A stretch of 64,000 nt of DNA from Patescibacteria group bacterium. Lineage in GTDB: Bacteria; Patescibacteriota; UBA1384; XYA2-FULL-43-10. The position numbers were made by a program, and so were the translations under genes. This document shows positions 1 to 64,000 of the stretch, piece by piece (positions within the stretch are counted from its first letter, which is position 1; each line of letters opens with the position of its first letter). The notes beneath the pieces were generated by a model, which was not told the DNA's origin, did no database searches, and saw nothing but the letters and a program-made list of their open reading frames with translations. The DNA is taken from the NCBI GenBank assembly GCA_041674405.1, contig JBAYVT010000002.1, positions 23,158 through 87,157 on the forward strand, written 5' to 3'.

Positions 1-299
1 ACATTCCATGGGCGCACAAGCATGTTTGTAAAAAAACCATTCCAGATATCTTCTCCCAGATACAAAGAATCTGTTACCTCTATCCGGTAAATAAATGAGG
101 TAATCAAATAATAGGTGACCGTGCTTTTTAGTGAATAGCTCGCAATTTCGGCAGTCCCGGCAGTTGCATAAACCGATTTCCAAACAAGAAAGAAAATAAT
201 AAAAAAAACCATGTTAAAAAAGATCGACAAAGTAAAATCGGTCTTGTAGGCGGTGAAGCCTTTAAATTCAGTTAAAAAATGGAAATAATATTTCCTCAT
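1..299 (-). CDS. Partial hypothetical membrane protein (N-terminal part; continues past window start)
   Basis: Reverse-strand reading from ATG (rc of 297-299) gives MRKYYFHFLTEFKGF... with a hydrophobic segment FFNMVFFIIFFLVW, open to position 1. No family recognised. Confidence 0.3.
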   Translation of the reverse strand, partial: MRKYYFHFLTEFKGFTAYKTDFTLSIFFNMVFFIIFFLVWKSVYATAGTAEIASYSLKSTVTYYLITSFIYRIEVTDSLYLGEDIWNGFFTNMLVRPWN

Positions 300-393
300 A
301 TTATCATTTTAGCACTATTAATGAGCTAGATTAATTAAGGTTAGCAAAAGATTAACTTGCCAATGCCGACGACTCCAACATCATAATCTAGCT

Positions 394-1338
394 TTATTTT
401 TCCCCTTTGCTTTCTTTCGTGCTAGCTGCTTTTGGGATCTCGGGTTTCTTAAGAGGGGCGGCTGGCTGCAGTTGGACTGGAGATTGGGGAATGTTCACTG
501 GCGCCGTTTGCTGTTTCTGGCCGGGCAAAAATGCAGAGACGATAATCAGGATAAGCCCAACTGCAAATAAACCCCCGCCTTCGGCCAAATAGAAAATGAA
601 AAAATCAGACCTAAATTTATTATAAAGATCCTGTACTAGACTGGCAAATTCTTTAATTTCAGTCATTCCGAGATTTGGCGTTGGTATATATCTTAATAAC
701 AATGATGCAAGCAATGTCAAGATGCCAAAAATCAAAAGGGCGATCCCTGGGATTCGCAATTTTCCTTTCCAGTTTGGCCACATTGCTGCCGAAAGGAGCA
801 ACAAGAGAGTCACTATTCCCAAATAAAGCGGTGCTGTGACATGGCGTTTGCCGATGATTTTTTGCGCCTGCTCCAACTCCGGTGGAACTGGGATAACATA
901 TTTTTCCTTAATTTGATTGATGAATTCTGAGTCTTGGGATGAAAGTTTTTGGATAGAGAAAGCCTGTTTGATAAGCGACAAGTCGATCGTCATCGTCTTG
1001 CTTCCTTTGTCGAGAACATTATTGAAGATCTCGTTTATGTTGTTTTCAACAGTAGTTTTGACTATCTCCGGGGAAATCATTGACATTACATGGGCTATAT
1101 ATTCATCACTTTGAGGTCCAGAATCCATGTTTTGATCCCCACCTTCCTTTTGTGCCAGATAATTCGTGATGGTGCGTGGATCAATTTTCATTAAACGGTT
1201 ATAAAAATCAACCTTTTCGAATGCGTTTTTATAGTATGTAGGACTTAATATTGTCCGCTCGGAATTAAAATAAAACAGTGCTGCCGGAAAAGTCAGGATA
1301 AATATAACCAAGAGCAAAATCGATAGAAATTTACGCAT
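394..1338 (-). CDS. Hypothetical membrane protein (N-terminal TM, internal TM pair, Pro/Lys-rich C-tail)
   Basis: 314-aa ORF with hydrophobic helices (LLLVIFILTFPAALFYF; LYLGIVTLLLLLSAAMW; GIALLIFGILTLLASLLL) and a low-complexity C-terminus. No recognisable catalytic motif. Confidence 0.45.
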   Translation of the reverse strand: MRKFLSILLLVIFILTFPAALFYFNSERTILSPTYYKNAFEKVDFYNRLMKIDPRTITNYLAQKEGGDQNMDSGPQSDEYIAHVMSMISPEIVKTTVENNINEIFNNVLDKGSKTMTIDLSLIKQAFSIQKLSSQDSEFINQIKEKYVIPVPPELEQAQKIIGKRHVTAPLYLGIVTLLLLLSAAMWPNWKGKLRIPGIALLIFGILTLLASLLLRYIPTPNLGMTEIKEFASLVQDLYNKFRSDFFIFYLAEGGGLFAVGLILIIVSAFLPGQKQQTAPVNIPQSPVQLQPAAPLKKPEIPKAASTKESKGEK

Positions 1339-1442
1339 AACCCCTCAACTTTCTAGTCCTTAGATAGTAGTCCTTAGTCTATTTTATCACTCAGGCTATT
1401 TGTTTGCTACATTACAGACTATGAACAACCGGCTTCGGACTC

Positions 1443-1477
1443 GCACTTAATTCTGGACGCAAGTCCAGATTAAGTGC
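1443..1477. promoter_or_regulatory. Near-perfect 15/16-bp inverted repeat (GCACTTAATTCTGGAC-gcaa-GTCCAGATTAAGTGC) in the divergent intergenic region between the membrane protein and eno
   Basis: Read directly from the sequence. It lies in the shared upstream region of two divergent genes, so it is a candidate operator site or hairpin. Confidence 0.35.
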
Positions 1478-1586
1478 TATATTACCAAAGTGACGATCAC
1501 ATTTTTGATCGTAATTGCGAATCCCGAGCCCGTCGAGGGTGAAGCAATCTTTGCAAAGATCGCCACGGCTTATAGCCTCGCGATGA

Positions 1587-2894
<1,308 letters not shown>

Positions 2895-2910
2895 CACCGA
2901 AAAGGTGACT

Positions 2911-3573
2911 ATGCAGCCACGAGACGATAAATTCATCTACACCGACGGAATCGACTATTCCAAGACGTCTGCGGATTCCGTTTGGGGAACTGAAGAGAAA
3001 ATCACGTCGAAAATTATTGACGAAACTGTTACTTCAGGAAAATGGCTAAATCTTTGTGCTGGCGATGGACGGTTCAACAATCGCCTTCTTTCACTCGCCA
3101 ATCAGGTTATCGCAGCAGATATTGATGAAAGCGCATTAGAAAAATTGACAAGAATCACGCCAAAAGAGTTGGAAAAAAAACTTAAGACAAAGATACTGAA
3201 TGTGACCGAGAAATTTCCATTCAAAGATGCGGAGTTTGACGGAATATTCTGCTCCGGCACATTACACCTGTTCCCTGAGGATATTCTTCGCAAAATCTTC
3301 AATGAAATGGATCGGGTGCTAAAGCCAAATGGTAAAATAGTCATTGATTATGCAGCCGATATTCGAAGAGAATACCCGAACGGTTCGCTCTGGGTAATCG
3401 AAAACGAGCCCAATTATTCTCTCAAAGACGCCAAAGAATTGCTTTCAAAAATGTTTTCAAACTATTTAGTGGAAATGTTCGCTGACAAATCAGAGCCAGA
3501 AAGAGTGTCGTTTAACAACAAAGAATATCAATTTTCCTCCAATTTCATTTTAATCAGAGCACGGAAAAAATGA
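2911..3573 (+). CDS. Class I SAM-dependent methyltransferase (unknown substrate)
   Basis: Glycine-rich motif I (LNLCAGDGRF) and the VLKPNGKIVI motif of the Rossmann-fold MTase. Start chosen at ATG 2911 after an AAAGGTG SD, because the longer ORF would overlap eno. The stop overlaps the gpmI start (ATGA). Confidence 0.65.
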   Translation: MQPRDDKFIYTDGIDYSKTSADSVWGTEEKITSKIIDETVTSGKWLNLCAGDGRFNNRLLSLANQVIAADIDESALEKLTRITPKELEKKLKTKILNVTEKFPFKDAEFDGIFCSGTLHLFPEDILRKIFNEMDRVLKPNGKIVIDYAADIRREYPNGSLWVIENEPNYSLKDAKELLSKMFSNYLVEMFADKSEPERVSFNNKEYQFSSNFILIRARKK

Positions 3574-5057
3574 CCAAGCCAAAAGTCATTTTAATCATTT
3601 TGGATGGGTGGGGAATCGGCGAAAAGGATGAAGATAACGCCATTCACCTCGCTAAGACTCCTAATTTCGATAAACTCTGGGAGTCTTTTTCTCATGGCAA
3701 GATAAAGACCTCCGGCGTTGCTGTTGGTTTGCCGGCAGGGCAAATGGGCAATTCCGAAGTAGGCCACCTAACTATCGGCTCCGGTAGAGTAATTGATACT
3801 GATCTTGTCAAAATTTCTAAATCGGCAGAAAGAGGAGAGTTCTCCGCAAATCACGCATTTAAATCCGTATTTGACCATGTGAAAAAGTATGATAGCATCT
3901 TACACATTCAAGGTTTGATCGGTCCAGGTGGCGTTCATTCTCATTCCAACCATTTACTTGCAATCCTCAAGGCAGCAAAAGCTACGGGCATTGAAAAAAT
4001 TGCACTCCATGCATTTACCGATGGCCGCGACACAGACGCCAAAAGTGCGAACAAATATCTAAAAGAGTTAGAAAATGCTATTGAGGAAATCGGCGTTGGC
4101 TTTATAGCTACGGCAGTCGGCCGGTTTTATGCCATGGATCGCGATGATAATTGGGATCGTTTGAAAGTTGCCGAGGATGCGATCTTCGGCGGAGTTGCAA
4201 AAACGGTTGTCCGTAAAAAACCATCCGAAATTATGGAGGAATTATATGAATCAGGCATCACCGATGAACATATCGAACCGCACATTTTTCTAGATGAAAA
4301 AGGCAATGGTTATAAAATTGGAAAAAATGACGGTGTCATATTTATTAATTTCCGCGCTGATAGAGCCAGAATGTTTTCGAAAAAAATTCTCGAAAAACAG
4401 GAGGAACTCAATCTGTTTTTTGTCACTATGACTGACTACGGCAAAGATATTGATAGCGTCATCGCTTTCCCGCCAGATAACATTGAAGATACTTTGGCCG
4501 ATATTATTTCTGAAAATAATCTTACCCAATCTCACATTGCTGAGACCGAAAAATTTGCGCATGCAACCTATTTTCTAAACGGCGGCGTCGAAGATGAACA
4601 CAAAGACGAAAAGTTTATTCTGATCGAGAGCCGCAAAGATATAAAAACCCATGACCTTGCTCCCGGCATGCGAGCTTCTGAAATTGCTGATACAACCGTC
4701 GAAGAAATTCAGAAGGGGAGAGATTTTATCTTCGTAAACTTCGCCAATCCCGACATGGTCGGCCACACAGCGGTAAAAAAAGCGGTTATTGAAGCAATTG
4801 AGACAACCGACCGAGAGCTCGGAAAACTGGTAGAGACAGCACAAGAAAAAAAGTATGAGATCGTCATATCCGCCGATCATGGAAATGCCGAAGCTCCCGA
4901 TACTGCCCACACTGTGAATCCCGTCCCCTTGATCTATATTGGCGAAAAGTATTCTAAAGTATCTAATGGCGCCCTTTCCGACATTGCGCCAACAGTTCTT
5001 CAACTTCTCGAAATCAATAAGCCCTCGCGTATGACCGGTAAGGGCTTATTGAATTAA
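3570..5057 (+). CDS. gpmI: 2,3-bisphosphoglycerate-independent phosphoglycerate mutase
   Basis: MTKPKVILIILDGWGIG...NSEVGHLTIGSGR...FANPDMVGHT...SADHGNAE are iPGM hallmarks. Confidence 0.9.
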   Translation: MTKPKVILIILDGWGIGEKDEDNAIHLAKTPNFDKLWESFSHGKIKTSGVAVGLPAGQMGNSEVGHLTIGSGRVIDTDLVKISKSAERGEFSANHAFKSVFDHVKKYDSILHIQGLIGPGGVHSHSNHLLAILKAAKATGIEKIALHAFTDGRDTDAKSANKYLKELENAIEEIGVGFIATAVGRFYAMDRDDNWDRLKVAEDAIFGGVAKTVVRKKPSEIMEELYESGITDEHIEPHIFLDEKGNGYKIGKNDGVIFINFRADRARMFSKKILEKQEELNLFFVTMTDYGKDIDSVIAFPPDNIEDTLADIISENNLTQSHIAETEKFAHATYFLNGGVEDEHKDEKFILIESRKDIKTHDLAPGMRASEIADTTVEEIQKGRDFIFVNFANPDMVGHTAVKKAVIEAIETTDRELGKLVETAQEKKYEIVISADHGNAEAPDTAHTVNPVPLIYIGEKYSKVSNGALSDIAPTVLQLLEINKPSRMTGKGLLN

Positions 5058-5069
5058 CTATCTCAAGAA

Positions 5070-5240
5070 TTATTCTACCTGCTTATTTGCGGCTTTTTTC
5101 TCCTGGCAACCGCAGGTGCAATCCGGGCCACATGTACAACAATGGATACATGTAGGCTCTTCATGACACGAACATTTTGCATTCTCATCTAGAGGCATAC
5201 CGCATGCCACACACTTTTCCGGTTCACTAGATTCTGACAT
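5070..5240 (-). CDS. Small Cys-rich protein (56 aa, 13 Cys; metallothionein-like or zinc-ribbon-like)
   Basis: Manual translation of the reverse strand gives MSESSEPEKCVACGMPLDENAKCSCHEEPTCIHCCTCGPDCTCGCQEKKAANKQVE. An AAAGGAG SD sits 5 nt upstream. It is below the ORF-track size cutoff. Confidence 0.4.
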   Translation of the reverse strand: MSESSEPEKCVACGMPLDENAKCSCHEEPTCIHCCTCGPDCTCGCQEKKAANKQVE

Positions 5241-5340
5241 ATTTCTCCTTTACCCCGAGCGAAGTCGAGGGGTTTGCCCCGAGCCTGCCTGCCGACAGGC
5301 AGGTAAAATCGAGGGGTTTTTAATTGCGACTTAATTTTAT
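5241..5340 (-). promoter_or_regulatory. Structured GC-rich spacer between the SET gene and the Cys-rich ORF
   Basis: Contains an 8-bp stem CCTGCCTG-ccga-CAGGCAGG, a GGGG-ttt-g-CCCC hairpin, and duplicated CCCCGAGC / TCGAGGGG words. Confidence 0.3.
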
Positions 5341-5730
5341 CTAATTCCGCAAGAAAAAACCACGGCAATTCTCACTACCGCAATTGCATGGCATCTTTTC
5401 TCCGCCCTGTTCTGTTTTATTGTAATCACAAGTAATTTCATCACCGGTGGAAATTGGTTTTAAGGCATTTAGACAAACTTCATCTCCAAGAATCAGTTCC
5501 GCTTTCGGATCGCAAGAATGGTTCATATAGTTCAAAATTTCCGGATCGTCTACAAATTTATTTTTACCAATTTTTGCGTATCCAGACTTTGGTTTCGAAT
5601 GAATATTATCCATCGGCACATCATAAAATTTTTTTCCAGCAGCAATATTCTCTGTCGCAAAAATTCCAATGCCATGGATTTTACTTTGAGCTTTTTTCAT
5701 CGATAAGCCGTTCTGTATATCCTGAATCAA
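5341..5730 (-). CDS. SET-domain protein (putative protein lysine methyltransferase) with a post-SET Cys cluster
   Basis: GIGIFATENIAAGKKF (N-SET), NHSCDPKA (NHSCxPN), GDEITCDY (ELxxDY) and post-SET CNCGSENC. The alternative start MKKAQSK at 5700 reduces the overlap with the upstream gene. Confidence 0.7.
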   Translation of the reverse strand: MIQDIQNGLSMKKAQSKIHGIGIFATENIAAGKKFYDVPMDNIHSKPKSGYAKIGKNKFVDDPEILNYMNHSCDPKAELILGDEVCLNALKPISTGDEITCDYNKTEQGGEKMPCNCGSENCRGFFLRN

Positions 5731-6331
5731 TTAATTCGCGAAAAGCTTTCAGGACCTTGTTGGGTACATCCTGATAAATCTGAAAACCCATTTTGGGATA
5801 TTCGATTATCCTCTGCAAATCACCAACCATAATATTTATGAGATAATCTTGCGGATAATTTTCGTCAGCATAATCAATAAAGTCAATTTTGGGCGAAGTT
5901 ACCACAAATTCCTTTCCAGGCCATTGCTTTGCAAATGTAGCGTAAGTTCTACGTTCCATATAAGGCTTCTGAACAATGATGAATGAATCAATCTTCAAAT
6001 TCTTTTTGTCCAATAATTTCCGAGTGAACTGAATATTCTCGCCAGTGTTGGTAGATTTGTTTTCGATAATAATCTTGTCTTTCGAAACTCCCATGCCAAT
6101 AGCGATGTCGGCAAAAATTTCTGCTTCAGATTTTTCAAAAGACCGCACGCCGTGACTACCTGAGAATATTAGCAAAGGAGCATATTTATCAAGAAACAGA
6201 TCGGCGGCTCTTTTGGCTACACGTTTGTCATGAGACCCCAAAGCCAAAATAGCGTCAGCTTTTTTAAGCTTCTGATTCATCAACATGTAATCCCAAATTA
6301 TTTGGGCATTCTCGATAATTTCTGCAGGCAT
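5681..6331 (-). CDS. DUF218 / YdcF-ElyC-like protein
   Basis: ILALGSHDKRV...STNTGENIQFTRKLL resembles the YdcF/SanA DUF218 core. Confidence 0.5.
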   Translation of the reverse strand: MPAEIIENAQIIWDYMLMNQKLKKADAILALGSHDKRVAKRAADLFLDKYAPLLIFSGSHGVRSFEKSEAEIFADIAIGMGVSKDKIIIENKSTNTGENIQFTRKLLDKKNLKIDSFIIVQKPYMERRTYATFAKQWPGKEFVVTSPKIDFIDYADENYPQDYLINIMVGDLQRIIEYPKMGFQIYQDVPNKVLKAFRELIDSGYTERLIDEKSSK

Positions 6332-7516
6332 TTATTGTTTTAATTTGCCGCCCTTTATTCCCATCTTCGAGGAATTAAGGCCAGACAAGAGAGCTGATTT
6401 AAATGTATGGGTGAAATCTTTCTTTGCCGCGTGCTTCTCTTCAGCAAATTTAATAAGCTTTGATAAAAGATCGTGGAGTGGCACTCCGCTTTTCTCCCAG
6501 AGGTGGTGATAAACGGTGCCAGGCAGGGGATTGATCTCATTTGCAAAAACTTCGTTAGTTTTTTTATCAAGAAGAAAATCGACCCGGGCAATCCCACAAC
6601 AACCAACAGAAGTATATACTTTTTTCGCCATTTCCTGAATCTTCTTTGTCATTCCCCTATCAAGGCGCGCAGGGATTACCAGCCCCGATTCCGCTTTCCC
6701 GAGCTGTGCGCCACCATCTTTTAGGTACTTTTCCTCGAAATCAAAAAGTTCTGCCTGAAAAACAGATTCTTGCAGTTCTGAAGCCGTTAAATCATCGTTG
6801 CCAATAATGCAGCAAGTCACATCCATAAGGTTGTCGACCCCCTCTTCAACCAAGACTTTGTCATCGTAATAAAGCGCGACTTCAATTTTATTTTCTAGAT
6901 CCTTCTCATCCTTCACTTTCGCAATGCCGATTGAGGATCCAAGATGTACGGGTTTCACAAAAACCGGCCATTTCATTTTTTGGATTCGATCGACAATGAA
7001 TTTTTTATTCGAATCCCAATCTTTTTTACGGAAAACTCCATATTTAGTTGTCGGAATTCCATTTACTTCACAAAGTTGCTTGGTAAGTGCTTTATCCATT
7101 GAAATTGCCGAGGACGCCACATCACAACCGACGTAGGGAACATCCAACATCTCAAACAATCCCTGTATTGTCCCATCCTCGCCATATGCTCCATGAAAAG
7201 CCGGAAAAGCGAGATCGATTGTGATCGATTTCCCAACAATCCCCTTTTTCTTAAAGACCATTTTCCCGCGCGAATTCTGAAGGTCGAGAAGGTATTGTTT
7301 GAAGGAGGTTTTTTCTTCTATCCTCACCTTGGGATCGGTAAAACTGGCAAGTTTGCCCAAAGATTCATCAATCATCCATTCACCATCGCGCGTGATATAT
7401 ACTGGAACTACATCATACCCTAGTCCACAAAGTCCGGAAATTATCAACTGGCCGGTAATAATTGAAACATCGTGCTCGGTACTCCGGCTGCCAAAGAATA
7501 CACCAATTGTTTTCAT
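6332..7516 (-). CDS. ddl: D-alanine--D-alanine ligase
   Basis: KTIGVFFGSRSTEHDVSI..., FPAFHGAYGEDGTIQGLFEMLDVPYVG and an ATP-grasp C-terminal region. The start is trimmed to MKTIGVFF (ATG 7514-7516, SD AAGGAG), so the gene begins after the murF stop rather than at 7675. Confidence 0.85.
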   Translation of the reverse strand: MKTIGVFFGSRSTEHDVSIITGQLIISGLCGLGYDVVPVYITRDGEWMIDESLGKLASFTDPKVRIEEKTSFKQYLLDLQNSRGKMVFKKKGIVGKSITIDLAFPAFHGAYGEDGTIQGLFEMLDVPYVGCDVASSAISMDKALTKQLCEVNGIPTTKYGVFRKKDWDSNKKFIVDRIQKMKWPVFVKPVHLGSSIGIAKVKDEKDLENKIEVALYYDDKVLVEEGVDNLMDVTCCIIGNDDLTASELQESVFQAELFDFEEKYLKDGGAQLGKAESGLVIPARLDRGMTKKIQEMAKKVYTSVGCCGIARVDFLLDKKTNEVFANEINPLPGTVYHHLWEKSGVPLHDLLSKLIKFAEEKHAAKKDFTHTFKSALLSGLNSSKMGIKGGKLKQ

Positions 7517-7526
7517 GTTTCTCCTT

Positions 7527-8909
7527 TTAGATGTGCTGATCTCCCCAATCATTTTGAAAAAGTATAACATCACCCGGTTGTAGAATCTTGGATAATGAAT
7601 CATGCGCCGATTTCGCCGTTTCGTGCCAGATAATATTTTTATCGTCAAAACCAGCATTTTTAAGTCCTTCGGCAATATATGGGGTCGCGCTATTTTTAAT
7701 AAGAATTACCTTGTCGGCAACCGCTGATAATTTTTTGCCAATTTCGGTGTGAACATTTTTATTTTGGCTGCCGGACTCAACCAAACCAGGAGTGATGAAC
7801 AATTTACGCCTATCAGTAAATGTTGCAAGTACTTTGATTGCCTCTGTTACCCCTTGGGGGTTGCCGTTGTAGCTGTCATCAATCACAAGAACACCACCAG
7901 CACCCATGATTGGCTCAAGTCGGTGATTGACCGGTTTGATTTCGGAGATACCTCGTTTGATTTCAGCATTTTCCATACCAAGAGATTTTGCTACAAGATT
8001 GGCAGCTTGAACATCACCCAAAATGTATTCGCCCAGAATAGGAATCTCAATTTCTCCCAGCTCTGCAATCTCCGCTTTCCAGTGTAATTTGTCCACATCA
8101 AACTTTTTTGCTTTAACATCATTCGTGCTGAAGAATTTGACTTCTCTTGTACTGCAGTATTTTTCGTAATATTTTTTCACATTTTCATCATCGGCGTTTA
8201 AAAACACTCTGGCATTAGGTTTTGCATTTTCCACCGCTTCGAAAATTGTCGCGGCAATTCTCTCGATGCTGCCAATCCGCTCAAAGTGTGCCTCGTTGAT
8301 ACCGCTAATAACTTGAATATCTGGAGGAAAGATCCCGGCAATTCGTTTATTATCACCTTGATATTCTTCTCCAAATTCAACAATTAACATCTCTGAAGTT
8401 TTCTTATAATTTTTGATTATCCACGAGCTCATGCCAACAGCAGTATTGATGCTTTCACCCGGTGCCAACACCTTATATTTTTGCTTGAGCACAGATTCTA
8501 TTACGTTTTTAAGTGTAGTCTTACCGTAACTGCCGGCGATGCCGATAATTTTCAGCTTGGAATTTTTGACCAAATTCCGTGCTCGATTCATAACTATCTT
8601 CTTGGCCACATAATCAAAAGGGCTTAAAATCAGCAGCGAAAGCGTAAAATATATCGGCGCAATAAAAAACGAAATTATTATCCAGATAACGCCAGCCAAT
8701 GTCCCGAGTGTTAAAAATAGGTAGGTCGATACCGCAAAAATCGCGAACGAAAGAAGTGCCAGAAGCATTATTTTCTTTGTCCATACTAATCTTTTTCGAA
8801 GCGGTACATTTGCTTTATAAAACCCGCGGCGAAACAAAAGCCGAAAGTACCGAATTATTTCGTAATTCTCAATTTGCAAAAGATAAAGCTGATATGTAAG
8901 TGGATTCAT
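7527..8909 (-). CDS. murF: Mur ligase, likely UDP-MurNAc-tripeptide--D-Ala-D-Ala ligase, with an N-terminal TM extension
   Basis: P-loop IIGIAGSYGKTT and C-terminal VIDDSYNGNP. MurF is inferred from its position immediately upstream of ddl. About 100 aa of hydrophobic N-terminus is atypical. Confidence 0.65.
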   Translation of the reverse strand: MNPLTYQLYLLQIENYEIIRYFRLLFRRGFYKANVPLRKRLVWTKKIMLLALLSFAIFAVSTYLFLTLGTLAGVIWIIISFFIAPIYFTLSLLILSPFDYVAKKIVMNRARNLVKNSKLKIIGIAGSYGKTTLKNVIESVLKQKYKVLAPGESINTAVGMSSWIIKNYKKTSEMLIVEFGEEYQGDNKRIAGIFPPDIQVISGINEAHFERIGSIERIAATIFEAVENAKPNARVFLNADDENVKKYYEKYCSTREVKFFSTNDVKAKKFDVDKLHWKAEIAELGEIEIPILGEYILGDVQAANLVAKSLGMENAEIKRGISEIKPVNHRLEPIMGAGGVLVIDDSYNGNPQGVTEAIKVLATFTDRRKLFITPGLVESGSQNKNVHTEIGKKLSAVADKVILIKNSATPYIAEGLKNAGFDDKNIIWHETAKSAHDSLSKILQPGDVILFQNDWGDQHI

Positions 8910-9658
8910 TCTATAAATTCGTTTAGTAATTTAGTAAATTCTGCCGGCTTCTCCAAGAAACTAAAATGGCCGGCATTTTTGACAATTTCGAGACGTGAAT
9001 CTTTTATTTTTTTATGTATTACTCTTGCGTCTTCGATCGGCGTAGATTCATCATCTTCTCCCCAAACAACTAATGTCGGTGCATCAATTTTTGAAAGAAA
9101 AACGCTCAAGTCTTCGCTGATAAGATTTTTGTAGGTCTCCCTAAGTTCGGACGTTTCAAGATAGTCCTCAGAACCAATCCGTTTATAAATTAATTTTCTC
9201 AGCCCTTGCATAAACTTTGGTTTGAAAAATGGCTTGGCAATTTTTGCCATTCGATTATAATTGTCAGCCTTCGGTGATCTAATGCCTGCGCTATCGACTA
9301 GGACTAATCGAGATACCAGATCAGAATATTCAACGGAGAGTTTGATCGCAATCCGACCGCCGAATGAATGTCCGACGATAATCACTTTTTCACACCCAAG
9401 CTTGTCAATCAATCCAGCGACGACTTTTGCATAATCGGACACGGTAAAGACCGTACTTGGCTTCGGTGAAGATCCAAATCCCGGTAGATCAACAAGATAA
9501 ATTGAAAATAAATTCTGATCAATCGAGTCGGCAACATTTTTCCAAACCATGCCATCCGATCTCCAGCCATGCAAAAAAACAATGGCTTTTTTGCCAGTGC
9601 CAAATTTGTAATACGATACTAGCGTTCCACCAATATTAAGCTGCTCTTTCATAGCCAA
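8906..9658 (-). CDS. Alpha/beta-fold hydrolase
   Basis: HG oxyanion motif (VFLHGW) and nucleophile elbow GHSFGG. Confidence 0.7.
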   Translation of the reverse strand: MAMKEQLNIGGTLVSYYKFGTGKKAIVFLHGWRSDGMVWKNVADSIDQNLFSIYLVDLPGFGSSPKPSTVFTVSDYAKVVAGLIDKLGCEKVIIVGHSFGGRIAIKLSVEYSDLVSRLVLVDSAGIRSPKADNYNRMAKIAKPFFKPKFMQGLRKLIYKRIGSEDYLETSELRETYKNLISEDLSVFLSKIDAPTLVVWGEDDESTPIEDARVIHKKIKDSRLEIVKNAGHFSFLEKPAEFTKLLNEFIE

Positions 9659-9710
9659 AATTATAGCAAAAATTGGCCAAAATAGCCATTATTTATGGCA
9701 AAGAAGCAAA

Positions 9711-10130
9711 TCAAAGTTTCGTTAGATATTCGAGCACTTTTGGATGGATTGAGGTTGTAAAATATTTTGTAACTTCTGTCGGCTTTATCCACATAAGTTC
9801 TTTGAATGATTCCCCGGCTTGCTCCATCCCCTCATATGGCTCACAAAGATAATAGATCGAAAGAAATTCCTGTTTTTCCGGATAGGTTTTGGCAAAAACG
9901 ACTTCTTTAACGCGAACTTCAATTCCGGTTTTCTTTTTAACTTCTTTAATCAGACTGAATTCCAAATCTTCCTCATAACCCGGTCTGCCACCAGGAAAAC
10001 ACCATGAAAGCTTAGGAATGTTAGGGTCATTTTCACGCTTACCAATCAAAATCTTTTTTTGTTTCTCGTCGTAAACTATCGCCAACAAATTCACTACAAA
10101 TACTCCTTTTCCAAAAATATTGAAATCCAT
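9711..10130 (-). CDS. NUDIX hydrolase
   Basis: Nudix box GGRPGYEEDLEFSLIKEVKKKTG (GX5EX7REUXEEXGU). Confidence 0.75.
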   Translation of the reverse strand: MDFNIFGKGVFVVNLLAIVYDEKQKKILIGKRENDPNIPKLSWCFPGGRPGYEEDLEFSLIKEVKKKTGIEVRVKEVVFAKTYPEKQEFLSIYYLCEPYEGMEQAGESFKELMWIKPTEVTKYFTTSIHPKVLEYLTKL

Positions 10131-10592
10131 TTACTTCCTTTCTTTTGATACAAATTTTAAGATACTGATGTTTGATATTTGAAAAATTTTAACTATTTCA
10201 ACAATTATGGTTATCACTACCCCCATCATACTTAATATGATAAATATTTTTACCATAAGATCGGTCCATGAAGGTGCCGAAACAGCGGAAAAATCAAATG
10301 GATATGTCAAATACAATGCGTACATAGGCATAATTGAAATTACTGCCAAAAATATCAGTATGATATTTCTAAAGATTATTCGGTCATAGATCAGAAGAAT
10401 AGTATTCCCTAAAATTTGGGCAAAAAAATTTAGAACGAACAGCAAGATAGCGGCAATAGCTGAGTCCTTCAAAAATTTTAAATGCCAGTCAGGTAACTTG
10501 TAAAAAATTATTAGCAATATGATGTTCACTAACATTGAAAAAACGTAATCCACCTTGTGAGATTTCGCTGCTTGCTTAATCATTGTTTGCAC
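10131..10592 (-). CDS. Hypothetical multi-pass membrane protein
   Basis: Four hydrophobic helices and no catalytic motif. Confidence 0.4.
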   Translation of the reverse strand: MQTMIKQAAKSHKVDYVFSMLVNIILLIIFYKLPDWHLKFLKDSAIAAILLFVLNFFAQILGNTILLIYDRIIFRNIILIFLAVISIMPMYALYLTYPFDFSAVSAPSWTDLMVKIFIILSMMGVVITIIVEIVKIFQISNISILKFVSKERK

Positions 10593-10601
10593 TATAGCAC
10601 A

Positions 10602-11198
10602 TCATTTTACTTCTGTCGCATTAGCAAATCTTCTTTCGCACACTGACCAATCAATTGCATTTATGATTGCCTCAATGTATCCATCGCGCTTTGTACCGTA
10701 GTCCAGCATGTATGCATGCTCGAAGGCATCTACAACTAGTATTGGCTCGCATCCAGCAAGATGTCCGGTGTCGTGTTCTCCAACCCAGACATTGAGTAGT
10801 TTGTCACCGATTTTATCATAATAAATTACAAGCCAGCCGATACCGCGCATCGTGAGCATTCGTTTAAATGATTCTCGCCACCTGTCAATCGACCCAAATT
10901 CGCTCGCTAAATACTTATGTAATTTCGAGGATGGATCTTGCTCTTTCCCGCTTTTGATTAAATTTCCAAAATATAGCTCGTGCAGCCGCATGCCGTTCCA
11001 CTCCCAGCCCATCCGGCGCTTCAATTCGGAAAAACAGCGAGATTCAAAATCACCAGATTCCGCCATCTTGGAATTTTCCTCGATTAGGCCATTGATATTC
11101 TTTACGTAACCCTGATAGAGAGTGAAATGATTTTTAAGAAGCTCTTCAGAAAACCCTTTTGTTCCGATCAACTCTTCAAAATTTTTTGCCTCATACAT
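10602..11198 (-). CDS. sodA: Fe/Mn superoxide dismutase
   Basis: N-terminal helical domain with H...H, and C-terminal DAFEHAYMLDY (DxWEHAYY) metal-binding motif. Confidence 0.85.
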   Translation of the reverse strand: MYEAKNFEELIGTKGFSEELLKNHFTLYQGYVKNINGLIEENSKMAESGDFESRCFSELKRRMGWEWNGMRLHELYFGNLIKSGKEQDPSSKLHKYLASEFGSIDRWRESFKRMLTMRGIGWLVIYYDKIGDKLLNVWVGEHDTGHLAGCEPILVVDAFEHAYMLDYGTKRDGYIEAIINAIDWSVCERRFANATEVK

Positions 11199-11267
11199 GA
11201 TCCTCCTTGTTTATAATAATTCAACAATAATTATACTACGCGGTTATTCAAATTCGTTCATAATTTC

Positions 11268-11316
11268 TTACAACAAAAAGCCTTGCACTGCCACTCCGGG
11301 AGTGGCAGTGCAAAGT
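11268..11316 (-). terminator. Rho-independent terminator downstream of the M29 aminopeptidase gene
   Basis: Minus-strand read: 14-bp stem TTGCACTGCCACTC / GAGTGGCAGTGCAA followed by GGCTTTTTGTTGT. Confidence 0.7.
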
Positions 11317-11372
11317 TAATCAACGGAGTTTACTTTATGGACTTTACGAACTTTACCGACTTTATGGACTAA

Positions 11373-12446
11373 TTATATCTTCCAGGCCCCATTTTCCTGT
11401 ATTACTTTACCGTCGAGAATGATTTTACCCCTCTTCATATCCTTAACAATATCCCAATGGATCGCCGAGTCGTTTCCCCCACCATTTTCCTTGTATGCCA
11501 TACCGAGAGCGAGGTGAATGGTTCCGATTATTTTCTCATCGAACAATAAATTCCTAGTAAATTTTTTAATTTTGGGGTTCAGACCAATTCCAAATTCTCC
11601 CAAATATGATGAGTTACTGTCGGTCTTTAATTGTTCTTTTAAAAAATTCTTATTTTTTGAGCAATCTGATTTAATTACCTTGCCTTGATTAAATTCCAGA
11701 TAAATATCCGGCACTTCTTTTCCCGCCTCAATTGCCGGGAAATCAAATTTGATCCAGCCTTTTGCTGATTCCCGAACTGGTGCCATAAAAATTTCGCCAC
11801 AGGGGATGTTGTCGCCTTCCATATCGTTGGCAACTTTATCACCATGAATATCAAACTCAAGATCAACGTTTTTTCCCAAAAGATGAACGTGCTTGCCAGC
11901 CCTGAACTTACCGGAGACTTTGTTAATATTCTTTTTTACTTTATCCCAATCTTGAATCTCTGCCCCAAATACAAAATCCTCGTATTCATGAATTGACATC
12001 TCCGCTTCTTGAGCTAAGGCCTGGCAAGGATAACCAACTGATGCACGTCTGATTTTTCCCCTCTCATTGCAAATATAGTTTGTTATCGGATGAGTCACCG
12101 ATTCGCGTATCATCATTTTGGACGGATCGACACTGGTCATTTCTTTTGTATTGGAGTCGGTCACAATTCCAATGTAATACTGTGCATTTTTTGCAGTATA
12201 ATCGAGAATTTCCGGAAATTTTTTTAGGTGATGATCTTTTGCATATTTGTAAAATAATGGTCCAAGACCAGGCAATGAAAGTCGCAAAACCGGGTGTGCA
12301 CCTGCTTTCAGAACTTCGATATAAAGCGCTTCTACAAATGCTGCCGCTTCTGTCGAGCCAGAAATTACAACATTTGAGTCGTGTTTCACCTTCAAAAAAT
12401 ATCTGACGACTAATTGCGCGAGCTTTTTTGTTCTTGGGTCAATCAT
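11373..12446 (-). CDS. Aminopeptidase, M29 (AmpS/aminopeptidase T) family
   Basis: N-terminal [46 protein letters not shown] follows the AmpS pattern. Length about 357 aa. Confidence 0.65.
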
Positions 12447-13024
12447 TTCGTAATAACCTTATCAATTAGACCATAGTCTTTTGCCATTTTGGCATCCATG
12501 TAGAAATCGCGGTCGAGATCTTTTTCGATTTTTGATTCGGATTGGCCAGTGTTTTGCGCCATGATTTTAGTCAGATTTTTCTTTGTTTTCAAGATATGCT
12601 CGGCATTAATCGCGATGTCAGAAGCTTGGCCTTCTGCTCCACCCAGTGGCTGATGAATCATGACTTCGGCATTTGGCAAGGCAAATCTTTTGCCTTTTTC
12701 ACCTGAGGACAAAACCCAGGCACCGCCTGATGCCGCCATACCAACACAGACCGTCGAAACTGGTGCTTTCACATAATTCATCGTATCGATTATCGCCAAA
12801 GTTGCTGTCACCGATCCACCTGGTGAATTTACGTACATATTAATGTCTTTTTTTGAATCTTCCGAATCAAGAAATAAAAGTTGGGCAATAATAATATTGG
12901 CCAAATCATCAGTGATCGGTCCGCCCAAAAAAACAATTCTGTCTTTTAGAAGCCGTGAGTATATATCATAAGCCCTCTCTCCTTCAAAAGTTTTTTCTAC
13001 TACCGTAGGAACTAGATATGACAT
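12443..13024 (-). CDS. clpP: ATP-dependent Clp protease proteolytic subunit
   Basis: [11 protein letters not shown]...[10 protein letters not shown]...[10 protein letters not shown]...MIHQPLGG. Confidence 0.9.
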
Positions 13025-13239
13025 GATTCTCCTTTGTTTAAATGTGATATACCCACATTATGATAAATACCTGATATTTTGCTTAATAAAAAAATCAATA
13101 TCTGTTAAATCAACATAGCAAAAACGAGCTTTGTCTTCAATATATAGATGCAAAATCGTTATACAGCACTTATTTTAGATAGCCTTTTTTGTGCAATATA
13201 TCCGGGATATTTATTACTTTTGAACAAGGCAACTCGCCC

Positions 13240-13275
13240 ATTGAAAATTATCGCCCCGATTACACAAGGGCGAAA
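13240..13275 (-). terminator. Possible terminator after the MFS transporter gene (CGCCC-n11-GGGCG hairpin plus a U-rich tail)
   Basis: Hairpin read on the minus strand, followed by ATAATTTTC. Confidence 0.3.
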
Positions 13276-13344
13276 CCGCGCGGCACGGATATCATTCAGA
13301 TACTTTTCGTCGATAGCTTTTTCCGGTTCTTGGATAATAATTGT

Positions 13345-14622
13345 TTAAGCGATAAAATCCATCATTGATACAGATTTTTTAGCCTCAGAATACTGATTGT
13401 AGCGCAAGCTTATGAAGATTCCGAAAGACAAAATGAATATCGACAGGGCGACCATTGCTACAAATGGAGAAGTCGCATCCGATATTCCTCCTACTGCGAG
13501 AGCAGGGATCGACATCGCAAGATTGATAAGCATAGAAACAATACCAAACACTCTTCCTCGGAAATGTCCTTCCGTTTTAATATGAAGGAATGTCTGTGCT
13601 GAGATATAAATAATGGAACAGCCAAACCCCAGAGCAATAACAAGCAGAGTTACAATCAATCTCGAGAAAATGAAAGTGTGATAAAATTTGAATCCTGAAA
13701 ACATTAGCAGAGCCAAACCCACAGCAAGGAAAGGCCAATTAGTACTAAAATCAAAATTAAATTTTCGCCGTCTCTCAAGGATATATGCCGCAATTATCAT
13801 TCCGATACCCGCAGGAGCAATAACATAAGGACCAACCAATTCTGCCGGTAAGGATAGGACGCTCGTTCCGAAACCTGGCAACAAGACCACAAAAGAGCCC
13901 AGTGCGACCCAGCCGACGGTAAGTTTAGCCATCATTCTAAAAATCTGGCGATTTTTTAAGCTATACGCTATTCCCTCTTTAGTCGATTTCCAGATACTTT
14001 CAATGTCCGGTGCGAGAGTTGAGAGAGATATTGGCTTGGTTTCTTTCAAATCATAGTTTGTCATCCTATTCACTGAAAGGGTTGCAATCAGATAAAACAA
14101 GCCGCAGATCAGAAACAAAAATAAGGGAGAACTAACTCTCATTATCGGACCAGCCAGCGAATAGCCGACCAGAAGCGTTGCATATGTTGTCGTTACAATT
14201 AATGAATTCGCTGCGATCAATTTCTCCTTAGGCACTATGAGTGGAATTGAGGCTTGCTCGGCCGGAGAAAAAAATTGTGCAACAGAAGAAATTATAAATA
14301 TAATTTCCAAGAGAGCCAAAACGTTGCTTTGGGCAAAGATTAGAAGAACTACAGCAACAAATCTTAGAAAATTGGTAAGTATCAAAATTTTCTTATAATT
14401 GAACCTATCCGCAAAAACTCCGGAAAAAGGCCCGAGAAGAACCGATGGTATTGCAGAAGCAATTAATACGAGTGAAATTGCGGTCGTCGAATTTGTAAGC
14501 TGATAAATATGCAAGATCAATGCAAAATTCAACATATTTAGAGCAACCTGCGAAGTCCATTGCGAAGTCCAGAGTTTGAAAAAATCTTTGTATTTAAGCA
14601 CACTTACAAATGTAGATGACAC
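13345..14622 (-). CDS. MFS-type transporter (about 12 TM)
   Basis: 425 aa with 12 predicted hydrophobic helices and MFS-like loop spacing. Confidence 0.65.
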   Translation of the reverse strand: MSSTFVSVLKYKDFFKLWTSQWTSQVALNMLNFALILHIYQLTNSTTAISLVLIASAIPSVLLGPFSGVFADRFNYKKILILTNFLRFVAVVLLIFAQSNVLALLEIIFIISSVAQFFSPAEQASIPLIVPKEKLIAANSLIVTTTYATLLVGYSLAGPIMRVSSPLFLFLICGLFYLIATLSVNRMTNYDLKETKPISLSTLAPDIESIWKSTKEGIAYSLKNRQIFRMMAKLTVGWVALGSFVVLLPGFGTSVLSLPAELVGPYVIAPAGIGMIIAAYILERRRKFNFDFSTNWPFLAVGLALLMFSGFKFYHTFIFSRLIVTLLVIALGFGCSIIYISAQTFLHIKTEGHFRGRVFGIVSMLINLAMSIPALAVGGISDATSPFVAMVALSIFILSFGIFISLRYNQYSEAKKSVSMMDFIA

Positions 14623-14638
14623 GGACCCTCCGCGTTTG

Positions 14639-15838
14639 TTATTTCGTCAAAGTTTTTACCAGGTGGTCAAGAGCCTTTGCTCCCGCATCTTCCTTACTCG
14701 AATCAATTTTTTGGTCTTGAATAATTTTACCTAACATGAGACCAATTTTAACATTTTTGGTAGCCTGTTCGCGCATATCTTTGCGAATATCATCAATTTT
14801 TTTCTTCATATTTTCCAGATATTTTTCGAAACTCATTCCCGAAGATTCTACTTGTCCGCGAAAATGTTCTATCATTCTTTCTGTTTCCTGGATAATCAAT
14901 ATCTCGGGAATGTCAACTTTGAGAAGAGGTAATACTTTTTCGATTACTGAAAGCTCAAGCTCGTTTTTGTATTTCGCATCAGTTTCTTTTTTGAGGCTAT
15001 CCATGACAGCCGATTTTAATTCGGAAAATTTCTTGTGCCCATAATGTTCTGCAAATTTGTCGTCGAGTTCGGGAAGGATGACCTCTTTGAGGTCTTCAAG
15101 TTTAACATTGAATTCTGCTTCCTTGCCGGAAAGTGTTTTCTCGTGATAATCTTTCGGAAATTTGATTTTAAAGGTTTTTTCTTCACCCTTTTTCATCCCC
15201 ACAACTTCATCCTCAAATCCCGGAATCAGATTTCCTTCGCCCAAAATGATCGGGTGATTTTTTGAGCACATTGCATCAACTTTAACGCCCTTCTTAAAAC
15301 CTTCATATGAAATTTCTGCCCGATCTCCCTTTTTTGCCGAGCGTTCAGCATCCTTAAATGTTGCTTTTTGTTTGCGCAAATGTTCTAAAATTTTTTCGAC
15401 ATCAGTTTCTTTTGGTTCTTCTTTTTTTGGTGCTTTCACTTTTAGTTTCGAATAATCCCCAAGCTCAATTTTGGGCATAACATCAATTTCGGCAGTATAT
15501 TCCAAATTGTCCTTAATATCTAGTTCATCGATCGAAAAGTTCGGAGATTTTGTAATTTTGATATCTGGCTGCGATAGTGGCATAATTTTTTCGCTTGCAA
15601 CCACTTCCGGATAACTTCCCCTTACAGCACAATCAATCCCTTCAGAAATGAGGCGATTGTGGCCAGCTGCAGATTCTACAATTTTGTACGGGGCCTTGCC
15701 GGGGCGGAATCCATCAAGCTTCATTCCGGATGCAACTTTTTCGTAAGCTTCACGAAAATATTTTGCAAGCTCTTTGGGTTCAACTAGAACTTCTAGTTTC
15801 ACTCGGCTGTTTTTAAGATTTTCAAGTTTTACCTTCAT
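14639..15838 (-). CDS. tig: Trigger factor
   Basis: N-terminal ribosome-binding domain with DGFRPGKAPYKIVE, a FKBP-like middle region, and a long K/E-rich C-terminal arm. Confidence 0.85.
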   Translation of the reverse strand: MKVKLENLKNSRVKLEVLVEPKELAKYFREAYEKVASGMKLDGFRPGKAPYKIVESAAGHNRLISEGIDCAVRGSYPEVVASEKIMPLSQPDIKITKSPNFSIDELDIKDNLEYTAEIDVMPKIELGDYSKLKVKAPKKEEPKETDVEKILEHLRKQKATFKDAERSAKKGDRAEISYEGFKKGVKVDAMCSKNHPIILGEGNLIPGFEDEVVGMKKGEEKTFKIKFPKDYHEKTLSGKEAEFNVKLEDLKEVILPELDDKFAEHYGHKKFSELKSAVMDSLKKETDAKYKNELELSVIEKVLPLLKVDIPEILIIQETERMIEHFRGQVESSGMSFEKYLENMKKKIDDIRKDMREQATKNVKIGLMLGKIIQDQKIDSSKEDAGAKALDHLVKTLTK

Positions 15839-15907
15839 AATATTCCCAACAATAAAATAATAATTTACTCGTATAGATTATCATATTAAGACTAGGATTG
15901 AAAGTCT

Positions 15908-15937
15908 GGTAGCACAGGCGGAACCGCCTGTGCTACC
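15908..15937. terminator. Perfect inverted repeat GGTAGCACAGGCGG-aa-CCGCCTGTGCTACC
   Basis: A 13-14-bp GC-rich stem immediately downstream (minus strand) of the small GC-rich ORF. Confidence 0.5.
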
Positions 15938-15961
15938 GACGGCAGCAGAGGGTGTGGGACG

Positions 15962-16114
15962 TTATCCGGGCCAGTTGGCCGGATCGTTGTCGGGGTCGTA
16001 GGTGACTGGCTTAGCCCGTTTGCGGGCATCATTCAGGATGATCAACAGGTCGGCAAACGGCACATCGGGTACTGAGTCCGAAGCTACCTGGTAATCGCCG
16101 GCATAACCACACAT
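15962..16114 (-). CDS. Small GC-rich ORF (50 aa) MCGYAGDYQVASDSVPDVPFADLLIILNDARKRAKPVTYDPDNDPANWPG
   Basis: Manual translation. GGAGGT SD sits 6 nt upstream. Local GC is about 58%, against about 38% in the flanks. A perfect hairpin follows it. Confidence 0.25.
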   Translation of the reverse strand: MCGYAGDYQVASDSVPDVPFADLLIILNDARKRAKPVTYDPDNDPANWPG

Positions 16115-16167
16115 AAAACTACCTCCTGGTCCTTGATTCCCTCTTGCATTTTATATATCACTTTAGA

Positions 16168-17172
16168 TCAATATACGCTATATCCACCAAATTTTTTTAA
16201 TTCAGAAAGCAGAAGCTTTTTATTGCTTTTATCACCGCAGAAAAGCAAACATCCTCCTCCCCCAGCACCACAAGCACGGTGGGAATATCCGTATTTTTCC
16301 GCAATTTTAGCCATCATTTTCATGTTTTTTGTATAATATGCACTTGATAGATCTAGGCGCAAATTCCTATCATTGGCGATTCCTGTTTTGAGCATAGATA
16401 GGTCTTTCCCCAAGATCCCTCGCCAAATATCTTCCGCATTTTTGGCAATCTTCTTAATTAATAATGGATTTTTTTCATATCCAGATCTCATTTGAGAGTT
16501 TAGTTTTCCTGATGATCTCGATTCACCGCTGTAATATACCAGAATATGATTCAACACCCAGTTATATAACGGAGAGTTTTCTTCTCTATGGTCAATCATC
16601 TTCGCTTCTCCATATCCAGGACCACCAAAAGTCATGTAGTTCATTCCTCCGTGCCACGCAGCATAATAATCTTGCTTGCCTCCTAAAATTCCCATCGACA
16701 TTTCAACCAAATAGTTCAATTCGGGAACATTTACACCGGGAATTTCATAAAGTTCGGAAAGTGCCATGATCACTCCAACCCCTACCGCCGAAGAAGTGCC
16801 TAGGCCAGAAGCAGACGGAATGATGCCAACACTGGTAACTTTTATTTCCAATCCATCCGGCTTTAGGTTAAATAACGAAATAAAATGTCGGACAATCTGG
16901 CTAACATTATTTTTTTCTTGTTTGATAAGATCTTCAATACTCCCTTCGATTTTCTCGCCCAAATCAGGAAGTTCGAGTTTAATACCCTTGCCGCCATTCA
17001 GTTTCGCTTCAACTTTGACTTGTACCGGTAAGGCAATATTTACAACCGAGCCACGATCCGCTTTAAGTTTCTTAAGGTAGTAGCTAATATCTGTAGAACC
17101 GCCGGCAATATCTGCACGAACTGGCACGAACAGAGTTACCCTTTTCATCATTTCCTCCTGGATTTCTTCCAT
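16168..17172 (-). CDS. GHMP-family sugar(-phosphate) kinase
   Basis: PSASGLGTSSAVGVGV (GHMP motif II) and a C-terminal GAGGGG motif. Confidence 0.7.
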   Translation of the reverse strand: MEEIQEEMMKRVTLFVPVRADIAGGSTDISYYLKKLKADRGSVVNIALPVQVKVEAKLNGGKGIKLELPDLGEKIEGSIEDLIKQEKNNVSQIVRHFISLFNLKPDGLEIKVTSVGIIPSASGLGTSSAVGVGVIMALSELYEIPGVNVPELNYLVEMSMGILGGKQDYYAAWHGGMNYMTFGGPGYGEAKMIDHREENSPLYNWVLNHILVYYSGESRSSGKLNSQMRSGYEKNPLLIKKIAKNAEDIWRGILGKDLSMLKTGIANDRNLRLDLSSAYYTKNMKMMAKIAEKYGYSHRACGAGGGGCLLFCGDKSNKKLLLSELKKFGGYSVY

Positions 17173-17999
17173 TCCTTAATCGCCTTTTCGTATGATTCAT
17201 AGGTACCCGTATCAAGCCACTGGCTAAAGAAGGGGTAACCAAATAATTTCCCCTCCTCCGCCAACTTTGGATATATGTCATATTCAACCATTGCCTTCCC
17301 CTTTTGGGGAACATATTTATCGATCACTTCTGGTTCCATTATAGCCATACCCGCATTAGCAAGATTACTTGGTGCTTCTGATCTCTTTGGTTTTTCGACA
17401 AAACCGGTTATTCGGCTGCCGGTAAGTGATGCAACCCCAAAACGGCTCGGGTCCTCAACCGGTGTGAGTGCAATTGTAGCTAATCCTTCATTATTTCGAT
17501 GAAAATGCATAAAATCCGAAAGATCAATTTCCGAAAGCACATCCCCCCAAACAATAAAGAAGGTTTCATTTAGAAATTTTTTTGCCAATCGCAATGGTCC
17601 TGCTGTTCCTAGTGGGGATCTTTCTTCAACATAATTTATCCTGACGCCAAATTTTGTGCCATCTTTGAAGTAATCCTTGATCATCTCCCCCTTATAACCC
17701 AATGCCAGACAGATTTCGGTAACACCATGTGAGCGCAGAAGGTCTATCACATGTTCCACCATTGGCTTTCCAGCAACTGGCAAAAGCGCCTTTGGTAATT
17801 CATAAGTAAATGGCCGAAGCCTTGTCCCCTCGCCCCCAACGAGAAGAATTGCTTTTTTGATTTGGTTTATGCCAAGGCCATTTTCGATAAGATATTCTGT
17901 CGCATGCGATCGATTTCTGATTTTTTTACCATCGATTATTGCATCAATCTTTGAAAATAGGTCTTTTTTAATGGTGACGGTTAACTTTTCTCGTTCCAT
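17148..17999 (-). CDS. Sugar-1-phosphate nucleotidyltransferase with an N-terminal RHH-like extension
   Basis: Activator loop LLVGGEGTRLRPFT...LLPVAGKPM sits at residues about 53-75 instead of about 5-25. The preceding LTVTIKKDLFSKIDAIIDGKKIRNRSHATEYLIENGL resembles a ribbon-helix-helix. Confidence 0.7.
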   Translation of the reverse strand: MEREKLTVTIKKDLFSKIDAIIDGKKIRNRSHATEYLIENGLGINQIKKAILLVGGEGTRLRPFTYELPKALLPVAGKPMVEHVIDLLRSHGVTEICLALGYKGEMIKDYFKDGTKFGVRINYVEERSPLGTAGPLRLAKKFLNETFFIVWGDVLSEIDLSDFMHFHRNNEGLATIALTPVEDPSRFGVASLTGSRITGFVEKPKRSEAPSNLANAGMAIMEPEVIDKYVPQKGKAMVEYDIYPKLAEEGKLFGYPFFSQWLDTGTYESYEKAIKEWKKSRRK

Positions 18000-18071
18000 A
18001 GAACTCCTTAAAAATTATTCATATACGATAATATACGATATATAAAAATAGATCAAATTGATTGAAATAGC

Positions 18072-18461
18072 TTAGTCCGACATGATTACCCAGGGTCGCC
18101 GATCCTGTTTCTTGTATTTAACGCAGGCAACAAAACGTTCAGGATCTTTCAAAAATATCAGAGAAACAAAATTTGCTTTTTTCTTTTCTTCCCAAAATTT
18201 TTCATCGACACATAAGTCATCAGAATACATTTTACGAAATTCCGAAAGACCTTTCGATCCAAAATTTTCGTAATACAAAACATTATCTACAAAAACTCGT
18301 CCAACAATACCGCCACCTGATTTTTTAAGATAAATTTCATCTTCTTTTGCAACAGATCCGTAAGGGGCAATTTTATGAATTGAAAATCGTGACTCGATTG
18401 TTTTTTTTCCAACCAGGATATTTTCTATAGCATCACCAACAAAAATCGCTAAATGCCTCAT
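18072..18461 (-). CDS. Small PUA/ASCH-like domain protein (hypothetical)
   Basis: 129 aa. The weak resemblance to ASCH beta-barrel proteins is low-confidence. Confidence 0.3.
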   Translation of the reverse strand: MRHLAIFVGDAIENILVGKKTIESRFSIHKIAPYGSVAKEDEIYLKKSGGGIVGRVFVDNVLYYENFGSKGLSEFRKMYSDDLCVDEKFWEEKKKANFVSLIFLKDPERFVACVKYKKQDRRPWVIMSD

Positions 18462-18498
18462 GAAACTCCTAAAGTGCCTTAATATTTTTGGCCACCTA

Positions 18499-18538
18499 AT
18501 TAAAACAAAAACAAACAGCTGTTTGTTTTTGTTTTAAT
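18499..18538. repeat. Perfect AT-rich palindrome AAAACAAAAACAAACAG|CTGTTTGTTTTTGTTTT
   Basis: 17-bp arms with no spacer, in the spacer between the ASCH-like and pfkB genes. Confidence 0.5.
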
Positions 18539-18556
18539 ATTTAGAATATACCCTTA

Positions 18557-19570
18557 TTAATAAATCTCGACAACCATGCGTGGATTTTCAGCTACTTGCG
18601 CCTCAAGCTCCGATTTGGGCAACAACCCCCCTTGTGCTCCAATTATTCTGACAACGGAAGTAGAATTTACTATACCTGCTTTGAGTGCTTCAGATATCTT
18701 GTATTGATCGGAAAAATCCGCGTCTTTTGAATCTAAAAATTTCGCAACAAAAGCTGATGCAAAACTATCACCCGCTCCAGTCGCATCCACTCTTTCTCGA
18801 TTCATTGCTTCGATTCGATATGACCGAACCCCATCAAATGCGTAAGCGCCTTCTTTTCCATCGGTTACGATAATTATTCTTGGCCCAAGAGCATGAAGCG
18901 ATTTGGCAATTTCTTCAACCCGCGGCCGCACAGGATAATTGGAAAATTTTATTGCTTCTTCACGATTCAAAATCAATATCGAAACACATTTTAATAATGC
19001 CCTGTATTTCGAAACACCCTTTTCGATTTGCAAAGAACCAGGATTCCATGCAATTTTTGTTCCCTTCTCAGAAGCCATAGATATTAGATCCTTTTCAACT
19101 TCTTCGGTGTTTTCCCCCATCGGGCAAACAAAAAACCATTTAGTTTTTAAATTTTTTTTAGGCTTCAGCACTGAGTAATCTGAAACCCCGTGGCAAACAA
19201 AAATTGTTCTTTCGTCCCCAAGATTAAAAATGATTGAAAAATTTGTTTGGACATCATGTTTTTTAATGACCTGCGCTTCGTCTACACCCTCAATCCTAAG
19301 CCTTTCCAGTATTTTTTCAGAAGGAGAATCGTCTCCAATAGCAGTAATAATTGCAGTGTTATATCCAAGGCGATTGAACGAAACAGCAGTGTTGCATGCT
19401 GAACCGCCAATATCATAAAATGCATGTTCTAAAGAAATTTTTTCCCCCAGTTCAAAAGAAACAGATTTGCCCGAGGCATATCTCCGGCTGCTTTCAATAT
19501 CAAAAGTATGAGGCTTAACAAAAATATCCTCTGAAGCATCCCCAATTGTGACAATATCATACTTTGTCAT
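18557..19570 (-). CDS. PfkB/ribokinase-family carbohydrate kinase
   Basis: C-terminal DATGAGDSFASAFV (PfkB signature 2) and an N-terminal GG motif. Confidence 0.75.
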   Translation of the reverse strand: MTKYDIVTIGDASEDIFVKPHTFDIESSRRYASGKSVSFELGEKISLEHAFYDIGGSACNTAVSFNRLGYNTAIITAIGDDSPSEKILERLRIEGVDEAQVIKKHDVQTNFSIIFNLGDERTIFVCHGVSDYSVLKPKKNLKTKWFFVCPMGENTEEVEKDLISMASEKGTKIAWNPGSLQIEKGVSKYRALLKCVSILILNREEAIKFSNYPVRPRVEEIAKSLHALGPRIIIVTDGKEGAYAFDGVRSYRIEAMNRERVDATGAGDSFASAFVAKFLDSKDADFSDQYKISEALKAGIVNSTSVVRIIGAQGGLLPKSELEAQVAENPRMVVEIY

Positions 19571-20412
19571 ACTTTTGCTTTATTTCTTGAACCAAATAAT
19601 GTTATGTAATCACAGACTAATTTTTCAATATCAGCCTTCACTTCATTGAAGACATCTCTTGGATCATCGCTGATATCGATATTCTTTGAGGCGCTGGACA
19701 AGAACGCCTTGCGTATTTTGGTATCAATATTAAATTTGACCGCACCCGCTGCTATAGCAGCTTTTATGTCCTTCTGTGAAAGGCCCGATGCACCATGGAT
19801 CACAATTGGAACAGAACTAGCATGGGCGATTTTTGACAAAAGTGAAATATCTAACTTTTCACCCCTCGGTGCACCATGTTCATTGCCTACAGAAACTGCT
19901 AATGAAGTAATCCCGGTTCGATTAATAAAATCACTAGCTAAATCAGGATGGGTATATGAACTTTTGTTCGATAATTCTCCACCCTCTTCGCGCGAAATTA
20001 CACCCAGTTCCGCTTCCACATCTACATCAAATTCTTTCGCATACGAAACAACTTTTTTAGTTAAAGCGATATTTGATTCATATGGCAGTTTTGAAGCATC
20101 AATCATTACAGAATTATATCCGATATCGATGCACTCCTTGACTATTCCAAAATCACGCGCATGATCAAGGTGAATTGCGGCAAAAACATCTTGGCTGTCC
20201 AGTTCGCTTTTTATTATTCCAAATAGTTCAGGAAGCCCGGCATAATCGATTGCGCTTGGCGTAGTCTGAATAATTACTGGTGAATTCATTTTTTTTGCAG
20301 CAGCTACGACTACTTGTACTGTTTCGAGATTATATACATTAAAAGCACCTATGGCATAGCCATCGTTTTTGGCTCCTTGATATGCTTCTTTGAGATTTAA
20401 TAATGGCATCAA
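19567..20412 (-). CDS. fba: Class II fructose-bisphosphate aldolase
   Basis: PVIIQTTPSAIDYAG...HLDHARDFGIVKECIDIGYNSVMIDAS...HGASG. Confidence 0.85.
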   Translation of the reverse strand: MMPLLNLKEAYQGAKNDGYAIGAFNVYNLETVQVVVAAAKKMNSPVIIQTTPSAIDYAGLPELFGIIKSELDSQDVFAAIHLDHARDFGIVKECIDIGYNSVMIDASKLPYESNIALTKKVVSYAKEFDVDVEAELGVISREEGGELSNKSSYTHPDLASDFINRTGITSLAVSVGNEHGAPRGEKLDISLLSKIAHASSVPIVIHGASGLSQKDIKAAIAAGAVKFNIDTKIRKAFLSSASKNIDISDDPRDVFNEVKADIEKLVCDYITLFGSRNKAKV

Positions 20413-21566
20413 ATTACGCTTGTCTTGATATTGCTCACAAATTTATTGTTGTCAAGTGCAATCAAGCCCGGCATCTTTTCACCAGCAAGGTATGAAAGAG
20501 TTGCACCACCGCCTGTTGAAATGAAATTAATATCGCCACGAAGATTGTTTGCATCGATAAACCCAACCGTATCTCCGCCCGCAACAATGGTAGTCCCTTT
20601 GTTTTTGGAAATTGCCTCTGCAATTCTCCTTGTTCCAGTCTCATATCGTTCGTCTTCCGAGTGTCCCAGATTTCCGTTCCAGAACGTCGTAGCAGCAGTC
20701 GCTATTTCAGCCTCAAATTTAGCAATTGTTTCCGGGCCGATATCCATGATTTTGAAACGGCCACCATCAGAATTTTCCCTAGCCTGATCTACCGGTAAAA
20801 CAATTTTATCTTGATATCTCGATAGAATATCCTCACAGGTTTCAAACATTTCCCTTTCATATAATGAATCACTTACGTCTTGGCCAGACGCCGCAAGAAA
20901 AGTATTGGCAATAGCCCCTCCAATTAAAATTTTGTCCGCTTGTCCTGCCAGATTATTTATCAAAGCGGCTTTATCCTTGACTTTTGCTCCGCCCAAAACA
21001 ATCTTATAAGGCTTTTGTGGATTTTGTATCAAAATATCAAGAGTTGTTTTCTCAGACTCAATCAGAAATCCGGCATAGCTTGGAAGATAATTGGTAATCG
21101 CATCTACTGAAGCATGGGCCCTATGGCTTACCCCGAAAGCATCATTAACATAAATATCTGCGTAGCTTGCAAGTTCTTCCCCAAATCTTTCATTGTTGGC
21201 TTCTTCTTCTCTGTGCCATCGCAGATTGCCCAACATAAAAATATCACCAAAAGTCATCTCTGATATTTTTTTGGCGACCAAGGGGTGAATTATGTGATCT
21301 GTCGCATACACTTTCCGTTTTAATAGCTTTGCAAGCTCAGAGGCGAGCGGGATGGTAGAAAGTTCTGGAATAATTTCTCCAGCCGGCTTTCCCAGATGAG
21401 TGGCAATGATAATCTTAGTCCTTCTTTCAAGTAAATACTGGAGAGTTGAAAGAGATTCAACAATTCTATTGTTATCTAAAATCTTACCGTCTTTAATCGG
21501 TACATTATAATCGACGCGAACAAAAATCCGCTTTCCACTAACGTTTGCATCCCTAACGCTAACCAT
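20409..21566 (-). CDS. pgk: Phosphoglycerate kinase
   Basis: RVDYNVPIKDGKI...ATHLGKP...GGGA. Confidence 0.9.
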   Translation of the reverse strand: MVSVRDANVSGKRIFVRVDYNVPIKDGKILDNNRIVESLSTLQYLLERRTKIIIATHLGKPAGEIIPELSTIPLASELAKLLKRKVYATDHIIHPLVAKKISEMTFGDIFMLGNLRWHREEEANNERFGEELASYADIYVNDAFGVSHRAHASVDAITNYLPSYAGFLIESEKTTLDILIQNPQKPYKIVLGGAKVKDKAALINNLAGQADKILIGGAIANTFLAASGQDVSDSLYEREMFETCEDILSRYQDKIVLPVDQARENSDGGRFKIMDIGPETIAKFEAEIATAATTFWNGNLGHSEDERYETGTRRIAEAISKNKGTTIVAGGDTVGFIDANNLRGDINFISTGGGATLSYLAGEKMPGLIALDNNKFVSNIKTSVI

Positions 21567-21727
21567 ATTCCCTCACTTTTACAATTAACCATATTTTACC
21601 ATTGTAAATTTTTACCGTAAATAGATCATGGCGGAGTTCTGTTCGTTTTGATAAAATTAATGTGCGTTCAAAATATTGCGATTTAAAATCAGATTTATAA
21701 TTTTTATCTCTGATTGACGGAGGGGTT

Positions 21728-22660
21728 TTGCCTTACAGGCTTAAAGATCATCATTTAAACCATATATTTAGCATAATAAATAAGTATTATGAAATTTATG
21801 GCGTTTCCAAAAAAAGCAAAAAATTTTCTAGAATTGAAATTGCATCAGATTTAATCTGGATAAACGGCAGATCACAAATGCCACCCAAAAAAGTCTTGTT
21901 TGAAGACCAACAGATAATTTCGGAAGATCTCAATAAAAAGATTGCTTTCGTTGGCATGCCCCTGTGTGATGTCTCGGCCATCCATCATTTAATTTACAAA
22001 TTAAGAGATTCTGGATTAGTACCGGATCGAGATGATCTGTTGCTGATTGCATCTGAATGTAAGCCAGACGATGCTTGTTTTTGTGAATTTTTCGGTACTG
22101 ATAAGCGATCAGGTTTTGATATTTATATTCAAAAAAATAGCAGTGGGTACGATGCATTCTCAGGGACAGCTGCTGGAGAAAAAATTTTAAAAAAATTAGC
22201 GCTAATGCCTGATCACAAATTAAACCTGCGCCCAGTTACCCATAAGTCCCTAAACAAATTGTCCAAGGAAGAAATAACAAAACTGATTGAAAAACGCGGC
22301 CAATTTGATGACTTATGGAACAAGATTGCAAATAACTGCTTTGGTTGTGGCGCCTGCACAGCTGTTTGCCCGCTTTGTTATTGTTTTAGACAAGAAGAGA
22401 AAAATAATTTAGATGGCAGCTGCAAATCTTGCATAAATTGGGATTCTTGCTTTGCAAAAGAATTTTCCGAAGTACAAAATAGAGCTGATTTACGGCCTCA
22501 AAATGTTGACCGGCTATATAATTGGTATCATCACAAATTTGTCCGCTCCCCTTATCTTTGCGTCGGATGTGGACGATGTATCAAGGCTTGCCCTGCAAAT
22601 TTAAATATTAAAAATATTCTTTTATCAATTGAAAAGTTAGGCGAAAAAAGTGATGAATAG
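21728..22660 (+). CDS. Hydrogenase iron-sulfur subunit (HydB-like; two 4Fe-4S ferredoxin motifs plus additional Cys clusters)
   Basis: CFGCGACTAVCP and CVGCGRCIKACP. The start is uncertain: the listed TTG could be replaced by an in-frame ATG at 21878. Confidence 0.6.
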   Translation: MPYRLKDHHLNHIFSIINKYYEIYGVSKKSKKFSRIEIASDLIWINGRSQMPPKKVLFEDQQIISEDLNKKIAFVGMPLCDVSAIHHLIYKLRDSGLVPDRDDLLLIASECKPDDACFCEFFGTDKRSGFDIYIQKNSSGYDAFSGTAAGEKILKKLALMPDHKLNLRPVTHKSLNKLSKEEITKLIEKRGQFDDLWNKIANNCFGCGACTAVCPLCYCFRQEEKNNLDGSCKSCINWDSCFAKEFSEVQNRADLRPQNVDRLYNWYHHKFVRSPYLCVGCGRCIKACPANLNIKNILLSIEKLGEKSDE

Positions 22661-23450
22661 CCCTTTTTCATATCGTGAATATAAAATTACTAACAAAACT
22701 GAAGTTGCTCCAGATACATTTCTGTTTCGACTTAGAGGAAAATTGAAATTTGATCCAGGGCAATTTGTCCAGGTAAAATTTCCCCATATCGGAGAAGTGA
22801 CTCTGGTTCCCTGCTCTAAAAAAGATGAAAAAACATATTTTGAACTTTGCGTTCGCAGAGCCGGAAATACGACCGAAAAAATATCTGAAAAGGTACCGGG
22901 TGATTCGATGTTTGTTCGAGGGCCATATGGGCACGGATGGCCAATCGGCAAAACATTGGAAAAAGATATTTTGCTGATTTCCGGCGGCATCGGAATCATC
23001 CCGCTTATGCCGCTTATGGATGAACTGGTGAAATATCGAGGTAATTTTGGGAAAATCTACTTTCTCGCCGGATTTAAAACTCCGCACCACGTCATGTTTG
23101 AACAGGATCTTTTGCGTTACAAAAAGAAAATAAGCTATTTCAAGGTTGCGGTCGAAAAAACCGACAGAGATTGGTGGGGTGAAAATTGTATGATCACCGA
23201 CTTGATTAAAAACACAAATCTGAGTCCAAATATCAATGTATTTCTATGTGGTCCGGAAATTATGTTTCGCCCCTGCGTCGATGTTCTATTACAAAAAAAA
23301 ATTAATCCGAAAAATATTTACGTTTCTTTCGAGCGAAGAATGGAATGCGGGATCGGTTTTTGCCAACATTGTACTATAGGCAAGTATAAAGTTTGTGAGG
23401 ATGGCCCCATATTTACCTGGAGCAAAATAGCACCGGAGTTAGAAAAATGA
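22650..23450 (+). CDS. Hydrogenase FAD/NAD(P)-binding subunit with a C-terminal 2Fe-2S site (HydG/AsrB/PyrK-like)
   Basis: Ferredoxin-reductase-type fold, and C-terminal CGIGFCQHC...C. Confidence 0.7.
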   Translation: MMNSPFSYREYKITNKTEVAPDTFLFRLRGKLKFDPGQFVQVKFPHIGEVTLVPCSKKDEKTYFELCVRRAGNTTEKISEKVPGDSMFVRGPYGHGWPIGKTLEKDILLISGGIGIIPLMPLMDELVKYRGNFGKIYFLAGFKTPHHVMFEQDLLRYKKKISYFKVAVEKTDRDWWGENCMITDLIKNTNLSPNINVFLCGPEIMFRPCVDVLLQKKINPKNIYVSFERRMECGIGFCQHCTIGKYKVCEDGPIFTWSKIAPELEK

Positions 23451-24178
23451 ATGCAATATTCCCCAAAAAAACACTAGGAATTTTTTCTCTCACTTGTTGC
23501 GAAGGTTGCCAATTTTCGCTGTTAAAGGACTTTGTTGGTTTTGAAAAAATCACAAGATTTTATGAAATAAAAAGTTTTCGCCTCGGGCAAGAAGAAAATG
23601 ACGAATGCTTTTTTGATGTTTCGCTTGTTGAGGGAACACCCGAGTCAACTCGGGAACTTGAGCATTTGAAAAAGATAAGAAAAGTATCGAAAGCAGTTGT
23701 TTCAATTGGCGCTTGTGCACATTTAGGCGGTATTCAATCAGAGCGAAATCGCTTACCTAAAAAATACATCGGAAAAGAAAAAGTTAAAAAAATTAGTGAC
23801 ATAATAAAAGTAGATTTGGTTATTCCTGGCTGCCCGATTTCCCACAAGGAGGCAGTGGCCGCCCTTCTTGACACATATTGGGGCAAAAAATTTCGGCCGA
23901 AGGATTATGCCGTATGTTTCGAATGTAGAAAAAATGAAAATGAATGCTTGATAAAAAATGGCAGACCCTGCCTGGGCCCGATCACCCGGGGAGGATGTGA
24001 TAGTGTTTGTATAAATGGTGGAGAATTGTGTCTTGGGTGCCGCGGTGCGTTAGATCAAACGAATTTTAATAAAATTAAAGAAATACTAAACCCGATGATC
24101 GGAGAAGACAAAACGAATAATCTCCTTACCATATATGGAGACCTGGAACAAGAATGGAAAGATCAGGACAGACAATGA
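23447..24178 (+). CDS. [NiFe] hydrogenase small subunit (HydD-like)
   Basis: CCEGCQ proximal-cluster motif, GACAHLGG, PGCPIS. Confidence 0.75.
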   Translation: MNAIFPKKTLGIFSLTCCEGCQFSLLKDFVGFEKITRFYEIKSFRLGQEENDECFFDVSLVEGTPESTRELEHLKKIRKVSKAVVSIGACAHLGGIQSERNRLPKKYIGKEKVKKISDIIKVDLVIPGCPISHKEAVAALLDTYWGKKFRPKDYAVCFECRKNENECLIKNGRPCLGPITRGGCDSVCINGGELCLGCRGALDQTNFNKIKEILNPMIGEDKTNNLLTIYGDLEQEWKDQDRQ

Positions 24179-25092
24179 AATTTGAAGAATTAAAGAAAAT
24201 ACTAGCAAGTAAAATAGAATTTAAAGATTTTGACGACCCTGATGTCGTAAAAATTAATGCCGGTATAGTAAGTAATCATAAATATAAAATTAAAAGCCAC
24301 AATTCGAGTTTTTTTGTAAAAGAGATCAAAGACAACGAGGCAAATATTCTCAAAATATTAGATATGATTGATCTAGATTTCTATCCCAAAATCTTATATC
24401 TTGATCTACTCGATAAAAATATCCTCGTCTCCGAATTTATTGAGGGTGACGCACTGCAATCTTGGGAGATTCAGGACAATCTTCTGCTAGGTTTTACCCA
24501 AATGCAAAATTTGATGAATAATATTAGTTTCCTCAAAGAAAAAGAAATATTTGGTATTTCGAATTTTAGCGAAACTGATGGTGGTTTTTTCCGAAATCAA
24601 ATAACAGAAAATTTTTTATATGGATTGGAAACACTTGATGACTTGTCAAAAACTAATTTGCCAATCGTAAAAAAACACTTCGAGTTGGTATCTTTTTTGA
24701 AGAAAGATAAGCAAAAAATATTTGATGATTTTTCAAACATGCCGTTTGCGAGGCAACATCACGATTTCAAGCAGGACAACATCATTGGAAATCCACAAAA
24801 ATTGGTTGATTGGGGATCTTCTTATGGATATGGGCCATTTTTGTTTGATCTTGCTCCTTTTTTGTTAAACAATAAAAACCAATTAGAACTATACAAATCA
24901 AAATCAGATGTCTGCAAGGGCTTTACAGACCGCCAGATAAATCGCTGGCTTTATGTCGCCGCTGTAGCAAGATATATGGAAGATTTGAGATATAGAATTA
25001 GCGATAATGGATGGAATTCGTCTAAAGAAAAATGCGAACGCTTTCTTGAGAGCGAGTATGATAATTATCAGTCATTGCTTGATAAAATATAG
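24175..25092 (+). CDS. APH/choline-kinase-fold phosphotransferase (kinase-like)
   Basis: Lys in FFVKEIKD, Glu in EANILKIL, catalytic loop HHDFKQDN (HxDxxxxN), and DWG (DFG equivalent). Its ATG overlaps the hydD TGA (ATGA). An AGGAGA SD for hydA follows. Confidence 0.55.
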   Translation: MKFEELKKILASKIEFKDFDDPDVVKINAGIVSNHKYKIKSHNSSFFVKEIKDNEANILKILDMIDLDFYPKILYLDLLDKNILVSEFIEGDALQSWEIQDNLLLGFTQMQNLMNNISFLKEKEIFGISNFSETDGGFFRNQITENFLYGLETLDDLSKTNLPIVKKHFELVSFLKKDKQKIFDDFSNMPFARQHHDFKQDNIIGNPQKLVDWGSSYGYGPFLFDLAPFLLNNKNQLELYKSKSDVCKGFTDRQINRWLYVAAVARYMEDLRYRISDNGWNSSKEKCERFLESEYDNYQSLLDKI

Positions 25093-25114
25093 CTAAAATT
25101 TCAGGAGATAGATC

Positions 25115-26362
25115 ATGAGTTCATCAGTTCCCAAAATTGAAGGACACGCTACTTTTTACGCCCATCTTCGTGCCGGAAAAGTTGACAAGGCCAGAATTAT
25201 TGGCCTTGATGGAGATCGGTTTGTTGAAAAAATATTATTCGGGCGCAGCTATATGGAAGTACCAGTAATTACCTCTCGCATCTGTGGTATATGCCCCGTA
25301 ATTCACAATGTTACCTCAACCAAAGCTGTGGAAAATGCTCTCGATATCAAGGTTTCCGAACAAGTAGAAACACTGCGGAAACTAATGCTCTGTGGCCAGA
25401 TGGTTCAGAGCCACTCGCTTCATCTATACCTTCTGGTTCTTCCCGATTTCATGGGAATGTCTTCCTCTTTCGAGCTTCAAAAAAAGCACCCGGATATTTT
25501 TGCCGATGCAGTTGCCCTAAAATCATATGCCGATAGTATTATTGAGATAATCGGAGGCAGGGCAGTTCATCCGGTTTCGAACGTACCTGGCGGTTTCAAA
25601 AAATTTCCGGAAATTTCTGAATTACGGAAATTACTGGAAGAAAGTAAAAAGATGACCGATCTTGGGATTAAAACATTAAAGCTTTTTCAGTCATTTAATT
25701 ATCCTGAAATTTCCCGCAAGATAATTTACTCGGCGTTGTCTGACCTGAATGAATATGCTTTCTATGGCGGAGAAATCAAGACCACGAGCGGTGAGAATTT
25801 TAAAGCAAAAGATTATAAAAAATATATTTACGAAGAAATTCTGCCATATAATCGTGCGAAATTTGGAACGCTCAAGGGCAAAGAAATGATGGTTGGCGCA
25901 ATTGCCCGGATTAATCTCAACAAGAAACAATTGGAAAAAGAAATTGGAAGTTTGAAGGAACTTGGTGTAGGTGAAGAGCTGTCCGATAATCCATTCGGTA
26001 ACATAATTGCCCAAGCAATTGAAAACTATTATTTTATCGTAAAATCAGAAGCGATAATTGAAAAATTAATTAAAGAGGGTATTTCCGAAGAGTCAATAGT
26101 TGAACCAAAAAAAATTGATGAAGGAGTTGCTGCTTGCGAAGCACCGCGTGGAACGCTGTTTCACTACTACAAATTTGACAAAGAAGGTATGCTTGAAAAG
26201 TGTGATATTGTTACGCCAACCGTACAAAATCTGCCAGCATTGGAATATGACATGAAAAAACTCGGCCCCTTTCTCAAGGACTTGGACGAAACAGAGAGAA
26301 CAGAAATGATTGAGATGCTTATTCGTTCATATGACCCATGCATCACTTGCGCCACACATTAA
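25115..26362 (+). CDS. [NiFe] hydrogenase large subunit (group-3b-like)
   Basis: N-terminal RICGICPVIH and C-terminal DPCITCATH immediately followed by the stop codon. Confidence 0.85.
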   Translation: MSSSVPKIEGHATFYAHLRAGKVDKARIIGLDGDRFVEKILFGRSYMEVPVITSRICGICPVIHNVTSTKAVENALDIKVSEQVETLRKLMLCGQMVQSHSLHLYLLVLPDFMGMSSSFELQKKHPDIFADAVALKSYADSIIEIIGGRAVHPVSNVPGGFKKFPEISELRKLLEESKKMTDLGIKTLKLFQSFNYPEISRKIIYSALSDLNEYAFYGGEIKTTSGENFKAKDYKKYIYEEILPYNRAKFGTLKGKEMMVGAIARINLNKKQLEKEIGSLKELGVGEELSDNPFGNIIAQAIENYYFIVKSEAIIEKLIKEGISEESIVEPKKIDEGVAACEAPRGTLFHYYKFDKEGMLEKCDIVTPTVQNLPALEYDMKKLGPFLKDLDETERTEMIEMLIRSYDPCITCATH

Positions 26363-26468
26363 TACAGAAATGAATAGCCCCAAAGGGGACCGTTCGGGTC
26401 GAATCTGAACCAATAGCAAATATACGAATTATTAGTAAATTAACCATCAGTATATTAGCAATCGATTT

Positions 26469-27350
26469 ATGAATGCAATCATTGAAATCAAAAAACTGAC
26501 AAAATATTATGGCAAAACCCTCGGGATTAAAAGCCTTGATTTGGATGTAATTGAAGGAGAAATATTTGGTTTTATCGGGCCAAATGGCGCTGGCAAATCT
26601 ACAACGATCAGGCTTTTGCTAGATTTAATTCGGCCAACAGCGGGAAGTGCAAAAATTTTTGGCAAAGATATCCACCGCCATAGTGTGGAGCTTAAACAAG
26701 ATATCGGCTATTTGCCAGGAGAAATATTTTTGCCGGAAAATCTCACCGGTAAAAGCTGTATTAATTATTTTAAATCCTTCAAGGAAACAATTGATGACAG
26801 ATATCTTAAAGATTTAAAATCTCGTTTTGAATTTGATGATAAGAAAAAGATTTCCCAGTATTCCAAAGGCAATAAGCAAAAATTAGCAATAATTTTAGCC
26901 CTGATGCACAAGCCGAAACTCCTAATTCTAGACGAACCGACAAGCGGGCTCGACCCCTTAAACCAGCAAGAATTTTACAAGGTTATCACCGAAACAAAGG
27001 AGTGGAGAACAACAACTTTTTTCTCAACTCATATTTTGGATGAGGCTGAATTTCTTTGCGATCGAGTCGGAATCATTAAGGATGGCCGTCTGCTCCAGAT
27101 TGAAGACATCGACAAATTTAAAGAAAAAAATATTCGTGAAATAAATCTGGAAACCACCGCAGATATTCCTCTTTCGGCCTTGAAAATTGATGGCGTCGAA
27201 AAGACGGAAAAAACTGATCATGGCTATCGCCTAATCACCAAGGGCCATAACGGCGAATTGATAAAAATCATTTCGAAATTTGCAATCGATGACATTAAAA
27301 TATCCGAACCATCGCTTGAAGAAATATTTATGCATTTTTACGAAAAATAA
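26469..27350 (+). CDS. ABC transporter ATP-binding protein
   Basis: Walker A GPNGAGKST, signature YSKGNKQKL, Walker B LLILDEPTSGLD. Confidence 0.85.
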   Translation: MNAIIEIKKLTKYYGKTLGIKSLDLDVIEGEIFGFIGPNGAGKSTTIRLLLDLIRPTAGSAKIFGKDIHRHSVELKQDIGYLPGEIFLPENLTGKSCINYFKSFKETIDDRYLKDLKSRFEFDDKKKISQYSKGNKQKLAIILALMHKPKLLILDEPTSGLDPLNQQEFYKVITETKEWRTTTFFSTHILDEAEFLCDRVGIIKDGRLLQIEDIDKFKEKNIREINLETTADIPLSALKIDGVEKTEKTDHGYRLITKGHNGELIKIISKFAIDDIKISEPSLEEIFMHFYEK

Positions 27351-27447
27351 CTAATAGCTAGAAACTAAAATGTAAAATCTAAGGATGGGTCGTTAAATAA
27401 TTGTTTTGATAAAATATGGTTTTAAGTTTTAACATTTAAGTTATTAC

Positions 27448-28251
27448 ATGGATAATATGATCGCAATAATGTACAGAAAATTTATTGACCAAGCGATTTC
27501 ACTTCTATATTATTTTGGCGGCCTACTCGCCTACTCCTGGATGATGATCGCCATGTTTCCAACAATGAAGACGGCAGATCTGGCCGGTATTTACAACCAA
27601 TTTCCCAAAGAATTTCTAAAGTTTTTTGGCGCCAACGGGATTGAAAGCATGGGAACGGTAGAAGGTTTTTTATCTATAGAATTTCTTTCGCTGTTTTTTA
27701 TACTAATTATCGCTTTTTATATCGGCTCGTCCGCCGGATCAACCATAGCTGGCGCAATCGAAAAAAGGACAATGGATTTTCAGCTATCACAGCCAATTTC
27801 TCGGGCTAAGCTTTTACTCAGTGAGACAATCGTCGGGCTCCTCAACACTGCACTTTTGGTATTTGCCACTTCAGGCAGTATCTATATTCTTGCAAAGGCA
27901 TACGATGTTTCAATGAGCACTCGGGGAATCTTCGTTTTTGCTTTTGTGGCGATAATATTCTTATGGGCATTTTACGGGTTAGCAGTTTTGATTTCTTCCA
28001 TCTTGCGCAGCAAAATCACCGTTGCCTCGATAACGGTATCTATTATCATGGGCTTGTATATATTGAATGCTCTTTCGAAAATCGTGGATAAACTGGCAAA
28101 GATCGAAAAATACACATTGTTTAATATGTATAATCCACAAAAACTTTTGACCGATCACATCATAAACTGGCACCAGATCGAATTCTTGCTTTTAGTTCTT
28201 GTGGTTGGAATAATTAGTTCAATATTGATATTTAATAATAAAGATATCTAG
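27448..28251 (+). CDS. ABC-2-type permease
   Basis: Six TM helices, downstream of the ATPase. Confidence 0.6.
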   Translation: MDNMIAIMYRKFIDQAISLLYYFGGLLAYSWMMIAMFPTMKTADLAGIYNQFPKEFLKFFGANGIESMGTVEGFLSIEFLSLFFILIIAFYIGSSAGSTIAGAIEKRTMDFQLSQPISRAKLLLSETIVGLLNTALLVFATSGSIYILAKAYDVSMSTRGIFVFAFVAIIFLWAFYGLAVLISSILRSKITVASITVSIIMGLYILNALSKIVDKLAKIEKYTLFNMYNPQKLLTDHIINWHQIEFLLLVLVVGIISSILIFNNKDI

Positions 28252-28305
28252 CTATTTGGTTAACGAGATCGGCGATTCGTATAAAATTTATCCGTTCGCC
28301 ATATT

Positions 28306-29094
28306 TTATGGTTTCCTAGAAACGAAAACTAATCCGATCGGGTAGGTTTTTGGAAACTTAGGTTGTTTTTCAAGAAGTTCGGCGGTTACTTCCGGCTCTA
28401 ACATTTTTTCAACCACAAACCCCGCTTTAATCAAAGAATTAAAATAATCAGAAATCGGCCGTTGATAATGTTCAATCTCGTAAACCTTTTGGTATTTTTG
28501 AGCAACATCAACATCCCGAATCTTACTGTTGTCCATTGTAAATTTCGAGTATCCCCTACTAAAATACCCTTTCGATCCCCGAATGGTCCTCTCTTTCCCG
28601 TCGGCTTGTCCCCGCAAATAGGTAACGAGATCCCATACAGGGTGAGTGATTGCAAACAAAAACCGTCCTCCGTTTTTCAAGGTTTTAAAAGCCTGGGACG
28701 TAACAAAGTCAATCTCTTCGAGTTCGTTCAGCAAGAAACCTGAAAAAATTACATCTACGGAATTCGGTTTTATTTTCCAGGGTTTGGTAACATCTTGTTC
28801 AATAAATTCGGCTATATTGGTCTGAACTCTTTTTCTCGCAAAATCCAAATTATGGGGAGATATGTCGATTAGAATTAGTCGATCTGGGTTCTGACCCTCA
28901 ATTTGCGAACTGAAATAACCGTTGCCGCACCCCAAATCAACCACCGTCTTCCCGTTTAACGTTCCAATCTCAGATAATAATTGCGGGTTGAGCACATATT
29001 GTTTGTAGACCCCGCCATTATCTCCGGTCGCTTCGTTCCAAAAACTCGCAAATTCAGGATCTAAATATGCAGAAATCGCATTATTCTGTGTCAT
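28306..29094 (-). CDS. Class I SAM-dependent methyltransferase
   Basis: VVDLGCGNGYFS motif I, DVIFSGF. Confidence 0.7.
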   Translation of the reverse strand: MTQNNAISAYLDPEFASFWNEATGDNGGVYKQYVLNPQLLSEIGTLNGKTVVDLGCGNGYFSSQIEGQNPDRLILIDISPHNLDFARKRVQTNIAEFIEQDVTKPWKIKPNSVDVIFSGFLLNELEEIDFVTSQAFKTLKNGGRFLFAITHPVWDLVTYLRGQADGKERTIRGSKGYFSRGYSKFTMDNSKIRDVDVAQKYQKVYEIEHYQRPISDYFNSLIKAGFVVEKMLEPEVTAELLEKQPKFPKTYPIGLVFVSRKP

Positions 29095-29314
29095 GGTGGT
29101 CCATTTCTTTATGGGTTTTTATAAATTTTAAGTTCTCTTTTGCTTCGGTTTCGGAGATTTTTGAAAGTGCCCTGCCGTCGTGCATCAAAATCCAATCCCC
29201 GACTTTAGGATTTTGAACTAGAGAAATATCGGCCTTGTATTCTTCACCCTCATAATCAAAAAGGGCAATTGCCCCTTTGATTTCTTTGATTTTTCCAGGT
29301 ATTGCTAAACACAT
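29081..29314 (-). CDS. hypC: [NiFe] hydrogenase maturation factor HypC/HupF
   Basis: MCLAIPGKIKEI... with the conserved N-terminal Met-Cys, and VGDWILMHDGRAL. The start is trimmed to the MC motif (ATG at 29312-29314). Confidence 0.75.
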   Translation of the reverse strand: MCLAIPGKIKEIKGAIALFDYEGEEYKADISLVQNPKVGDWILMHDGRALSKISETEAKENLKFIKTHKEMDHHDTE

Positions 29315-29370
29315 GGTCACTACACTCCAAATCAAAAATCAAAATTTAAAAATCAAAAAATTGGAATTAT

Positions 29371-30369
29371 TTATTTTGAATTTGTTACCCGCTCCACCAT
29401 ATCCACAAGCCTCTCTGAGTATCCCCACTCGTTGTCATACCAGGCAATTATTTTAACAAGATCTCCACCGATCACGCATGTTAATGGTAGGTCGACTATC
29501 GATGAATATGGATTTTGTTTAAGGTCGCTTGATACCAGCGGCTCTTCTGAAACCTGAATTATTCCTTTGTGGCTGCCATCTGCAGCCTTTTTAAGTGCTT
29601 CATTAATATCATCGACTGAAACTTTTTTGGAAAGAACCGCAACGATATCAGAGAGCGAAACCACCGGGGATGGAACACGGATCGATAAGCCGTCAAATTT
29701 ATTCTTAAGCTTGGGTATTGTCAAAGTCGCTGCTATTGCCGCACCTGTCGTAGTCGGAACAATATTTTGGGCTGCAGCGCGAGCCCGGCGCAGGTCTTTA
29801 TGCGGACCGTCAACCAAATTTTGGTCAGCCGTATAGGAATGAATCGTTGTCATCATTGATTTTTCAACGCCAAATTCATCCTCAATCACCTTCATCACCG
29901 GCGCGATACAATTGGTTGTACAGGAAGCATTTGAGACAATACTCTCGTCATCGTATTTATCAGCATTAGCGCCGATCACGAAAGTCGGAACCGAATCATC
30001 CTTTGCCGGCGCGGACAAAACAACTTTTTTGGCGCCGGCTTCCAAATGGGCTTTTGCCAAATCATTAGTCAAAAATATACCGGTCGACTCGATGACAACA
30101 TCGATATCAAGTACTTTCCATGGCAAAGCTCCCGGATTTTTCTCCGAAAGGTAATGGATTTTCTTGTTATTGACGATAATCTCATTATCAGAAAAGCCAA
30201 CTTCCCGGTCGTAAATACCGTAGCATGTGTCGTATTTTAAAAGATGGGCTTGGGTTTCTGCCGGGCACAGGTCATTTAAAGCGACAAGCTCAACATTCGG
30301 CCGGTCCAAAATTATCTTCGCCGCCGCCCGGCCGATCCGTCCAAAGCCATTAATTGCTACTCGCAGCAT
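29371..30369 (-). CDS. gap: Glyceraldehyde-3-phosphate dehydrogenase
   Basis: INGFGRIGR and the ASCTTNC active site. The start is trimmed to MLRVAINGFG with SD GAAGGAGGTGG. Confidence 0.9.
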   Translation of the reverse strand: MLRVAINGFGRIGRAAAKIILDRPNVELVALNDLCPAETQAHLLKYDTCYGIYDREVGFSDNEIIVNNKKIHYLSEKNPGALPWKVLDIDVVIESTGIFLTNDLAKAHLEAGAKKVVLSAPAKDDSVPTFVIGANADKYDDESIVSNASCTTNCIAPVMKVIEDEFGVEKSMMTTIHSYTADQNLVDGPHKDLRRARAAAQNIVPTTTGAAIAATLTIPKLKNKFDGLSIRVPSPVVSLSDIVAVLSKKVSVDDINEALKKAADGSHKGIIQVSEEPLVSSDLKQNPYSSIVDLPLTCVIGGDLVKIIAWYDNEWGYSERLVDMVERVTNSK

Positions 30370-31132
30370 CCACCTCCTTCGGGATAACAACGTCACCTTT
30401 AAAACTTTTATTTGCTGCCCAAATGCGGCAGATTTCGACAAATACACTTGCTCTAAGGCTGGCACTGCCAACCAAGACTCCATCAATCAACGGCGATTTA
30501 GCAAAATTTAATATTTTTTCATGGTCTATGCTGCCACCATACAAAATTGGGCTTTCTCGGAATATCACTTCGCGAAGTTTGGCCACTGCTTTTTCTGCAT
30601 GTTCGACCGGTGCGGCATTGTGATTGCCAATTGCCCATACGGGCTCGTAAGCCACAACAATATCCTTGTATTTGTTTTTTGGAACATGAGTCAAGGCCTC
30701 TTCAAGCTGGTCGGCAGCATCGGACAGGGGGGCGCTTTTCGTTTTCTCGCCAACACAAATGATTGGAGACAATCCGTGTTTTAAGGCTGCTAACACTTTT
30801 TCATTAACATCAAAATCTGTCTCGCCAAAATGAGCCCGGCGTTCCGAATGTCCGACAATTACGTATTTGCAAACATCGCGAATCATAATCGGCGAGATTT
30901 CACCGGTGTAAGGACCCTCATCTTCATAAAACATATTTTGGGCCCCTAGGTTAACCTTTCCGTCTCTTTTCAAAATTTCTGATAGTTCAGAAAGCCAGAT
31001 CACTGGCGGGCAGACCACGACCTCGACTCCATCAAGACTGGCAACAGAGTTTCTGATTGAGGTCGCTAAAATATACGCATCAGATGCCCGCGTATACATC
31101 TTCCAGTTCGCAACAACCATCGGCCGTCTCAT
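30350..31132 (-). CDS. tpiA: Triosephosphate isomerase
   Basis: VVANWKMY...VIVGHSERR...GGS. Confidence 0.9.
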   Translation of the reverse strand: MRRPMVVANWKMYTRASDAYILATSIRNSVASLDGVEVVVCPPVIWLSELSEILKRDGKVNLGAQNMFYEDEGPYTGEISPIMIRDVCKYVIVGHSERRAHFGETDFDVNEKVLAALKHGLSPIICVGEKTKSAPLSDAADQLEEALTHVPKNKYKDIVVAYEPVWAIGNHNAAPVEHAEKAVAKLREVIFRESPILYGGSIDHEKILNFAKSPLIDGVLVGSASLRASVFVEICRIWAANKSFKGDVVIPKEVDAASSN

Positions 31133-31151
31133 ATTCCCTCGCTTTAAGAAC

Positions 31152-32180
31152 TTATTTCACTCTTACATTATTATATAGCTTAATAATCATCTTTGCCAAT
31201 TTAGTATTATCGTGGTACAAAGGCTTTTTTTCATCAACCAAATCCGCTCTAGAGATTTTCACTCCAGATATTTTCTCGTTTTCTGTTGTGATATTATAGA
31301 CTTCACCAAGTTTTGATGATTGTTTTGACTTCTTTATTACATGGCTATTTACTAAGCAATAATCAAAAATTTTGCCTGGGGCATGTTTTTTTATTGCTGC
31401 AATGTGATCAGAGACAGAGTAATTTTCTGTCTCTCCTCTCTCGGTTGAAATGTTTGCAATATATATTTTCAGCGCTATTTTGTTAGATAATATGGCTTTT
31501 TTAATTCCAGGTATCAACAGGTTTGGAATTACACTAGTATACAAACTCCCTGGTCCCAAAAGGATCAAATCTGCCTCATTAATCGCCTGGACCGCTTTTT
31601 CATACGCCCTCACTTTGTCTTTATTTAAAAAGACAATATTAATTTTTTTTCCAGCTTGTGGAATCTTATCTTCCCCCAAAATTTTTTTTCCGCCAGCATA
31701 CACAGCACCAATTTTAATATTATCCAGTGTGGCTGGTAAAATTTTTCCCGCCGTGCGAAAAATCGTGGAGGTTGCCTCTATTGCCTGTTCGAATGATCCT
31801 AGATGCTTAGTTAGGGCTGCAATCCAAATATTTCCAAGCGTATGGTTTGATAAGGATTTATTTTTCCCAGGAAATCGATATTCCAATATTTTGGATAATA
31901 TTTCTCCATCTTCCGCCAACGCTGAAATACATTTACGGATATCTCCTGGTGGCAAAATATCAAATTCTTTCCTGATTACTCCCGTGGAAGAGCCGTCATC
32001 AGTCACAGCCACAATTGCTGAAATGTTATTAGAATATTTTTTAAGCCCGGATAATAAAACGGATAAACCCGTGCCACCACCGATTGCGGCAATTTTAATA
32101 TCACTTCCAGCAAGAAGACGAGGGTCGTTAGGCTCGTAAACGAGATTTCTCCACCATGTTTTGAAAAAGCTTTCTCTCAT
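31152..32180 (-). CDS. YvcK/CofD-family gluconeogenesis factor-like protein
   Basis: AAIGGGTGLSVLLSGLK...VTDDGSSTG. Confidence 0.75.
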   Translation of the reverse strand: MRESFFKTWWRNLVYEPNDPRLLAGSDIKIAAIGGGTGLSVLLSGLKKYSNNISAIVAVTDDGSSTGVIRKEFDILPPGDIRKCISALAEDGEILSKILEYRFPGKNKSLSNHTLGNIWIAALTKHLGSFEQAIEATSTIFRTAGKILPATLDNIKIGAVYAGGKKILGEDKIPQAGKKINIVFLNKDKVRAYEKAVQAINEADLILLGPGSLYTSVIPNLLIPGIKKAILSNKIALKIYIANISTERGETENYSVSDHIAAIKKHAPGKIFDYCLVNSHVIKKSKQSSKLGEVYNITTENEKISGVKISRADLVDEKKPLYHDNTKLAKMIIKLYNNVRVK

Positions 32181-33439
32181 TTTATCATCCCTTTAGCATG
32201 TAAGTCTCGATAATAAGAAATTGCAAATCTGTGTGCCTCATCACGCAATGCAACAATGTTGTTTTTGATTCCGGGGGTCTTTTCGATATAGCTTTTTACA
32301 TCATGATTCTGAAAGTGTAGCTCGTCTTTGTCACGCTTTGGCCCCTTTGAAATTGAAATAATCGGGGCATGCAAACCTGATTCCGTAAGGACTTTCAGTG
32401 CAGCCTTAAGATGTGTTTCCCCGCCATCAATCACTACCAAATCAGGATCACCCCATTTGTTATTCATTCTGCGCCGTAGAATTTCTGCCATCATCGCGAT
32501 GTCGTTAGCACCATTCACATTTTTGATTTTAAATTTTCGATATTCTTCCGGCGCTTTTTTACCAGAGATAAATACACTCATCGCGCCGACCGCATAGCTG
32601 CCAGAAATATTGGAAATATCGAAACATTCCATTCTTTTGAAATATACTTTGGTGCTATCAAACACATCATCCCGAATTCCCAGCGCCACATCTCGTAAAT
32701 GGTCAAGGGCAGCAACCTGATTTCGTGTTAACGCTGCAACCTCATATCGCTTCTGCCGACTCAATTCTTTCATTTCTTTGTAAAGGGCTTGCTCAACCTC
32801 GGCTTTCTTCCCACGGAGAAAATTTTTAAGATATGTGATGTTTTTGTTATATTGTTTTTTATCTACCCAATCGGCGCAGGGCGCAGTGCAAACACGAATG
32901 TCACCATATATACAAGCACGGCATTTCTTGGCCTGCAGATTATATTTCGTTTTTGAACAATCGCGATAAGGAAAGATTTTCCTCAAATATCGCAATGATT
33001 TTTTAAGTTCCATTCCATTTGGATAGGGGCCAAATAATCTGCCCGCTTTTTTCTCGCGAGCAAACTCTTCGTGCGGTATATCTTTAATTCTTCTCAATCC
33101 AACGCATGGAAATTCTTCTTTTGTGAAATGAATTACAAAAAACGATTTATCATCCTTGAACTGAATATTATATCTTGGCTTAATTTTTTTAATCAGCTCG
33201 GCTTCAAGAATTACCGCCTCAATCTCACTTTCGGTTTCTTTGAAAATTATTTTTCTTGCGTTTGAAACCATTAGATCAATTGACGGACCACGGCCAATCT
33301 CTTTTAAAAAATATGATTTTATCCTACTTTTTAAATTTTTGGCTTTGCCCACATACAAAATATCCCCGTCGGCATTCTGAAACTGATATACCCCCGGGGA
33401 TTTTGGCGCGTAAATTATATAATCCTGTAAACTCTTCAT
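32177..33439 (-). CDS. uvrC: UvrC-like excinuclease (GIY-YIG plus UvrC core; short form lacking the C-terminal HhH)
   Basis: PKSPGVYQFQNADGDILYVGKAKNLKSRIKSYF GIY-YIG, then a Cys-rich UvrC-homology region. 420 aa against about 600 typical. Confidence 0.6.
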   Translation of the reverse strand: MKSLQDYIIYAPKSPGVYQFQNADGDILYVGKAKNLKSRIKSYFLKEIGRGPSIDLMVSNARKIIFKETESEIEAVILEAELIKKIKPRYNIQFKDDKSFFVIHFTKEEFPCVGLRRIKDIPHEEFAREKKAGRLFGPYPNGMELKKSLRYLRKIFPYRDCSKTKYNLQAKKCRACIYGDIRVCTAPCADWVDKKQYNKNITYLKNFLRGKKAEVEQALYKEMKELSRQKRYEVAALTRNQVAALDHLRDVALGIRDDVFDSTKVYFKRMECFDISNISGSYAVGAMSVFISGKKAPEEYRKFKIKNVNGANDIAMMAEILRRRMNNKWGDPDLVVIDGGETHLKAALKVLTESGLHAPIISISKGPKRDKDELHFQNHDVKSYIEKTPGIKNNIVALRDEAHRFAISYYRDLHAKGMIK

Positions 33440-34674
33440 TTCAATTGCTTAATATATTTCACAACCTCATCTATTTTTATAATTTTCTTTTCTGTTTTTT
33501 TGCGATTTGCTATCTCAACTCCACCGGATTTGAAAGATCGCTCAGAAACAACAATGGTTATCGGACAACCAATCAGATCTGCGTCGGCAAACTTTTCGCC
33601 GGCAGTGATTTCTTCTCTATCGTCATACAACACTTCAATTCCAGCGTCAAGAAGCTCCTTGTAAATCTTCTCTGTTTCCTCATTTTTGTTTAAAGAGATT
33701 AAATTGACACTGAATGGCGCAATGTTTTTCGGCCAGATGATCCCATAATCATCGTGAAATAATTCTACAGCCGTGCCCAAAAGGCGTGTTAGACCAATGC
33801 CGTAACAACCCATTATCATTGCCACTTCTTTACCCTCAGAGTTCAGAACTTTAGCATTCATTTGGGATGAATATTTATTTGAAAGAGGAAAAATATTACC
33901 AACTTCAATTGAATTGGCCATAACAATTTTACCATCGCATTTCGGGCATTTATCACCCTCAGATACTTTCGCAATTTCTCTGTTTTGGGCAAAATCACAC
34001 TTGTTGCAATAAAAGATTGTATCTTCACCGGAAGTCGCCAAAGCTTGAAATTCATGCGAAAATTCTGAGAATACTCCACCGCTAGCCTCGACCAATTTGG
34101 TCTCAATTCCACATCGGGAAAAAGCTCTAAAATACGCTTTGATCACTTCTTGATAGTACTTTTCAAAATCTGCTTCATCAATATGAAAGCTATACATATC
34201 TTTCATAATAAATTCTCGCCCACGAAGGAGACCTGACTTAGCTCTCGGCTCATTCCTGAACTTGGTTTGTATTTGATAAAGAGATATTGGCAAATCTTTG
34301 TATGAAGAAATATGATGCCTCACAATGTCGATGATCTGTTCTTCATGAGTTGCGCCAAGACCGATCTCCTTATTTCTTGAGTCCTTAAACTGATACATCA
34401 CTTCAGACATCTTACTCCAGCGACCAGTTTCTTCCCATAATTCTCTTGGCTGAAGCACATTCATTAGAAGCTCTTGTCCCTCAACCTTATTCATTTCATC
34501 TCGAATAATATTTTCAATTTTAGAATAAACACTGAAACCAAGCGGAAGAAGTGCATACGCCCCCGCCATGTGTTTTTCAACAAAACCACCGCGAGCTAAA
34601 AGAGAGGCATTTATCGAATCAGAATCAGCCGGAGTTTCCTTATAAGTTTTGATAAGGCTTTTAGATCTTTTCAT
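33436..34674 (-). CDS. proS: Prolyl-tRNA synthetase (short form, no editing insertion)
   Basis: Class II motif 2 FRNEPRAKSGLLRGREFIMKDMYSFH. C-terminal anticodon-binding domain. Confidence 0.8.
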   Translation of the reverse strand: MKRSKSLIKTYKETPADSDSINASLLARGGFVEKHMAGAYALLPLGFSVYSKIENIIRDEMNKVEGQELLMNVLQPRELWEETGRWSKMSEVMYQFKDSRNKEIGLGATHEEQIIDIVRHHISSYKDLPISLYQIQTKFRNEPRAKSGLLRGREFIMKDMYSFHIDEADFEKYYQEVIKAYFRAFSRCGIETKLVEASGGVFSEFSHEFQALATSGEDTIFYCNKCDFAQNREIAKVSEGDKCPKCDGKIVMANSIEVGNIFPLSNKYSSQMNAKVLNSEGKEVAMIMGCYGIGLTRLLGTAVELFHDDYGIIWPKNIAPFSVNLISLNKNEETEKIYKELLDAGIEVLYDDREEITAGEKFADADLIGCPITIVVSERSFKSGGVEIANRKKTEKKIIKIDEVVKYIKQLK

Positions 34675-34680
34675 TCCCCG

Positions 34681-35769
34681 CTACTTTCTTATTAAATGTA
34701 TTATATCACCATACGTGATCAATGCGATTAGAAGAAGCAAAAACACAAAGCCAACCGAGTGAATAATGTTTTCGACATACTCGCGAATTAATCTCCGACG
34801 AGCAACCATTTCAATTAAAATAAAAAGTATTCTGCCCCCATCAAGTGCAGGTATGGGCAAGATGTTCAAAATTGCCAGATTAATAGAAAGCAATGCAACA
34901 AATTGAAGAAGGGCAAGGATTCCCATTCTTACAAACAAACCGGTATAAGTATAAATTGCGACAGGGCCACCAACTCCTTCGCCAGCTTGTCCTGTAGTAA
35001 ATAAATTATGCAAGTAATTTCCCAAAAACTCAAACGTAAAAATACCGATACGATATTCTTCGCGAGCCGCAACCCAGGGAGCATCATACAGCGGTACTCT
35101 GATTATGCTTCTCTCAATCAGTCCAACTCCCAAAGGTGCATCGGAAGATCCGGACAGAGAAACCTCTTGTTTATTTATCGCCCCATCTCTTTCGTATACT
35201 ACAGTAACCTTTTGGCCATAATAAGCTTGAGTAAAATTGGTTAGATCTGAGAAACTTCCCACATTTTGAGTGGTGTTGCTAGAATCAATTTCTTTAATTA
35301 TATCCCCGGCAGCCAAACCAGCAGACTTAGCTGGAGAATTATTTTCGAAATCGGCAATGATTATTTGATTAGATAGTCTTTTGCCAGGGACTTGATCCGA
35401 AGGAGAGATAACGGGAGACATGCCCACAGAAAAACCGACAACCAAAAGAACCCATGCCAGTACAATATTCATCAATATTCCAGCAAGAGAGATAATTAAC
35501 CTTTTATAAGCCGGTTGATTTTCCAGTGCGCGCTTGCTTTTACTCTCCTCCAACTCACCGAGCATTTTTACATAACCGCCGAGAAAAAAGAAGGTATTTA
35601 TAGTATATGTCGTCTCGCCCTTCTTTATCGAAAAAAGTCTCGGTGGAAAACCAAAAGCAAATTCTTCAACTTTCACTCCGGCTTTTTTTGCAGCGATAAA
35701 ATGCCCGAATTCATGTGACAGAACAAGAAGCGCCAGAATTATAATAAATGTTACAATGGTCAATATCAT
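34681..35769 (-). CDS. rseP: RIP metalloprotease (site-2 protease) with a PDZ domain
   Basis: HEFGHFIAAKKAGV HExxH in TM1. A PDZ-like middle section. Confidence 0.8.
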   Translation of the reverse strand: MILTIVTFIIILALLVLSHEFGHFIAAKKAGVKVEEFAFGFPPRLFSIKKGETTYTINTFFFLGGYVKMLGELEESKSKRALENQPAYKRLIISLAGILMNIVLAWVLLVVGFSVGMSPVISPSDQVPGKRLSNQIIIADFENNSPAKSAGLAAGDIIKEIDSSNTTQNVGSFSDLTNFTQAYYGQKVTVVYERDGAINKQEVSLSGSSDAPLGVGLIERSIIRVPLYDAPWVAAREEYRIGIFTFEFLGNYLHNLFTTGQAGEGVGGPVAIYTYTGLFVRMGILALLQFVALLSINLAILNILPIPALDGGRILFILIEMVARRRLIREYVENIIHSVGFVFLLLLIALITYGDIIHLIRK

Positions 35770-35773
35770 CTAA

Positions 35774-36331
35774 TTAGATCTTCATTACTTCAGATTCTTT
35801 TTCAGTGATCATTAAATCAACTTCTTTATTTTTCCGCTCTATTAGCTCATTCAGATCTTTTTCTGCTTGATATTTATCATCCTCAGTCGCTTCATTATTT
35901 TTAATAAGGCCCTGAACACGCGACCAAGCATCGCCACGAATTGTGCGAAGTGACACCTTGGCTTCTTCTCCGGTTTTTTTAACCTGTTTGGAAAGTTCGA
36001 TTCTGCGTTCTTCTGTAATTGGTGGCAAACTCAAGCGGACAAACGTTCCATCGTTTACTGGAGTTAGGCCAAGGTCTGCATTTCTGATTGCGGTTTCAAT
36101 ATCTCCAAGAGAATTTCGATCAAAGGGTTTGATTTGAATTAGGCTTGCTTCAGGAACAGAAATGCTAGCCAACTCTTTGAGCGAAGTATTCATGCCATAA
36201 TACGAAACTAGAATATCTTCAACCAACGAACCTTGCGCTCGGCCCGTGCGAATTTTTGTAAGATCGGATTTCAGGTTTACGATAGATGCTGACATTTTTA
36301 CATCGGCATCTTTCAAAATATCTGCAATCAT
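35774..36331 (-). CDS. frr: Ribosome recycling factor
   Basis: Full-length RRF similarity. Confidence 0.9.
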   Translation of the reverse strand: MIADILKDADVKMSASIVNLKSDLTKIRTGRAQGSLVEDILVSYYGMNTSLKELASISVPEASLIQIKPFDRNSLGDIETAIRNADLGLTPVNDGTFVRLSLPPITEERRIELSKQVKKTGEEAKVSLRTIRGDAWSRVQGLIKNNEATEDDKYQAEKDLNELIERKNKEVDLMITEKESEVMKI

Positions 36332-36366
36332 CAGCCTCCTTATTAATTCAATAAAATTTTATCACT

Positions 36367-36960
36367 TTAGTTGCCGAGTTCATAGCGGGTAAATCGTGAG
36401 ATAACTATATTTTCTCCGATTTTGGCAATCAAATCATTGAGAAGATTTCCAATTGTTTTGTCCGGATCTTTAATAAATGGCTGAGACAAAAGGCAAATCT
36501 CTTCGAAATACTTTCCCATTTTACCATCAACAATTTTGGCCGCTATTTCTTCCGGTTTACCAGAGGCTTTTACTTCTTCCATGAAAATCGCTTTTTCTCT
36601 GTCAGCTTCTTCGGCTGGGACTGCATCGGAATTTACATATTTTGGATTCATTGCCGCGATATGAAGAGCAACATCATGAACGAATGTTTTAAATTCATCG
36701 TTTCTAGCGACAAAATCAGTTTCTGTGAGAACCTCAAGGATCACCCCGATTTTTGCATCATGGCAGTAGCACTCAATAATCCCCGATTTTGTTTCGCGTT
36801 CTGCTTTTTTAGCTGCCTTTGACATTCCTTTTTTGCGCAATATCTCGATTGCCAAATCCTCATCCCCACCAGCTTCAATAAGAGCTGATTTAACTTCCAT
36901 CATTGGAAGACCAGTTTTGGCTCTGAGTTCTGCAATTTCTTTAGCTGTAATATTTGCCAT
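36367..36960 (-). CDS. tsf: Elongation factor Ts
   Basis: N-terminal UBA-like ITAKEIAELRAKTGLPMMEVKSALIEAGGD. Confidence 0.85.
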   Translation of the reverse strand: MANITAKEIAELRAKTGLPMMEVKSALIEAGGDEDLAIEILRKKGMSKAAKKAERETKSGIIECYCHDAKIGVILEVLTETDFVARNDEFKTFVHDVALHIAAMNPKYVNSDAVPAEEADREKAIFMEEVKASGKPEEIAAKIVDGKMGKYFEEICLLSQPFIKDPDKTIGNLLNDLIAKIGENIVISRFTRYELGN

Positions 36961-36974
36961 GTTCCTCCAAAAAA

Positions 36975-37679
36975 TTAATTTTTATCGTTAGCCACCGCCC
37001 CTTTGTTTTCTTTGATCGTTTTTGCAAATAAATTTACAAATAGGGCAATGGATTTTGTGGCATCGTCGTTAGCTGGAATAGGATAGTCGACTAGATTCGG
37101 ATCAGCATTGGTATCTACTATACCAATTGTCGTAACCCCAGATTGAGTTGCTTCTTTTATGGCATTTTTTTCATCATGAACCCCAACCAGGATGATTACG
37201 TCAGGCTGTTTGGAAAGGCCGACAAGTCCTCCGACCAATCTCTCGCCTTTTTCAATTTCTTTTGTAAGTTTTACTTTGTCGCGTTTTTTCATCTCTGCAA
37301 ATTCTGGGCTCGATACGATCAATCTGGCTCTTTCCAATTTCTTGAAAGCTTTCTGAACTGTGTTGAAATTTGTTAACATTCCACCCAGCCAACGAGAAAC
37401 AATGTAAGGCATACCACAATCCTGAGCGCCTTTTTTGACAATCTCTTGGGCCTGTTTTTTGGTACCAACAAATAGGACCGTTTTCCCTTCTTTGGCCGCT
37501 TCAGCTAAAAAATTCATCGCGTCGGAAAGCTGTGATTGCGTTTTTTCCAGATCAATAACATGGACACCAGATTTGGCGCCAAAAATAAATTTGTCCATTT
37601 TGGGGTGCCAACGACTGGTTTTGTGCCCAAAATGAACGCCTGCTTCGAGCATCTCTCGAAGTGTTGGTGTGGTAACCAT
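36975..37679 (-). CDS. rpsB: 30S ribosomal protein S2
   Basis: TLREMLEAGVHFGHKTSRWHPKM. Confidence 0.9.
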   Translation of the reverse strand: MVTTPTLREMLEAGVHFGHKTSRWHPKMDKFIFGAKSGVHVIDLEKTQSQLSDAMNFLAEAAKEGKTVLFVGTKKQAQEIVKKGAQDCGMPYIVSRWLGGMLTNFNTVQKAFKKLERARLIVSSPEFAEMKKRDKVKLTKEIEKGERLVGGLVGLSKQPDVIILVGVHDEKNAIKEATQSGVTTIGIVDTNADPNLVDYPIPANDDATKSIALFVNLFAKTIKENKGAVANDKN

Positions 37680-37822
37680 AAACGATTCTCCTTTTTAACC
37701 TCCGCCTTACGATTTACCTCGGCCCGAAGATTTCGGGACGGGCAAAGGATTTTTTAATCTCGGCTCGCCCAAAGGACGAGACGGATGAGAAAGGCGTGTG
37801 AATTTATTAACAATTAATTACT
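37680..37822 (-). promoter_or_regulatory. Structured 5' UTR of rpsB-tsf (candidate S2 autoregulatory leader)
   Basis: About 140-nt leader closed by long-range pairing CGCCTT/AAGGCG, with internal hairpins (CCCGAA-atc-TTCGGG). Confidence 0.35.
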
Positions 37823-37827
37823 TTTAA

Positions 37828-37857
37828 GACATTATCATATTTTTTGGATAATTTCAA
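37828..37857 (-). promoter_or_regulatory. Sigma70-type promoter for rpsB-tsf (TTGAAA-17-TAATGT)
   Basis: Read on the minus strand. Confidence 0.45.
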
Positions 37858-37877
37858 TATTTAACCCGAACAATCCC

Positions 37878-37906
37878 TTGACATAATTTAAAAATATTGT
37901 TAAAGT
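37878..37906 (+). promoter_or_regulatory. Consensus-like sigma70 promoter (TTGACA-17-TAAAGT) divergent from the rpsB promoter
   Basis: Read directly from the sequence. It would drive the RNA and tRNA-Ile downstream. Confidence 0.5.
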
Positions 37907-37912
37907 CGTTTT

Positions 37913-38093
37913 TGTCGGTTTCGCGGGAGATCGAAACCTGACGGGGCGAGGGTTCAAGGAGTCCGCTCCAGTCTCCCGCCTAATGGTGGCGAAGCGAAAG
38001 CTTATTGCCGAGAGGCAATCGCAAGTAACCAATCTTGCCGCCATCCCAAACATTAAACCGCCCATGGGCGGTTAAGCTTGCCTCTTTGGAGGC
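37913..38093 (+). ncRNA. Candidate structured non-coding RNA or long tRNA leader (unclassified)
   Basis: About 180 nt between the promoter and tRNA-Ile. GC-richer than surroundings. Nested helices GCGGGAGA...TCTCCCGC, GGAGTCCGCTCC, CCGCCC-atg-GGCGG. No ORF on the + strand. Confidence 0.3.
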
Positions 38094-38170
38094 AGGGTAC
38101 GTAGCTCAGTTGGATAGAGCGTCTCCCTGATAAGGAGAAGGCCGGGGGTTCAATCCCCTCCGTACCCACC
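38094..38170 (+). tRNA. tRNA-Ile (anticodon GAT), CCA encoded
   Basis: Manual fold: acceptor GGGTACG/CGTACCC; D arm GCTC-AGTTGGATA-GAGC; anticodon stem TCTCC/GGAGA with loop CTGATAA; T arm GGGGG-TTCAATC-CCCCT; then ACCA. Confidence 0.85.
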
Positions 38171-38257
38171 ACCCTTCCCTCTCTGCGCCTCGCGCAGAGA
38201 GGGTTTCCCGTTTTTAGGCTTGATTTTAAGTCAATATTCTGTTAATATAATTTCGTT

Positions 38258-38551
38258 ATGAAAAAAGTCATTCATCCAACTTATTATCCTGAGGCTAAGG
38301 TCACATGTGCATGTGGTGCAACTTTTACTATGGGATCAACCGAAAAAGAGATTCATGTAGAAATCTGCTCCGCCTGTCACCCATACTTTACCGGCAAAGA
38401 AAAACTGGTTGATACCGCTGGCCGCGTCGATAAATTTAAAGAGCGAATGGAAGCAGCCAAGAAGTTCAAAGAAACTAAAGAACTGAAGAACAAAAGAACC
38501 GAAGAACCAAAAGAGAATACTTCCAAAAACGAAAAATCTGAAGATAAATAG
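38258..38551 (+). CDS. rpmE: 50S ribosomal protein L31 with a K/E-rich C-terminal tail
   Basis: [28 protein letters not shown]...[11 protein letters not shown]. Confidence 0.85.
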
Positions 38552-38641
38552 CTCAATTTGAGATACAATGAAACCAGCGAGAATTTTCAAGCTGGTTTTT
38601 CATTATCTAACATAAGCCCAATAAGTCTTATTAGAATTTTT

Positions 38642-39715
38642 ATGAACGATAAACTACAAAAAATTTTAGATCGTTATTACAAACTCGATAATAAACTCAA
38701 GGATCCGGCGTTATCGTCAAATCCCGAGGAATTGGCTCACGTCGCTAAAGAAAAAGCTGAGATCGAAGATGATGCCAAAAAAATCGAGCGTTATTTTCAA
38801 ATTGAAAAAAATATTGAAGAAAATAAAGAAATAATTCGCGATAATGATCCCGAACTTTCTGAAATCGCAGAGTCCGAGCTCGATGATTTAACAGCGGAAA
38901 AATCTAATCTGGAACAAGATTTGAAGCGTCTCCTCGTTCCGGAAGATCCAATGGACAAAAAAAACGTCATCATCGAAATTCGCCCGGCAGCCGGTGGTGA
39001 TGAGTCAGAGCTTTTCGCTGCTAAGATTTTTCGGATGTACTCTCGCTACGCTGAGCGCCAGGGTTGGAAAATGGAAATTTTAAATTCATCAATGAGTGGG
39101 ATTGGGGGCATTAAGGACCTTTCATTTGAAATTAAAGGCGACAAGGTCTATTCGAAAATGAAATACGAATCAGGTGTTCATCGAGTCCAGAGAGTACCAG
39201 AAACTGAAAAAGCCGGCAGAATTCATACCTCAACAGTTACCGTGGCGGTACTTCCGGAAGCTGAGGAAGCTGATATTGAAATAAAACCCGAGGACCTTCG
39301 AATCGATGTTTTTCGATCCTCCGGCCCTGGCGGCCAATCGGTAAATACAACTGATTCCGCCGTTCGAATCACGCATACACCAACCGGGCTTGTGGTTACC
39401 TGCCAAGATGAAAAATCGCAATTGAAAAATAAGGCAAAAGCCCTGAACATCTTACGCTCTCGGCTTCTTTCGGCTGAAGAAGAAAGGTTATCCAAAGAAA
39501 GGGGAGATGCTCGCCGTTCGCAGATCGGCACCGGAGATAGATCGGAAAAAATCCGCACTTATAACTTCCCCCAAGATCGCATTACCGATCACCGGATCAA
39601 TATGTCCTGGCATTCATTGCCAAAAATTATGGATGGTGATATTGAGCCGATAATTACTGCCCTCATTGCGGAAGACCAAGCACGAAAATTACAATCTGAA
39701 TCTAATGAATCTTAA
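38642..39715 (+). CDS. prfA: Peptide chain release factor 1
   Basis: GGQ motif ([19 protein letters not shown]) and PET (PxT) tripeptide. The start is trimmed to MNDKLQKIL. Confidence 0.85.
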
Positions 39716-40568
39716 AACCGCTTTTTTGCGCGCCAAAAATGAACTCAATGCAATAGGCATTAAAACAGCCGAACTCGATGCCAAAGTTTTGCTTTTGCAG
39801 GTTATCGAAGAAAATGATGTTTATCTTTTGAAAAATCCCCTTTTCCCTTTAACCAACTCGCAATATTCAAAATTCCGCCGATGTATTCGCCGGCGAAAGT
39901 CTGGCGAACCGGTCGCCTATATTCTCGGCCATAAAGAATTTTTTGGTTTTGATTTTAAGGTAAACAAAAATGTCCTCATTCCACGACCGGAAACCGAACT
40001 CATCGTCGAGCAAGCAATCGAGTTTATAAAGCATAAAGTCCAAAAATTCGAAGGCAAATTAAACATCATCGATATTGGCACCGGTTCCGGCTGCATTATA
40101 ATTTCAATCGCAAATTCTCTACGGACTATGGGCTATGGACTACGTGCTAAATTGTATGCAAGTGATATTTCTGATAAAGCACTGCGAGTCGCCAGACTGA
40201 ATGCCAAGAAGAATGGGGTTAATAAACAAATTAAATTTTTCCGTTCGGACCTATTTTCGAATGGAAAATTGCCAAAAAAATTCGATTTAATTTTAGCAAA
40301 TCTGCCTTACCTAAAATCGAATTATAAAAATCTGGATTCCGAACCAAAAATCGCACTCGACGGAGGAAGGAATGGATTGAAAATTGTCAGCTCATTAATT
40401 GAGCTTTTGCCGGAAAAATTAAACCGCAGCGGCATTGCCCTCCTAGAGATTGACAACGATCAACCAGAAAAAATTAAAAAAAACGTTGGTAATATTCCAA
40501 ATTTAAAATTTGAAGAAGTAAAATCCATTCCTCATTGGCACGGCACGATAAAAATTTCAAGAAATTGA
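39705..40568 (+). CDS. prmC: Release-factor glutamine N5-methyltransferase
   Basis: [11 protein letters not shown] and NLPY (NPPY variant). The start overlaps the prfA stop. Confidence 0.8.
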
Positions 40569-40594
40569 AAAATCCGCCATCGGGCGGATTTTTC
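40568..40594. terminator. Bidirectional rho-independent terminator AAAA-ATCCGCC-atcg-GGCGGAT-TTTT between convergent prmC and htrA
   Basis: Perfect 7-bp GC stem flanked by A and T runs. Confidence 0.8.
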
Positions 40595-40645
40595 ATATAC
40601 TTGTGATAATTTGCGTAAAGGATTATGCACGCTACTCTGATTATC

Positions 40646-41875
40646 TTATTGTGATTGCTGAAGTACTACCTTCACATCTTTTTCATCACCCTTAGAGAGA
40701 ATACGAAGTGTAATCGTGTCTCCGATTTTGTATTGCTGGATAAGGTTTACAAGGCTATGATCAACATCAACTTTTTCTCCGTTTATCTCTAGAATAATAT
40801 CGTTTTCAACAATTCCTGCTTTATCTGCCGGCGATCCTGGCACAACAGCAACTTGTCCAAGGCCATTACCCCGAATTACGAGTGCCCCATAATCAACGGA
40901 CAAATTATTCTGTTGTGCAATATCTTTGGTAATTTGAATATATCTTACTCCAAGATACGGACGAACAATTTTTCCGGTAGCCTTGATGCTGTCGATAGCC
41001 GTTTTTGCTACATTGATCGGAATAGCAAAACCGATTCCTTGTGCATTTGATGCTACCGCCGTATTTATTCCGATAACCTGGCCAGCCAAATTGACTAACG
41101 GCCCACCAGAATTTCCGGGGTTAATCGCGGCATCGGTTTGTAAAAGCCCGGTTAAATCTTCAGATGTCGTTCCCGTGGAATCTGATGCCTGAACTGATCG
41201 ATTTACTCCCGAAATTACCCCTTGGGTAACAGTATTCTGATATTGCCCCAGAGCATTTCCTACCGCTACAACCCATTGCCCAACAACCAATTGGTCCGAG
41301 TCGCCAAGTTCCACTACCGGCAAATTATTAGCGTCGATTTTGACTACAGCCAAATCCTGCGTAGGATCGAGTGATTGAACTGTTGCGTCAAATGATCTAC
41401 CATCGGCCAGAACAACGGTGTATTGGGTATTGGTATCAGAAACGACATGCTTATTAGTGAGAATCAATCCGTCATTCGTGATGATGAAGCCCGTTCCGGC
41501 GCCCTGTGATTGAACAGTTTGGCCAAATAAATTCTGATAAGTTGATTTAGATACGATTGAAACCACCGAAGGAGAGACCTTTTTGCTCGCATCGATCACC
41601 GCATTGGATTCCTGTAGTACTAATTTCTGGGTGGTGGTTGTTCCAATTGATAGATTGCCAACATTTTTTACCCCAAGCTTGTTGGCGATTGCGCCATTGT
41701 TTGTAAATAATACAACGATTGCAAACATGCCTCCTATTATTCCCAAAACAAACGCTGTGATTACAACAAATACTGATAAAACAAGGGCCTTGCTTTTTCT
41801 TTTGGGTGTAACACTTGGCATTTCCGGGCTACCAAAATTGCTATCTTCTATTTTTATTTCTTGAGGAGACATCAA
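40646..41875 (-). CDS. htrA: HtrA/DegP-family serine protease with a C-terminal PDZ
   Basis: GTGFIITNDGLILTNKHVV (His), D, GNSGGPLVN (Ser), N-terminal TM. Confidence 0.85.
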   Translation of the reverse strand: MMSPQEIKIEDSNFGSPEMPSVTPKRKSKALVLSVFVVITAFVLGIIGGMFAIVVLFTNNGAIANKLGVKNVGNLSIGTTTTQKLVLQESNAVIDASKKVSPSVVSIVSKSTYQNLFGQTVQSQGAGTGFIITNDGLILTNKHVVSDTNTQYTVVLADGRSFDATVQSLDPTQDLAVVKIDANNLPVVELGDSDQLVVGQWVVAVGNALGQYQNTVTQGVISGVNRSVQASDSTGTTSEDLTGLLQTDAAINPGNSGGPLVNLAGQVIGINTAVASNAQGIGFAIPINVAKTAIDSIKATGKIVRPYLGVRYIQITKDIAQQNNLSVDYGALVIRGNGLGQVAVVPGSPADKAGIVENDIILEINGEKVDVDHSLVNLIQQYKIGDTITLRILSKGDEKDVKVVLQQSQ

Positions 41876-41984
41876 TCCTCCATACTTAATTCTATATACA
41901 AACTAAAATTATACTTTAGATATTCAGTAAGTTCAATGTACGATTAAATTCTACCCCTAATATACTGAGAATTCCCTTAAAAAA

Positions 41985-42548
41985 TTAAGAGCTTTTGCGA
42001 ATAAAATTTTTAAGCTTTAACTCATCATCTTTAAGCTCACGCTCTAGTACCACCCAGCCATTTTTATCCAGATTCACATTTGGCACGATATGCAACTTTC
42101 CGTCATCTGCAACAATCCGGACCTTTCTTATGTCAACTTTTTGAATCACGCCTTCGACATCACCGGTCTTAACCCTGAATCCAACCTCAAAATCTTCATC
42201 TTTAGCTAAAAAGACGCCGGAAATAATATCCGAAGTCAAGGTTGTGGCACCATTCGCCAAAGCTAAACCAAGAACTAGAAGCGATCCTGAGATGGTGATT
42301 GCGATTGAAGTAAAACCAAGCGCTCTTGCCATTTCTCCAAATAATAATACCCAGAATATAATTGTTAGCATCGAAATAATTATTCCGGATAATGCTTTTG
42401 GCACCTTAGTATATTTCAAAGTGTTTTTTAAAACCGAAAGCACAATGCGTATAATTATGTAACCTATTACCAAGCCAAGCACTACAAAAGGAAGCTTGGG
42501 CAGATAATTCAAGATGGGATCCCAAAATCTCGTAACGATATAATTCAT
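41985..42548 (-). CDS. Small mechanosensitive channel MscS-like protein
   Basis: Three TM helices, then GDVEGVIQKVDIRKVRIVADDGKLHIVPNVNL beta-domain. Confidence 0.6.
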   Translation of the reverse strand: MNYIVTRFWDPILNYLPKLPFVVLGLVIGYIIIRIVLSVLKNTLKYTKVPKALSGIIISMLTIIFWVLLFGEMARALGFTSIAITISGSLLVLGLALANGATTLTSDIISGVFLAKDEDFEVGFRVKTGDVEGVIQKVDIRKVRIVADDGKLHIVPNVNLDKNGWVVLERELKDDELKLKNFIRKSS

Positions 42549-43960
42549 TTGCTCTCCAATCTCTCAGTAATTAATTTATTTATGATCTGCGGATTGGCTT
42601 TTCCACCCATTTCGCGCATAACAAGACCAACAAAAAAACCTAAAAGTTTTTTCTCACCAGTTCGATATCGCTCAGCCTCGGCCGGATTCTCTGAAATTAT
42701 CTTGTCAACAATTTTTCCAACTGAGTCTTCGTCGGAAACTTGTTCGAGGCCTTCGGCCTTAATAATTTCAGCTGCAGTTGTACCGCTTTCAACCATTTTA
42801 GAGAAAATGTTCTTTGCAGTGTTGTACGAAATTTTTCCTGATTTTATAAAAGAAAGAAGGTCACCAAGATGTGTTATTGGAACCCGTTTTTTGTACTCTT
42901 CATATGTGAGCTTTTTGTTGGCAATTTCCCGGCTGACTTCTTCGGTCACCCAGAGAGCCAATGCTTTTTCTAATTTTTCCGCATCCTTAAGATAAGTCGC
43001 ATGATCAATATTTGAGACAATTTTATCAGCAATGTTTTCTGGAATTTCAGATTCATTAAGATGTGCTTTGAGTGTTGCGGGTGTATGCCCAATAGATTTT
43101 TTAATTGTTTCAACCGCATCGTTCGGGGTTTTGACCGGTGGTAAATCAGGTTCTGGAAAATATCGATAGTCGGCAGCTTCCTCTTTGCGGCGTTGTTCGA
43201 AAGTAATATCTTTTTTGCTGTCATAACCTCGAGTGATCTTCGATTTTTTTTCCGGCCAATTTTGGTAATCGTCTTCCAATCTTTTTGCTTCGATCAGAAG
43301 CGCCCTTTCAATAAATTTGAACGAATTAATATTCTTGAGTTCAACTATTGGCGACATCTTTCCATTTTCATCCTTCACATCAATATTGGCATCGCAGCGC
43401 AAATGTCCCTTTTCCATCGATGCCTCGGAAACTCCGAGATATTTTACGAGAAGAACAAGTTCCTGCAAAAATTTTTTTGCTTCCGCCGGCGAGGTAATGT
43501 CCGGCTCGGTCACTATTTCCATAAGGGGTGTGCCGGCGCGGTTAAGGTCAACATAACTTGCACCATTTTTATGTATTAATTTGCCGGCATCTTCCTCGAG
43601 ATGAATGCGGTTTAATCTAATTTTGTGCCCGTCAATTTCAAGATGTCCCCCAATGCAAAAAGGTTGATCGTACTGGCTAACCTGAAAACCTTTTGGCAAA
43701 TCCGGGTAGAAATAGTGTTTTCGGTCAAATTTTGAAAGGGGATTGATTTTGCAATTCATAGCCAGGCCAGTCTTGATAGTCCACTCTATTGCTTGCTTAT
43801 TCGCAACAGGCAACGCGCCTGGCATGCCAAGGCAGACTGGACAAACATTGGAGTTTGGCTCGGCAGATTCCGAATTATTGTCACATTCACAGAACATTTT
43901 GCTTTTCGTCGCAAGCTGTACATGAATTTCTAATCCGATTGTAGTTTTAAACTTAGGCAT
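42545..43960 (-). CDS. gatB: Asp/Glu-tRNA amidotransferase subunit B
   Basis: MPKFKTTIGLEIHVQL..., C-terminal YqeY-like domain. Confidence 0.9.
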   Translation of the reverse strand: MPKFKTTIGLEIHVQLATKSKMFCECDNNSESAEPNSNVCPVCLGMPGALPVANKQAIEWTIKTGLAMNCKINPLSKFDRKHYFYPDLPKGFQVSQYDQPFCIGGHLEIDGHKIRLNRIHLEEDAGKLIHKNGASYVDLNRAGTPLMEIVTEPDITSPAEAKKFLQELVLLVKYLGVSEASMEKGHLRCDANIDVKDENGKMSPIVELKNINSFKFIERALLIEAKRLEDDYQNWPEKKSKITRGYDSKKDITFEQRRKEEAADYRYFPEPDLPPVKTPNDAVETIKKSIGHTPATLKAHLNESEIPENIADKIVSNIDHATYLKDAEKLEKALALWVTEEVSREIANKKLTYEEYKKRVPITHLGDLLSFIKSGKISYNTAKNIFSKMVESGTTAAEIIKAEGLEQVSDEDSVGKIVDKIISENPAEAERYRTGEKKLLGFFVGLVMREMGGKANPQIINKLITERLESK

Positions 43961-44496
43961 TATCTTCCTTCGGAATCGTTAACATTATCTTCTTTGTATC
44001 GTGTCGCTTGTTCAGAACTGGTTCTCCAATCACCCTGTCCTGTGGTCACGGTCTTTGGTGTATCATGTTCACCAGCCAAATATCCGGGCAATGCATCTTC
44101 AACATGATCCCTTAAATAAGTGGCATTTCTCATATCTCTCCATGAATGGTAGTATTTTGGAATGATCCCTTGATTTATCACGGATGAGGCATAATTCAAA
44201 TATTGATCACTGGGCTTTAACTCAAGACTGGAAGCAAGATAGTCTTTCACCTGTTCGATGGAATTTGGGTCATAAGGGTCTAGTGAAGAAATACCAAGAA
44301 TATTTGAAATGATAATCAATCGGACCAATGGACTTGATTGCTCTAAACCGGCAATAATATCATCGATCGTTTTTTCTTCGTTTCTATGTAAATGTTCACG
44401 TATAATTTGCGGAAACTGATCTGAAAAAAGTGAGACCTTTTCAACAGCGTTTTCTGTTTCACCTGGAGGGATAGCTCCAATTCCTTCAGATTTCAT
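43960..44496 (-). CDS. Hypothetical protein
   Basis: 178 aa, no family recognised. Confidence 0.35.
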   Translation of the reverse strand: MKSEGIGAIPPGETENAVEKVSLFSDQFPQIIREHLHRNEEKTIDDIIAGLEQSSPLVRLIIISNILGISSLDPYDPNSIEQVKDYLASSLELKPSDQYLNYASSVINQGIIPKYYHSWRDMRNATYLRDHVEDALPGYLAGEHDTPKTVTTGQGDWRTSSEQATRYKEDNVNDSEGR

Positions 44497-44514
44497 TATG
44501 TAAACCTCATTAAA

Positions 44515-44961
44515 TTATATTTCCTGAATATAAGCTAAAAATTTTTGGGTGGCAGACACTAACGTTTGTCGCCCGATTTCTCCGTTGTCATGGGCAATCT
44601 GATTTCTTATTTTATGCGCGTACCATACTGATTCATATGTATTCCTATCCATAAATTTTTCCGCCGCGCGCAATCTGTCAGCAAACGTTTCCCCTTCACA
44701 ACCTTTCAATTTCAAAATGAAATCCACCAACTTGTCTGCTTCCAAAACCGCATGTTTTAGCTCAATTTTATTGTCCGAATTAGCAAGATCTAAAATTTCA
44801 TTTCTTTTTGTGCGGATATAATTTTTCTCCTCGTTTGAAATTCCCCGCTTGACTTTGCCTTTCTTTCGAAATGGCAAAGTAACAAGCCACCATAACCCAC
44901 GGAACAATCCTAAAACTATTACTTCCGGAACCGTTTGCTGATTTTTTTTATAATTTGCCAT
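44515..44961 (-). CDS. Hypothetical membrane-anchored protein with a C-terminal Rx4H (HEPN-like) motif
   Basis: N-terminal TM (VIVLGLFRGLWWLVTL). C-terminal HKIRNQIAHDNGEI. Confidence 0.35.
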   Translation of the reverse strand: MANYKKNQQTVPEVIVLGLFRGLWWLVTLPFRKKGKVKRGISNEEKNYIRTKRNEILDLANSDNKIELKHAVLEADKLVDFILKLKGCEGETFADRLRAAEKFMDRNTYESVWYAHKIRNQIAHDNGEIGRQTLVSATQKFLAYIQEI

Positions 44962-45626
44962 TATTTGATCTCTATCGAATTAATATAAACCGGACTCACG
45001 GGTTTATCATTCGAATCAGTAGCTACTTCGGAAATGCTTTTTACCACATCCATCCCGGATAATACTTCGCCGAAAACCGTATATTTTCCATCGAGCTGAG
45101 GCTGTGGTTGGTCAGAGACAATGAAAAACTGGCTTCCGTTCGTATTCGGGCCAGAGTTTGCCATCGCAAGCGTGCCGGCGACAATCTTGTGGTCATTAAT
45201 TTCATCATTAAATTCATATCCCGGCCCACCAGTTCCATCACCCTTTGGATCACCGCTTTGGATCATGAAGCTTTTAATCACTCGGTGAAACGTAAGACCA
45301 TCATAAAATTTTTGATCCGCCAATTTTTCGAAATTTGCGACAGTATTTGGCGCATCCTGATCATATAGTTTAAGATCAATATCACCGAGGGAAGTCGTAA
45401 TGAGTGCTTCGTGTCTAGCGGGCGGATTTAAAGTTGCATTTATTTTCCCGCCAACAAAAGGAAATACAATGATAAGCGCAACCGCAACCACATACACCCA
45501 AAAATCAATTCTGTGCCAAGGCTCAGACCATGGGTTACTTAAAAATCTCTTCTTTTTTACAAGTTCCTTCTTGTCTATTATCTCTTCAATTTTTTTCTCT
45601 TTTCTTATGCGAGCTTTTTTACCCAT
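44961..45626 (-). CDS. Cyclophilin-type peptidyl-prolyl isomerase, membrane-anchored
   Basis: [15 protein letters not shown]...GTGGPGY...FFI. The start is trimmed to MGKKARI to avoid overlapping the mazG-like gene. Confidence 0.75.
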
Positions 45627-45678
45627 CGGTTCCTTCAAAACAAATACTAATTTCTTAACTCTGGAAAAATGATCAGGA

Positions 45679-46014
45679 TTATTTTTGTAGCTTTTTACGC
45701 CTTGCTTTGATCTTCCCCATCTTCTTTTTAACTGATTCAAAAGCATCGATATCAATATTCTCGGCAATAAGTAAAGCAGTAATTATCACGTCGGCAATTT
45801 CACTGGAAATGTTATCTTTTTTATAATCAGACATTTTTTCACTGCGCTGCATATTCATTGACGACATAATTTCGTTGGATAATTCACCAACCTCTTCCAT
45901 CAATTTCACGGTTCGATTGAGTGTTCTGCGATCTTGGTCATAAATTGCGCCAATCTCACTAAGTGTTTTTTCATGCTCTTCCCTGATCAATTTTTGAATT
46001 TCTTCCGTATTCAT
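45679..46014 (-). CDS. MazG-like nucleotide pyrophosphohydrolase domain protein
   Basis: EEVGELSNE and [14 protein letters not shown] motifs. Confidence 0.55.
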
Positions 46015-47480
46015 AGTTTTGGCTTTTTAACATGATGATCTGTTGAATTTTCAAATGCACTGGCGACTTTAAAGATTTTACCTTCTCCATGCATTGGGCC
46101 GATTAGCTGCATACCGACCGGAAGGCCAGACTTGGTAAACCCGGCAGGTACGCTCATTGCCGGCACACCGGCAGGATTTATCGGCACGGTATTGGCATCG
46201 GCCAAATACATCGAGAGCGGATCATCCATCTTCTCCCCGATTTTGAAAGCCGGGAAAGGGGAGACCGGCGTTAAAAGAACATCATATTTTTGTAATACTT
46301 CCTCGTACTCTTTCTTGATTTTCGTTCGGACTTTAGCCGCCTTAAGATAATATGCATCGTAATAGCCAGAGGAGAGTGTATATGTACCCATCATAATCGA
46401 ACGCTTTGCTTCATCCCCAAATCCGGCTGTTCTGGAATTGAAATAGATTTCTTCCAAAGTTTTTAGTTTTTCGTTTTTAGTTTTTAGTTCGCTATAGCCA
46501 TAACGAATTCCATCATATCTGGAAAGATTTGATGATGCTTCAGATTTTGCGATTATATAGTATGTCGCAATCGCGTATTTAGTTGATGGCAATGATGTTT
46601 CCTCAACAATCGCACCCAATTTTTCTAGCTGGTGTTTCGCGTTTTCCAAAATTTCTGCTACCTCAGGATTTAATCCCTCACCATAAAACTCTTTTGGCAC
46701 GCCGATTTTTACCCCTTTCAAATTTTTAGCAAGATACGAGGTATAGTCGGGTAATGCTTCCTGTATCGTGGTTGAATCCTTCGGATCATTGCCGGCGATA
46801 TGATTTAAGATAATTGCCGCATCTTCGACGGTTTTGGCAATTGGTCCGATAGTATCAAAACTTGAAGCATAGCTTACCACTCCGTTTCTAGAGACTAGCC
46901 CATAGGTTACCTTAAGTCCGACTGTTGAGCAAAAGCTGGATGGCTGGCGTATTGAGCCTCCGGTATCGGTTCCTAGTGAAAAAACGCACTCGTCAGCAGC
47001 AACGGCAGCTGCCGATCCTCCCGACGAACCACCGGGAACTCGGTCCAAATCCCAGGGATTATGCGTCGGTCCAAAATACGAGGTTTCTGTCGATGAGCCC
47101 ATCGTAAATTCATCTGTATTCACTTTCCCGAGAAGTATACAACCGGCATCCTTAAGTTTTTTAACAACCGTTGCGTCGTGAGGAGGAATAAAATCTTCGA
47201 GTATTTTTGAGGCTGCAGTTGTCTTTATTCCCTTCGTTAAAAACACATCCTTGAGCGCTATCGGAATCCCGTCGAGTTCACTTAAAATTTTGCCAGCAGC
47301 TCTGCGCTTGTCAGACTCCTTCGCCTCATTGAGAGCGGATTCTTTTGTAATCGTAATATATGATTTTACTTTCGGTTCCACGCTTTCAATCCGTTCGAAA
47401 ATTGCTTCTGTTAATCTGGCTGAGGTGATTTCTCCGCTTGAAAGCTTGTCTATTGCCTGTTTTAGAGTTAAAGAATGCAT
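46011..47480 (-). CDS. gatA: Glu-tRNA(Gln) amidotransferase subunit A
   Basis: Amidase signature GGSSGGSAAAVAA. Confidence 0.9.
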   Translation of the reverse strand: MHSLTLKQAIDKLSSGEITSARLTEAIFERIESVEPKVKSYITITKESALNEAKESDKRRAAGKILSELDGIPIALKDVFLTKGIKTTAASKILEDFIPPHDATVVKKLKDAGCILLGKVNTDEFTMGSSTETSYFGPTHNPWDLDRVPGGSSGGSAAAVAADECVFSLGTDTGGSIRQPSSFCSTVGLKVTYGLVSRNGVVSYASSFDTIGPIAKTVEDAAIILNHIAGNDPKDSTTIQEALPDYTSYLAKNLKGVKIGVPKEFYGEGLNPEVAEILENAKHQLEKLGAIVEETSLPSTKYAIATYYIIAKSEASSNLSRYDGIRYGYSELKTKNEKLKTLEEIYFNSRTAGFGDEAKRSIMMGTYTLSSGYYDAYYLKAAKVRTKIKKEYEEVLQKYDVLLTPVSPFPAFKIGEKMDDPLSMYLADANTVPINPAGVPAMSVPAGFTKSGLPVGMQLIGPMHGEGKIFKVASAFENSTDHHVKKPKL

Positions 47481-47798
47481 TTAGATTTCCTCATCACCAT
47501 TAGCAAAAACGCCTGGAACTTTGAAAGATTTGGACTCAAATTCCGGTGCATTTAGCTCTATTTCGGCATATCCTATTTCCGATCTTTCAACTATGTCTTC
47601 GCGAGAAATATTGGTTAGTCCGGTAACCTGAGCAGTCGGTTCGACATTTTCCGTATTTACTTCGGACAGCTGGTCAACATATTCTAAAACGCTAGAGAGC
47701 TGTCGAGCAAACTTGTCTTTTTCCGGTTCGGAAAGATTCAGCCGTGCCAATTTGGCAATATATTCAACATCGGTTTTGGATAATTTCGCCATAAACAA
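47481..47798 (-). CDS. gatC: Glu-tRNA(Gln) amidotransferase subunit C
   Basis: IAKLARLNLSEPEKDKFARQLSSVLEYVDQL. Confidence 0.8.
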   Translation of the reverse strand: MFMAKLSKTDVEYIAKLARLNLSEPEKDKFARQLSSVLEYVDQLSEVNTENVEPTAQVTGLTNISREDIVERSEIGYAEIELNAPEFESKSFKVPGVFANGDEEI

Positions 47799-47874
47799 AA
47801 AAATATTAGCTCTTAGAAACCTAAACCGATCTTAGCACTATTCGTTTCTAGGTTCAAGCAACCAATTGCTATTT

Positions 47875-49254
47875 TTAAATCCTCTGGCAATCAAAAACAA
47901 CAGGATATTTATTATCAAAACAAGCTGAACAAAATCCTGTATTACCAGAAGCTCGATGTAGCCCATCTAGGCTCAAATAATGCACTCCCTCTACTCCGAG
48001 GTATTTTTCCAGTGCCGGCAAATCAAGTTTGGAGGCAATTAATTCCTCTTCTTTTGCCATATCAATGCCATAGTAACACGGGTGTTTTACTGGTGGGCTC
48101 GCTACAATTATTCGGATTTCCTTTGCACCGGCTTCGCGTACCATTTTTACGATTTCCTTAGATGTCGAGCCACGAACAATAGAATCATCAACCAGGCCAA
48201 CTCGCTTGCCATTGATTAATTTTTTTAACACATTTAATTTCAAACGTACTCCCGAGATCCTGACTGAACTTGAAGGATCAATAAAAAGACGTTTTGCTTG
48301 GGGTGTTTTAATGATTCCCCTGCCATATGAGACACCCGAGGCGCTGTGAAATCCAATTGCCGATGCGATTCCTGAGTCTGGAATTGGAACAATAATATCT
48401 AGCTTCTTTTTTAATATCTGATTTTCTTCAAATAAAATTTTCCCTAATTTATGGCGAAACATTTCATTCGGAGTACCGTTCAAAATACTATCCGGCCTTG
48501 ATAAATATATTTTCTCAAAAACACAAAAACTAACCTTACTTCCTCCATGCAAATATTTACTGGATATTATCTTTCCACTGGAGAAAACTAGCATAGTGCC
48601 CGCCCCAACCTCCTTTATATTTTTTGCACCCATTTGATCCAGAGCACAAGTTTCAGAAGCAAGCATAAAAATAGTTTCTTCGTTAGTTTTTGCCCTCCCA
48701 TAAAAAAGAGGCCTGATTCCTTTCGGATCACGTACAGCGATTAATTTTTTAGCGGTTAAAACAAGAAGAGAAAAGGATCCACAAATTCGATTACAAGTTT
48801 CAGCGACTGCTTGTTCAATAGTTTTTTCATTTGAATGCGCAATCAACGATGCAATTAATTCTGTGTCGCTATCTCCTGATAACTTAATTCGGCGGCTTAT
48901 CATTTCTTGGCGTAATTTAGAACTATCAATATTGCCGTTATGAACAACTGAAACATGATATTTTCCTCTTTTTTCAACTGGCTGGGCATTTTCTATAACT
49001 GATCCTCCGGTTGTCGAATAACGATTTTGCCCGACTGCAATATTGCCGGTAAGCGGAGTAATAGTTTCTTGGCGAAAAATTTCGCTTACCAGTCCTTGTT
49101 TTTTGTATGTCTTGATTCTTTTGCCGTTTGATACCGAAATTCCAGCAGATTCTTGTCCCCGGCCCTGAATACTCTGAAGACCAATAACAAGAAGGCTTGC
49201 CAACATGAATGAATCCTTATTTTTTTCGGATATCGCTCCAACTATTCCACACAT
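47875..49254 (-). CDS. purF: Amidophosphoribosyltransferase
   Basis: Ntn MCGIVGAI, RGQESAGI, GLVSEIF, C-terminal PRTase loop VGLVDDSIVRGSTS. Confidence 0.8.
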   Translation of the reverse strand: MCGIVGAISEKNKDSFMLASLLVIGLQSIQGRGQESAGISVSNGKRIKTYKKQGLVSEIFRQETITPLTGNIAVGQNRYSTTGGSVIENAQPVEKRGKYHVSVVHNGNIDSSKLRQEMISRRIKLSGDSDTELIASLIAHSNEKTIEQAVAETCNRICGSFSLLVLTAKKLIAVRDPKGIRPLFYGRAKTNEETIFMLASETCALDQMGAKNIKEVGAGTMLVFSSGKIISSKYLHGGSKVSFCVFEKIYLSRPDSILNGTPNEMFRHKLGKILFEENQILKKKLDIIVPIPDSGIASAIGFHSASGVSYGRGIIKTPQAKRLFIDPSSSVRISGVRLKLNVLKKLINGKRVGLVDDSIVRGSTSKEIVKMVREAGAKEIRIIVASPPVKHPCYYGIDMAKEEELIASKLDLPALEKYLGVEGVHYLSLDGLHRASGNTGFCSACFDNKYPVVFDCQRI

Positions 49255-49436
49255 GGTAATCCTTTTGTAATTAAAACTAAATCATCCCAATTTCATCTTA
49301 TATCTTTTACCCTGAAATACAAAAAATGCATTAAAATTTTGTGCACATTTTTTGTTCTCCTAGATGATTTGATATTTAAATCGGGAAAATTTGATTAAGG
49401 GAAGATATATATCCTAACCAAAATAAATCAGAGCGA

Positions 49437-49465
49437 TTGACAAAACTACCCTTATGTTATAATAT
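49437..49465 (+). promoter_or_regulatory. Strong sigma70-like promoter (TTGACA, 15-17 nt, TATAAT/TAATAT) upstream of the GC-rich ORF
   Basis: Read directly from the sequence. AT-rich, host-like. Confidence 0.5.
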
Positions 49466-49508
49466 TCCAAGTTGGACTCATACACCGACATACAGGCTAC
49501 AGGAGGAG

Positions 49509-50102
49509 ATGTTCGTGATCGACAAAGTTAGAGAGTTCAAACCATGGGAGAAGCCGAGGGCTGACGGGAAGCACAGCATCAGCTTCTTGATCGGGTTTCG
49601 TGCCGTACTTGCGATCCCGATCCAGCACTATGACGCCGTTCTCGGCGGTCTCTACTGCGTCGCCGTCCTCCTGCTTAGAGAGGATGGGGACCATGAGATC
49701 AGAGACCGGTCGAGCGGGCTCTTGGAAATCTTGGCAGGCCGAGAACAGGATAACCTGCCACTTTCCGATCCGGCCAAGCTCGAGATGTTGGTCGGGGTCC
49801 TGTCTTCGATCTCATCCAACTCGACCGCCTACCGGCTGTACAGGAACACGGCAACCCGCAGGGTCGTGATCGTCCGCGAGGAAGGCGAAATCGGCGAAGG
49901 GGCTACAGAGAAACCTGAGAAAAGACCAGCAGGCATCGCTGCCTGGTCCGTCGAAAGGTTCAATGAATGTCTCGCTCGTGGCCACCACCGGTTCGAGGGA
50001 CGCATTCTGGTGAACAACCGAGGGGGCCAGCCTTACGAGCTGATGGTGTGCACTGACTGCAGAGTCACGATCGCAGCGATGCAAGTGATCCCGGGCAAAT
50101 AG
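49509..50102 (+). CDS. GC-rich hypothetical protein 1 (about 197 aa), unrecognised family
   Basis: AGGAGG 8 nt before an in-frame GTG (2 nt before ATG). GC3 about 70%, with a normal-looking amino-acid composition. Alternative frames give S/R/P-rich junk. A hairpin follows the stop. Confidence 0.4.
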   Translation: MFVIDKVREFKPWEKPRADGKHSISFLIGFRAVLAIPIQHYDAVLGGLYCVAVLLLREDGDHEIRDRSSGLLEILAGREQDNLPLSDPAKLEMLVGVLSSISSNSTAYRLYRNTATRRVVIVREEGEIGEGATEKPEKRPAGIAAWSVERFNECLARGHHRFEGRILVNNRGGQPYELMVCTDCRVTIAAMQVIPGK

Positions 50103-50129
50103 CCCAAGAAGGAGGATAGAGCCGAGCGG

Positions 50130-50160
50130 CCCCGATTCAATTCGGGGTCGTTCTGCGTTT
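50130..50160 (+). terminator. Hairpin CCCCGA-ttcaat-TCGGGG followed by a T-containing tail, between the two GC-rich ORFs
   Basis: Read directly from the sequence. Confidence 0.3.
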
Positions 50161-50237
50161 TATCCACAGCAATATTTTTGACAGCGGTATATATCAAGTG
50201 GTAAGTCTAAAATAGATCGTATTACTTCCGCATCGGG

Positions 50238-50639
50238 GTGATTTTGATGGGAAGTTCGTCAGGTCGGCGTCGACGCCCGTCTTCGGTATGGAAGCAAGCA
50301 TACCGCGCGAATGGTAAAGCTCACAAGCTCACCAAGTCGGGCGAAGACGAGAAGGCTGCCGAGGCGTTTTACCAGAAGGTAGGCTGTGTCTGCGAGACAT
50401 CGCTTACCCCAGGCTTTACGCAATGGCAATGGGATCCTGTCGTAGAAGCCGTCTCGGTATCTCTAGCACACCCGCCGAAGAAAGAACGGCACAAGCGACT
50501 CCATGTTCCTCCAGACGTACTGGAGGAATACATCAGAGGGAACGGCTTTTCAAGCCGCGAAAGGAACTTCCTTCTGAAGCGCCTTCGGCAAGTACTTCGG
50601 TACCGAGAGAAAGGCGCTCCCCAACCTTACGTTCGGTAG
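50238..50639 (+). CDS. GC-rich hypothetical protein 2 (about 130 aa, basic, Arg-rich N-terminus)
   Basis: Preceded by an AT-rich promoter-like segment (TTGACA at about 50178). High GC3. No family recognised. Confidence 0.35.
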   Translation: MILMGSSSGRRRRPSSVWKQAYRANGKAHKLTKSGEDEKAAEAFYQKVGCVCETSLTPGFTQWQWDPVVEAVSVSLAHPPKKERHKRLHVPPDVLEEYIRGNGFSSRERNFLLKRLRQVLRYREKGAPQPYVR

Positions 50640-50671
50640 GCAACCCTACTCTATCAACCCCGCAGTAACCT

Positions 50672-50710
50672 CGCGCGGGCCATCCGTGGCTCGCGCGTTC
50701 CCCGTTTTTT
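50672..50710. terminator. Rho-independent terminator CGCGCGGGCC-atccgt-GGCTCGCGCG then TTCCCCGTTTTTT (bidirectional; also follows ligA)
   Basis: 10-bp GC stem with one mismatch, then a T run. Confidence 0.7.
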
Positions 50711-50721
50711 AGTACAAAATT

Positions 50722-53438
<2,717 letters not shown>

Positions 53439-53445
53439 AGCCGTA

Positions 53446-54348
53446 TTATACGCTCATCTTGTTAAGCGCAGCAATTCTTTCTGAAATCGGCGGATGGGTG
53501 GAAAATATTTTTTGAAAATACGATTCTTTCTTTCCAAACGGATCAGAAATATAAAGATGAGCGGTGGCACCGGAAACTTTTCGCATTGGGCGTGAATATC
53601 CGCCAATCTTTTTTAATGCTCCCGCCAAACCTTCGGGATAACGGGTCAGAAGTGCTCCGGATGAGTCGGCCAAGAATTCCCGTTTTCTCGAAATTGCCAG
53701 CTGAATTAACGTTGCCGCAATCGGAGCCAAGATTGCTGCCACAAGAGCCACTATTAAGAGAATCGCCTGAAGCTGTCCATCACCCCCCGAATCACGATTT
53801 CTCCCCCCAAAACCAAACCATCGCGAACGCAGAAACAAGTCTGATAATAAGGTAATGACACCAACCAAAACGACGACAATCATCATAAGGCGTGTGTCAT
53901 AATTGCCAACATGCGATAATTCGTGCGCAATCACACCTTCCAATTCGTTTTTATCAAGGATATCCAAAAGTCCTGTAGTTACTGCCAAAGACGCATGTTT
54001 AGGATCCCGACCAGTGGCAAAAGCATTCGGTGCATCGTCGGAAATGATATAAATCTCCGGCATCGGAAGGCCCGCTGTAATGGTAAGATTTTCAACAATG
54101 CGAAATAATGGCTCATTGCTTTTGCGATTAAGCTTTTGCGCCCCAGATATTGATAATGCAATTTTGTCACCAGAAAAATAACTCAAAAGCCCTTGAATTA
54201 AGGCTATCACAATCGCGAAGTACAGAATAACCGGCGAGTTGAAAGCATAAGAAAAAACAAAACCAAGAGCAATGACAATAACAACGAAGAATAACAAAAG
54301 TATTCCCGACCTCCATTTATTGGTATCGATGTTTTGATAGATTGTCAT
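53446..54348 (-). CDS. htpX: M48 protease HtpX
   Basis: HELSHVGNYD HExxH, four TM helices. Confidence 0.85.
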   Translation of the reverse strand: MTIYQNIDTNKWRSGILLLFFVVIVIALGFVFSYAFNSPVILYFAIVIALIQGLLSYFSGDKIALSISGAQKLNRKSNEPLFRIVENLTITAGLPMPEIYIISDDAPNAFATGRDPKHASLAVTTGLLDILDKNELEGVIAHELSHVGNYDTRLMMIVVVLVGVITLLSDLFLRSRWFGFGGRNRDSGGDGQLQAILLIVALVAAILAPIAATLIQLAISRKREFLADSSGALLTRYPEGLAGALKKIGGYSRPMRKVSGATAHLYISDPFGKKESYFQKIFSTHPPISERIAALNKMSV

Positions 54349-54354
54349 TACGAC

Positions 54355-54657
54355 CTAAAAAATTATGTGTTCAATTTTTTTGCCAACAACAGGAAGAGGT
54401 TTGATTTGGCCTTTTAGGGCTGCAATTATTCCAAGAATCATAACTACAAGGTTGAAAAGTGCCAAAATCGGGCCGAGAACCCAACCTATCAGCGGGATAG
54501 CCAGCACAAAAGGAACCGCTGCCCACAAAAGAAGCAGGACCGTCCCTTGCTTTGCGTGATAAAAGACATAATCGTCATCACGATAAAATAAGAGTGGAAT
54601 TACAACTAAAATTAGCAGATAACAAAGAACAGCAGCCATAATGCTAGTCTTTCTCAA
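54355..54657 (-). CDS. DUF4870-like small membrane protein
   Basis: YHAKQG motif between TM helices. Confidence 0.45.
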   Translation of the reverse strand: MRKTSIMAAVLCYLLILVVIPLLFYRDDDYVFYHAKQGTVLLLLWAAVPFVLAIPLIGWVLGPILALFNLVVMILGIIAALKGQIKPLPVVGKKIEHIIF

Positions 54658-54684
54658 GGTAGCCTCCCGCTAAATTACAAAAAA

Positions 54685-55026
54685 TTATTTAATCAAGCGA
54701 ATTGCAAATGGATATTTGTAATCTTCACCTTTGGATACGGCAACAGCAGCCATGATGCAGAAGATCAAGTTGACGATCGCGACCGCTGAAACGATCAAAG
54801 TTCCGATCAAGATTATTGTCAAAATCCATCCAATGATATAGCCGATAAGCACCGTAATTTGGAAATTCAAAGCTTCCTTGGCTTGGTTTTTGACATAACC
54901 CTCTTCCGGTTTTGTAAGATAAATTACAAGCGGACCAATAAACCCGATTACAATACCTAAAACATGTGCCAAAATTGCAAGAGTATTATCTTCGCTCTTG
55001 CTTGGCGCTGGTTTTTCTTCTGGCAT
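54685..55026 (-). CDS. DUF4870-like small membrane protein (paralogue)
   Basis: LAILAHVLGIVIGFIGPLVIYL...YVKNQAKEALNFQI. Confidence 0.5.
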   Translation of the reverse strand: MPEEKPAPSKSEDNTLAILAHVLGIVIGFIGPLVIYLTKPEEGYVKNQAKEALNFQITVLIGYIIGWILTIILIGTLIVSAVAIVNLIFCIMAAVAVSKGEDYKYPFAIRLIK

Positions 55027-55052
55027 ACAAACTCCCTTAAATTATTTAATAT

Positions 55053-55613
55053 TTAGCTAAAATTAACCTTAGCTGGCTGTTTCTCCGCTTCATTCTCAAC
55101 TTCAAATAATTCCTTAGACTTAAAGCCAAACATCGAAGCAATAATGTTCGAGGGGAAACTTTGGATAGCAATGTTTAGTTCGCGAACATTGCCATTGTAA
55201 AACCTGCGGGCAGCCTGAATTTTATCTTCTGTGTCTGTAAGCTCGTCCTGCAGTTTGCCAAAGTTTTCATTGGCTTTGAGCTGTGGGTAGTTTTCAGCAA
55301 TTGCGAAAATTGATTTAAGGGCTTCGGAAATTTGATTTTCCGCCTTACCCTTTTCCGTAAGATTTCCAGCTTTAAGCGCATCTGCACGTGCCTTGGTCAC
55401 ATTTTCAAAAACTTCTTTTTCATGTTTTTCGTAACCTTTGACTGTTTCGACTAAGTTGGGAATCAGGTCATACCTACGTTTCAACTGAACATCAATATCA
55501 CTCCACGCCTCTTCGGATCGAACTTTCAAGGTAACAAGCTTGTTGTAGCCAGCAATCAAAGCAATAAGTATTATTGCTACGATTATAATTATGATCCAAA
55601 CAGCTATCGACAT
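55053..55613 (-). CDS. lemA: LemA family protein
   Basis: N-terminal TM, then YNKLV...RRYDLIPNLV...RRFYNGNVRELN. Confidence 0.8.
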   Translation of the reverse strand: MSIAVWIIIIIVAIILIALIAGYNKLVTLKVRSEEAWSDIDVQLKRRYDLIPNLVETVKGYEKHEKEVFENVTKARADALKAGNLTEKGKAENQISEALKSIFAIAENYPQLKANENFGKLQDELTDTEDKIQAARRFYNGNVRELNIAIQSFPSNIIASMFGFKSKELFEVENEAEKQPAKVNFS

Positions 55614-55671
55614 AATATTCCTTTTTTATGAACTTCGTTCTACAGACTCATAACTCAATATGCCTTAACTC

Positions 55672-58053
55672 TCAATTATTATACACATAATGCAAGTATA
55701 TGTCACCAGATTTTGTTATTTCTTTGTCATTTAAATTCTCGAATCGGGCTGAAAGCCGGAATGTTTTACCATCAGATACATAGCCATAAAACCAGCCCTC
55801 AGACGATTTTGGATCTGCCGGAATCACATCGATATAAGTTGGCACAATTGCCTTTTCGACTAGATTGCCAGCCGTATTTATATTAAGCAAGGCCGAAGAT
55901 ATCGGATATTTACCATATTTTTGCTTATAAGCTTCAAGACCGCCTTTGATTTTGGCAAGATCTGATCTGCGTAAATTGTCATTTGTTTCTGCCGTTGACG
56001 CTTGTGCGTTGCTTGAAGACCCGTAAGTGCTGCCAGGGGTAGTATCCGAGCTTGATGATGAAGAACTCGTTGCAATTTCTATTTTATCACCAAGGCTTGG
56101 TATCGTAATGGTATTTTCTACATCGTAACCGGAAAAGTCTATATTTATCTCAGCCCGTGTTACAGAAGAAGAAATAGATGGGATGATAATCAGGTCAGCT
56201 TTGTGTATGAGATGGTCTGAAATTCCAATCCAAATATTGCCATCGATTTTTTGTACCATTTCACTCTTTATCCCTAATTTATCAAATATTCCGCCGATTT
56301 CAAGTTTGTCTATCTGGTAATTGTAACATCGTACTCCTCCGATTTTCTCGTTAGCAACACGGCTACCAATGATGGAAAAACCTTGGTCTGGTTTGGCTGC
56401 ATAGAATTGGGACATAGCATTTCCACTATCTGCCAGTGCCGAAAGTTTATAATCAAGCCACTTGTTCGGGTCTGCTTTTTCGTTAAATTTTATATCACTT
56501 CCCGCTTTAACATATAAATCGTTGGCTGAATTCAACAAAGAAATTTTGCTGTCTGATCCTACTAATTTTTTAACTGTGATGTCCAGAGAGAATGCATTTT
56601 TGTTGGACGAACCAGAAAACGTAAAATCCAGCTGCTTTACTGTGGTTTCTTGTGATTGGTAGCTTGGATAAGAAGACTGGTCCCCTAAATTAGTTGTGGA
56701 ATTGGTGGCAGAATTATTTGCCGAATTTGAATTGTCCGTTGCGGAGTCAACAGATGGTGTAGAAGAATATGACGAACTACCATAAATATCGGATGCTGTA
56801 GAATCCGTGCTCGTCGAAGAATCACCAGAATAATAGCTTTCGTATTGGGCCAATACTCCGGAAATTGAATTGCTTATTTCGCTGTCAGATAGTGCATAAG
56901 GAAGGGCAATGGCCGACACAAGCGGCGAGGTTATGTTTGAATTTATTGTTTTATTGACGGTCAGAGACAAGGTTCCGGACATTTTAAAATTCGGATGATT
57001 TTGATTGTTGGCAACTGCTATTGCTAGAGCTTTTTCTGGATTTTTTGGCAGGCCACCCCACAAGTTCTCAAGGCCAATAGCACCATAAATATTTTCGAGC
57101 CCCAATGACATTACGCCGGCTTCGGTTAAAAACGTGACCGCCACAATCAACAGAATTGCGCACGAAGTAATTACAAAAGCCGGCCTTTTCAAAAGGGGTG
57201 GTTTACTGCTTTTGGCAAACTGGGGAGCTGCACCCACCTGCTTAGCACCCGATTGCATAGGTTTCACAGGCGCACCGGAAACAGAAGGCATTTTTGCGTA
57301 TGGCGGAACAGCAGCCGTTGTATTATTCGTCTTTGCTTGGCTGGGATTTACCGGTAACGTTGGCAAAACCGGCTCACCCACGGGCTTTTCGGAAGAAGGT
57401 TTGCGTTTTTTAAAAAATCCAAATATACCGGCCTTCTTGGGCTTGTTAATAGATGGCATATCCGAAGAAACCGGCTTATTAATTTCCGGCTGCTTGATAT
57501 CACTTAGAGAATTATTTGTAGTTTTTTGGGTATTGACCGGTTGTTGAGGCAGTGGCGGCATTGCCGCATCTTCCAATTGTTTTCCATCAGGCGTCGATAA
57601 ATCAATAACCGGTGGCGAGGATTTTTCTTGGGGCAAATTTTCAGTAACATCGGGCTTGCTTGCATTTTCGACAATCTGATTTCCAGCAGGATCAATCTTT
57701 GGTTGTGGTTGCTCTAAAAGAGGGCCAACGGGCGTAGTTTCTGGTTTAGCCATTTCGGCTGTTTCGGTTGCCTTTTTGGAGGCTACTTCTGGTGCAGTAT
57801 TTGGTTTATTTGCCGGCACAGAAGCTTGGTCATTGGCAGCAACAGACGAAGCAGGAATTTTTTTGCCAACCTGCTCGTCAATCTCCTTGGGAATGTTAAA
57901 AGGAACGGGTTTTTCCTCCGGTTCATTAGAAACATTTTCATTATCCAATGTTCCGACAATTTTGGGCTTATTTCCTTCTTCGGGAAGATCAACTGGGTCG
58001 TCCCAGGGACTGCCTCCGGTTCCCGAAGCGGTATTTGTATCGTCTAGGTCCAT
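55672..58053 (-). CDS. Large bitopic surface protein: disordered N-terminal region, one TM, S/T-rich ectodomain, pseudopilin-like C-terminal domain
   Basis: 793 aa. TM at about residue 300 (FVITSCAILLIVAVTFL). C-terminus DLAKIKGGLEAYKQKYGKYP...DPK...YGYVSDGKTFRL resembles the GspG / type IV pilin globular domain. Confidence 0.55.
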   Translation of the reverse strand: MDLDDTNTASGTGGSPWDDPVDLPEEGNKPKIVGTLDNENVSNEPEEKPVPFNIPKEIDEQVGKKIPASSVAANDQASVPANKPNTAPEVASKKATETAEMAKPETTPVGPLLEQPQPKIDPAGNQIVENASKPDVTENLPQEKSSPPVIDLSTPDGKQLEDAAMPPLPQQPVNTQKTTNNSLSDIKQPEINKPVSSDMPSINKPKKAGIFGFFKKRKPSSEKPVGEPVLPTLPVNPSQAKTNNTTAAVPPYAKMPSVSGAPVKPMQSGAKQVGAAPQFAKSSKPPLLKRPAFVITSCAILLIVAVTFLTEAGVMSLGLENIYGAIGLENLWGGLPKNPEKALAIAVANNQNHPNFKMSGTLSLTVNKTINSNITSPLVSAIALPYALSDSEISNSISGVLAQYESYYSGDSSTSTDSTASDIYGSSSYSSTPSVDSATDNSNSANNSATNSTTNLGDQSSYPSYQSQETTVKQLDFTFSGSSNKNAFSLDITVKKLVGSDSKISLLNSANDLYVKAGSDIKFNEKADPNKWLDYKLSALADSGNAMSQFYAAKPDQGFSIIGSRVANEKIGGVRCYNYQIDKLEIGGIFDKLGIKSEMVQKIDGNIWIGISDHLIHKADLIIIPSISSSVTRAEINIDFSGYDVENTITIPSLGDKIEIATSSSSSSSDTTPGSTYGSSSNAQASTAETNDNLRRSDLAKIKGGLEAYKQKYGKYPISSALLNINTAGNLVEKAIVPTYIDVIPADPKSSEGWFYGYVSDGKTFRLSARFENLNDKEITKSGDIYLHYVYNN

Positions 58054-58117
58054 TACCCCTCACTGCTAATCATGCATATTATAAGATTAATCGCACCTAA
58101 GAACAAGCCTTGGCGGT

Positions 58118-58552
58118 TCATTTCAATTCAATTTTAACCATAAGCTCAAATTCTTTTCCTCCAATAACGATTTTTACCGAATGATCCCCTTCGTCTTTGA
58201 GCGCCCCCTTTAAGTTAACTTTTTCTGCGTGTATTTGATATTTTTCGGCAAGCTCGTCTTCTATTTTCTTGGCATTTATGCCGGTATAGGCTTTTTTACC
58301 CTTTTCCGCTTTAAGGACAAAGTTCAAATTTAAATTTTGAATTGATTCCGCCAAATCTTTCGAACGGCTTTCGTCTTCCTCTTTCTCTTTGTTTATAAGA
58401 TATTCTGATTCCAATTTTTTGGCACGTGAATCAGTAGCATAAAATGCCAGCCCTTTTGGAATCAGATAATTTCGCGCAAATCCCGGCTTAACATTCCTGC
58501 GCTCTCCCAACTCCCCTATACCTTCTAATTTCTTGGTAAAAATTACTTCCAT
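58118..58552 (-). CDS. rplI: 50S ribosomal protein L9
   Basis: MEVIFTKKLEGIGELGERRNVKPGFARNYLIPKGLA. Confidence 0.85.
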   Translation of the reverse strand: MEVIFTKKLEGIGELGERRNVKPGFARNYLIPKGLAFYATDSRAKKLESEYLINKEKEEDESRSKDLAESIQNLNLNFVLKAEKGKKAYTGINAKKIEDELAEKYQIHAEKVNLKGALKDEGDHSVKIVIGGKEFELMVKIELK

Positions 58553-58556
58553 AAAC

Positions 58557-59789
58557 CTACTTCTTTAATAAATATTGTAAAGCACCCGATAAAATATTGT
58601 CGTCTGAAGCATTTGTGTCAGCCTTAATCTCCAAATCCGGCTTAATTCCAACTTTATCAATCGTATTCCCATTCGGCGTAAGCCATTTTGCAATCGTGAC
58701 CTTGATGGCTGAGCCGTCTTTTAGCTCCTCCAGTATTTGTACGCTTCCCTTGCCAAAAGTTGTTGTACCGATGATCTCACCACGCGCTCTGTCCTTAATT
58801 GCGCCAGCCAATATCTCAGCCGCTGAAGCCGATCCATCATTCACCATAACAGCCAAAGGATAATCCTTGAGTGTCGCCCGCCTTATGGTTTTATAATCCT
58901 TCTTCTTGTTGTCTTTTTCAACTTCAGAGACCACATTTCCGCCATCCAAGAAATAGCTGGCGACATCGACTGCACTATCAAGATAACCACCAGGATTGTT
59001 CCTAAGATCCAGAACAATTCCATCGGGTTTATTTTTTAAAATATCATTCGCAATGCCATCAAACAGGTTATTAGTATCATCACCAAATTGTCGGATTGTC
59101 ACATATGCAAATTTCTTGCCATCCAATGTCTTATATTCCAGCGTAACCGATGGAACCGTGATTTTTTCTCTGGTAACCCTGATTGTAATATTTTGATCCT
59201 GTCCAGGCCTCGATAATACTAATGTTACATCCGTGCCGCTTGTTCCTCTGATTTTATCAATCGTGCCTTGGAAGCCGAGATCAAAAGCATTTTGCCCGTC
59301 TACTGAAATTATCACGTCTTTTGCCTTGATTCCGGCTTTCTCCGCCGGAGAGTCAGGGAGAGGGGCAACAATGGTTAAGGAGTTATTTACTTCGGTAACC
59401 TCCACGCCGATCCCTTCAAATTGTCCGGACATATCTTCTTGAAATTTTTTGTTTTCCTCTGGGGTAAAGTACACGGTATAAGGATCATTTAGCGAATTTA
59501 GCATGCCTGAAATTGCGCCATAAACAAGGTTTTGGGGATTTATTGTATCAACCGAGTCTTGATTCAATTTGTTCCAAGCATCCCAAAAAGTTGAAAAATC
59601 GACATTTGCCGGCTTACCGGTATCGGTATTTACTACACTCGCCGGAACAAAGGGAATGTTAAGATCGATGCCCTTTTTCCCGGTGGTATATCCCGATATA
59701 AAAGCGCCCGATAGTACGATTATCAGGACAAGAAAATACAACAAACATTTAGCCCAAATTTGTTTAGGCCATTTTTTCTTTATTTTCAT
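58557..59789 (-). CDS. ctpA: S41 C-terminal processing protease with PDZ
   Basis: PDZ plus S41 core: VMVNDGSASAAEILAGAIKD...TFGKGSVQ. Confidence 0.85.
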   Translation of the reverse strand: MKIKKKWPKQIWAKCLLYFLVLIIVLSGAFISGYTTGKKGIDLNIPFVPASVVNTDTGKPANVDFSTFWDAWNKLNQDSVDTINPQNLVYGAISGMLNSLNDPYTVYFTPEENKKFQEDMSGQFEGIGVEVTEVNNSLTIVAPLPDSPAEKAGIKAKDVIISVDGQNAFDLGFQGTIDKIRGTSGTDVTLVLSRPGQDQNITIRVTREKITVPSVTLEYKTLDGKKFAYVTIRQFGDDTNNLFDGIANDILKNKPDGIVLDLRNNPGGYLDSAVDVASYFLDGGNVVSEVEKDNKKKDYKTIRRATLKDYPLAVMVNDGSASAAEILAGAIKDRARGEIIGTTTFGKGSVQILEELKDGSAIKVTIAKWLTPNGNTIDKVGIKPDLEIKADTNASDDNILSGALQYLLKK

Positions 59790-59847
59790 GAGATAATTGT
59801 AACCAAATTAGTCTGATAAGTCTAATGGGCTAATTGGGAATTTTTGT

Positions 59848-61026
59848 TTAGTAAATGTAGCTATATCCGCCATAGCGTCCAGGATTTACGTTCTCTCGAT
59901 AGCTATACTTGAATTTAGACCAGTTATACTCCGAAACGTCAATCGTCCCGTCTCCATTTATCGCTTGCACAATCGCAACGTGACCGTACGGCATAGAAGT
60001 AGATTTTTGCCAACTAATAATTGCGCCGACACGGGGGGTGGAAGAAACGCTGTATCCTTGGTCGCCAGCAAGAACAGGCCAATTTGCCGCATCTCCATTA
60101 CCAGGCCGAGTATTATGCCAAGCTTTACCTTCCATTACATTAAAATACCATGATGCATATGATGTACATTCTCTCACCAAGAAACCATATCCAGGAGGAT
60201 CTGGGTCTGGAGTGTCTGGTGTAAGATAACAATACGGGTATCCGCCACACCCTTGGTCTTTTACGATCTCTCCTGCTCCTAGTTTTTGGCGCAATGCATA
60301 AATAGCGTCAGAAAGATTATGGATTTCTGATTTTAATGCCTCAACCCGATCTAAATAGCTCTGCTTTTGAGCCAAGGTTCCGGTAAGTAGGGTGTTTTTA
60401 TAACTCTTCTGTGCTGTTATCGAATTGAAATAACTTTCTTTCTGGTCACGCAAACTTTTCAGTTCTGCCATTTTGCTGTCCTGATCGGCTTTTTGTTTTG
60501 AAAGCTCGTCTTTCATTTCATTAATCTTCTCTGTTTCAGTCTGAATTTGTTGTTTGATAGCATCGTAATATTGCTGTTTGGTGACCGCATCAGATAACGT
60601 GCCTGAAGACAAAAGCGCATAAGTCAAGCCTGAATTATCCCCTTCCATATACCACGAAACGACAATGTTATTTAATTTAATTTTTTCTTCATCCAATTTA
60701 TTTTGCTGTTCCTCAATTTGCCTCGCCAGATCATCAATCGTGGTTTGGGTTTCTGTAATCTGATTTTCGGTAGTATCGATTGCATTTTGAGTTGAGGTGA
60801 TTTGACTATTTAGGTTATTTATTTGTGTGTTTATCGCGTCTGCTTGTTTCTGGGCAGTAGCTGCAGCTGCTGCAGCAGCCGCCGCCTGTTGTTGTTTGGC
60901 CGTCTGTTGCTTCTGCAAATCGGATAAAGAGGTTGCCGATGAGGACAAAGGAATCAAAAAAAGCGCAAAACCAAGTATTAGCGATGCGCCCCAAGTGATA
61001 AATTTTTGTATTTTTTCAACCCTCAC
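59848..61026 (-). CDS. Secreted coiled-coil protein with a C-terminal CHAP amidase/peptidase domain (PcsB-like)
   Basis: Signal peptide, a poly-Q/A run, about 230-aa coiled coil, then CHAP: ECTSYASWY (Cys) ... GHVAIV (His). Confidence 0.7.
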   Translation of the reverse strand: MRVEKIQKFITWGASLILGFALFLIPLSSSATSLSDLQKQQTAKQQQAAAAAAAAATAQKQADAINTQINNLNSQITSTQNAIDTTENQITETQTTIDDLARQIEEQQNKLDEEKIKLNNIVVSWYMEGDNSGLTYALLSSGTLSDAVTKQQYYDAIKQQIQTETEKINEMKDELSKQKADQDSKMAELKSLRDQKESYFNSITAQKSYKNTLLTGTLAQKQSYLDRVEALKSEIHNLSDAIYALRQKLGAGEIVKDQGCGGYPYCYLTPDTPDPDPPGYGFLVRECTSYASWYFNVMEGKAWHNTRPGNGDAANWPVLAGDQGYSVSSTPRVGAIISWQKSTSMPYGHVAIVQAINGDGTIDVSEYNWSKFKYSYRENVNPGRYGGYSYIY

Positions 61027-61123
61027 TTATTCTTCTTTCCTGTACATATTATTATACTACTTATCATTTAACTGGTCAAGATATTAATATATGTTTCAAA
61101 GTTTTTTACTTTTGAATTTTGGC

Positions 61124-62032
61124 TTATTTAAGGTATTTCTTAACGGCAACAATCGAACATACAGCGCCAAGTATAACACCAACGGCAAATTGCAAAAATA
61201 TTACCAATCCGAAACTGACCCCAAGATAGCCTTGCCCCATATCAAAACCGCCGAGATAATTTCTAGCAACAGGAATTGTGATTTGAAAAGCCAAATACAA
61301 AAGCAGAGACGCAATTATGGTGGCAGCGATACCATACGCTATACCATCAACTATAAATGGACCGCGGATATACCAATCCGTCGCCCCCACAAGCTTCATG
61401 ATTTCTATTTCTTCCGATCGTGCAAATATTGTTAAGCGGATCGTATTGTAAATAACCAAAACAGAGATCAAGGCAAAAACCAAAGAAAGGCTCCAACCAG
61501 CGATATTCACAAAAGTAGTTATCCTGATAAGTTTGTCGATTAAATCTTTATTTTTGCGGTAAGATAATTCTTTGATCAACGGAGTGTATTCCTGGCTGGA
61601 AAGAAAAGAGTCAATTTTATCCAGATCCTGCGGATCTTCCGTTTTAATCTCTAAACTCCTGGGAAGCGGATTGTCGGCCTGATTGACAATATTTTTGATG
61701 TTTTCATTGTCTTTATTTCTCTCTTGCCAGATTCGCAATGCTTCTTCTTTTGAAACGTAATCTACCGATGTTACCTCCGGCCTGGCACGAATGACTTTTT
61801 GAAGCGCAGTAACCTGATCTTCAGTTGCAGAATCTTGAATATAGGCGACCATGTCGATCCTGTCTTTCAGGTTTTCCGCCATTTTATTTGTGATCACAGA
61901 AAGCGACGCAAATATCGAGATCGTGATAAGCGTAATTACCATAATCAAGGTTGAAGCAAGCGAAAGCCAGCGATTCCGCCAGAGTGAAATCAGAGATGTT
62001 TTAAATATTCGATATATTGTGAGGGTAAACAT
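61124..62032 (-). CDS. ftsX: Cell-division ABC permease-like protein FtsX
   Basis: Four-TM topology with a large first periplasmic loop. Follows ftsE. Confidence 0.75.
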   Translation of the reverse strand: MFTLTIYRIFKTSLISLWRNRWLSLASTLIMVITLITISIFASLSVITNKMAENLKDRIDMVAYIQDSATEDQVTALQKVIRARPEVTSVDYVSKEEALRIWQERNKDNENIKNIVNQADNPLPRSLEIKTEDPQDLDKIDSFLSSQEYTPLIKELSYRKNKDLIDKLIRITTFVNIAGWSLSLVFALISVLVIYNTIRLTIFARSEEIEIMKLVGATDWYIRGPFIVDGIAYGIAATIIASLLLYLAFQITIPVARNYLGGFDMGQGYLGVSFGLVIFLQFAVGVILGAVCSIVAVKKYLK

Positions 62033-62123
62033 ATGTTTCCTTAACCAGTTAAAAAGTTAAAAGTAAAAATTAGTTCAATGCTTAATAATTTTTTACTTGT
62101 AATTTTGAATTTTGATTTTCAAA

Positions 62124-63005
62124 TTAAAGAACGTACTTACCATGTGCCTGGTCCGCCACGATTTTTCCGTCACGCATGGTGATAACCCTCCTCTGCAGAG
62201 CATCAACCACTTCTTTGTCGTGCGTTGCGAGAAGCACGATAGTTCCCTGTCGATTGATTTTGAACAAAAGCTCAATAATTTCCCATGTAGTTACAGGGTC
62301 CAAGTTACCAGTGGGCTCATCAGCGATTAAAAGCCTTGGCTTATGCACAAGCGCTCTTGCGATCGAAACACGCTGTTTTTCACCACCTGATAATTCTTCA
62401 GATAGAGCCTTAATTCTCGAAGTCAATCCGACAATTTCAATAATTTTTGGTACTTTGTCTTCGATTTCTGCCCTGGTCGCCCCAGCCACCTCTAGAGCAA
62501 AAGCGACATTTTCATATACGGTCTTTTTTGGAAGCAATTTGAAATCTTGAAATATCACCCCGACCTTTCTGCGATAATAAGGTAAATCCCTTTTTTTAAG
62601 CTGCAAGATGTCTCGGCCGGCAACGATAATTCGTCCCGAAGTCGGATCTTCTTCTCTCGTCAAAAGCCTGATCAGGGTCGATTTGCCAGCCCCGGATGGC
62701 CCAACCAAAGATATGAATTCACCTAAAAAAACTTTGAAGGATACATCGTCCACTGCAACAATATTGCCAGGATAAGTCTTGCACACATTGATAAATTCAA
62801 TCACTGCTTCTGGTGAATTTTTTTTGGCTTTATTGCCTGGATCTGATTTTTTTTCATCAACAGAATCATTTTCTGGAACGTCTTTGGGCGGTTTAGGCAT
62901 CAGATCTTGTCCTTCAGGCTTCTCTGAGGATTTATCATGAGGCGCTTTTGTTTGAGTCTCGGAATCTGCCTTTTTATCAATTTTTGGTTTCAAAATATCC
63001 TGCAT
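62124..63005 (-). CDS. ftsE: Cell-division ATP-binding protein FtsE with a roughly 70-aa disordered N-terminal extension
   Basis: GPSGAGKSTLIRLL, LSGGEKQRVSIARAL, LLIADEPTGNLD. Confidence 0.85.
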   Translation of the reverse strand: MQDILKPKIDKKADSETQTKAPHDKSSEKPEGQDLMPKPPKDVPENDSVDEKKSDPGNKAKKNSPEAVIEFINVCKTYPGNIVAVDDVSFKVFLGEFISLVGPSGAGKSTLIRLLTREEDPTSGRIIVAGRDILQLKKRDLPYYRRKVGVIFQDFKLLPKKTVYENVAFALEVAGATRAEIEDKVPKIIEIVGLTSRIKALSEELSGGEKQRVSIARALVHKPRLLIADEPTGNLDPVTTWEIIELLFKINRQGTIVLLATHDKEVVDALQRRVITMRDGKIVADQAHGKYVL

Positions 63006-63006
63006 A

Positions 63007-64000
63007 TTATCCCATTAATTTTGTTAAATCAGTACCGATCATCTCCCCTGGCATTGCAATCTCCATGACAGATAAAATTGTGGAGGCAACATCGGCAAGA
63101 ATCCCCGTCGGTCCTTCAGAAGAATATTTTATCAAATCTTCATGCTTGAATAAAATATCGTTACTAAATAAAAGTGGCTTTTTCAAAAAATCCATTGAAA
63201 CAAAGGGTACGGGATTGGTCGTATGTTCTTTGTTTACCTCACCCGTGATCGGGTCAATCATATTTTCACAATTTCCATGATCAGCCGTAAGAAATACAAA
63301 ATATCCATTTTCCGATGCTTTCAAAAGCATTTTTTTAAGACAAGAGTCAATCGCCTCGCATGCTTTTACCGATGCCCCAAGCATTCCTGTGTGCCCAACC
63401 ATGTCCCCGTTTGCAAAATTCACAAGTATGAAGTCTTCCTTTGCTGACAGGGCAGAAATAACTTTTTCGCTCACGCCAGAAGCCGACATTTCAGGTTTTT
63501 TATCATATGTTGGCACTTTTGGAGATGGCACGACTATATCATTCTCGTTTTTGTGCGGCTTTTCTACCCCACCATTGAAAAAATAAGTCACATGAGGATA
63601 CTTTTCAGTCTCAGCAGTATGAAATTGCTTAAGCCCAGACTCGGAAATAATGTCAGAAAAGGTATTTTTTAGATTTGTAGGCTTAAAAATTACCGGTAGG
63701 CCATACCTTGCATCATATTCTGTCATTGTAGCGATATTAAGCGGCGTAATTTTGTTTCGGCGAAAACCATTAAATTCAAAACTTGAGAAGGCCTCGAGGA
63801 GTTGGCGAACGCGATCTACGCGAAAATTGTAGAAAATTATCGTGTCACCGTGCTCGATCAAACCAGTTTTATCTATTACGCAAGGCTCAATAAACTCGTC
63901 AAATATCTGATTATCATAACTATCCTTGATCGCCTCAAGAACCGAAGAAAATTCTTTCCCCTTCCCTTCGGTCATCAGGCGATAAGCTTTTTCGGTACGT
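63007..64000 (-). CDS. Second, divergent 2,3-BPG-independent phosphoglycerate mutase paralogue (partial; N-terminus beyond the window)
   Basis: HTAETEKYPHVTYFFNGGVE...FANGDMVGHTG...TADHGNCE. Open frame to the window edge. Confidence 0.75.
   Translation of the reverse strand, partial: RTEKAYRLMTEGKGKEFSSVLEAIKDSYDNQIFDEFIEPCVIDKTGLIEHGDTIIFYNFRVDRVRQLLEAFSSFEFNGFRRNKITPLNIATMTEYDARYGLPVIFKPTNLKNTFSDIISESGLKQFHTAETEKYPHVTYFFNGGVEKPHKNENDIVVPSPKVPTYDKKPEMSASGVSEKVISALSAKEDFILVNFANGDMVGHTGMLGASVKACEAIDSCLKKMLLKASENGYFVFLTADHGNCENMIDPITGEVNKEHTTNPVPFVSMDFLKKPLLFSNDILFKHEDLIKYSSEGPTGILADVASTILSVMEIAMPGEMIGTDLTKLMG

Follow-up and report, generated by a model that had tools for sequence, protein, structure and literature searches.

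In the 64-kb stretch of DNA analysed here (the window), a short GC-rich patch interrupts the AT-rich intergenic region between a GHMP-kinase gene and tig. The question that this locus raises is whether the patch is a gene, an RNA, a regulatory element or a remnant, and where its unusual composition would come from. A previous sequence-only reading had reported a GC-rich patch upstream of tig with a 50-aa ORF, a Shine-Dalgarno sequence (SD) and a perfect 14-bp hairpin, and all of these were found where that reading had placed them. The translation of the ORF, hereafter ORF50, is an exact match to the 50-aa peptide quoted there. We tentatively favour, at a little under an even chance, the explanation that the island is an orphan gene for a small protein, specific to the strain and unlike the host in composition. 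The gene would carry a terminator-like hairpin and occupy a variable slot upstream of tig. This explanation builds on what was observed of the anatomy, the composition, the orphan status and the reproducibility of the unit across assemblies.

Composition and layout of the island

The region 15900-16130 has a GC content of 58.0%, and the top-scoring GC segment (15904-16102) reaches 0.613, where the overall value for the 64-kb window is 0.403. The flanks have values of 0.235 (15839-15906) and 0.316 (16130-16167). The GC-rich DNA begins at the SD and extends through the hairpin, and its edges are compositionally sharp. A GC content of at least 57% over 223 nt is found at three sites only in the 64 kb, namely the micro-island, the tRNA-Ile region (37.9-38.2 kb) and a cassette at 49.5-50.7 kb. 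Coordinates of the features can be seen in Table 1. As a separate observation on the second of these sites, about 200 nt at 37895-38094 (plus strand, about 55% GC) between rpsB and tRNA-Ile(GAT) (38095-38171) contain no convincing ORF and fold into multiple hairpins with z = -3.45, a value matched by 1 of 200 shuffles. Rfam returned no family for this stretch even at E <= 1, and it may represent a so far undescribed structured RNA that is co-transcribed with tRNA-Ile.

Table 1 Features of the micro-island and of the GC-rich cassette. Positions are those of the window.
Feature	Position	Strand	Remarks
GC-rich micro-island, 58-61% GC	15904..16129	.	between GHMP-kinase gene and tig; flanks 24% / 32% GC
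AT-rich spacer	16130..16167	-	from GHMP-kinase stop (16168-16170) to SD
Shine-Dalgarno AGGAGGT	16121..16127	-	6 nt 5' of ORF50 ATG; read directly
ORF50	15962..16114	-	50-aa acidic peptide; one predicted helix (residues 20-33)
GC-rich spacer, 24 nt, 71% GC	15938..15961	-	from ORF50 stop to hairpin
Perfect 14-bp inverted repeat, 2-nt loop	15908..15937	-	terminator-like; weak U stretch after (AGACUUUCAAUCC)
AT-rich tig upstream region, 24% GC	15839..15907	-	weak promoter-like site 15884->15857
orf195, GC-rich orphan gene	49515..50102	+	TTGACA-17-TATAAT promoter 49438-49466; terminator hairpin
orf133, second GC-rich orphan ORF	50238..50639	+	own terminator hairpin; missing from L163

The island lies within a run of minus-strand genes that encode, in this order, a PfkB-family kinase, an ASCH-domain protein, an NDP-sugar pyrophosphorylase and a GHMP kinase, followed by the micro-island, tig, an MFS transporter and ClpP. 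In the same operon, a loopless, perfect AT-rich palindrome of 20+20 nt (ATTAAAACAAAAACAAACAG/CTGTTTGTTTTTGTTTTAAT) was observed at 18499-18538, between the PfkB-kinase and ASCH genes.

The two arms of the hairpin before tig (15908-15921 and 15924-15937) are 14 nt each and 100% complementary, with 2 nt between them, which as RNA gives 13 bp and a 4-nt loop. By our own calculation, about 0.003 palindromes of this kind would be expected by chance in 64 kb. The stem has 67% GC and lies 24 nt 3' of the ORF50 TAA, the distance from the hairpin to the tig ATG is 69 nt, and the fold of 15840-15945 has an energy of -41.5 kcal/mol (z = -6.7). With regard to the usual criteria for intrinsic terminators, a GC-rich stem-loop near a stop codon is present and a U-tract directly 3' of the stem is absent, the tail having UUU only at +5 to +7. 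A terminator scan of 15700-16400 called 0 sites. The window has four perfect hairpins of at least 12 bp with loops of 0-3 nt, all of them intergenic, and two of the four are clear terminators with T-tracts, one after a minus-strand gene (11281-11315) and the other after tRNA-Ile (38177-38203). Clear intrinsic terminators here thus consist of perfect 12-16-bp stems with 1-3-nt loops and then T-tracts. Other canonical terminator-like sites were barely above shuffles in the first 20 kb (27 compared to 18.6 +/- 4.6). From its position and shape, the hairpin before tig would be a terminator-like or transcript-stabilising element that divides the upstream operon from the tig promoter.

A promoter scan found no sigma-70-like promoter on the minus strand between the GHMP-kinase stop and the SD. 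Since ORF50 has no promoter of its own, we infer, as the simplest assumption, that it is co-transcribed with the upstream operon, by read-through from the same-strand pfkB-ASCH-NTP-transferase-GHMP-kinase genes. The compact unit of SD, 50-codon ORF for a presumably cytoplasmic small acidic peptide, 24-nt spacer and very stable hairpin would then be translated from its own SD, and the hairpin would end or stabilise the transcript ahead of tig's own promoter.

Orphan status and coding signals of ORF50

ORF50 is annotated publicly as hypothetical protein WC080_01610 (MFA7243965.1) of a Patescibacteria group bacterium MAG. We searched it against 5.8 billion protein clusters with a word-indexed search and against 1.84 billion representatives with exhaustive phmmer/HMMER, and both searches returned ORF50 itself as the sole match. 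There was no significant match in Pfam, PHROGs, NCBIfam, PADLOC or the sequences of the PDB. The best Pfam score was for DUF6373 (13.9 bits, E = 0.056, residues 27-47), where the gathering cut-off is 25 bits, and the other five frames of the island gave sub-threshold, low-complexity Pfam matches only, such as DUF5862 with 15.7 bits in a start-less antisense frame and DUF4653 with 15.0 bits in an overlapping 46-aa minus-strand ORF. All three scores are below threshold and were dismissed as compositional noise. Phage and plasmid records, searched as DNA and as protein, contained no match to the island or ORF50, viral contigs searched by protein and by hairpin sequence contained none either, and no donor of the island was found in the protein, phage, plasmid and viral searches. 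ORF50 is a strict orphan in all collections searched. The sequence-only reading had also raised the question of paralogous GC-rich small ORFs elsewhere in the genome. No ORF50 paralogue was found within the 64-kb window and, since the protein searches include the called genes of the MAG, there is none among those called genes.

Two other identities were considered for the sequence and rejected. For a piece of rRNA or of some other known RNA there was no match in Rfam, and blastn of the fetched loci described below, which include a 16S gene on L007, was empty. The N-terminus MCGYAG recalls the MCGIVG of purF in the window and could have marked a relic of a class-II glutamine amidotransferase; the likeness stops at six residues, and Pfam and the PDB give no support to such a reading.

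The GC contents of the three codon positions (GC1/2/3) of ORF50 are 0.63/0.43/0.65, where 52 long host ORFs have GC3 values of 0.29-0.46. This pattern is coding-like and similar to that of orf195 (0.57/0.43/0.68) and orf133 (0.63/0.46/0.57), the two ORFs of the 49.5-kb cassette, and it is unlike the host. We then scored codon usage with a table trained on orf195, orf133 and the homologue of orf195 in contig L163, and with a host table for contrast. The ORF50 frame has +0.09 log-units per codon with the cassette-trained table and shifted frames have -0.5 to -0.6; the training genes themselves, left out one at a time, have -0.01 to +0.13, to which ORF50 is similar. The host table fits ORF50 worse than the cassette table. 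The codon log-likelihood is positive in the ORF50 frame and the antisense frame only and, as is usual, the antisense frame scores about as well. Both GC1/2/3 and the cassette-trained codon score agree with the compositional link to the cassette that the sequence-only reading had drawn. The SD is of a type also used by host genes, as 11 of 53 in the window have a GGAGG-type 5-mer.

Since the GC and GC3 values are far above those of the host, the DNA was probably not born of the local AT-rich intergenic sequence and would have been acquired from a GC-richer source. Horizontal gene transfer and genomic islands are reported as frequent in Patescibacteria (PMC12455944), which makes an acquisition of the island plausible.

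The ORF50 peptide contains 8 Asp, 2 Lys and 2 Arg and has a net charge of -4; a tryptic peptide by which it could be recognised is, for example, AKPVTYDPDNDPANWPG. It has no hydrophobic segment, the longest hydrophobic run being FADLLIIL (8 aa). AlphaFold without an alignment gave a single helix at residues 20-33 with moderate confidence (mean pLDDT 73), a model whose small size precludes a meaningful fold search. A small toxin of the membrane or type I kind, one of the specific functions that had been suggested, does not agree with this charge, the missing hydrophobic segment and the single short helix of the model.

The slot upstream of tig and the cassette at 49.5 kb

Relatives of the locus were gathered by tig-anchored scans of genome and metagenome contigs, and 162 loci were fetched. 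The tig proteins of the relatives are 46-57% identical to that of the window, and tig is the sole member of its 90%-identity cluster, which means that no close strain exists. The island was absent from the 162 loci by blastn, tblastn and tblastx. Only one relative, L003, has the NTP-transferase/GHMP pair beside tig. It lacks ORF50 and has different GC-rich ORFs in the gap, within a 600-bp stretch of 54% GC (local windows up to 61%) that holds two orphan ORFs and follows a scaffold gap. This scaffold gap, at 3127-3226 of L003, consists of exactly 100 N where the GHMP-kinase gene meets the GC-rich stretch; the left boundary of the island of L003, the closest relative, is consequently unassembled. 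The absence of ORF50 from the relative that shares the sugar-nucleotide pair also bears on the proposal of a RiPP-like precursor. The neighbours in the window are sugar-nucleotide genes, ASCH, PfkB, tig and an MFS transporter, among which no modifying enzymes or transporters fit such a precursor, and this proposal is not supported.

The slot of L004 holds a 184-aa orphan ORF, and those of L005, L007 and L084 hold ORFs of 140-208 aa, where the L084 ORF matches a Pfam FabA-like domain. By eye, the slot ORFs of L005 and L007 resemble the FabA-like hotdog ORF of L084. The slot ORFs lie at 3253-3858 in L003, 3306-3860 in L004, 2381-3007 in L005, 3300-3857 in L007 and 46-468 in L084; they have 50-58% GC in genomes of 39-45% GC, and several are orphans. 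These loci suggest that the site directly upstream of tig is a variable slot with differing accessory ORFs, and the unit of the window sits in it just before tig.

We also aligned the 120 nt upstream of tig. L004 and L005 have canonical terminators of the preceding gene (GC-rich hairpin and TTTTT), with a conserved extended -10-like motif, TGTGATATGGTTAT, after them. The region of the weak promoter-like site in the window aligns with this TGTGATATGGTTAT-type -10 region of the relatives, and the position of the ORF50 hairpin is that of the L004 and L005 terminators.

The cassette at 49437-50720, between purF and ligA, allowed a similar comparison. A search for homologues of orf133 returned nothing. 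orf195 has one homologue, with a BLASTP identity of 56% (106 of the 181 residues aligned, 58%), which lies on L163, a 1.1-kb Logan contig (1-1129). The L163 gene has about 56% GC, a GC3 of 0.67 (0.71 for orf195 of the window) and AT-rich flanks. It has the same promoter as orf195, and its terminator stem has a compensatory C-G to A-T change. As in the window, it is convergent with the 3' end of ligA; its upstream neighbour is gatC instead of purF. Only 57 of the 106 residues conserved between the two proteins use the same codon, which indicates that the high GC3 has outlasted substantial synonymous turnover. As judged from this pair of genes, the persistent high GC3 of orf195 does not fit a simple recent import that is moving to host composition.

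ORF50 shares with the cassette a GC content of 56-58%, a high GC3, a host-type SD, a terminal hairpin, orphan status and a position in an intergenic slot between housekeeping genes. In contrast, it has no sequence similarity to the cassette, and it has neither the perfect promoter of its own nor the homologue in another genome that orf195 has. Because orf195 and its homologue both keep, at one and the same locus of diverged genomes, a GC3 near 0.7, we raise the speculative idea, to which we assign a low probability, that ORF50, orf195 and orf133 belong to a class of GC-rich orphan units kept by this Patescibacteria lineage between housekeeping genes. Such units could be characterised by slots upstream of tig or downstream of ligA, by host-type expression signals and by a terminal hairpin. 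If the idea were true, the GC-rich composition would be actively maintained, either by selection on RNA or DNA or through repeated delivery from a GC-rich reservoir, for which the host of the episymbiont or an undescribed mobile element would be candidates, and this would count against a passing import that drifts to host composition. More generally, ORF50, the cassette and the L163 homologue together hint that reduced Patescibacteria genomes have specific slots for small genes of foreign composition, in which such genes are gained, exchanged and sometimes kept.

Competing explanations and known systems

The main rival to a small-protein gene is that the island is a non-functional relic of a larger GC-rich accessory gene or of imported DNA, in which case ORF50 would be fortuitous or decaying and the hairpin would be the terminator of the upstream operon. 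We consider such a relic possible, although rather unlikely. In favour of a relic, ORF50 is a strict orphan, and since it has no homologue there is no evidence of purifying selection. Its length alone is not unusual either, as an ATG-initiated ORF of at least 50 codons was present in 18% of the dinucleotide shuffles of the island. The larger accessory ORFs in the slots of the relatives indicate that turnover at the site is real, and the hairpin is placed as their terminators are. However, an ORF of at least 50 codons together with a GGAGG-type SD at the correct spacing was present in only 0.5% of the dinucleotide shuffles, so that the strong SD at ideal spacing and the full ORF are a rare combination by chance. 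The codon-position GC pattern is intact, tblastx found no residual similarity to the accessory genes of the relatives in any frame, and alternative frames have no Pfam signal above threshold.

A GC-rich island in an AT-rich genome, which is the composition seen here, is a classic sign of ncRNA, and the GC-rich transcript of about 220 nt might act as a small regulatory RNA, possibly of dual function, with the ORF incidental or secondary. We regard this as improbable. The unit does end in a very stable hairpin, and with that hairpin included the folding z of the whole unit is -5.3 on the sense strand, and a second fold with the hairpin gives -3.8. Nevertheless, the 196-nt body without the hairpin has z = -1.47 (sense) and -0.80 (antisense) and is not significantly structured. 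Since the body folds no better than shuffles, unlike the GC-rich stretch adjacent to tRNA-Ile (z = -3.45), the excess folding energy comes entirely from the terminal hairpin. Rfam had no match at the gathering threshold and, trivial miRNA-type hairpin matches far under the gathering scores aside, no family match even at E <= 10. No upstream promoter was found for such an RNA, and an SD with an ATG and coding-like codon periodicity are present. The structured sRNA of the sequence-only reading is therefore not borne out. The island looks like an mRNA: an SD precedes a coding-like, unstructured body, and the stop is followed, after a short spacer, by a strong hairpin. On balance, the intrinsic evidence points slightly to a real small gene rather than an sRNA. 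In its general form, the proposal of a small protein thus gains modest support from the SD spacing, GC1/2/3, the codon score and the unstructured body, while the specific kinds of protein that were named with it do not.

The last of these was a leader peptide. In this explanation the island would be a cis-regulatory leader of tig, in which translation of ORF50 controls the hairpin and the read-through into tig by attenuation. The arrangement is suggestive, as the ORF50 stop is separated by 24 nt from a strong hairpin that, on the same strand, directly precedes tig, yet several features make attenuation highly unlikely. The MFE and centroid folds contain one dominant hairpin and no competing anti-terminator pairing or alternative hairpins, a leader peptide of 50 codons would be long, and regulatory codon runs and a U-tract are absent. 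In the relatives, tig has its own -10 region and no equivalent leader. Judging from footprint size, the stem would also be out of reach of a ribosome that stands on the stop codon.

We hold it to be just as highly unlikely that the unit is a mobile micro-element, whether an integron-type cassette that lacks a promoter and carries an attC-like palindrome, a MITE, or the hairpin end of an IS200/IS605-type element. The compact unit of SD, ORF and palindrome, the sharp compositional boundaries and the position in a variable slot are all what such an element might have. On the other hand, neither inverted nor direct terminal repeats mark the boundaries, the palindrome is not flanked by a GTTRRRY/RYYYAAC core, and its stem pairs perfectly and has no extrahelical bases. 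A second copy of the island or the hairpin was absent from the window, the 162 fetched loci and the viral collection, and no integrase or transposase is present among the neighbouring genes (ORFs within 13-19 kb).

Finally, an assembly artefact or chimeric insertion has a practically negligible probability, although the composition is foreign and none of the related genomes has the island. The same sequence with both island junctions is present in two contigs, of which the ENA contig (MEGAHIT-style, 137.9 kb) matches 6.1 kb of the window with 100% identity and the JGI contig (6.6 kb) matches 4.7 kb with 100% identity. The ORF50 protein is on record as a called gene in NCBI (155,940-bp contig), JGI/IMG, ENA and Logan, and the gene signals of the unit are coherent. 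All contigs carrying ORF50 appear to be of the same strain, and the source samples have the accessions JGI 3300037067 and ENA ERZ27247358. Identical sequence in separately recorded contigs means that the island is not a misassembly. The sequence-only reading had named absence from related genomes together with signs of misassembly as a refutation; the absence was found, and the misassembly was contradicted.

Taken alone, the small-protein gene that we favour would be one more hypothetical small protein of an uncultured bacterium, set apart by its GC excess only. Its limited value lies in being a clean, assembly-verified orphan that is far GC-richer than its genome, a direction contrary to that usually seen in orphan and imported genes.

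In a survey of species-specific orphan genes, the GC content of orphans closely tracks that of the host genome, with lower values in orphans that are phage-derived or arose de novo (Genome Res 2024;34:888, PMC11293555). ORF50 is similar to these surveyed genes (SSOGs or ORFans) in that it is short, restricted to a single lineage, largely predicted to be disordered, rare and known only as a hypothetical protein. It differs from them in being 17 GC points above its genome, with a GC3 of 0.65 compared to 0.29-0.46. Being off the orphan GC trend counts against a de novo birth from the local intergenic DNA of 24-32% GC.

When compared to an intrinsic terminator, the ORF50 hairpin has a similar GC-rich perfect stem 24 nt past a stop, the position of the canonical terminators of relatives and the perfect-stem, tiny-loop style of the host terminators; it differs in that it has no immediate U-tract, has a nominal loop of 2 nt and was not called by the consensus scan.

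SgrS/SgrT, RNAIII/hld and SR1/SR1P are dual-function sRNAs that encode small peptides. Unlike these, the ORF50 unit has no promoter, structured non-coding domain, conservation or known target, but it resembles them in being a unit of about 200 nt with a small ORF and a strong terminal hairpin.

Follow-up and report, generated by a model that had tools for sequence, protein, structure and literature searches.

A ribbon-helix-helix domain fused to a sugar-1-phosphate nucleotidyltransferase in Patescibacteria: a predicted trigger enzyme and its candidate tandem operator

NadR and BirA carry an N-terminal DNA-binding domain on a metabolite-adenylylating enzyme and couple repression to ligand state, and PutA is switched by flavin reduction and membrane binding and recognizes a GTTGCA-type operator. 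Trifunctional PutA, which begins with a ribbon-helix-helix (RHH) domain, acts as an autogenous repressor (PMC5293562). The window analyzed here, a stretch of 64,000 nucleotides from a Patescibacteria group bacterium, encodes a protein in which an RHH domain precedes a sugar-1-phosphate nucleotidyltransferase. PutA of E. coli, Salmonella and Pseudomonas shares the logic and the RHH-first domain order of this protein, whereas its enzyme part is composed of a proline dehydrogenase and a P5C dehydrogenase, and no sequence relationship beyond the RHH fold was detected between the two, the PDB match being NikR. The DNA-binding domains of NadR and BirA are helix-turn-helix or winged helix instead of RHH, and their enzyme folds and substrates are unrelated. 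NikR, the closest solved RHH protein by sequence, has in common with the fusion the R/K-x-T-x-T strand, the NRS turn and the order of an N-terminal RHH domain followed by a C-terminal ligand-binding oligomerization domain, although this latter domain is a nickel-binding tetramerization domain and not an enzyme. The operator half-site of E. coli NikR is GTATGA (PMC7055735); the NikR half-sites are inverted with 16 bp between them, whereas the repeats of the present family are mostly direct and 10 bp apart. The first-pass annotation had considered a transcription-factor domain on a metabolic enzyme unusual; the fusion itself was confirmed, but PutA provides a precedent (PMC5293562). A literature search for RHH combined with a sugar nucleotidyltransferase found no description, and the combination of RHH with a sugar-1-phosphate nucleotidyltransferase is new among the few trigger enzymes.

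The features of the locus are collected in Table 1. A protein from public MAGs (P0001) is 100% identical to the window fusion and is named 'sugar phosphate nucleotidyltransferase [Patescibacteria group bacterium]'. The fusion occurs in at least 268 species-representative genomes of Patescibacteria, DPANN and Altiarchaeota and forms 627 clusters at 50% identity, with the RHH domain always N-terminal, at residues 1–50 of the matches. Orthologues are publicly annotated as "sugar phosphate nucleotidyltransferase", "GlmU" or "mannose-1-phosphate guanylyltransferase", names that miss the DNA-binding domain entirely. An Rfam scan of the whole window returned a single tRNA and nothing else.

Table 1. 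Coordinates of the features discussed, as positions of the window.
Feature	Position	Strand	Basis
GHMP-family sugar kinase, HddA-like	16168..17151	-	Pfam; longest ORF 16168..17172
RHH-nucleotidyltransferase fusion CDS	17148..17999	-	ORF list; 283 aa, ATG start
Sugar-1-phosphate nucleotidyltransferase domain, residues 49–277	17169..17855	-	Pfam NTP_transferase PF00483
G-loop GGEGTRLRPFT, residues 55–65	17805..17837	-	translation and alignment
Ribbon-helix-helix domain, residues 1–45	17865..17999	-	profile, hhalign, Pfam RHH_1 in orthologues, AlphaFold2
Shine-Dalgarno AAGGAG	18004..18009	-	4 nt 5′ of ATG, read from sequence
Candidate operator, tandem direct repeat ATCGTATATT / ATCGTATAT	18021..18039	-	sole match in window
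Promoter-like TTGATC-N17-TATTAT	18028..18056	-	consensus scan 9/12; pattern match only
ASCH-domain gene, directly upstream of fusion	18072..18461	-	Pfam ASCH E 1.4e-3, below cutoff
Second tandem match GTATGACAAAGTATGA	19557..19572	-	spans PfkB start codon

The N-terminal domain comprises a strand (EKLTVTI), helix 1 (residues 12–21), a turn (DGKKIRNRS) and helix 2 (residues 30–42). As a single sequence, the N-terminal 48 residues of the window protein gave no Pfam RHH match and reached no RHH model threshold; the only hits of these searches, Arg_repressor in Pfam (E 0.025) and GLE1 in the PDB (E 0.8), were uninformative. A profile of 17 family members compared with the PDB by HMMER matched the RHH domain of E. 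coli NikR (1q5v, E 5.4e-5), followed by P. horikoshii NikR (E 3e-3) and an RHH antitoxin (E 0.09). Alignment of the N-terminal profile with the NikR RHH domain by hhalign gave a probability of 96.7% (E 4e-10), and Pfam RHH_1 (PF01402) matches 10 of the 17 orthologue N-termini (best E 3e-5), some relatives exceeding its gathering cutoff of 20.5 bits. The likeness of the N-terminal 48 residues to RHH domains is, on these profile matches, well beyond chance and assigns them to the RHH superfamily, which bears out the RHH-like character that had been proposed for the first 45 residues. The AlphaFold2 model (pLDDT 85.6) displays an extended N-terminus, helices at residues 12–21 and 30–42 and then a Rossmann-like body. 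The N-terminal strand is not formed in this monomer model; T7 and T9 alternate with hydrophobic residues in L-T-V-T-I, consistent with a β-α-α topology. In the profile alignment, K5, T7 and T9 correspond to R3, T5 and T7 of NikR, which are DNA contacts, and the NRS turn corresponds to the NRS of NikR, a helix-2 N-cap that contacts phosphate in RHH proteins.

Conservation was evaluated in an orthologue set that was picked by whole-protein similarity and is unbiased for RHH (alignment A1). The mean pairwise identity is 59% in the RHH domain and 62% in the enzyme body, and 36% of the columns are at least 90% identical in both parts. The RHH domain is thus as conserved as the enzyme body, which we count as selection on it; D19, D23, G24, N29, R30, A33 and E35 are invariant. 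The genomic loci L008–L087 had been retrieved by means of an RHH peptide pattern; RHH invariance across them would therefore be circular, and the A1 comparison was used instead.

The nucleotidyltransferase domain scores 169.9 bits against PF00483 (E 1e-49, cutoff 21.2). Its G-loop lies where the first-pass annotation had placed it, the exact first residue being 55 instead of about 54. G55, G56, G58, R60, P63, K70, D153, E202, K203, P204 and D263 are invariant in A1, with catalytic roles that we assign by analogy with RmlA and GlmU; judged from the alignment, the catalytic motifs are intact and the domain belongs to the NTP_transferase family. The catalytic fold and motifs are those of ManC, GMPPB, VTC1 and RmlA-type enzymes. 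The best Foldseek matches are Arabidopsis VTC1 (37% identity) and human GMPPB (33%), with RmlA next, and the best PDB matches by sequence are 7x8j and 7d72 (E 1e-44, 33–38% identity). VTC1 and GMPPB contain 357–360 residues and are aligned over at most 245 columns, which indicates that their C-terminal domain is absent from the window protein. Compared with GMPP-type enzymes, the window transferase therefore has no C-terminal left-handed β-helix and an additional N-terminal RHH domain. The scores against the NCBIfam models for mannose-1-phosphate guanylyltransferase (ManC, NF052502; 181.3 bits, cutoff 440), RmlA_long (TIGR01208; 159.5 bits, cutoff 320.25) and HddC (NF049965; 105.9 bits, cutoff 300) all fall short, that for HddC being below the guanylyltransferase score. 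The domain is nearest to the GDP-mannose pyrophosphorylases, and with scores below every cutoff we assign it no substrate specificity.

The GHMP kinase downstream exceeds the cutoffs of GHMP_kinases_N (38.4 bits, cutoff 22.3) and GHMP_kinases_C (21.5 bits, cutoff 21), and 4n3o is the PDB entry most similar to it (E 1e-21). Its translation probably begins at M8 or M9 (17151 or 17148), after AGGAGG. The overlap with the fusion gene that had been reported earlier is real as a stop/start overlap, but probably one of 4 or 1 nt and not 25 nt. A resemblance to HddA/HddC had also been suggested. As in the HddA/HddC pathway, a GHMP kinase stands beside a short nucleotidyltransferase, and the best NCBIfam match of the kinase is HddA (NF049969), its best PDB match also being of HddA type; the NCBIfam score is 97.7 bits against a cutoff of 600, however, so that both proteins remain far below the equivalog cutoffs and the resemblance holds at the superfamily level only. 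The pairing is also missing from most orthologous loci. The kinase adjoins the fusion gene in 5 of about 23 related loci (the window, L010, L013, L021 and L028), that is, in only 4 of 87 loci besides the window, and the syntenic relatives L001 and L007 have no GHMP kinase. We rejected the kinase as a conserved partner because it is found in these five clade members and nowhere else; the pairing is genuine in the window but lineage-specific. On the other side of the fusion gene, homologues of the ASCH gene hold the same position in 13 related loci, and the candidate operator and the promoter-like site lie in the 72-nt gap that follows it. In archaeal relatives the fusion gene is followed by a phosphomannomutase/phosphoglucomutase gene or adjoins glycan genes.

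The repeat in this gap consists of two copies of ATCGTATATT and contains two GTATAT hexamers 10 bp apart, the second of which ends 21 nt 5′ of the ATG; the −10 hexamer of the promoter-like site falls inside the repeat. The pattern GTATRWN4GTATRW occurs three times in the window against 0.03 expected. The window hexamers are GTATAT and not GTATGA, and the family PWM score is only 11.4. Upstream of the family genes, GTATGA is the top enriched 6-mer (26/76 versus 17/316, p 2e-10). The spacing of tandem pairs peaks sharply at 10 bp (24 pairs, with one each at 9 bp and 11 bp), and a tandem GTATGA-like pair at this spacing is present in 21 of 76 upstream regions, compared with 0.89 ± 0.91 in dinucleotide shuffles (maximum 4 in 500), 3/294 clean controls and 2/124 AT-matched controls. 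Of the 40 strict repeat matches in the 605 kb that the loci cover, about 30 fall within 160 nt upstream of family genes. In the reverse direction, the exact 17-mer GTATGATAAAGTATGAT was found in 120 metagenome loci, 25 of which encode an RHH-nucleotidyltransferase, and in 20 of the 24 measurable loci the 17-mer precedes the start by 6–192 nt; these loci include a subclade that was missing from the first locus set. Both directions of search thus tie the tandem repeat to the family genes. In six loci, the same 17-mer precedes genes for ParD-type RHH antitoxins whose strand reads ER[VLI]TIT.

Only between about a quarter of the members (strict test) and half (PWM score >12) have the motif within 100–160 nt, and some members are internal operon genes that lack a promoter immediately in front of them. 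The controls of the PWM comparison included, from the side of the divergent gene, the very intergenic sites under test, which inflated the false-positive rate; we therefore relied on the spacing, shuffle and reverse tests. The hexamers vary with the strand residues, a covariation that is confounded by phylogeny: R/T/T goes with GTATGA, K/T/T with GTATA[AT] or GTATGT, R/S/T with GTATGA together with GTATTA, and K/S/S (L084) with a pair of GTAGGA hexamers at 10-bp spacing, recognized by eye as two copies of AAAAGTAGGA. A code in which K5 or R5 sets base 5 of the hexamer was rejected, since the K/A/T proteins of L050, L065 and L081 use GTATGA. In the window and in L050, L081, L064 and L072, the repeats overlap −10-like boxes or come immediately after them, while in some archaeal loci (L067, L071 and L076) the site is upstream of a TATA-like box, a position that would fit activation as well as repression. 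The autoregulation suggested by the first-pass annotation thus gains comparative support from a conserved tandem repeat that precedes these genes and overlaps predicted promoter elements. A factor other than the fusion protein could bind the repeat. The second tandem match was rejected as an operator: just 5 of 18 related PfkB genes have it at their start, the motif translates as M-x-K-Y-D, and copies of the 17-mer that read MIKYD stand at unrelated metagenome ORF starts, so this match is probably a coding coincidence.

We favor, with a probability of about 0.7, a bifunctional trigger enzyme in which an intact nucleotidyltransferase is joined to a sequence-specific DNA-binding RHH domain that controls its own gene. 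The predicted domains place a catalytic and a nucleic-acid-binding module in one polypeptide, as expected of a trigger enzyme. Given the conserved N-terminal RHH domain and the matching tandem repeats upstream, the fusion most likely represses its own gene; DNA binding, repression over activation, the oligomeric state, ligand control and the identity of the substrate are the parts that we infer. Two protomers would pair their N-terminal strands, with K5, T7 and T9 facing outward, to form a β-ribbon that reads one GTATAT/GTATGA-like hexamer, and two such RHH dimers, joined by the transferase bodies, would occupy the two hexamers one helical turn (10 bp) apart. As the window hexamers overlap the −10-like box of the gene, binding would repress the transferase together with the GHMP kinase that is translationally coupled to it. 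By analogy with NikR, PutA, BirA and NadR, a sugar-1-phosphate, NTP or NDP-sugar in the active site probably tunes DNA binding, and transcription would then track the nucleotide-sugar or hexose-phosphate state.

A wider version of this proposal, which we put forward tentatively, is a one-component regulator family that spans Patescibacteria, DPANN and Altiarchaeota and controls genes of the fructose-6-phosphate node in addition to its own. The neighbor genes that share the motif encode central sugar-phosphate enzymes (PFK, an RfaE-like kinase, PGI, GlpX and GAPDH). The nucleotidyltransferase domain, active or degenerate, would sense the nucleotide-sugar or hexose-phosphate state, and the RHH domain on tandem GTATGA repeats would act on PFK, PfkB/RfaE-like kinases, PGI, GlpX FBPase and GAPDH. 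If this is true, the family would divide carbon between glycolysis/gluconeogenesis and the synthesis of glycan precursors.

Degenerate members also bear on the view that the protein is mainly a transcription factor whose nucleotidyltransferase fold serves as a ligand sensor, with no physiologically relevant catalysis, in which case the gene pair would not be an NDP-sugar activation module. About 16 of 80 relatives (a set fetched by the RHH pattern) have lost the G-loop or carry a degenerate one but still have the RHH domain, including L050, L065, L081, L066 and L083, which have high-scoring candidate operators; a class of about 210 residues likewise keeps the RHH domain, and its nucleotidyltransferase is no longer recognized. 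The motif-sharing neighbors, which are not glycan genes, point the same way. For the window protein we nevertheless judge this view unlikely: the catalytic motifs of its clade (G-loop, K70, D153, EKP 202–204 and D263) are intact and invariant, and a working pathway enzyme is also what its translational coupling to a sugar kinase and the adjacency of archaeal members to phosphomannomutase/phosphoglucomutase or glycan genes suggest.

RHH domains are obligate dimers, and the closest structural relatives of the transferase, VTC1 and GMPPB, possess the C-terminal domain that is absent here. The RHH domain might then be a purely structural dimerization or oligomerization module that replaces the C-terminal β-helix and does not bind DNA, the repeats belonging to another regulator or to the promoter, and the many family members with no detectable repeat would agree with this. 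We find this improbable, because the motif is linked to family genes whichever way the search is run and is identical to the half-site of NikR (PMC7055735), the nearest solved RHH protein, which has the same outward strand residues. The hexamer moreover co-varies with the strand residues (subject to the phylogenetic confounding mentioned above), the RHH domain is retained in paralogues with a decayed enzyme body, and the NRS helix-2 N-cap is conserved in A1. Under the favored trigger-enzyme reading, the RHH domain could still have been recruited in part as a dimerization module, given the missing β-helix.

Few transcription factors, if any, have to our knowledge been characterized experimentally in Patescibacteria (CPR) or DPANN, lineages that appear to encode few. 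In this family a regulator can be tested together with its predicted operator; the two are conserved in bacteria as well as archaea and have a link to nucleotide-sugar and sugar-phosphate metabolism. The decay of the enzyme body to an apparent pure sensor domain in some lineages would make a route from enzyme to transcription factor visible. In NikR, ParD-type antitoxins and this fusion family alike, an R/K-x-T-x-T ribbon accompanies GTATGA, which hints at a transferable RHH recognition rule.

Nothing was found in favor of an artefact, in which a frameshift, misassembly or a misassigned start would have joined a separate small RHH gene to the transferase, and this reading can be dismissed. More than 100 independent full-length orthologues (278–290 aa, 98–99% coverage, identity down to 55%) come from many assemblies and sources, 80 of 80 fetched genomic loci keep the extension in frame, and the RHH domain always lies at residues 1–50 of the matches. 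The annotated ATG also has a Shine-Dalgarno sequence in front of it, and no alternative start lies near residue 49. The first Met after the start is M80, in agreement with the earlier statement that no internal Met could serve as a start, and no in-frame GTG or TTG was seen by eye near the domain junction (codons of roughly residues 39–58). A stand-alone RHH orthologue was rejected, none of the 80 genomic loci having a separate upstream RHH gene. Most of the short matches (44–82 aa) from the representative library continue into the G-loop and resemble fragments cut off at contig ends; a few of them (P0172, P0198 and P0209) could be genuine stand-alone RHH proteins.

The ribbon-helix-helix (RHH) domain and the sugar-1-phosphate nucleotidyltransferase form a single open frame (hereafter RHH-transferase). 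Pfam assigns residues 49–277 to the NTP_transferase domain (169.9 bits), and the PDB nucleotidyltransferase matches all start at query residues 45–50, which leaves residues 1–48 (MEREKLTVTIKKDLFSKIDAIIDGKKIRNRSHATEYLIENGLGINQIK) outside all enzyme models. As proposed by the first-pass annotation, the G-loop GGEGTRLRPFT is far from the N-terminus, at residues 55–65 rather than from about 54, and no usable internal Met precedes it, M80 being the first after the start codon; no in-frame GTG or TTG was found by eye in the codons around the domain junction. Taken alone, the extension has too few residues to score in domain and structure searches. A PDB search with a profile of 17 orthologue N-termini gives three matches in all, each to an RHH domain: NikR of E. 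coli at E 5.4e-5, NikR of P. horikoshii at E 3e-3 and, at E 0.09, the antitoxin Rv0298. Profile-profile comparison by hhalign gives the NikR RHH at 96.7% probability (E 4e-10), and Pfam RHH_1 is matched by 10 of the 17 N-termini, its gathering score being exceeded by more distant relatives; the suggested RHH character of the extension is thus confirmed. The AlphaFold2 model (pLDDT 85.6, pTM 0.83) contains an extended N-terminus, helices 12–21 and 30–42, a short linker and a Rossmann-like body. The DNA-binding part is most closely related to NikR, which is also the nearest solved RHH and shares its outward-facing strand residues. In the profile alignment, K5/T7/T9 correspond to NikR R3/T5/T7, the ribbon residues that contact the bases, and N29-R30-S31 to the NikR NRS turn.

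Features of the RHH-transferase region and tandem motif matches in the window
Feature	Position	Strand	Remarks
50-aa ORF	15962-16114	-	strong AGGAGG Shine-Dalgarno; gap between GHMP kinase and trigger factor
GHMP kinase ORF	16168..17172	-	Pfam; downstream of RHH-transferase
RHH-transferase CDS	17999..17148	-	ORF with ATG start, 283 aa
Shine-Dalgarno AAGGAG	4 nt before RHH-transferase ATG	-	sequence reading
Candidate operator ATCGTATATTATCGTATAT	18021-18039	-	within 72-nt gap before RHH-transferase; unique in window
Promoter-like TTGATC-N17-TATTAT	upstream of RHH-transferase	-	-10 hexamer overlapped by ATCGTATATTATCGTATAT
ASCH-domain gene, 129 aa	18072-18461	-	directly upstream of RHH-transferase
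Tandem match GTATGACAAAGTATGA	19557-19572	-	covers FBA stop codon and PfkB kinase start codon
Third tandem match GTATGTCGGTGTATGA	49478-49493	-	edge of GC-rich island 49437-50700

The fusion is conserved. The full-length query retrieves more than 100 proteins of 278–290 aa (98–99% coverage, identity down to 55%) from Patescibacteria/Berkelbacteria, Altiarchaeota and Nanoarchaeia. Across 22 aligned whole-protein orthologues, D19, D23, G24, N29, R30, A33 and E35 are invariant, and the RHH matches the enzyme body in conservation (mean pairwise identity 59% vs 62%). The RHH sits at the N-terminus, fused to a body of 210–290 aa, in 80/80 kept loci, a set fetched with an RHH pattern, within which RHH invariance is circular. 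With one genome taken for each GTDB species, a search by the RHH profile finds the fusion in at least 268 genomes, and it is from this search that the 80 loci were kept. HMMER recovers 627 clusters (185 at E <= 1e-10) among 1.84 billion cluster representatives, with the RHH N-terminal in every matching representative; the short matches mostly look like fragments. The G-loop is degenerate or deleted in about 16/80 relatives; in these lineages the body seems to have lost its catalytic function, with the RHH retained. Some genomes contain two paralogues (loci L013 and L033; L010 and L040). Paralogues of ~210–233 aa (L033, L038, L040 and database proteins P0136, P0160, P0173, P0175, P0183, P0205, P0218 and P0241) keep the RHH; in the ~210-aa class RHH_1 is all that Pfam recognises, and it finds no nucleotidyltransferase in the C-terminal domain of these proteins. 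The MAGs of L033 and L040 each also carry a full-length copy. An upstream element, GGTATATGCTAT, is found in both L033 and L038; L040 has AGTATATGCTAT.

The upstream regions of the orthologues display the same repeat design as the window and are unalignable elsewhere. The repeat is AGTATGATAAAGTATGATAA in L050, TGTATGATGATGTATGATAATATATGATA in L042 and GGTATGATATAGTATGATAC in L081, takes the inverted form CGTATGATGAAGTGTGAA in Nanoarchaeota (L067, L071, L076), and, in the clade to which the window belongs, comprises TCGTATA repeated two to four times. Among 76 non-redundant upstream regions, compared with 316 other upstream regions of the same loci, GTATGA/TCATAC is the top 6-mer (26/76 vs 17/316, p 2e-10). 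Same-strand RTATRW pairs are spaced at exactly 10 bp in 24 cases, versus one each at 9 and 11 bp. A tandem pair occurs in 21/76 regions, in the gene's own orientation in 20/21, compared with 0.89 +/- 0.91 in dinucleotide shuffles (maximum 4 in 500), 3/294 control regions not shared with an RHH-transferase and 2/124 AT-matched control regions. The fetched loci total 605 kb and contain 40 strict matches, of which about 30 fall in the 160 nt preceding an RHH-transferase gene. Triple tandem repeats followed by 60–78-aa ORFs occur 340–390 nt upstream of the RHH-transferase in L075 (427-453) and L085 (3607-3633), and in L054 the tandem motif (4882-4899) accompanies a TTGACA-N16-TATGAT promoter directly 3´ of the gene. 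GTATGACAAAGTATGA has a counterpart in only 5/18 related loci and encodes M-x-K-Y-D, and is probably a coding coincidence rather than an operator.

In the reverse direction, a metagenome collection was scanned for one exact 17-mer, GTATGATAAAGTATGAT, which yielded 120 loci. Long open frames hold 53 of the 122 sites, probably coding coincidences because the 17-mer encodes MIKYD. An RHH of the RHH-transferase type is encoded in 25 of the 120 loci, with the 17-mer 6–192 nt upstream of the start in 20/24 measurable cases; as about 0.14% of species genomes carry the fusion by our own rough estimate, far less than one such locus is expected by chance. The scan also recovers a subclade (MKERITITLDKNLISQIDKRIDG..KNRSQEIE) absent from the first locus set. 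In six further loci from high-GC organisms (L092, L101, L134, L162, L170, L180; 56–68% GC where computed), the 17-mer lies 12–45 nt upstream of ParD-type RHH antitoxin genes, whose products have an ER[VLI]TIT strand. The enriched hexamer is the half-site of the E. coli NikR site, GTATGA-N16-TCATAC (PMC7055735). As in NikR, GTATGA may be what an R-x-T-x-T ribbon recognises in RHH families that are otherwise unrelated. Within the RHH-transferase family, proteins with strand R/T/T have GTATGA in both positions, those of the window's clade (K/T/T) have GTATA[AT] or GTATGT, and those with R/S/T have GTATGA plus GTATTA (4/4); in the outlier L084 (K/S/S), GTAGGA occurs twice at a 10-bp spacing (AAAAGTAGGA twice, by eye). 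That hexamers track strand residues is suggestive, in counts that ignore phylogeny.

The enzyme body is nearest to the GDP-mannose pyrophosphorylases VTC1 and GMPPB (33–38% identity), followed by RmlA, but lacks their C-terminal beta-helix and scores under every NCBIfam equivalog cutoff. The kinase reaches 97.7 bits with the HddA model (cutoff 600) and matches PDB 4n3o at E 1e-21, so that the proposed HddA/HddC likeness stands at superfamily level only. The reported gene overlap is probably 4 or 1 nt, less than the longest ORF implies, with the kinase start codon over the TGA stop, because AGGAGG stands ahead of kinase codons M8 and M9 and the L010 and L013 kinases begin after the transferase stop; such an overlap would be a sign of translational coupling. 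Berkelbacteria-type relatives share with the window the order PGK, FBA, PfkB kinase, (ASCH), RHH-transferase, trigger factor, MFS, ClpP. The GHMP kinase follows the RHH-transferase only in the window, L010, L013, L021 and L028, and is missing from the syntenic L001 and L007. Archaeal loci place phosphomannomutase/phosphoglucomutase next; another has an epimerase and glycosyltransferases, with the RHH-transferase divergent from a polysaccharide flippase. The ASCH position is kept in 13 related loci (L001, L008, L009, L011, L014-L016, L019, L020, L022-L024, L026).

The protein, as a tetramer or a pair of RHH dimers, would occupy two hexamers one helical turn apart, a geometry similar to that of Arc on its operator. 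With its site on or just past the -10 box, the RHH-transferase would repress its own promoter and, in the window, the coupled GHMP kinase, with the enzyme body as the obvious ligand sensor. The autoregulation suggested earlier gains comparative support from the repeat over the -10 box and the motif-gene association in both search directions; DNA binding, repression and ligand control go beyond architecture, conservation and motif association and are inferred. The fusion has the layout of a trigger enzyme, a design known from NadR and BirA, which involve nucleotidyl transfer. A transcription-factor domain on a metabolic enzyme is less unusual than first supposed, PutA being a precedent for an RHH on an enzyme (PMC5293562). 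The literature searched describes neither the pairing of an RHH with a sugar-1-phosphate nucleotidyltransferase, nor its operator, nor its CPR/DPANN spread, and public annotations name the enzyme only.

Single observations place the tandem GTATGA motif before neighbouring sugar-phosphate genes, namely a PfkA-type PFK (L034, about 5000-5034), an RfaE-domain-I-like kinase (L035, 5024-5041), a divergent PGI (L056, about 3860-3880), a divergent GlpX FBPase (L091, L131, L175; also L116) and an archaeal-type GAPDH (L090, L199), which suggests, as a hypothesis, a regulon around fructose-6-phosphate. The gap between GHMP kinase and trigger factor (329 nt) is relatively GC-rich, and its 50-aa ORF has no homologue among the fetched loci. 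The GC-rich island (55% GC vs 40% in the window) has odd ORFs and no Rfam match; GTATGTCGGTGTATGA at its edge precedes, by about 225 nt, a PurF-like gene named by eye (47875-49254, minus strand).

Follow-up and report, generated by a model that had tools for sequence, protein, structure and literature searches.

What is a kinase-fold gene doing between the small- and large-subunit genes of a [NiFe] hydrogenase operon, and does it serve the hydrogenase or merely travel with it? We addressed this question in a stretch of 64,000 nucleotides of Patescibacteria DNA, here called the window. An ORF of this kind had been placed between the two subunit genes in a preliminary description, and its presence there is confirmed by the sequence, by Pfam and NCBIfam searches and by independent assemblies. 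We consider it probable (roughly 70%) that the gene encodes a catalytically competent, dispensable cargo kinase, which rides on the hydrogenase operon at an insertion-prone, translationally coupled junction. The features of the locus are as follows.

21728-22660, + strand, HydB/ShyB-like beta (FeS) subunit of the hydrogenase, at the head of the operon (Pfam Fer4_22, 3e-20)
22650-23450, + strand, hydrogenase gamma subunit (FAD/NAD(P) and FeS), HydG-like (Pfam FAD_binding_6, NAD_binding_1 and DHODB_Fe-S_bind)
23447-24178, + strand, [NiFe] hydrogenase small subunit, HydD/ShyD-like (Pfam Oxidored_q6, 3.7e-21; NCBIfam ShyD, 4e-45)
24175-24178, + strand, ATGA stop/start overlap (HydD TGA at 24176-24178, kinase ATG at 24175-24177)
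24175-25092, + strand, kinase ORF of 305 aa, from a rare APH-superfamily (PF01636) clade, insert specific to the lineage
24319-24339, + strand, codons from the ATP-binding Lys49 (24319-24321) to the helix-C Glu55 (24337-24339), invariant in 53 of 53 family members
24757-24780, + strand, catalytic loop H195-H-D197-F-K-Q200-D-N202 (HxDxxxxN), in a region that matches Pfam APH positions 166-210
24808-24816, + strand, D212-W-G, metal-binding DFG-equivalent (D212 invariant; W213 and G214 at least 96% conserved)
25093-25114, + strand, 22-nt spacer from the kinase to HydA, with AGGAG at 25103-25107, homologous to the L009 spacer
25115-26362, + strand, [NiFe] hydrogenase large subunit, HydA/ShyA-like (Pfam NiFeSe_Hases, 2.6e-39; NCBIfam ShyA, 7e-84)
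29081-29335, − strand, HypC/HupF chaperone (Pfam HupF_HypC, 3.5e-21)

Pfam and NCBIfam agree on the gene order, FeS beta subunit, FAD/NAD gamma subunit, small subunit, kinase ORF and large subunit, and thereby uphold the earlier assignment to group 3b (hydBGDA). The beta subunit matches the NCBIfam models sulfhyd_ShyB (1.6e-27) and HydB (1.3e-26), both under the equivalog cut-offs, and the gamma subunit matches the AsrB/HydG-like models at 1e-49 to 2e-56, with AsrB at the top and HydG/ShyC close behind. The NCBIfam scores of all four Hyd subunits lie under the equivalog cut-offs, i.e., the subunits are divergent. HydA retains both NiFe-binding CxxC pairs, the N-terminal one in RICGICPVIH and the C-terminal one in DPCITCATH, and both are conserved in the orthologs; the protein ends with ...DPCITCATH and has no C-terminal extension, a type of C-terminus that is shared by 14 orthologs. 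With four subunits whose best matches are the sulfhydrogenase Hyd/Shy models, the host operon is a group 3b-type (HydBGDA-like) [NiFe]-hydrogenase operon. HypC/HupF, the sole Hyp gene among the scanned ORFs of the window, is part of the conserved neighbourhood and occupies an equivalent relative position in orthologous loci. The hydrogenase operon is situated among glycolytic genes. The window is bacterial, as it also encodes EF-Ts, RRF, S2, UvrC, RseP and trigger factor, and the database entry that corresponds to its HydA carries the label Patescibacteria.

The kinase ORF is intact from 24175 to the TAG stop at 25090-25092 and encodes 305 residues, one fewer than first reported, and the described ATGA overlap of its start with the small-subunit TGA is read directly from the sequence. 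A second in-frame ATG is located at 24154; the ATG at 24175 is the likely start because the family members align from this Met in a 53-sequence alignment. Downstream of the kinase, the 22-nt gap stands, but it runs to the HydA ATG rather than to the Shine-Dalgarno sequence, which lies inside the gap as AGGAG, 7 nt 5´ of the ATG at 25115. The pattern of this spacer, CTAAA...CAGGAG...ATG, is common to the window and locus L009. The identical kinase-in-operon arrangement recurs in separately made assemblies of this organism (ENA ERZ27247358 and Logan SRR6484325), and it is thus not an assembly chimera.

The G+C content of the kinase gene is 32%, compared with 36–40% in the neighbouring genes. A promoter/terminator scan of the kinase junctions gave nothing above background, and a terminator-like hairpin inside the ORF (24932-24949) is weak and single and was judged to be due to chance. 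The flanking direct and inverted repeats are unconvincing as an insertion scar, being short AT-rich two-copy matches only; the kinase's two junctions resemble each other because both contain a Shine-Dalgarno sequence and an ATG. Searches with the kinase for defence and phage families (PADLOC and PHROGs) returned zero matches.

The APH/choline-kinase hallmarks listed in the preliminary description (Lys, Glu, HHDFKQDN and DWG) are all present, as K49, E55, H195-H-D197-F-K-Q-D-N202 and D212-W-G. K49, E55, H195, D197 and D212 are invariant in the 53-sequence alignment, together with G30, L103, P190, S215, G220, P221, D225 and F229, and all motif residues other than Q200 and N202 are invariant or nearly so. 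The family consensus of the catalytic loop is H-H-D-F-[KR]-E-x-N. Position 202, which is Asn in the window kinase, is His or Gln in a subset of the 53 members, and position 200 is Gln in both hydrogenase-embedded copies (window and L009) and Glu in 51 of 51 other members.

Structure prediction and the HMM matches of the family bear out the proposed kinase fold. The window kinase scores 21.1 bits against Pfam APH (PF01636), under the gathering cut-off of 23.2, with residues 189–230 alone aligned, while APH is matched by 44 of the 53 family members (E<=0.1; best 2.1e-12). The Choline_kinase model is unmatched in all 53 members and the Fructosamin_kin model matches one (E 0.0095); no subfamily-specific HMM assigns the kinase to a named APH subfamily (choline/ethanolamine kinase, MtnK, homoserine kinase II or fructosamine kinase). 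NCBIfam yields zero matches at E<=1, and the PDB yields zero sequence matches with either the single sequence or the family profile. Against the known [NiFe]-hydrogenase subunits, HypA-F and endopeptidase in Pfam and NCBIfam, the kinase shows the weak APH match alone. By the Pkinase HMM and the ePK-type C-lobe, it does not belong to the eukaryotic-like Ser/Thr protein kinases, and the sole histidine-kinase match in Pfam, HisK_N, is weak and falls short of the threshold (E 0.075).

The AlphaFold model computed from the family alignment (pLDDT 92.1, pTM 0.90) adopts a bilobal kinase fold with an APH-type helical C-lobe. Its top Foldseek matches in the PDB are Plasmodium choline kinase, APH(9)-Ia, LicA and APH(2''), and the fold is nearer to small-molecule kinases than to protein kinases. 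The kinase shares the bilobal fold and the helical substrate subdomains with the APH/ChoK-like kinases (corramycin phosphotransferase 8agy, APH(9)-Ia 3i0o, MTR kinase 2pyw, and the choline kinases 3fi8 and 4r77 LicA), as well as the β3 Lys, the helix-C Glu, HxDxxxxN, DxG and a single domain of about 300 aa. It differs from them in forming its own small clade, with only 11–19% identity to any solved structure. This clade is small at every scale searched: 61 relatives were found among 5.8 billion proteins, and 74, many of them fragments, at E<=1e-3 when an HMM was run exhaustively against 1.84 billion cluster representatives, with a sharp score cliff between the clade and the remaining superfamily. 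The alignments and the model thus place the protein in an uncharacterised clade of the APH/choline-kinase (PF01636) superfamily that is both rare and discrete, and the protein very probably acts as a small-molecule kinase; its fold and motifs suggest that the candidate substrate is a hydroxyl of a small metabolite or antibiotic-like compound rather than a hydrogenase subunit.

If the kinase were a hydrogenase part, it should recur in related operons. A large-subunit scan of species-representative genomes gave 16 loci (L014-L029), 13 at 59–65% identity and 3 distant, and the kinase is absent from all 16 by tblastn and the family HMM (E<=10). Where the flanks are long enough, the orthologs have the framework PfkB-FBA-PGK / HydBGDA / ABC-ABC / HypC-GAPDH-TIM-CofD in common, and therefore the operon appears to be vertically inherited and the kinase to be the novelty. 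A HydA protein search gave closer homologs, and the closest two among those 70–80% identical, L070 and L071, were inspected. L070, the nearest relative (HydA 80% identical to the window), has a 23S_rRNA_IVP (PF05635) gene between the small and large subunits, whereas HydD and HydA of L071 (HydA 75%) overlap by 4 nt without an insert. The sole kinase homolog in the order FeS, FAD, small subunit, kinase, large subunit is P0002 (72% identical; loci L009 and L010). In neighbor-joining trees of HydA and HydD, the window, L070, L009 and L071 form one clade, in which L009, with the kinase, and L071, without an insert, are sisters (HydA 89.9%, HydD 87.2% and HydG 81.9% identity).

The distribution is therefore patchy. 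The preliminary description proposed a survey of group 3b loci for the same insertion; it is found in 2 of 17 close hyd1-type loci, the window and L009, and the kinase is missing from L071, L070, the 13 syntenic orthologs and the 3 distant operons. A fortuitous insertion had been pictured as a gene absent from all orthologous hydrogenase loci and served by a separate promoter; the absence is nearly complete (15 of the 16 closest orthologous operons, the window's own not counted), and there are no signs of a separate promoter. The kinase divergence (72%) is in step with the HydA divergence (74–75%). The comparison favours a history in which the kinase was gained once, before the four loci of this clade diverged, and was later lost from L071 and replaced by another gene in L070; alternatively, the kinase cassette may have been transferred between related populations.

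The tight coupling of the kinase to HydD has a precedent in operons without it. HydD and HydA overlap by 1–52 nt in 8 of 10 insert-free orthologs (within L014-L028) and also in L071, and an ATGA-type 4-nt overlap occurs in L016, L027 and L071. In L071, HydD ends with ...ENLK* and its TGA overlaps the HydA ATG; in L009, HydD ends with ...RLRDI* at essentially the same position and overlaps the kinase ATG instead. By this comparison, the ATGA coupling predates the kinase and is inherited from the ancestral HydD/HydA overlap. The coupling belongs to the junction and was taken on by the kinase; it is therefore not evidence of a functional link.

Junctions of this operon also hold other genes. An extra gene is present at an operon junction in at least 10 of the 17 hyd1-type loci:

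L014, B/G junction, hexapeptide transferase
L015, D/A junction, PDDEXK_3 (PF13366)
L018, D/A junction, GIY-YIG (PF01541) and a small membrane ORF
L019, G/D junction, 153-aa ORF with no family assigned
L020, L021 and L023, G/D junction, and L070, D/A junction, 23S_rRNA_IVP (PF05635), four loci
window and L009, D/A junction, kinase

In addition, the D/A junction of L023 contains a stretch of roughly 420 nt without an ORF of at least 50 aa, and that of L026, a more distant operon, contains an Ldh_2 dehydrogenase. The hydrogenase operon junctions are insertion-prone, and the inserts differ between close relatives. 23S_rRNA_IVP, GIY-YIG and PDDEXK_3 are families generally regarded as selfish or mobile. 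Their ORFs resemble the kinase in lying at inter-cistronic junctions on the same strand and in varying between close relatives; however, they are 90–140 aa long, whereas the kinase is a 305-aa enzyme of a metabolic/resistance superfamily.

Outside the two embedded lineages, the kinase family keeps other company. Eight homologs inspected individually all lie in unrelated contexts, among them all four at 51–54% identity (L011, L012, L013 and L067); so do the homologs at 40–46%, some of which come from MAGs that bear the names Woesearchaeota, Nanoarchaeota and Hodarchaeota. Scanning metagenomes with the family alignment added 37 kinase loci, of which 24 extend 1.8 kb or more beyond the kinase on one side; HydB, HydG, HydD and HydA are missing from the flanks of all 37. 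Altogether, hydrogenase genes accompany 0 of about 45 non-embedded kinase-family loci. An AIRS-domain gene near the L012 homolog was considered as a second hydrogenase link and rejected, as it encodes PurM (NCBIfam 1.9e-46) and not HypE (2.3e-06).

Where it is present, the kinase looks functional. Its pN/pS is 0.22, within the range of the Hyd subunits (0.16–0.27), with synonymous sites saturated, and it evolves at the rate of the hydrogenase subunits, being retained at an identical position in two long-diverged lineages (dS saturated). These ratios indicate that the kinase is under purifying selection and functional where present. An inactive remnant or pseudo-kinase passenger without function is accordingly very improbable: the protein alone does fall under the Pfam gathering threshold and E200Q departs from the family consensus, but the ORF is full-length with all catalytic residues intact, the pN/pS is low over a saturated synonymous distance, and the fold is predicted with confidence.

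The kinase is most likely a passenger and not a new hydrogenase part, because its closest relatives run the hydrogenase without it. On the passenger reading, the gene would have been inserted exactly at the ancestral HydD/HydA stop/start overlap of a vertically inherited group 3b operon, in a narrow Patescibacteria lineage. It would have taken over the ancestral translational coupling to HydD, while HydA would stay translated thanks to a newly arisen 22-nt spacer that carries a Shine-Dalgarno sequence; with the inherited coupling and this spacer, the kinase would be expressed by riding on the operon's transcript. Purifying selection would keep it where it is present, and it would be dispensable for the hydrogenase; sister lineages in fact do without it or have some other, unrelated gene in its place. 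We infer that the kinase is catalytically active, co-transcribed with the operon and independent of hydrogenase function. Several points count against a passenger: the retention at the same site in two lineages, the shared E200Q, which could mark a functional shift after insertion, and a co-expression that the architecture guarantees and that is possibly adaptive.

The same points are the basis of an unlikely alternative, in which the kinase was co-opted after insertion as a lineage-specific accessory that regulates or services the group 3b hydrogenase, for instance by phosphorylating one of its subunits or by producing a phosphorylated effector connected with the NAD(P)H/H2 balance. Being translated in stoichiometric amounts with the two flanking subunits would suit such a role, and so would the purifying selection on a gene that two diverged lineages keep at one site, its close coupling to both neighbours in the absence of internal promoters and terminators, and a catalytic-loop E200Q that is specific to the embedded copies. 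However, the sister locus L071, whose HydA is 90% identical to that of L009, lacks the kinase, L070 has an unrelated gene in its place, and 16 further related operons are without it. The family is never hydrogenase-linked at the other inspected loci, the coupling is ancestral to the junction, and the fold is closest to small-molecule rather than protein kinases. The component, maturation factor or regulator that the preliminary description implied is thus not supported, in view of the near-absence from the closest operons, the hydrogenase-free family and the ancestral coupling. A slightly less likely version has a horizontally acquired kinase co-opted to control the hydrogenase or to make a phosphorylated effector through which H2 production is tied to fermentative carbon flux; because of the purifying selection and the shared E200Q, lineage-specific co-option retains this small probability.

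A different proposal is that the cargo serves resistance or detoxification: a small mobile gene would have landed in the operon by chance, and its product would inactivate an antibiotic-like compound as the APH, Mph, corramycin and amicoumacin kinases do. This is doubtful, if less so than co-option. The fold is that of such enzymes, yet MTR kinase, aminopropanol kinase, homoserine kinase II and choline kinase score almost as well (11–19% identity), and therefore the fold rank does not discriminate resistance from metabolism. Furthermore, the kinase matches no known resistance family in Pfam or NCBIfam, and no mobile-element genes, flanking repeats, or defence or phage family matches were found at its locus.

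Kinases that do work with hydrogenases or in dedicated gene clusters differ from the passenger considered here. The HupT/HoxJ histidine kinase is the partner of regulatory group 2b hydrogenases and is conserved together with the sensory hydrogenase and a response regulator. It resembles the window kinase in being genetically associated with a [NiFe] hydrogenase, and differs in its histidine-kinase fold and its conserved association. Similarly, the microcompartment aminopropanol kinase (6ef6) is a conserved and functionally integrated member of its cluster, whereas the window kinase is absent from nearly all orthologous operons. As the preliminary description held, the kinase is not a described hydrogenase component: none appears in the CPR hydrogenase literature consulted, and no paper turned up on an APH-type phosphotransferase encoded within a hydrogenase operon. 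The CPR 'hyd1' group 3b operons have a variable context, and their beta and gamma genes are in some cases not direct neighbours (Jaffe et al., 2020, PMC7304191), in agreement with the insertion-prone junctions observed here. They resemble the window in their beta, gamma, small and large genes, in the nearby HypC and in belonging to Patescibacteria; in contrast, a kinase, which that paper does not mention, splits the small/large pair in the two lineages described here and is confined to them.

A true hydrogenase accessory would represent a new type of regulation or maturation for [NiFe] hydrogenases, but the evidence points the other way. In these reduced genomes, a shared function does not follow from tight embedding in an operon or from translational coupling, and the repeated acceptance of unrelated genes by CPR hydrogenase junctions may be of more interest than the kinase itself. 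The tiny kinase clade, which occurs in both archaea and Patescibacteria, is a candidate for substrate discovery. As a substrate clue, no neighbour of the kinase family is conserved beyond small groups of near-identical contigs, in which AAA_33 is found in 6 loci and Bac_luciferase in 5. A kinase-methyltransferase pairing was rejected, as it reflects generic SAM-fold similarity alone (25–29% over about 100 aa). The window carries a lineage-specific methyltransferase 3 kb downstream, and the kinase homologs L004 and L011 also adjoin methyltransferases.

In the syntenic HydBGDA operon of Patescibacteria (the group 3b-type [NiFe] hydrogenase), unrelated genes on the same strand recur at the junctions between cistrons, and their identity varies among close relatives. 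Extra genes at these junctions are found at the following loci:

window 24175-25092 (+), the APH-superfamily kinase gene
L014, L015, L018-L021, L023 and L070, related hydrogenase operons

The junction genes in the relatives comprise four 23S_rRNA_IVP genes, a GIY-YIG gene, a PDDEXK_3 gene, a hexapeptide transferase and an unknown 153-aa ORF. Because differing, unrelated genes recur at the junctions of close relatives, the distribution suggests that these sites are an insertion hotspot, or that a mechanism targets overlapping stop/start junctions. The ~420 nt that separate HydD from HydA in L023 (L023:5555-5994) contain no ORF of at least 50 aa on either strand; an insert that has decayed, or else a non-coding element, may account for this stretch.

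A second lineage-specific insert lies in the neighbourhood of the kinase:

window 28306-29094 (-), class I SAM methyltransferase gene, between an ABC permease gene and HypC

This gene overlaps HypC by 14 nt, and its counterpart was found in no orthologous locus. Where the ABC and HypC genes are both present, the distance between them is 62-448 nt in five loci, ~4 nt in L071 (one of the closest relatives) and 1.7-2.1 kb in L018 and L019. The PADLOC 'mad2' match of the methyltransferase is limited to the SAM-binding domain.

More distant group 3b-type operons, which are hosted by Kerfeldbacteria and others, carry further genes among the hydrogenase subunits:

L025:3630-4454, L026:2045-2875 and L029:3458-4267, conserved ~270-aa protein without a Pfam match
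L026:5012-5983, gene of the Ldh_2 (malate/L-lactate dehydrogenase) family, at the small|large subunit junction in the Kerfeldbacteria operon

The gene for the ~270-aa protein is located between the gamma and small subunit genes in all three loci, where it adjoins an EamA transporter gene and HypC, and its product is a better candidate than the kinase for a truly hydrogenase-linked unknown. The Ldh_2 gene in L026 is preceded by a 109-aa membrane ORF.

The 3' end of HydA (window 26335-26362) encodes DPCITCATH followed by a stop. Comparison with 14 relatives from L014-L028, including L025 and L026, revealed the same exact end, DPC(I/M)TCATH, in each, and neither the window HydA nor these relatives bear a C-terminal extension cleavable by a maturation endopeptidase. 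Among the ~45 window ORFs scanned, no Hyp gene other than HypC (29081-29335) was detected. Elsewhere in the window, a 793-aa ORF (55672-58053, -) gave no match in a Pfam search at E<=1e-4.

One of the closest kinase homologs (P0004, 51% identical) is encoded at a locus with a tandem arrangement:

L067:132-908 and L067:898-1827, two APH-like genes with overlapping ends

In a subset of the kinase family, which includes P0024, P0031 and P0036, the Asn of the catalytic loop HxDxxxxN (position 202 of the window protein in alignment A1) is replaced by His or Gln. By analogy, this Asn would serve as a metal ligand. The other active-site residues remain conserved in the substituted members (alignment A1).

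Follow-up and report, generated by a model that had tools for sequence, protein, structure and literature searches.

Other [NiFe] hydrogenases expose their C-terminal histidine only after proteolysis. The locus described here, from an ultra-small bacterium of the Patescibacteria (CPR), raises the question of how a large subunit that already stops at this histidine is matured, when the only maturation gene in its surroundings is hypC. We analysed a stretch of 64,000 nucleotides (hereafter the window, always meant at its full length of 64 kb) together with its flanks, related loci in public genomes and large protein collections. We consider it likely, with a probability of about 0.8, that the enzyme is a tail-less group 3b hydrogenase of the CPR, matured without an endopeptidase step and with the assistance of HypC.

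The large subunit ends at the histidine of its C-terminal motif

The catalytic subunit carries a metal-ligand motif at each end and is followed by a short spacer:

25115-26362, plus strand: alpha (large, catalytic) subunit, 415 aa (PF00374, E=2.6e-39)
25277-25306, plus strand: N-terminal metal-ligand motif RICGICPVIH (Cys57, Cys60), read from the alpha ORF
26333-26359, plus strand: C-terminal motif DPCITCATH (Cys409, Cys412, His415), followed by the stop codon TAA at 26360-26362
26363-26468: intergenic spacer of 106 nt between alpha and the ABC ATPase gene, translated in three frames

On the plus strand, the 3′ end of the gene reads GAC CCA TGC ATC ACT TGC GCC ACA CAT TAA. No tail follows alpha in 26363-26468: its own frame has a stop there and the two other frames give short chance peptides. 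The alpha subunit is synthesised at its mature length, ending at His415, and the original prediction, according to which the frame reads ...DPCITCATH-stop with nothing after it, is in agreement with the sequence and with the three frames of the spacer.

The enzyme is assigned to group 3b

Three further subunits are encoded upstream of alpha:

21728-22660, plus strand: beta subunit, a HydB/ShyB-like Fe-S protein (PF17179 Fer4_22, E=3e-20; NCBIfam ShyB and HydB as top families)
22650-23450, plus strand: gamma subunit, FAD/NAD(P)-binding with a 2Fe-2S domain, HydG-like (PF00970, PF00175 and PF10418, the DHODB-type Fe-S domain)
23447-24178, plus strand: delta (small) subunit, 243 aa (PF01058, Oxidored_q6; NCBIfam ShyD and HydD as top families)

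Among solved structures (PDB), each of the four subunits finds its best match in the corresponding subunit of Pyrococcus furiosus sulfhydrogenase I (PfSHI): alpha with E=2.6e-67, ahead of Thermococcus kodakarensis HyhL (E=3e-62), beta with E=3e-22 (9nez_B), gamma with E=3.5e-47 (9nez_C) and delta with E=5e-35. The NCBIfam Shy/Hyd families come top for alpha, beta and delta and are among the best-scoring for gamma, in all cases below the equivalog cut-offs. Taken by itself, alpha gives only a small margin of 3b over 3c, with bit scores of 231 (PfSHI) and 214 (HyhL) for 3b against 207 for MvhA (3c), 141 for FrhA (3a) and 127 for HoxH (3d), and it is the identities of beta, gamma and delta that decide; these rule out an assignment to 3c, 3a or 3d. 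Because all four subunits best match PfSHI, sequence comparison places the hydrogenase in group 3b, as a predicted cytosolic four-subunit enzyme of the order beta-gamma-delta-alpha, and the placement in 3b that had been made from the window alone was correct on this evidence. Both metal-ligand motifs and the HydB-like and HydG-like partner subunits of the group are present. The C-terminal extension with its HybD/FrxA-type protease is lacking, a trait which is characteristic of the 3b archetypes and does not define the group. The missing tail could have had another explanation, namely that the enzyme belongs to a group normally listed as tail-less, but the PDB and NCBIfam matches lead to 3b, which is omitted from the 2020 list of naturally tail-less groups (2b, 2d, 4c, 4e and 4g; PMC7294309).

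Within 3b, Jaffe et al. 2020 (PMC7304191) described the CPR enzymes called hyd1, whose beta and gamma subunits are co-located and whose small subunit has about 250 aa; by this description the locus appears to be of the hyd1 type. Members of a hypC-like family have likewise already been reported around CPR 3b hydrogenases (PMC7304191), and a Berkelbacteria/Moranbacteria 3b hydrogenase has been modelled (PMC10811913). Neither of these two papers mentions the C-terminus, a protease or maturation. More generally, we found no statement in the literature on CPR hyp genes or on tail-less 3b enzymes, and Jaffe 2020 and Valentin-Alvarado 2024 contain no discussion of maturation.

The tail and a nearby endopeptidase gene are absent together

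The original prediction had gone from the missing tail to the absence of any need for a protease. We scanned one genome per GTDB species, which returned 80 loci, and searched the ORFs of these loci with profiles for which E. coli Hyp and HycI sequences were the starting point. An endopeptidase gene was found within 10 kb in none of the 39 tail-less loci (Patescibacteria, Altiarchaeota and others) and in 30 of the 40 tailed ones, which mostly have a tail of 24-27 residues (Fisher p=2e-13). The protease gene of a tailed locus is usually found immediately behind alpha. Flank lengths are similar in both sets, and the difference persists when the count is restricted to loci with 2 kb or more on each side (0/30 tail-less against 18/25 tailed). 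The lack of a tail is associated with the lack of a protease gene, which supports the original argument.

hypC and its neighbourhood

The hydrogenase genes are flanked as follows:

18557-21566, minus strand: PfkB-family kinase, class II fructose-bisphosphate aldolase (FBA) and phosphoglycerate kinase (PGK) (Pfam)
24154-25092, plus strand: ORF of 312 aa between delta and alpha, distantly APH/kinase-like (weak PF01636 match, E=3e-4)
26469-28251, plus strand: ABC transporter, ATPase and ABC-2 permease (PF00005, PF12679)
28306-29094, minus strand: SAM-dependent methyltransferase adjoining hypC (PF13847, PF08241)
29081-29314, minus strand: hypC, HypC/HybG/HupF chaperone of 77 aa (PF01455, E=2.6e-21, 76 bits for a cut-off of 28.5)
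29371-31132, minus strand: GAPDH and triose-phosphate isomerase (TIM), upstream of hypC (PF00044/PF02800, PF00121)

HypC also passes TIGR00074 (70.9 bits for a cut-off of 48). It begins with MCLAIPG, thus with Met-Cys, has the conserved histidine in WILMHDG, and shares 40% identity with E. coli HypC across 68 residues (tblastn).

The arrangement recurs in 19 hyd1 loci of other species, with the order PfkB-FBA-PGK (leftward), beta-gamma-delta-alpha and the ABC transporter (rightward), and hypC-GAPDH-TIM-CofD-UvrC (leftward). PfkB, FBA and PGK, divergent from the hydrogenase operon, form a conserved left flank (PGK in 15/19, FBA in 14/19, PfkB in 11/19). On the other side, the ABC ATPase follows alpha directly in 11 loci and the permease is found in 10; the transporter is thus often a conserved downstream neighbour, and any link to the hydrogenase is putative. 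GAPDH and triose-phosphate isomerase are present in 16 of the 19 loci. hypC closes the gap-tpi transcription unit and, in 16 of the 19 as well, immediately follows gap, the remaining three being short or incomplete contigs. The position first given for the lone hypC, between a methyltransferase and gap, is therefore right, but it is no oddity of this genome, the gap-hypC order being that of 16 out of 19 species.

Two genes of the window stand apart from this shared order. The 312-aa ORF (24154-25092) has no NCBIfam match and no counterpart in the 19 other hyd1 loci or in a 72%-identical relative (L092), and the methyltransferase (28306-29094) is equally without a homologue in those loci and in L092. 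Both are recent lineage-specific insertions. A promoter and terminator scan gave promoter-like sites only at shuffle expectation.

The rest of the Hyp machinery

It had been claimed that hypC is the sole hyp gene in 64 kb, and that hypA, hypB, hypD, hypE, hypF and an endopeptidase gene are all lacking there. Three kinds of search agree with both statements. No hypA/B/D/E/F and no endopeptidase was found by Pfam on the called genes of the window with about 5 kb to its left and 7 kb to its right (about 76 kb in all, hence some 12 kb of flanks), nor by tblastn of the window with E. coli Hyp and HycI as queries. In a six-frame hmmsearch of the window, whose profiles took in 32 endopeptidases as well as Hyp members from CPR, HypC was the sole match (E=2.6e-36), everything else remaining at E>0.03. 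Beyond this genome, hypD/E/F/A/B are likewise absent from the 10 kb on either side of the hyd1-type loci.

A Patescibacteria MAG (L034) offers a point of comparison. Its alpha subunit, 41% identical to that of the window, also ends in DPCITCATH, and it carries hypC, hypD and hypE; its HypE ends in PRIC, its HypF, of 401 aa, is the C-terminal domain alone, and its HypA-like protein, of 90 aa, has no zinc-finger cysteines. A second locus (L039) has hypE and the same short hypF. Since L034 has HypCDE and a short HypF, canonical machinery would serve tail-less CPR enzymes. When we searched for HypD from L034, the best 120 matches were 54-100% identical and bore the names of Patescibacteria, Parcubacteria, Kuenenbacteria, Terrybacteria and Pacebacteria. 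None of these best 120 CPR matches (at least 54% identity) was placed on a contig equal in length to a known hyd1 contig. Two CPR HypD contexts show hypC-hypD(-hypE-hypF_C) beside hyd2-like hydrogenases. hypC is apart from hypD in the hyd1 clade and adjacent to it in other CPR lineages. We think that hypD, hypE and hypF are probably encoded elsewhere in this genome.

A separate observation concerns the hyd2-like enzymes: on a JGI contig, a weak PF01750 match adjoins the large subunit of a hyd2-like CPR hydrogenase, which is a caveat to the association between tail and protease described above.

A different account would be that hyd1 CPR keep only HypC, the Fe(CN)2CO unit coming from a host, a partner or an unrecognised enzyme, or HypC serving as a folding chaperone. 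hypC is indeed the sole hyp gene in the window and its flanks and in the hyd1-type loci of other species, and the absence of hypD/E/F is noticeable, as elsewhere in CPR these genes adjoin hypC and the hydrogenase; moreover, CPR genomes are strongly reduced and host-dependent (PMC7304191). We nevertheless regard this account as unlikely. It is based on a view of no more than about 76 kb for this genome and some 21 kb per relative, and a hydrogenase-linked HypC paralogue encoded away from hypD has a precedent in E. coli HybG. Furthermore, we know of no function of HypC without HypD, and both HypC and every metal ligand are under strong purifying selection, which speaks for a canonical pathway that works. 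HypC of the clade is 66-85% identical among its 120 closest homologues, a degree of conservation no lower than that of the large subunit. Also unlikely is that the whole hyd1 lineage keeps an intact, ligand-complete 3b hydrogenase and a highly conserved HypC, having lost HypD/E/F; were this true, Fe(CN)2CO would have to be made or acquired by some other route, for example from the host cell. We retain, as the better reading, a canonical pathway in which HypC works with partners encoded at a distance.

Conservation of the tail-less end

We searched alpha against 5.8 billion proteins. The best 120 matches were 58-100% identical and, where the source was named, came from Patescibacteria or Berkelbacteria. 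Among these 120, 119 are complete at the C-terminus, and all 119 end exactly at DPC[IL]TCA[TS]H and keep the N-terminal RxCGxCxxxH. In an alignment of 17 sequences of the clade, C57, C60, C409, C412 and H415 are invariant, and so are R55, G58, H64, D407 and P408, as well as E9, G10 and H11 of the N-terminal KIEGH segment. In the 39 tail-less loci from public genomes, the stop codon after the histidine is TAA 27 times, TAG 6 times and TGA 6 times; all three stop codons being used, it is the position of the stop that is maintained, rather than one inherited codon. By these comparisons, the tail-less end is real and conserved across the whole clade.

The same data bear on whether alpha could be a relic that no longer binds NiFe, in the manner of the Ehr-like group 4 proteins of CPR. 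Proteins related to group 4 that have lost the Cys ligands do occur in CPR (PMC7304191), and the maturation set of the present enzyme is not visible locally. This explanation is very improbable in view of the invariant C57, C60, C409, C412 and H415 and the invariant E9, G10 and H11, of the full beta/gamma/delta partner set, kept in 16-19 of the 19 hyd1 loci, and of the retention of a highly conserved HypC.

That the early stop arose from faulty sequencing or assembly, or from a nonsense or frameshift mutation which recently removed a tail, is hardly credible: after the histidine, a shifted frame does read INTEMNSPKGDRSGRI before its stop, which superficially resembles a short tail, but an identical alpha protein is found in at least four independent assemblies (ENA, 137.9 kb; Logan, two different runs; JGI metagenome), the 119 complete homologues, with identities as low as 58%, stop at this very histidine, and relatives leave only about 30-40 nt between alpha and the next gene and use three different stop codons across species. 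A read or assembly error is excluded because the same protein occurs in independent assemblies, and the hidden frameshifted tail, which the original prediction had named as what would speak against it, was looked for and not found; the assemblies, the homologues and the variety of stop codons together rule it out.

How widespread tail loss is within group 3b

The lack of a tail had also been called atypical for group 3b. This is true relative to the characterised archetypes such as PfSHI and to the published list of tail-less groups, but not in sequence space: besides the 119 complete homologues among the best 120 matches, we examined the 150 best-matching representatives of clusters formed at 50% identity, of which 131 have an intact C-terminal motif; 41 of these 131 have no tail, and most of the others have one of only 4-12 residues. 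In a neighbour-joining tree, which is a rough distance tree and not a maximum-likelihood one, the CPR clade falls within a single large clade. The roughly 38 representatives in this large clade are all tail-less and carry the signatures RICGxCP..H and, in most cases, DPCxTC..H. A separate, tailed part of this tree contains the Thermococcales SHI type, whose tail has 4-5 residues, and a few more tail-less representatives are scattered elsewhere in the tree. Named members of the tail-less clusters include Thermoleophilia and Archaeoglobi.

The loss of the tail thus seems to be ancestral to a large 3b subclade and not to have been acquired in this genome. What appears to be modestly new is that group 3b holds a large, naturally tail-less subclade, which includes CPR enzymes and is missing from the usual lists.

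Proposed maturation and role

As alpha is translated already ending at its histidine, maturation would proceed without an endopeptidase step. HypC, charged on HypD, would hand Fe(CN)2CO to apo-alpha, the most likely carrier being the conserved HypC encoded 3 kb from alpha. Nickel would be inserted after Fe(CN)2CO, the C-terminal histidine would then close the active site without cleavage, and the closed alpha subunit would dock to delta. We infer the HypC and closure steps from the established function of the Hyp proteins and from the tail-less RH, CooH and Ech enzymes (PMC7294309). Where naturally tail-less enzymes have been studied, it is the canonical Hyp proteins that insert their cofactor (PMC7294309). 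E. coli Hyd-2 and R. eutropha SH, when deprived of their tail genetically, are cofactor-free (PMC7294309), so that maturation without a tail is not automatically functional. In the present case the enzyme is presumably active, its HypC working with HypD, HypE and HypF encoded elsewhere.

The hydrogenase operon is embedded between genes of lower glycolysis, and this synteny suggests a role. The gamma subunit could oxidise NAD(P)H from GAPDH, and the complex could vent the electrons as H2, sustaining fermentation; NAD(P)H from the adjacent glycolytic steps would in this way be recycled by H2 evolution.

The finding leaves the picture of how such enzymes work unchanged and is a modest extension of a known phenomenon. 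A tail-less subclade inside 3b, beside archetypes that depend on a tail and a protease, provides a close pair for testing the role of the tail, and natural tail-less subunits bear on why most [NiFe]-hydrogenases carry a cleavable C-terminal extension. It also suggests that CPR and related 3b enzymes might be expressed without a matching protease.

Comparison with known systems

The closest characterised system is PfSHI (PF0891-0894; PDB 9nez and 9e15), which has the same four subunits in the same order, beta-gamma-delta-alpha. PfSHI and HyhL of T. kodakarensis (5yxy) are the archetypes of group 3b, and the window alpha has in common with them the L1 and L2 cysteine motifs, identity being only about 35%. 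The two enzymes part at the C-terminus. In the PDB, the alpha sequences of PfSHI and HyhL are 428 aa long, with 4 residues beyond the aligned histidine; in PfSHI alpha these four extra residues are -VVRL, whereas the window alpha is without them and has no protease gene nearby. FrxA must remove -VVRL from PfSHI alpha, and the enzyme is inactive without the protease (PMC2865534).

With the published hyd1 hydrogenases (PMC7304191), the window locus shares its CPR origin, the adjacent beta and gamma genes, the full-length small subunit and the hypC-like neighbour. The hyd1 and Berkelbacteria loci differ in having neither the APH-like ORF between delta and alpha nor the methyltransferase next to hypC.

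HypC of the window, for its part, is a small chaperone with an N-terminal cysteine and a conserved histidine, as are E. coli HypC and HybG. As with HybG, its gene lies with or close to that of its own hydrogenase rather than hypD; unlike those of both E. coli proteins, this gene comes last in a glycolytic (tpi-gap) transcription unit.

Finally, the His or Arg of DPCxxCxx[H/R] is the last residue encoded by the large-subunit ORF in the H2 sensors (groups 2b and 2d, for example R. eutropha HoxC), in CooH (4c), in Ech (4e) and in group 4g. These enzymes undergo no endopeptidase step, a property which they would share with the window enzyme, but they belong to other hydrogenase groups.

Genes within and around the hydrogenase operon

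The group 3b [NiFe]-hydrogenase operon of the window is embedded among glycolysis genes and followed by a transporter, and an additional ORF separates its small-subunit (delta) and large-subunit (alpha) genes.

Features of the window (window coordinates; strand where assigned)
1608-2894: enolase
3570-5057: iPGM
18557-21566: PfkB, FBA and PGK, on one flank of the hydrogenase operon
24154-25092 (+): 312-aa ORF between the small- and large-subunit genes
26469-28251 (+): ABC ATPase (DrrA-like) and ABC-2 permease, directly downstream of the large subunit
29371-31132: GAPDH and TIM, on the opposite flank of the hydrogenase operon
63007-64000, continuing at 6437-8020 of L007, a locus from our scan of public genomes: second iPGM-family gene

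Most of the 19 species compared keep the glycolysis-gene flanks, a conserved synteny which suggests that H2 metabolism is coupled to glycolytic redox balance. Two cofactor-independent phosphoglycerate mutase (iPGM-family) genes, at 3570-5057 and 63007-64000, share one contig. Across the hyd1-type loci, the ABC ATPase is found at the same position in 11 of 19 and the ABC-2 permease in 10 of 19.

The 312-aa ORF shares its first 25 nt with the 3′ end of delta. Its match to the APH/kinase family is weak (PF01636, E=3e-4), and a scan against NCBIfam gave no match. As this ORF was found neither in the 19 related loci nor in the 72%-identical relative (L092), it is a recent insertion within the hydrogenase operon.

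Reduced maturation genes in Patescibacteria

Short versions of HypF and HypA were found in other Patescibacteria, the former in the hyp clusters L034 and L039 and on the JGI contig of P0545, a protein from our database searches.

Maturation genes (locus coordinates)
L034 7711-8916 (-): short HypF
L039 1686-3002 (-): short HypF
JGI contig of P0545: short HypF
JGI contig of P0545, 9373-9765: gene whose 130-aa product weakly matches PF01750 (HycI)
L034 11389-11661: mini-HypA
L035 11279-11518: mini-HypA
L027 4891-5148: mini-HypA
L031 1544-1825: mini-HypA
L033 2974-3231: mini-HypA
L037 2009-2275: mini-HypA

The three short HypF proteins (368-438 aa) consist of the C-terminal Kae1-like domain only, covering positions 382-739 of TIGR00143, and lack the acylphosphatase, zinc-finger and YrdC-like parts. 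The 'mini-HypA' (79-93 aa) lies immediately 3′ of a tail-less large subunit in all six loci, and begins with MHD/VHD in the four sequences read. In the one scanned against NCBIfam, that of L034, the match is confined to the N-terminal nickel domain of HypA; it contains no cysteine and therefore no zinc finger. The 130-aa gene, a candidate endopeptidase, adjoins a 431-aa hyd2-like CPR large subunit.

Unusual large subunits among the homologues

Four tail-less large subunits of 583-592 aa (P0129, P0139, P0156 and P0244) carry an extension of about 170 aa before the hydrogenase domain, which may represent a fusion with another subunit. Four group 3b-like large subunits (P0222, P0242, P0253 and P0263) continue for 177-202 additional residues past DPCISC..H. 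All of these long C-terminal extensions except that of P0242 contain GxGN...DDGxG, a motif typical of maturation endopeptidases, so that, judging from this motif, these large subunits look like fusions to their own protease.
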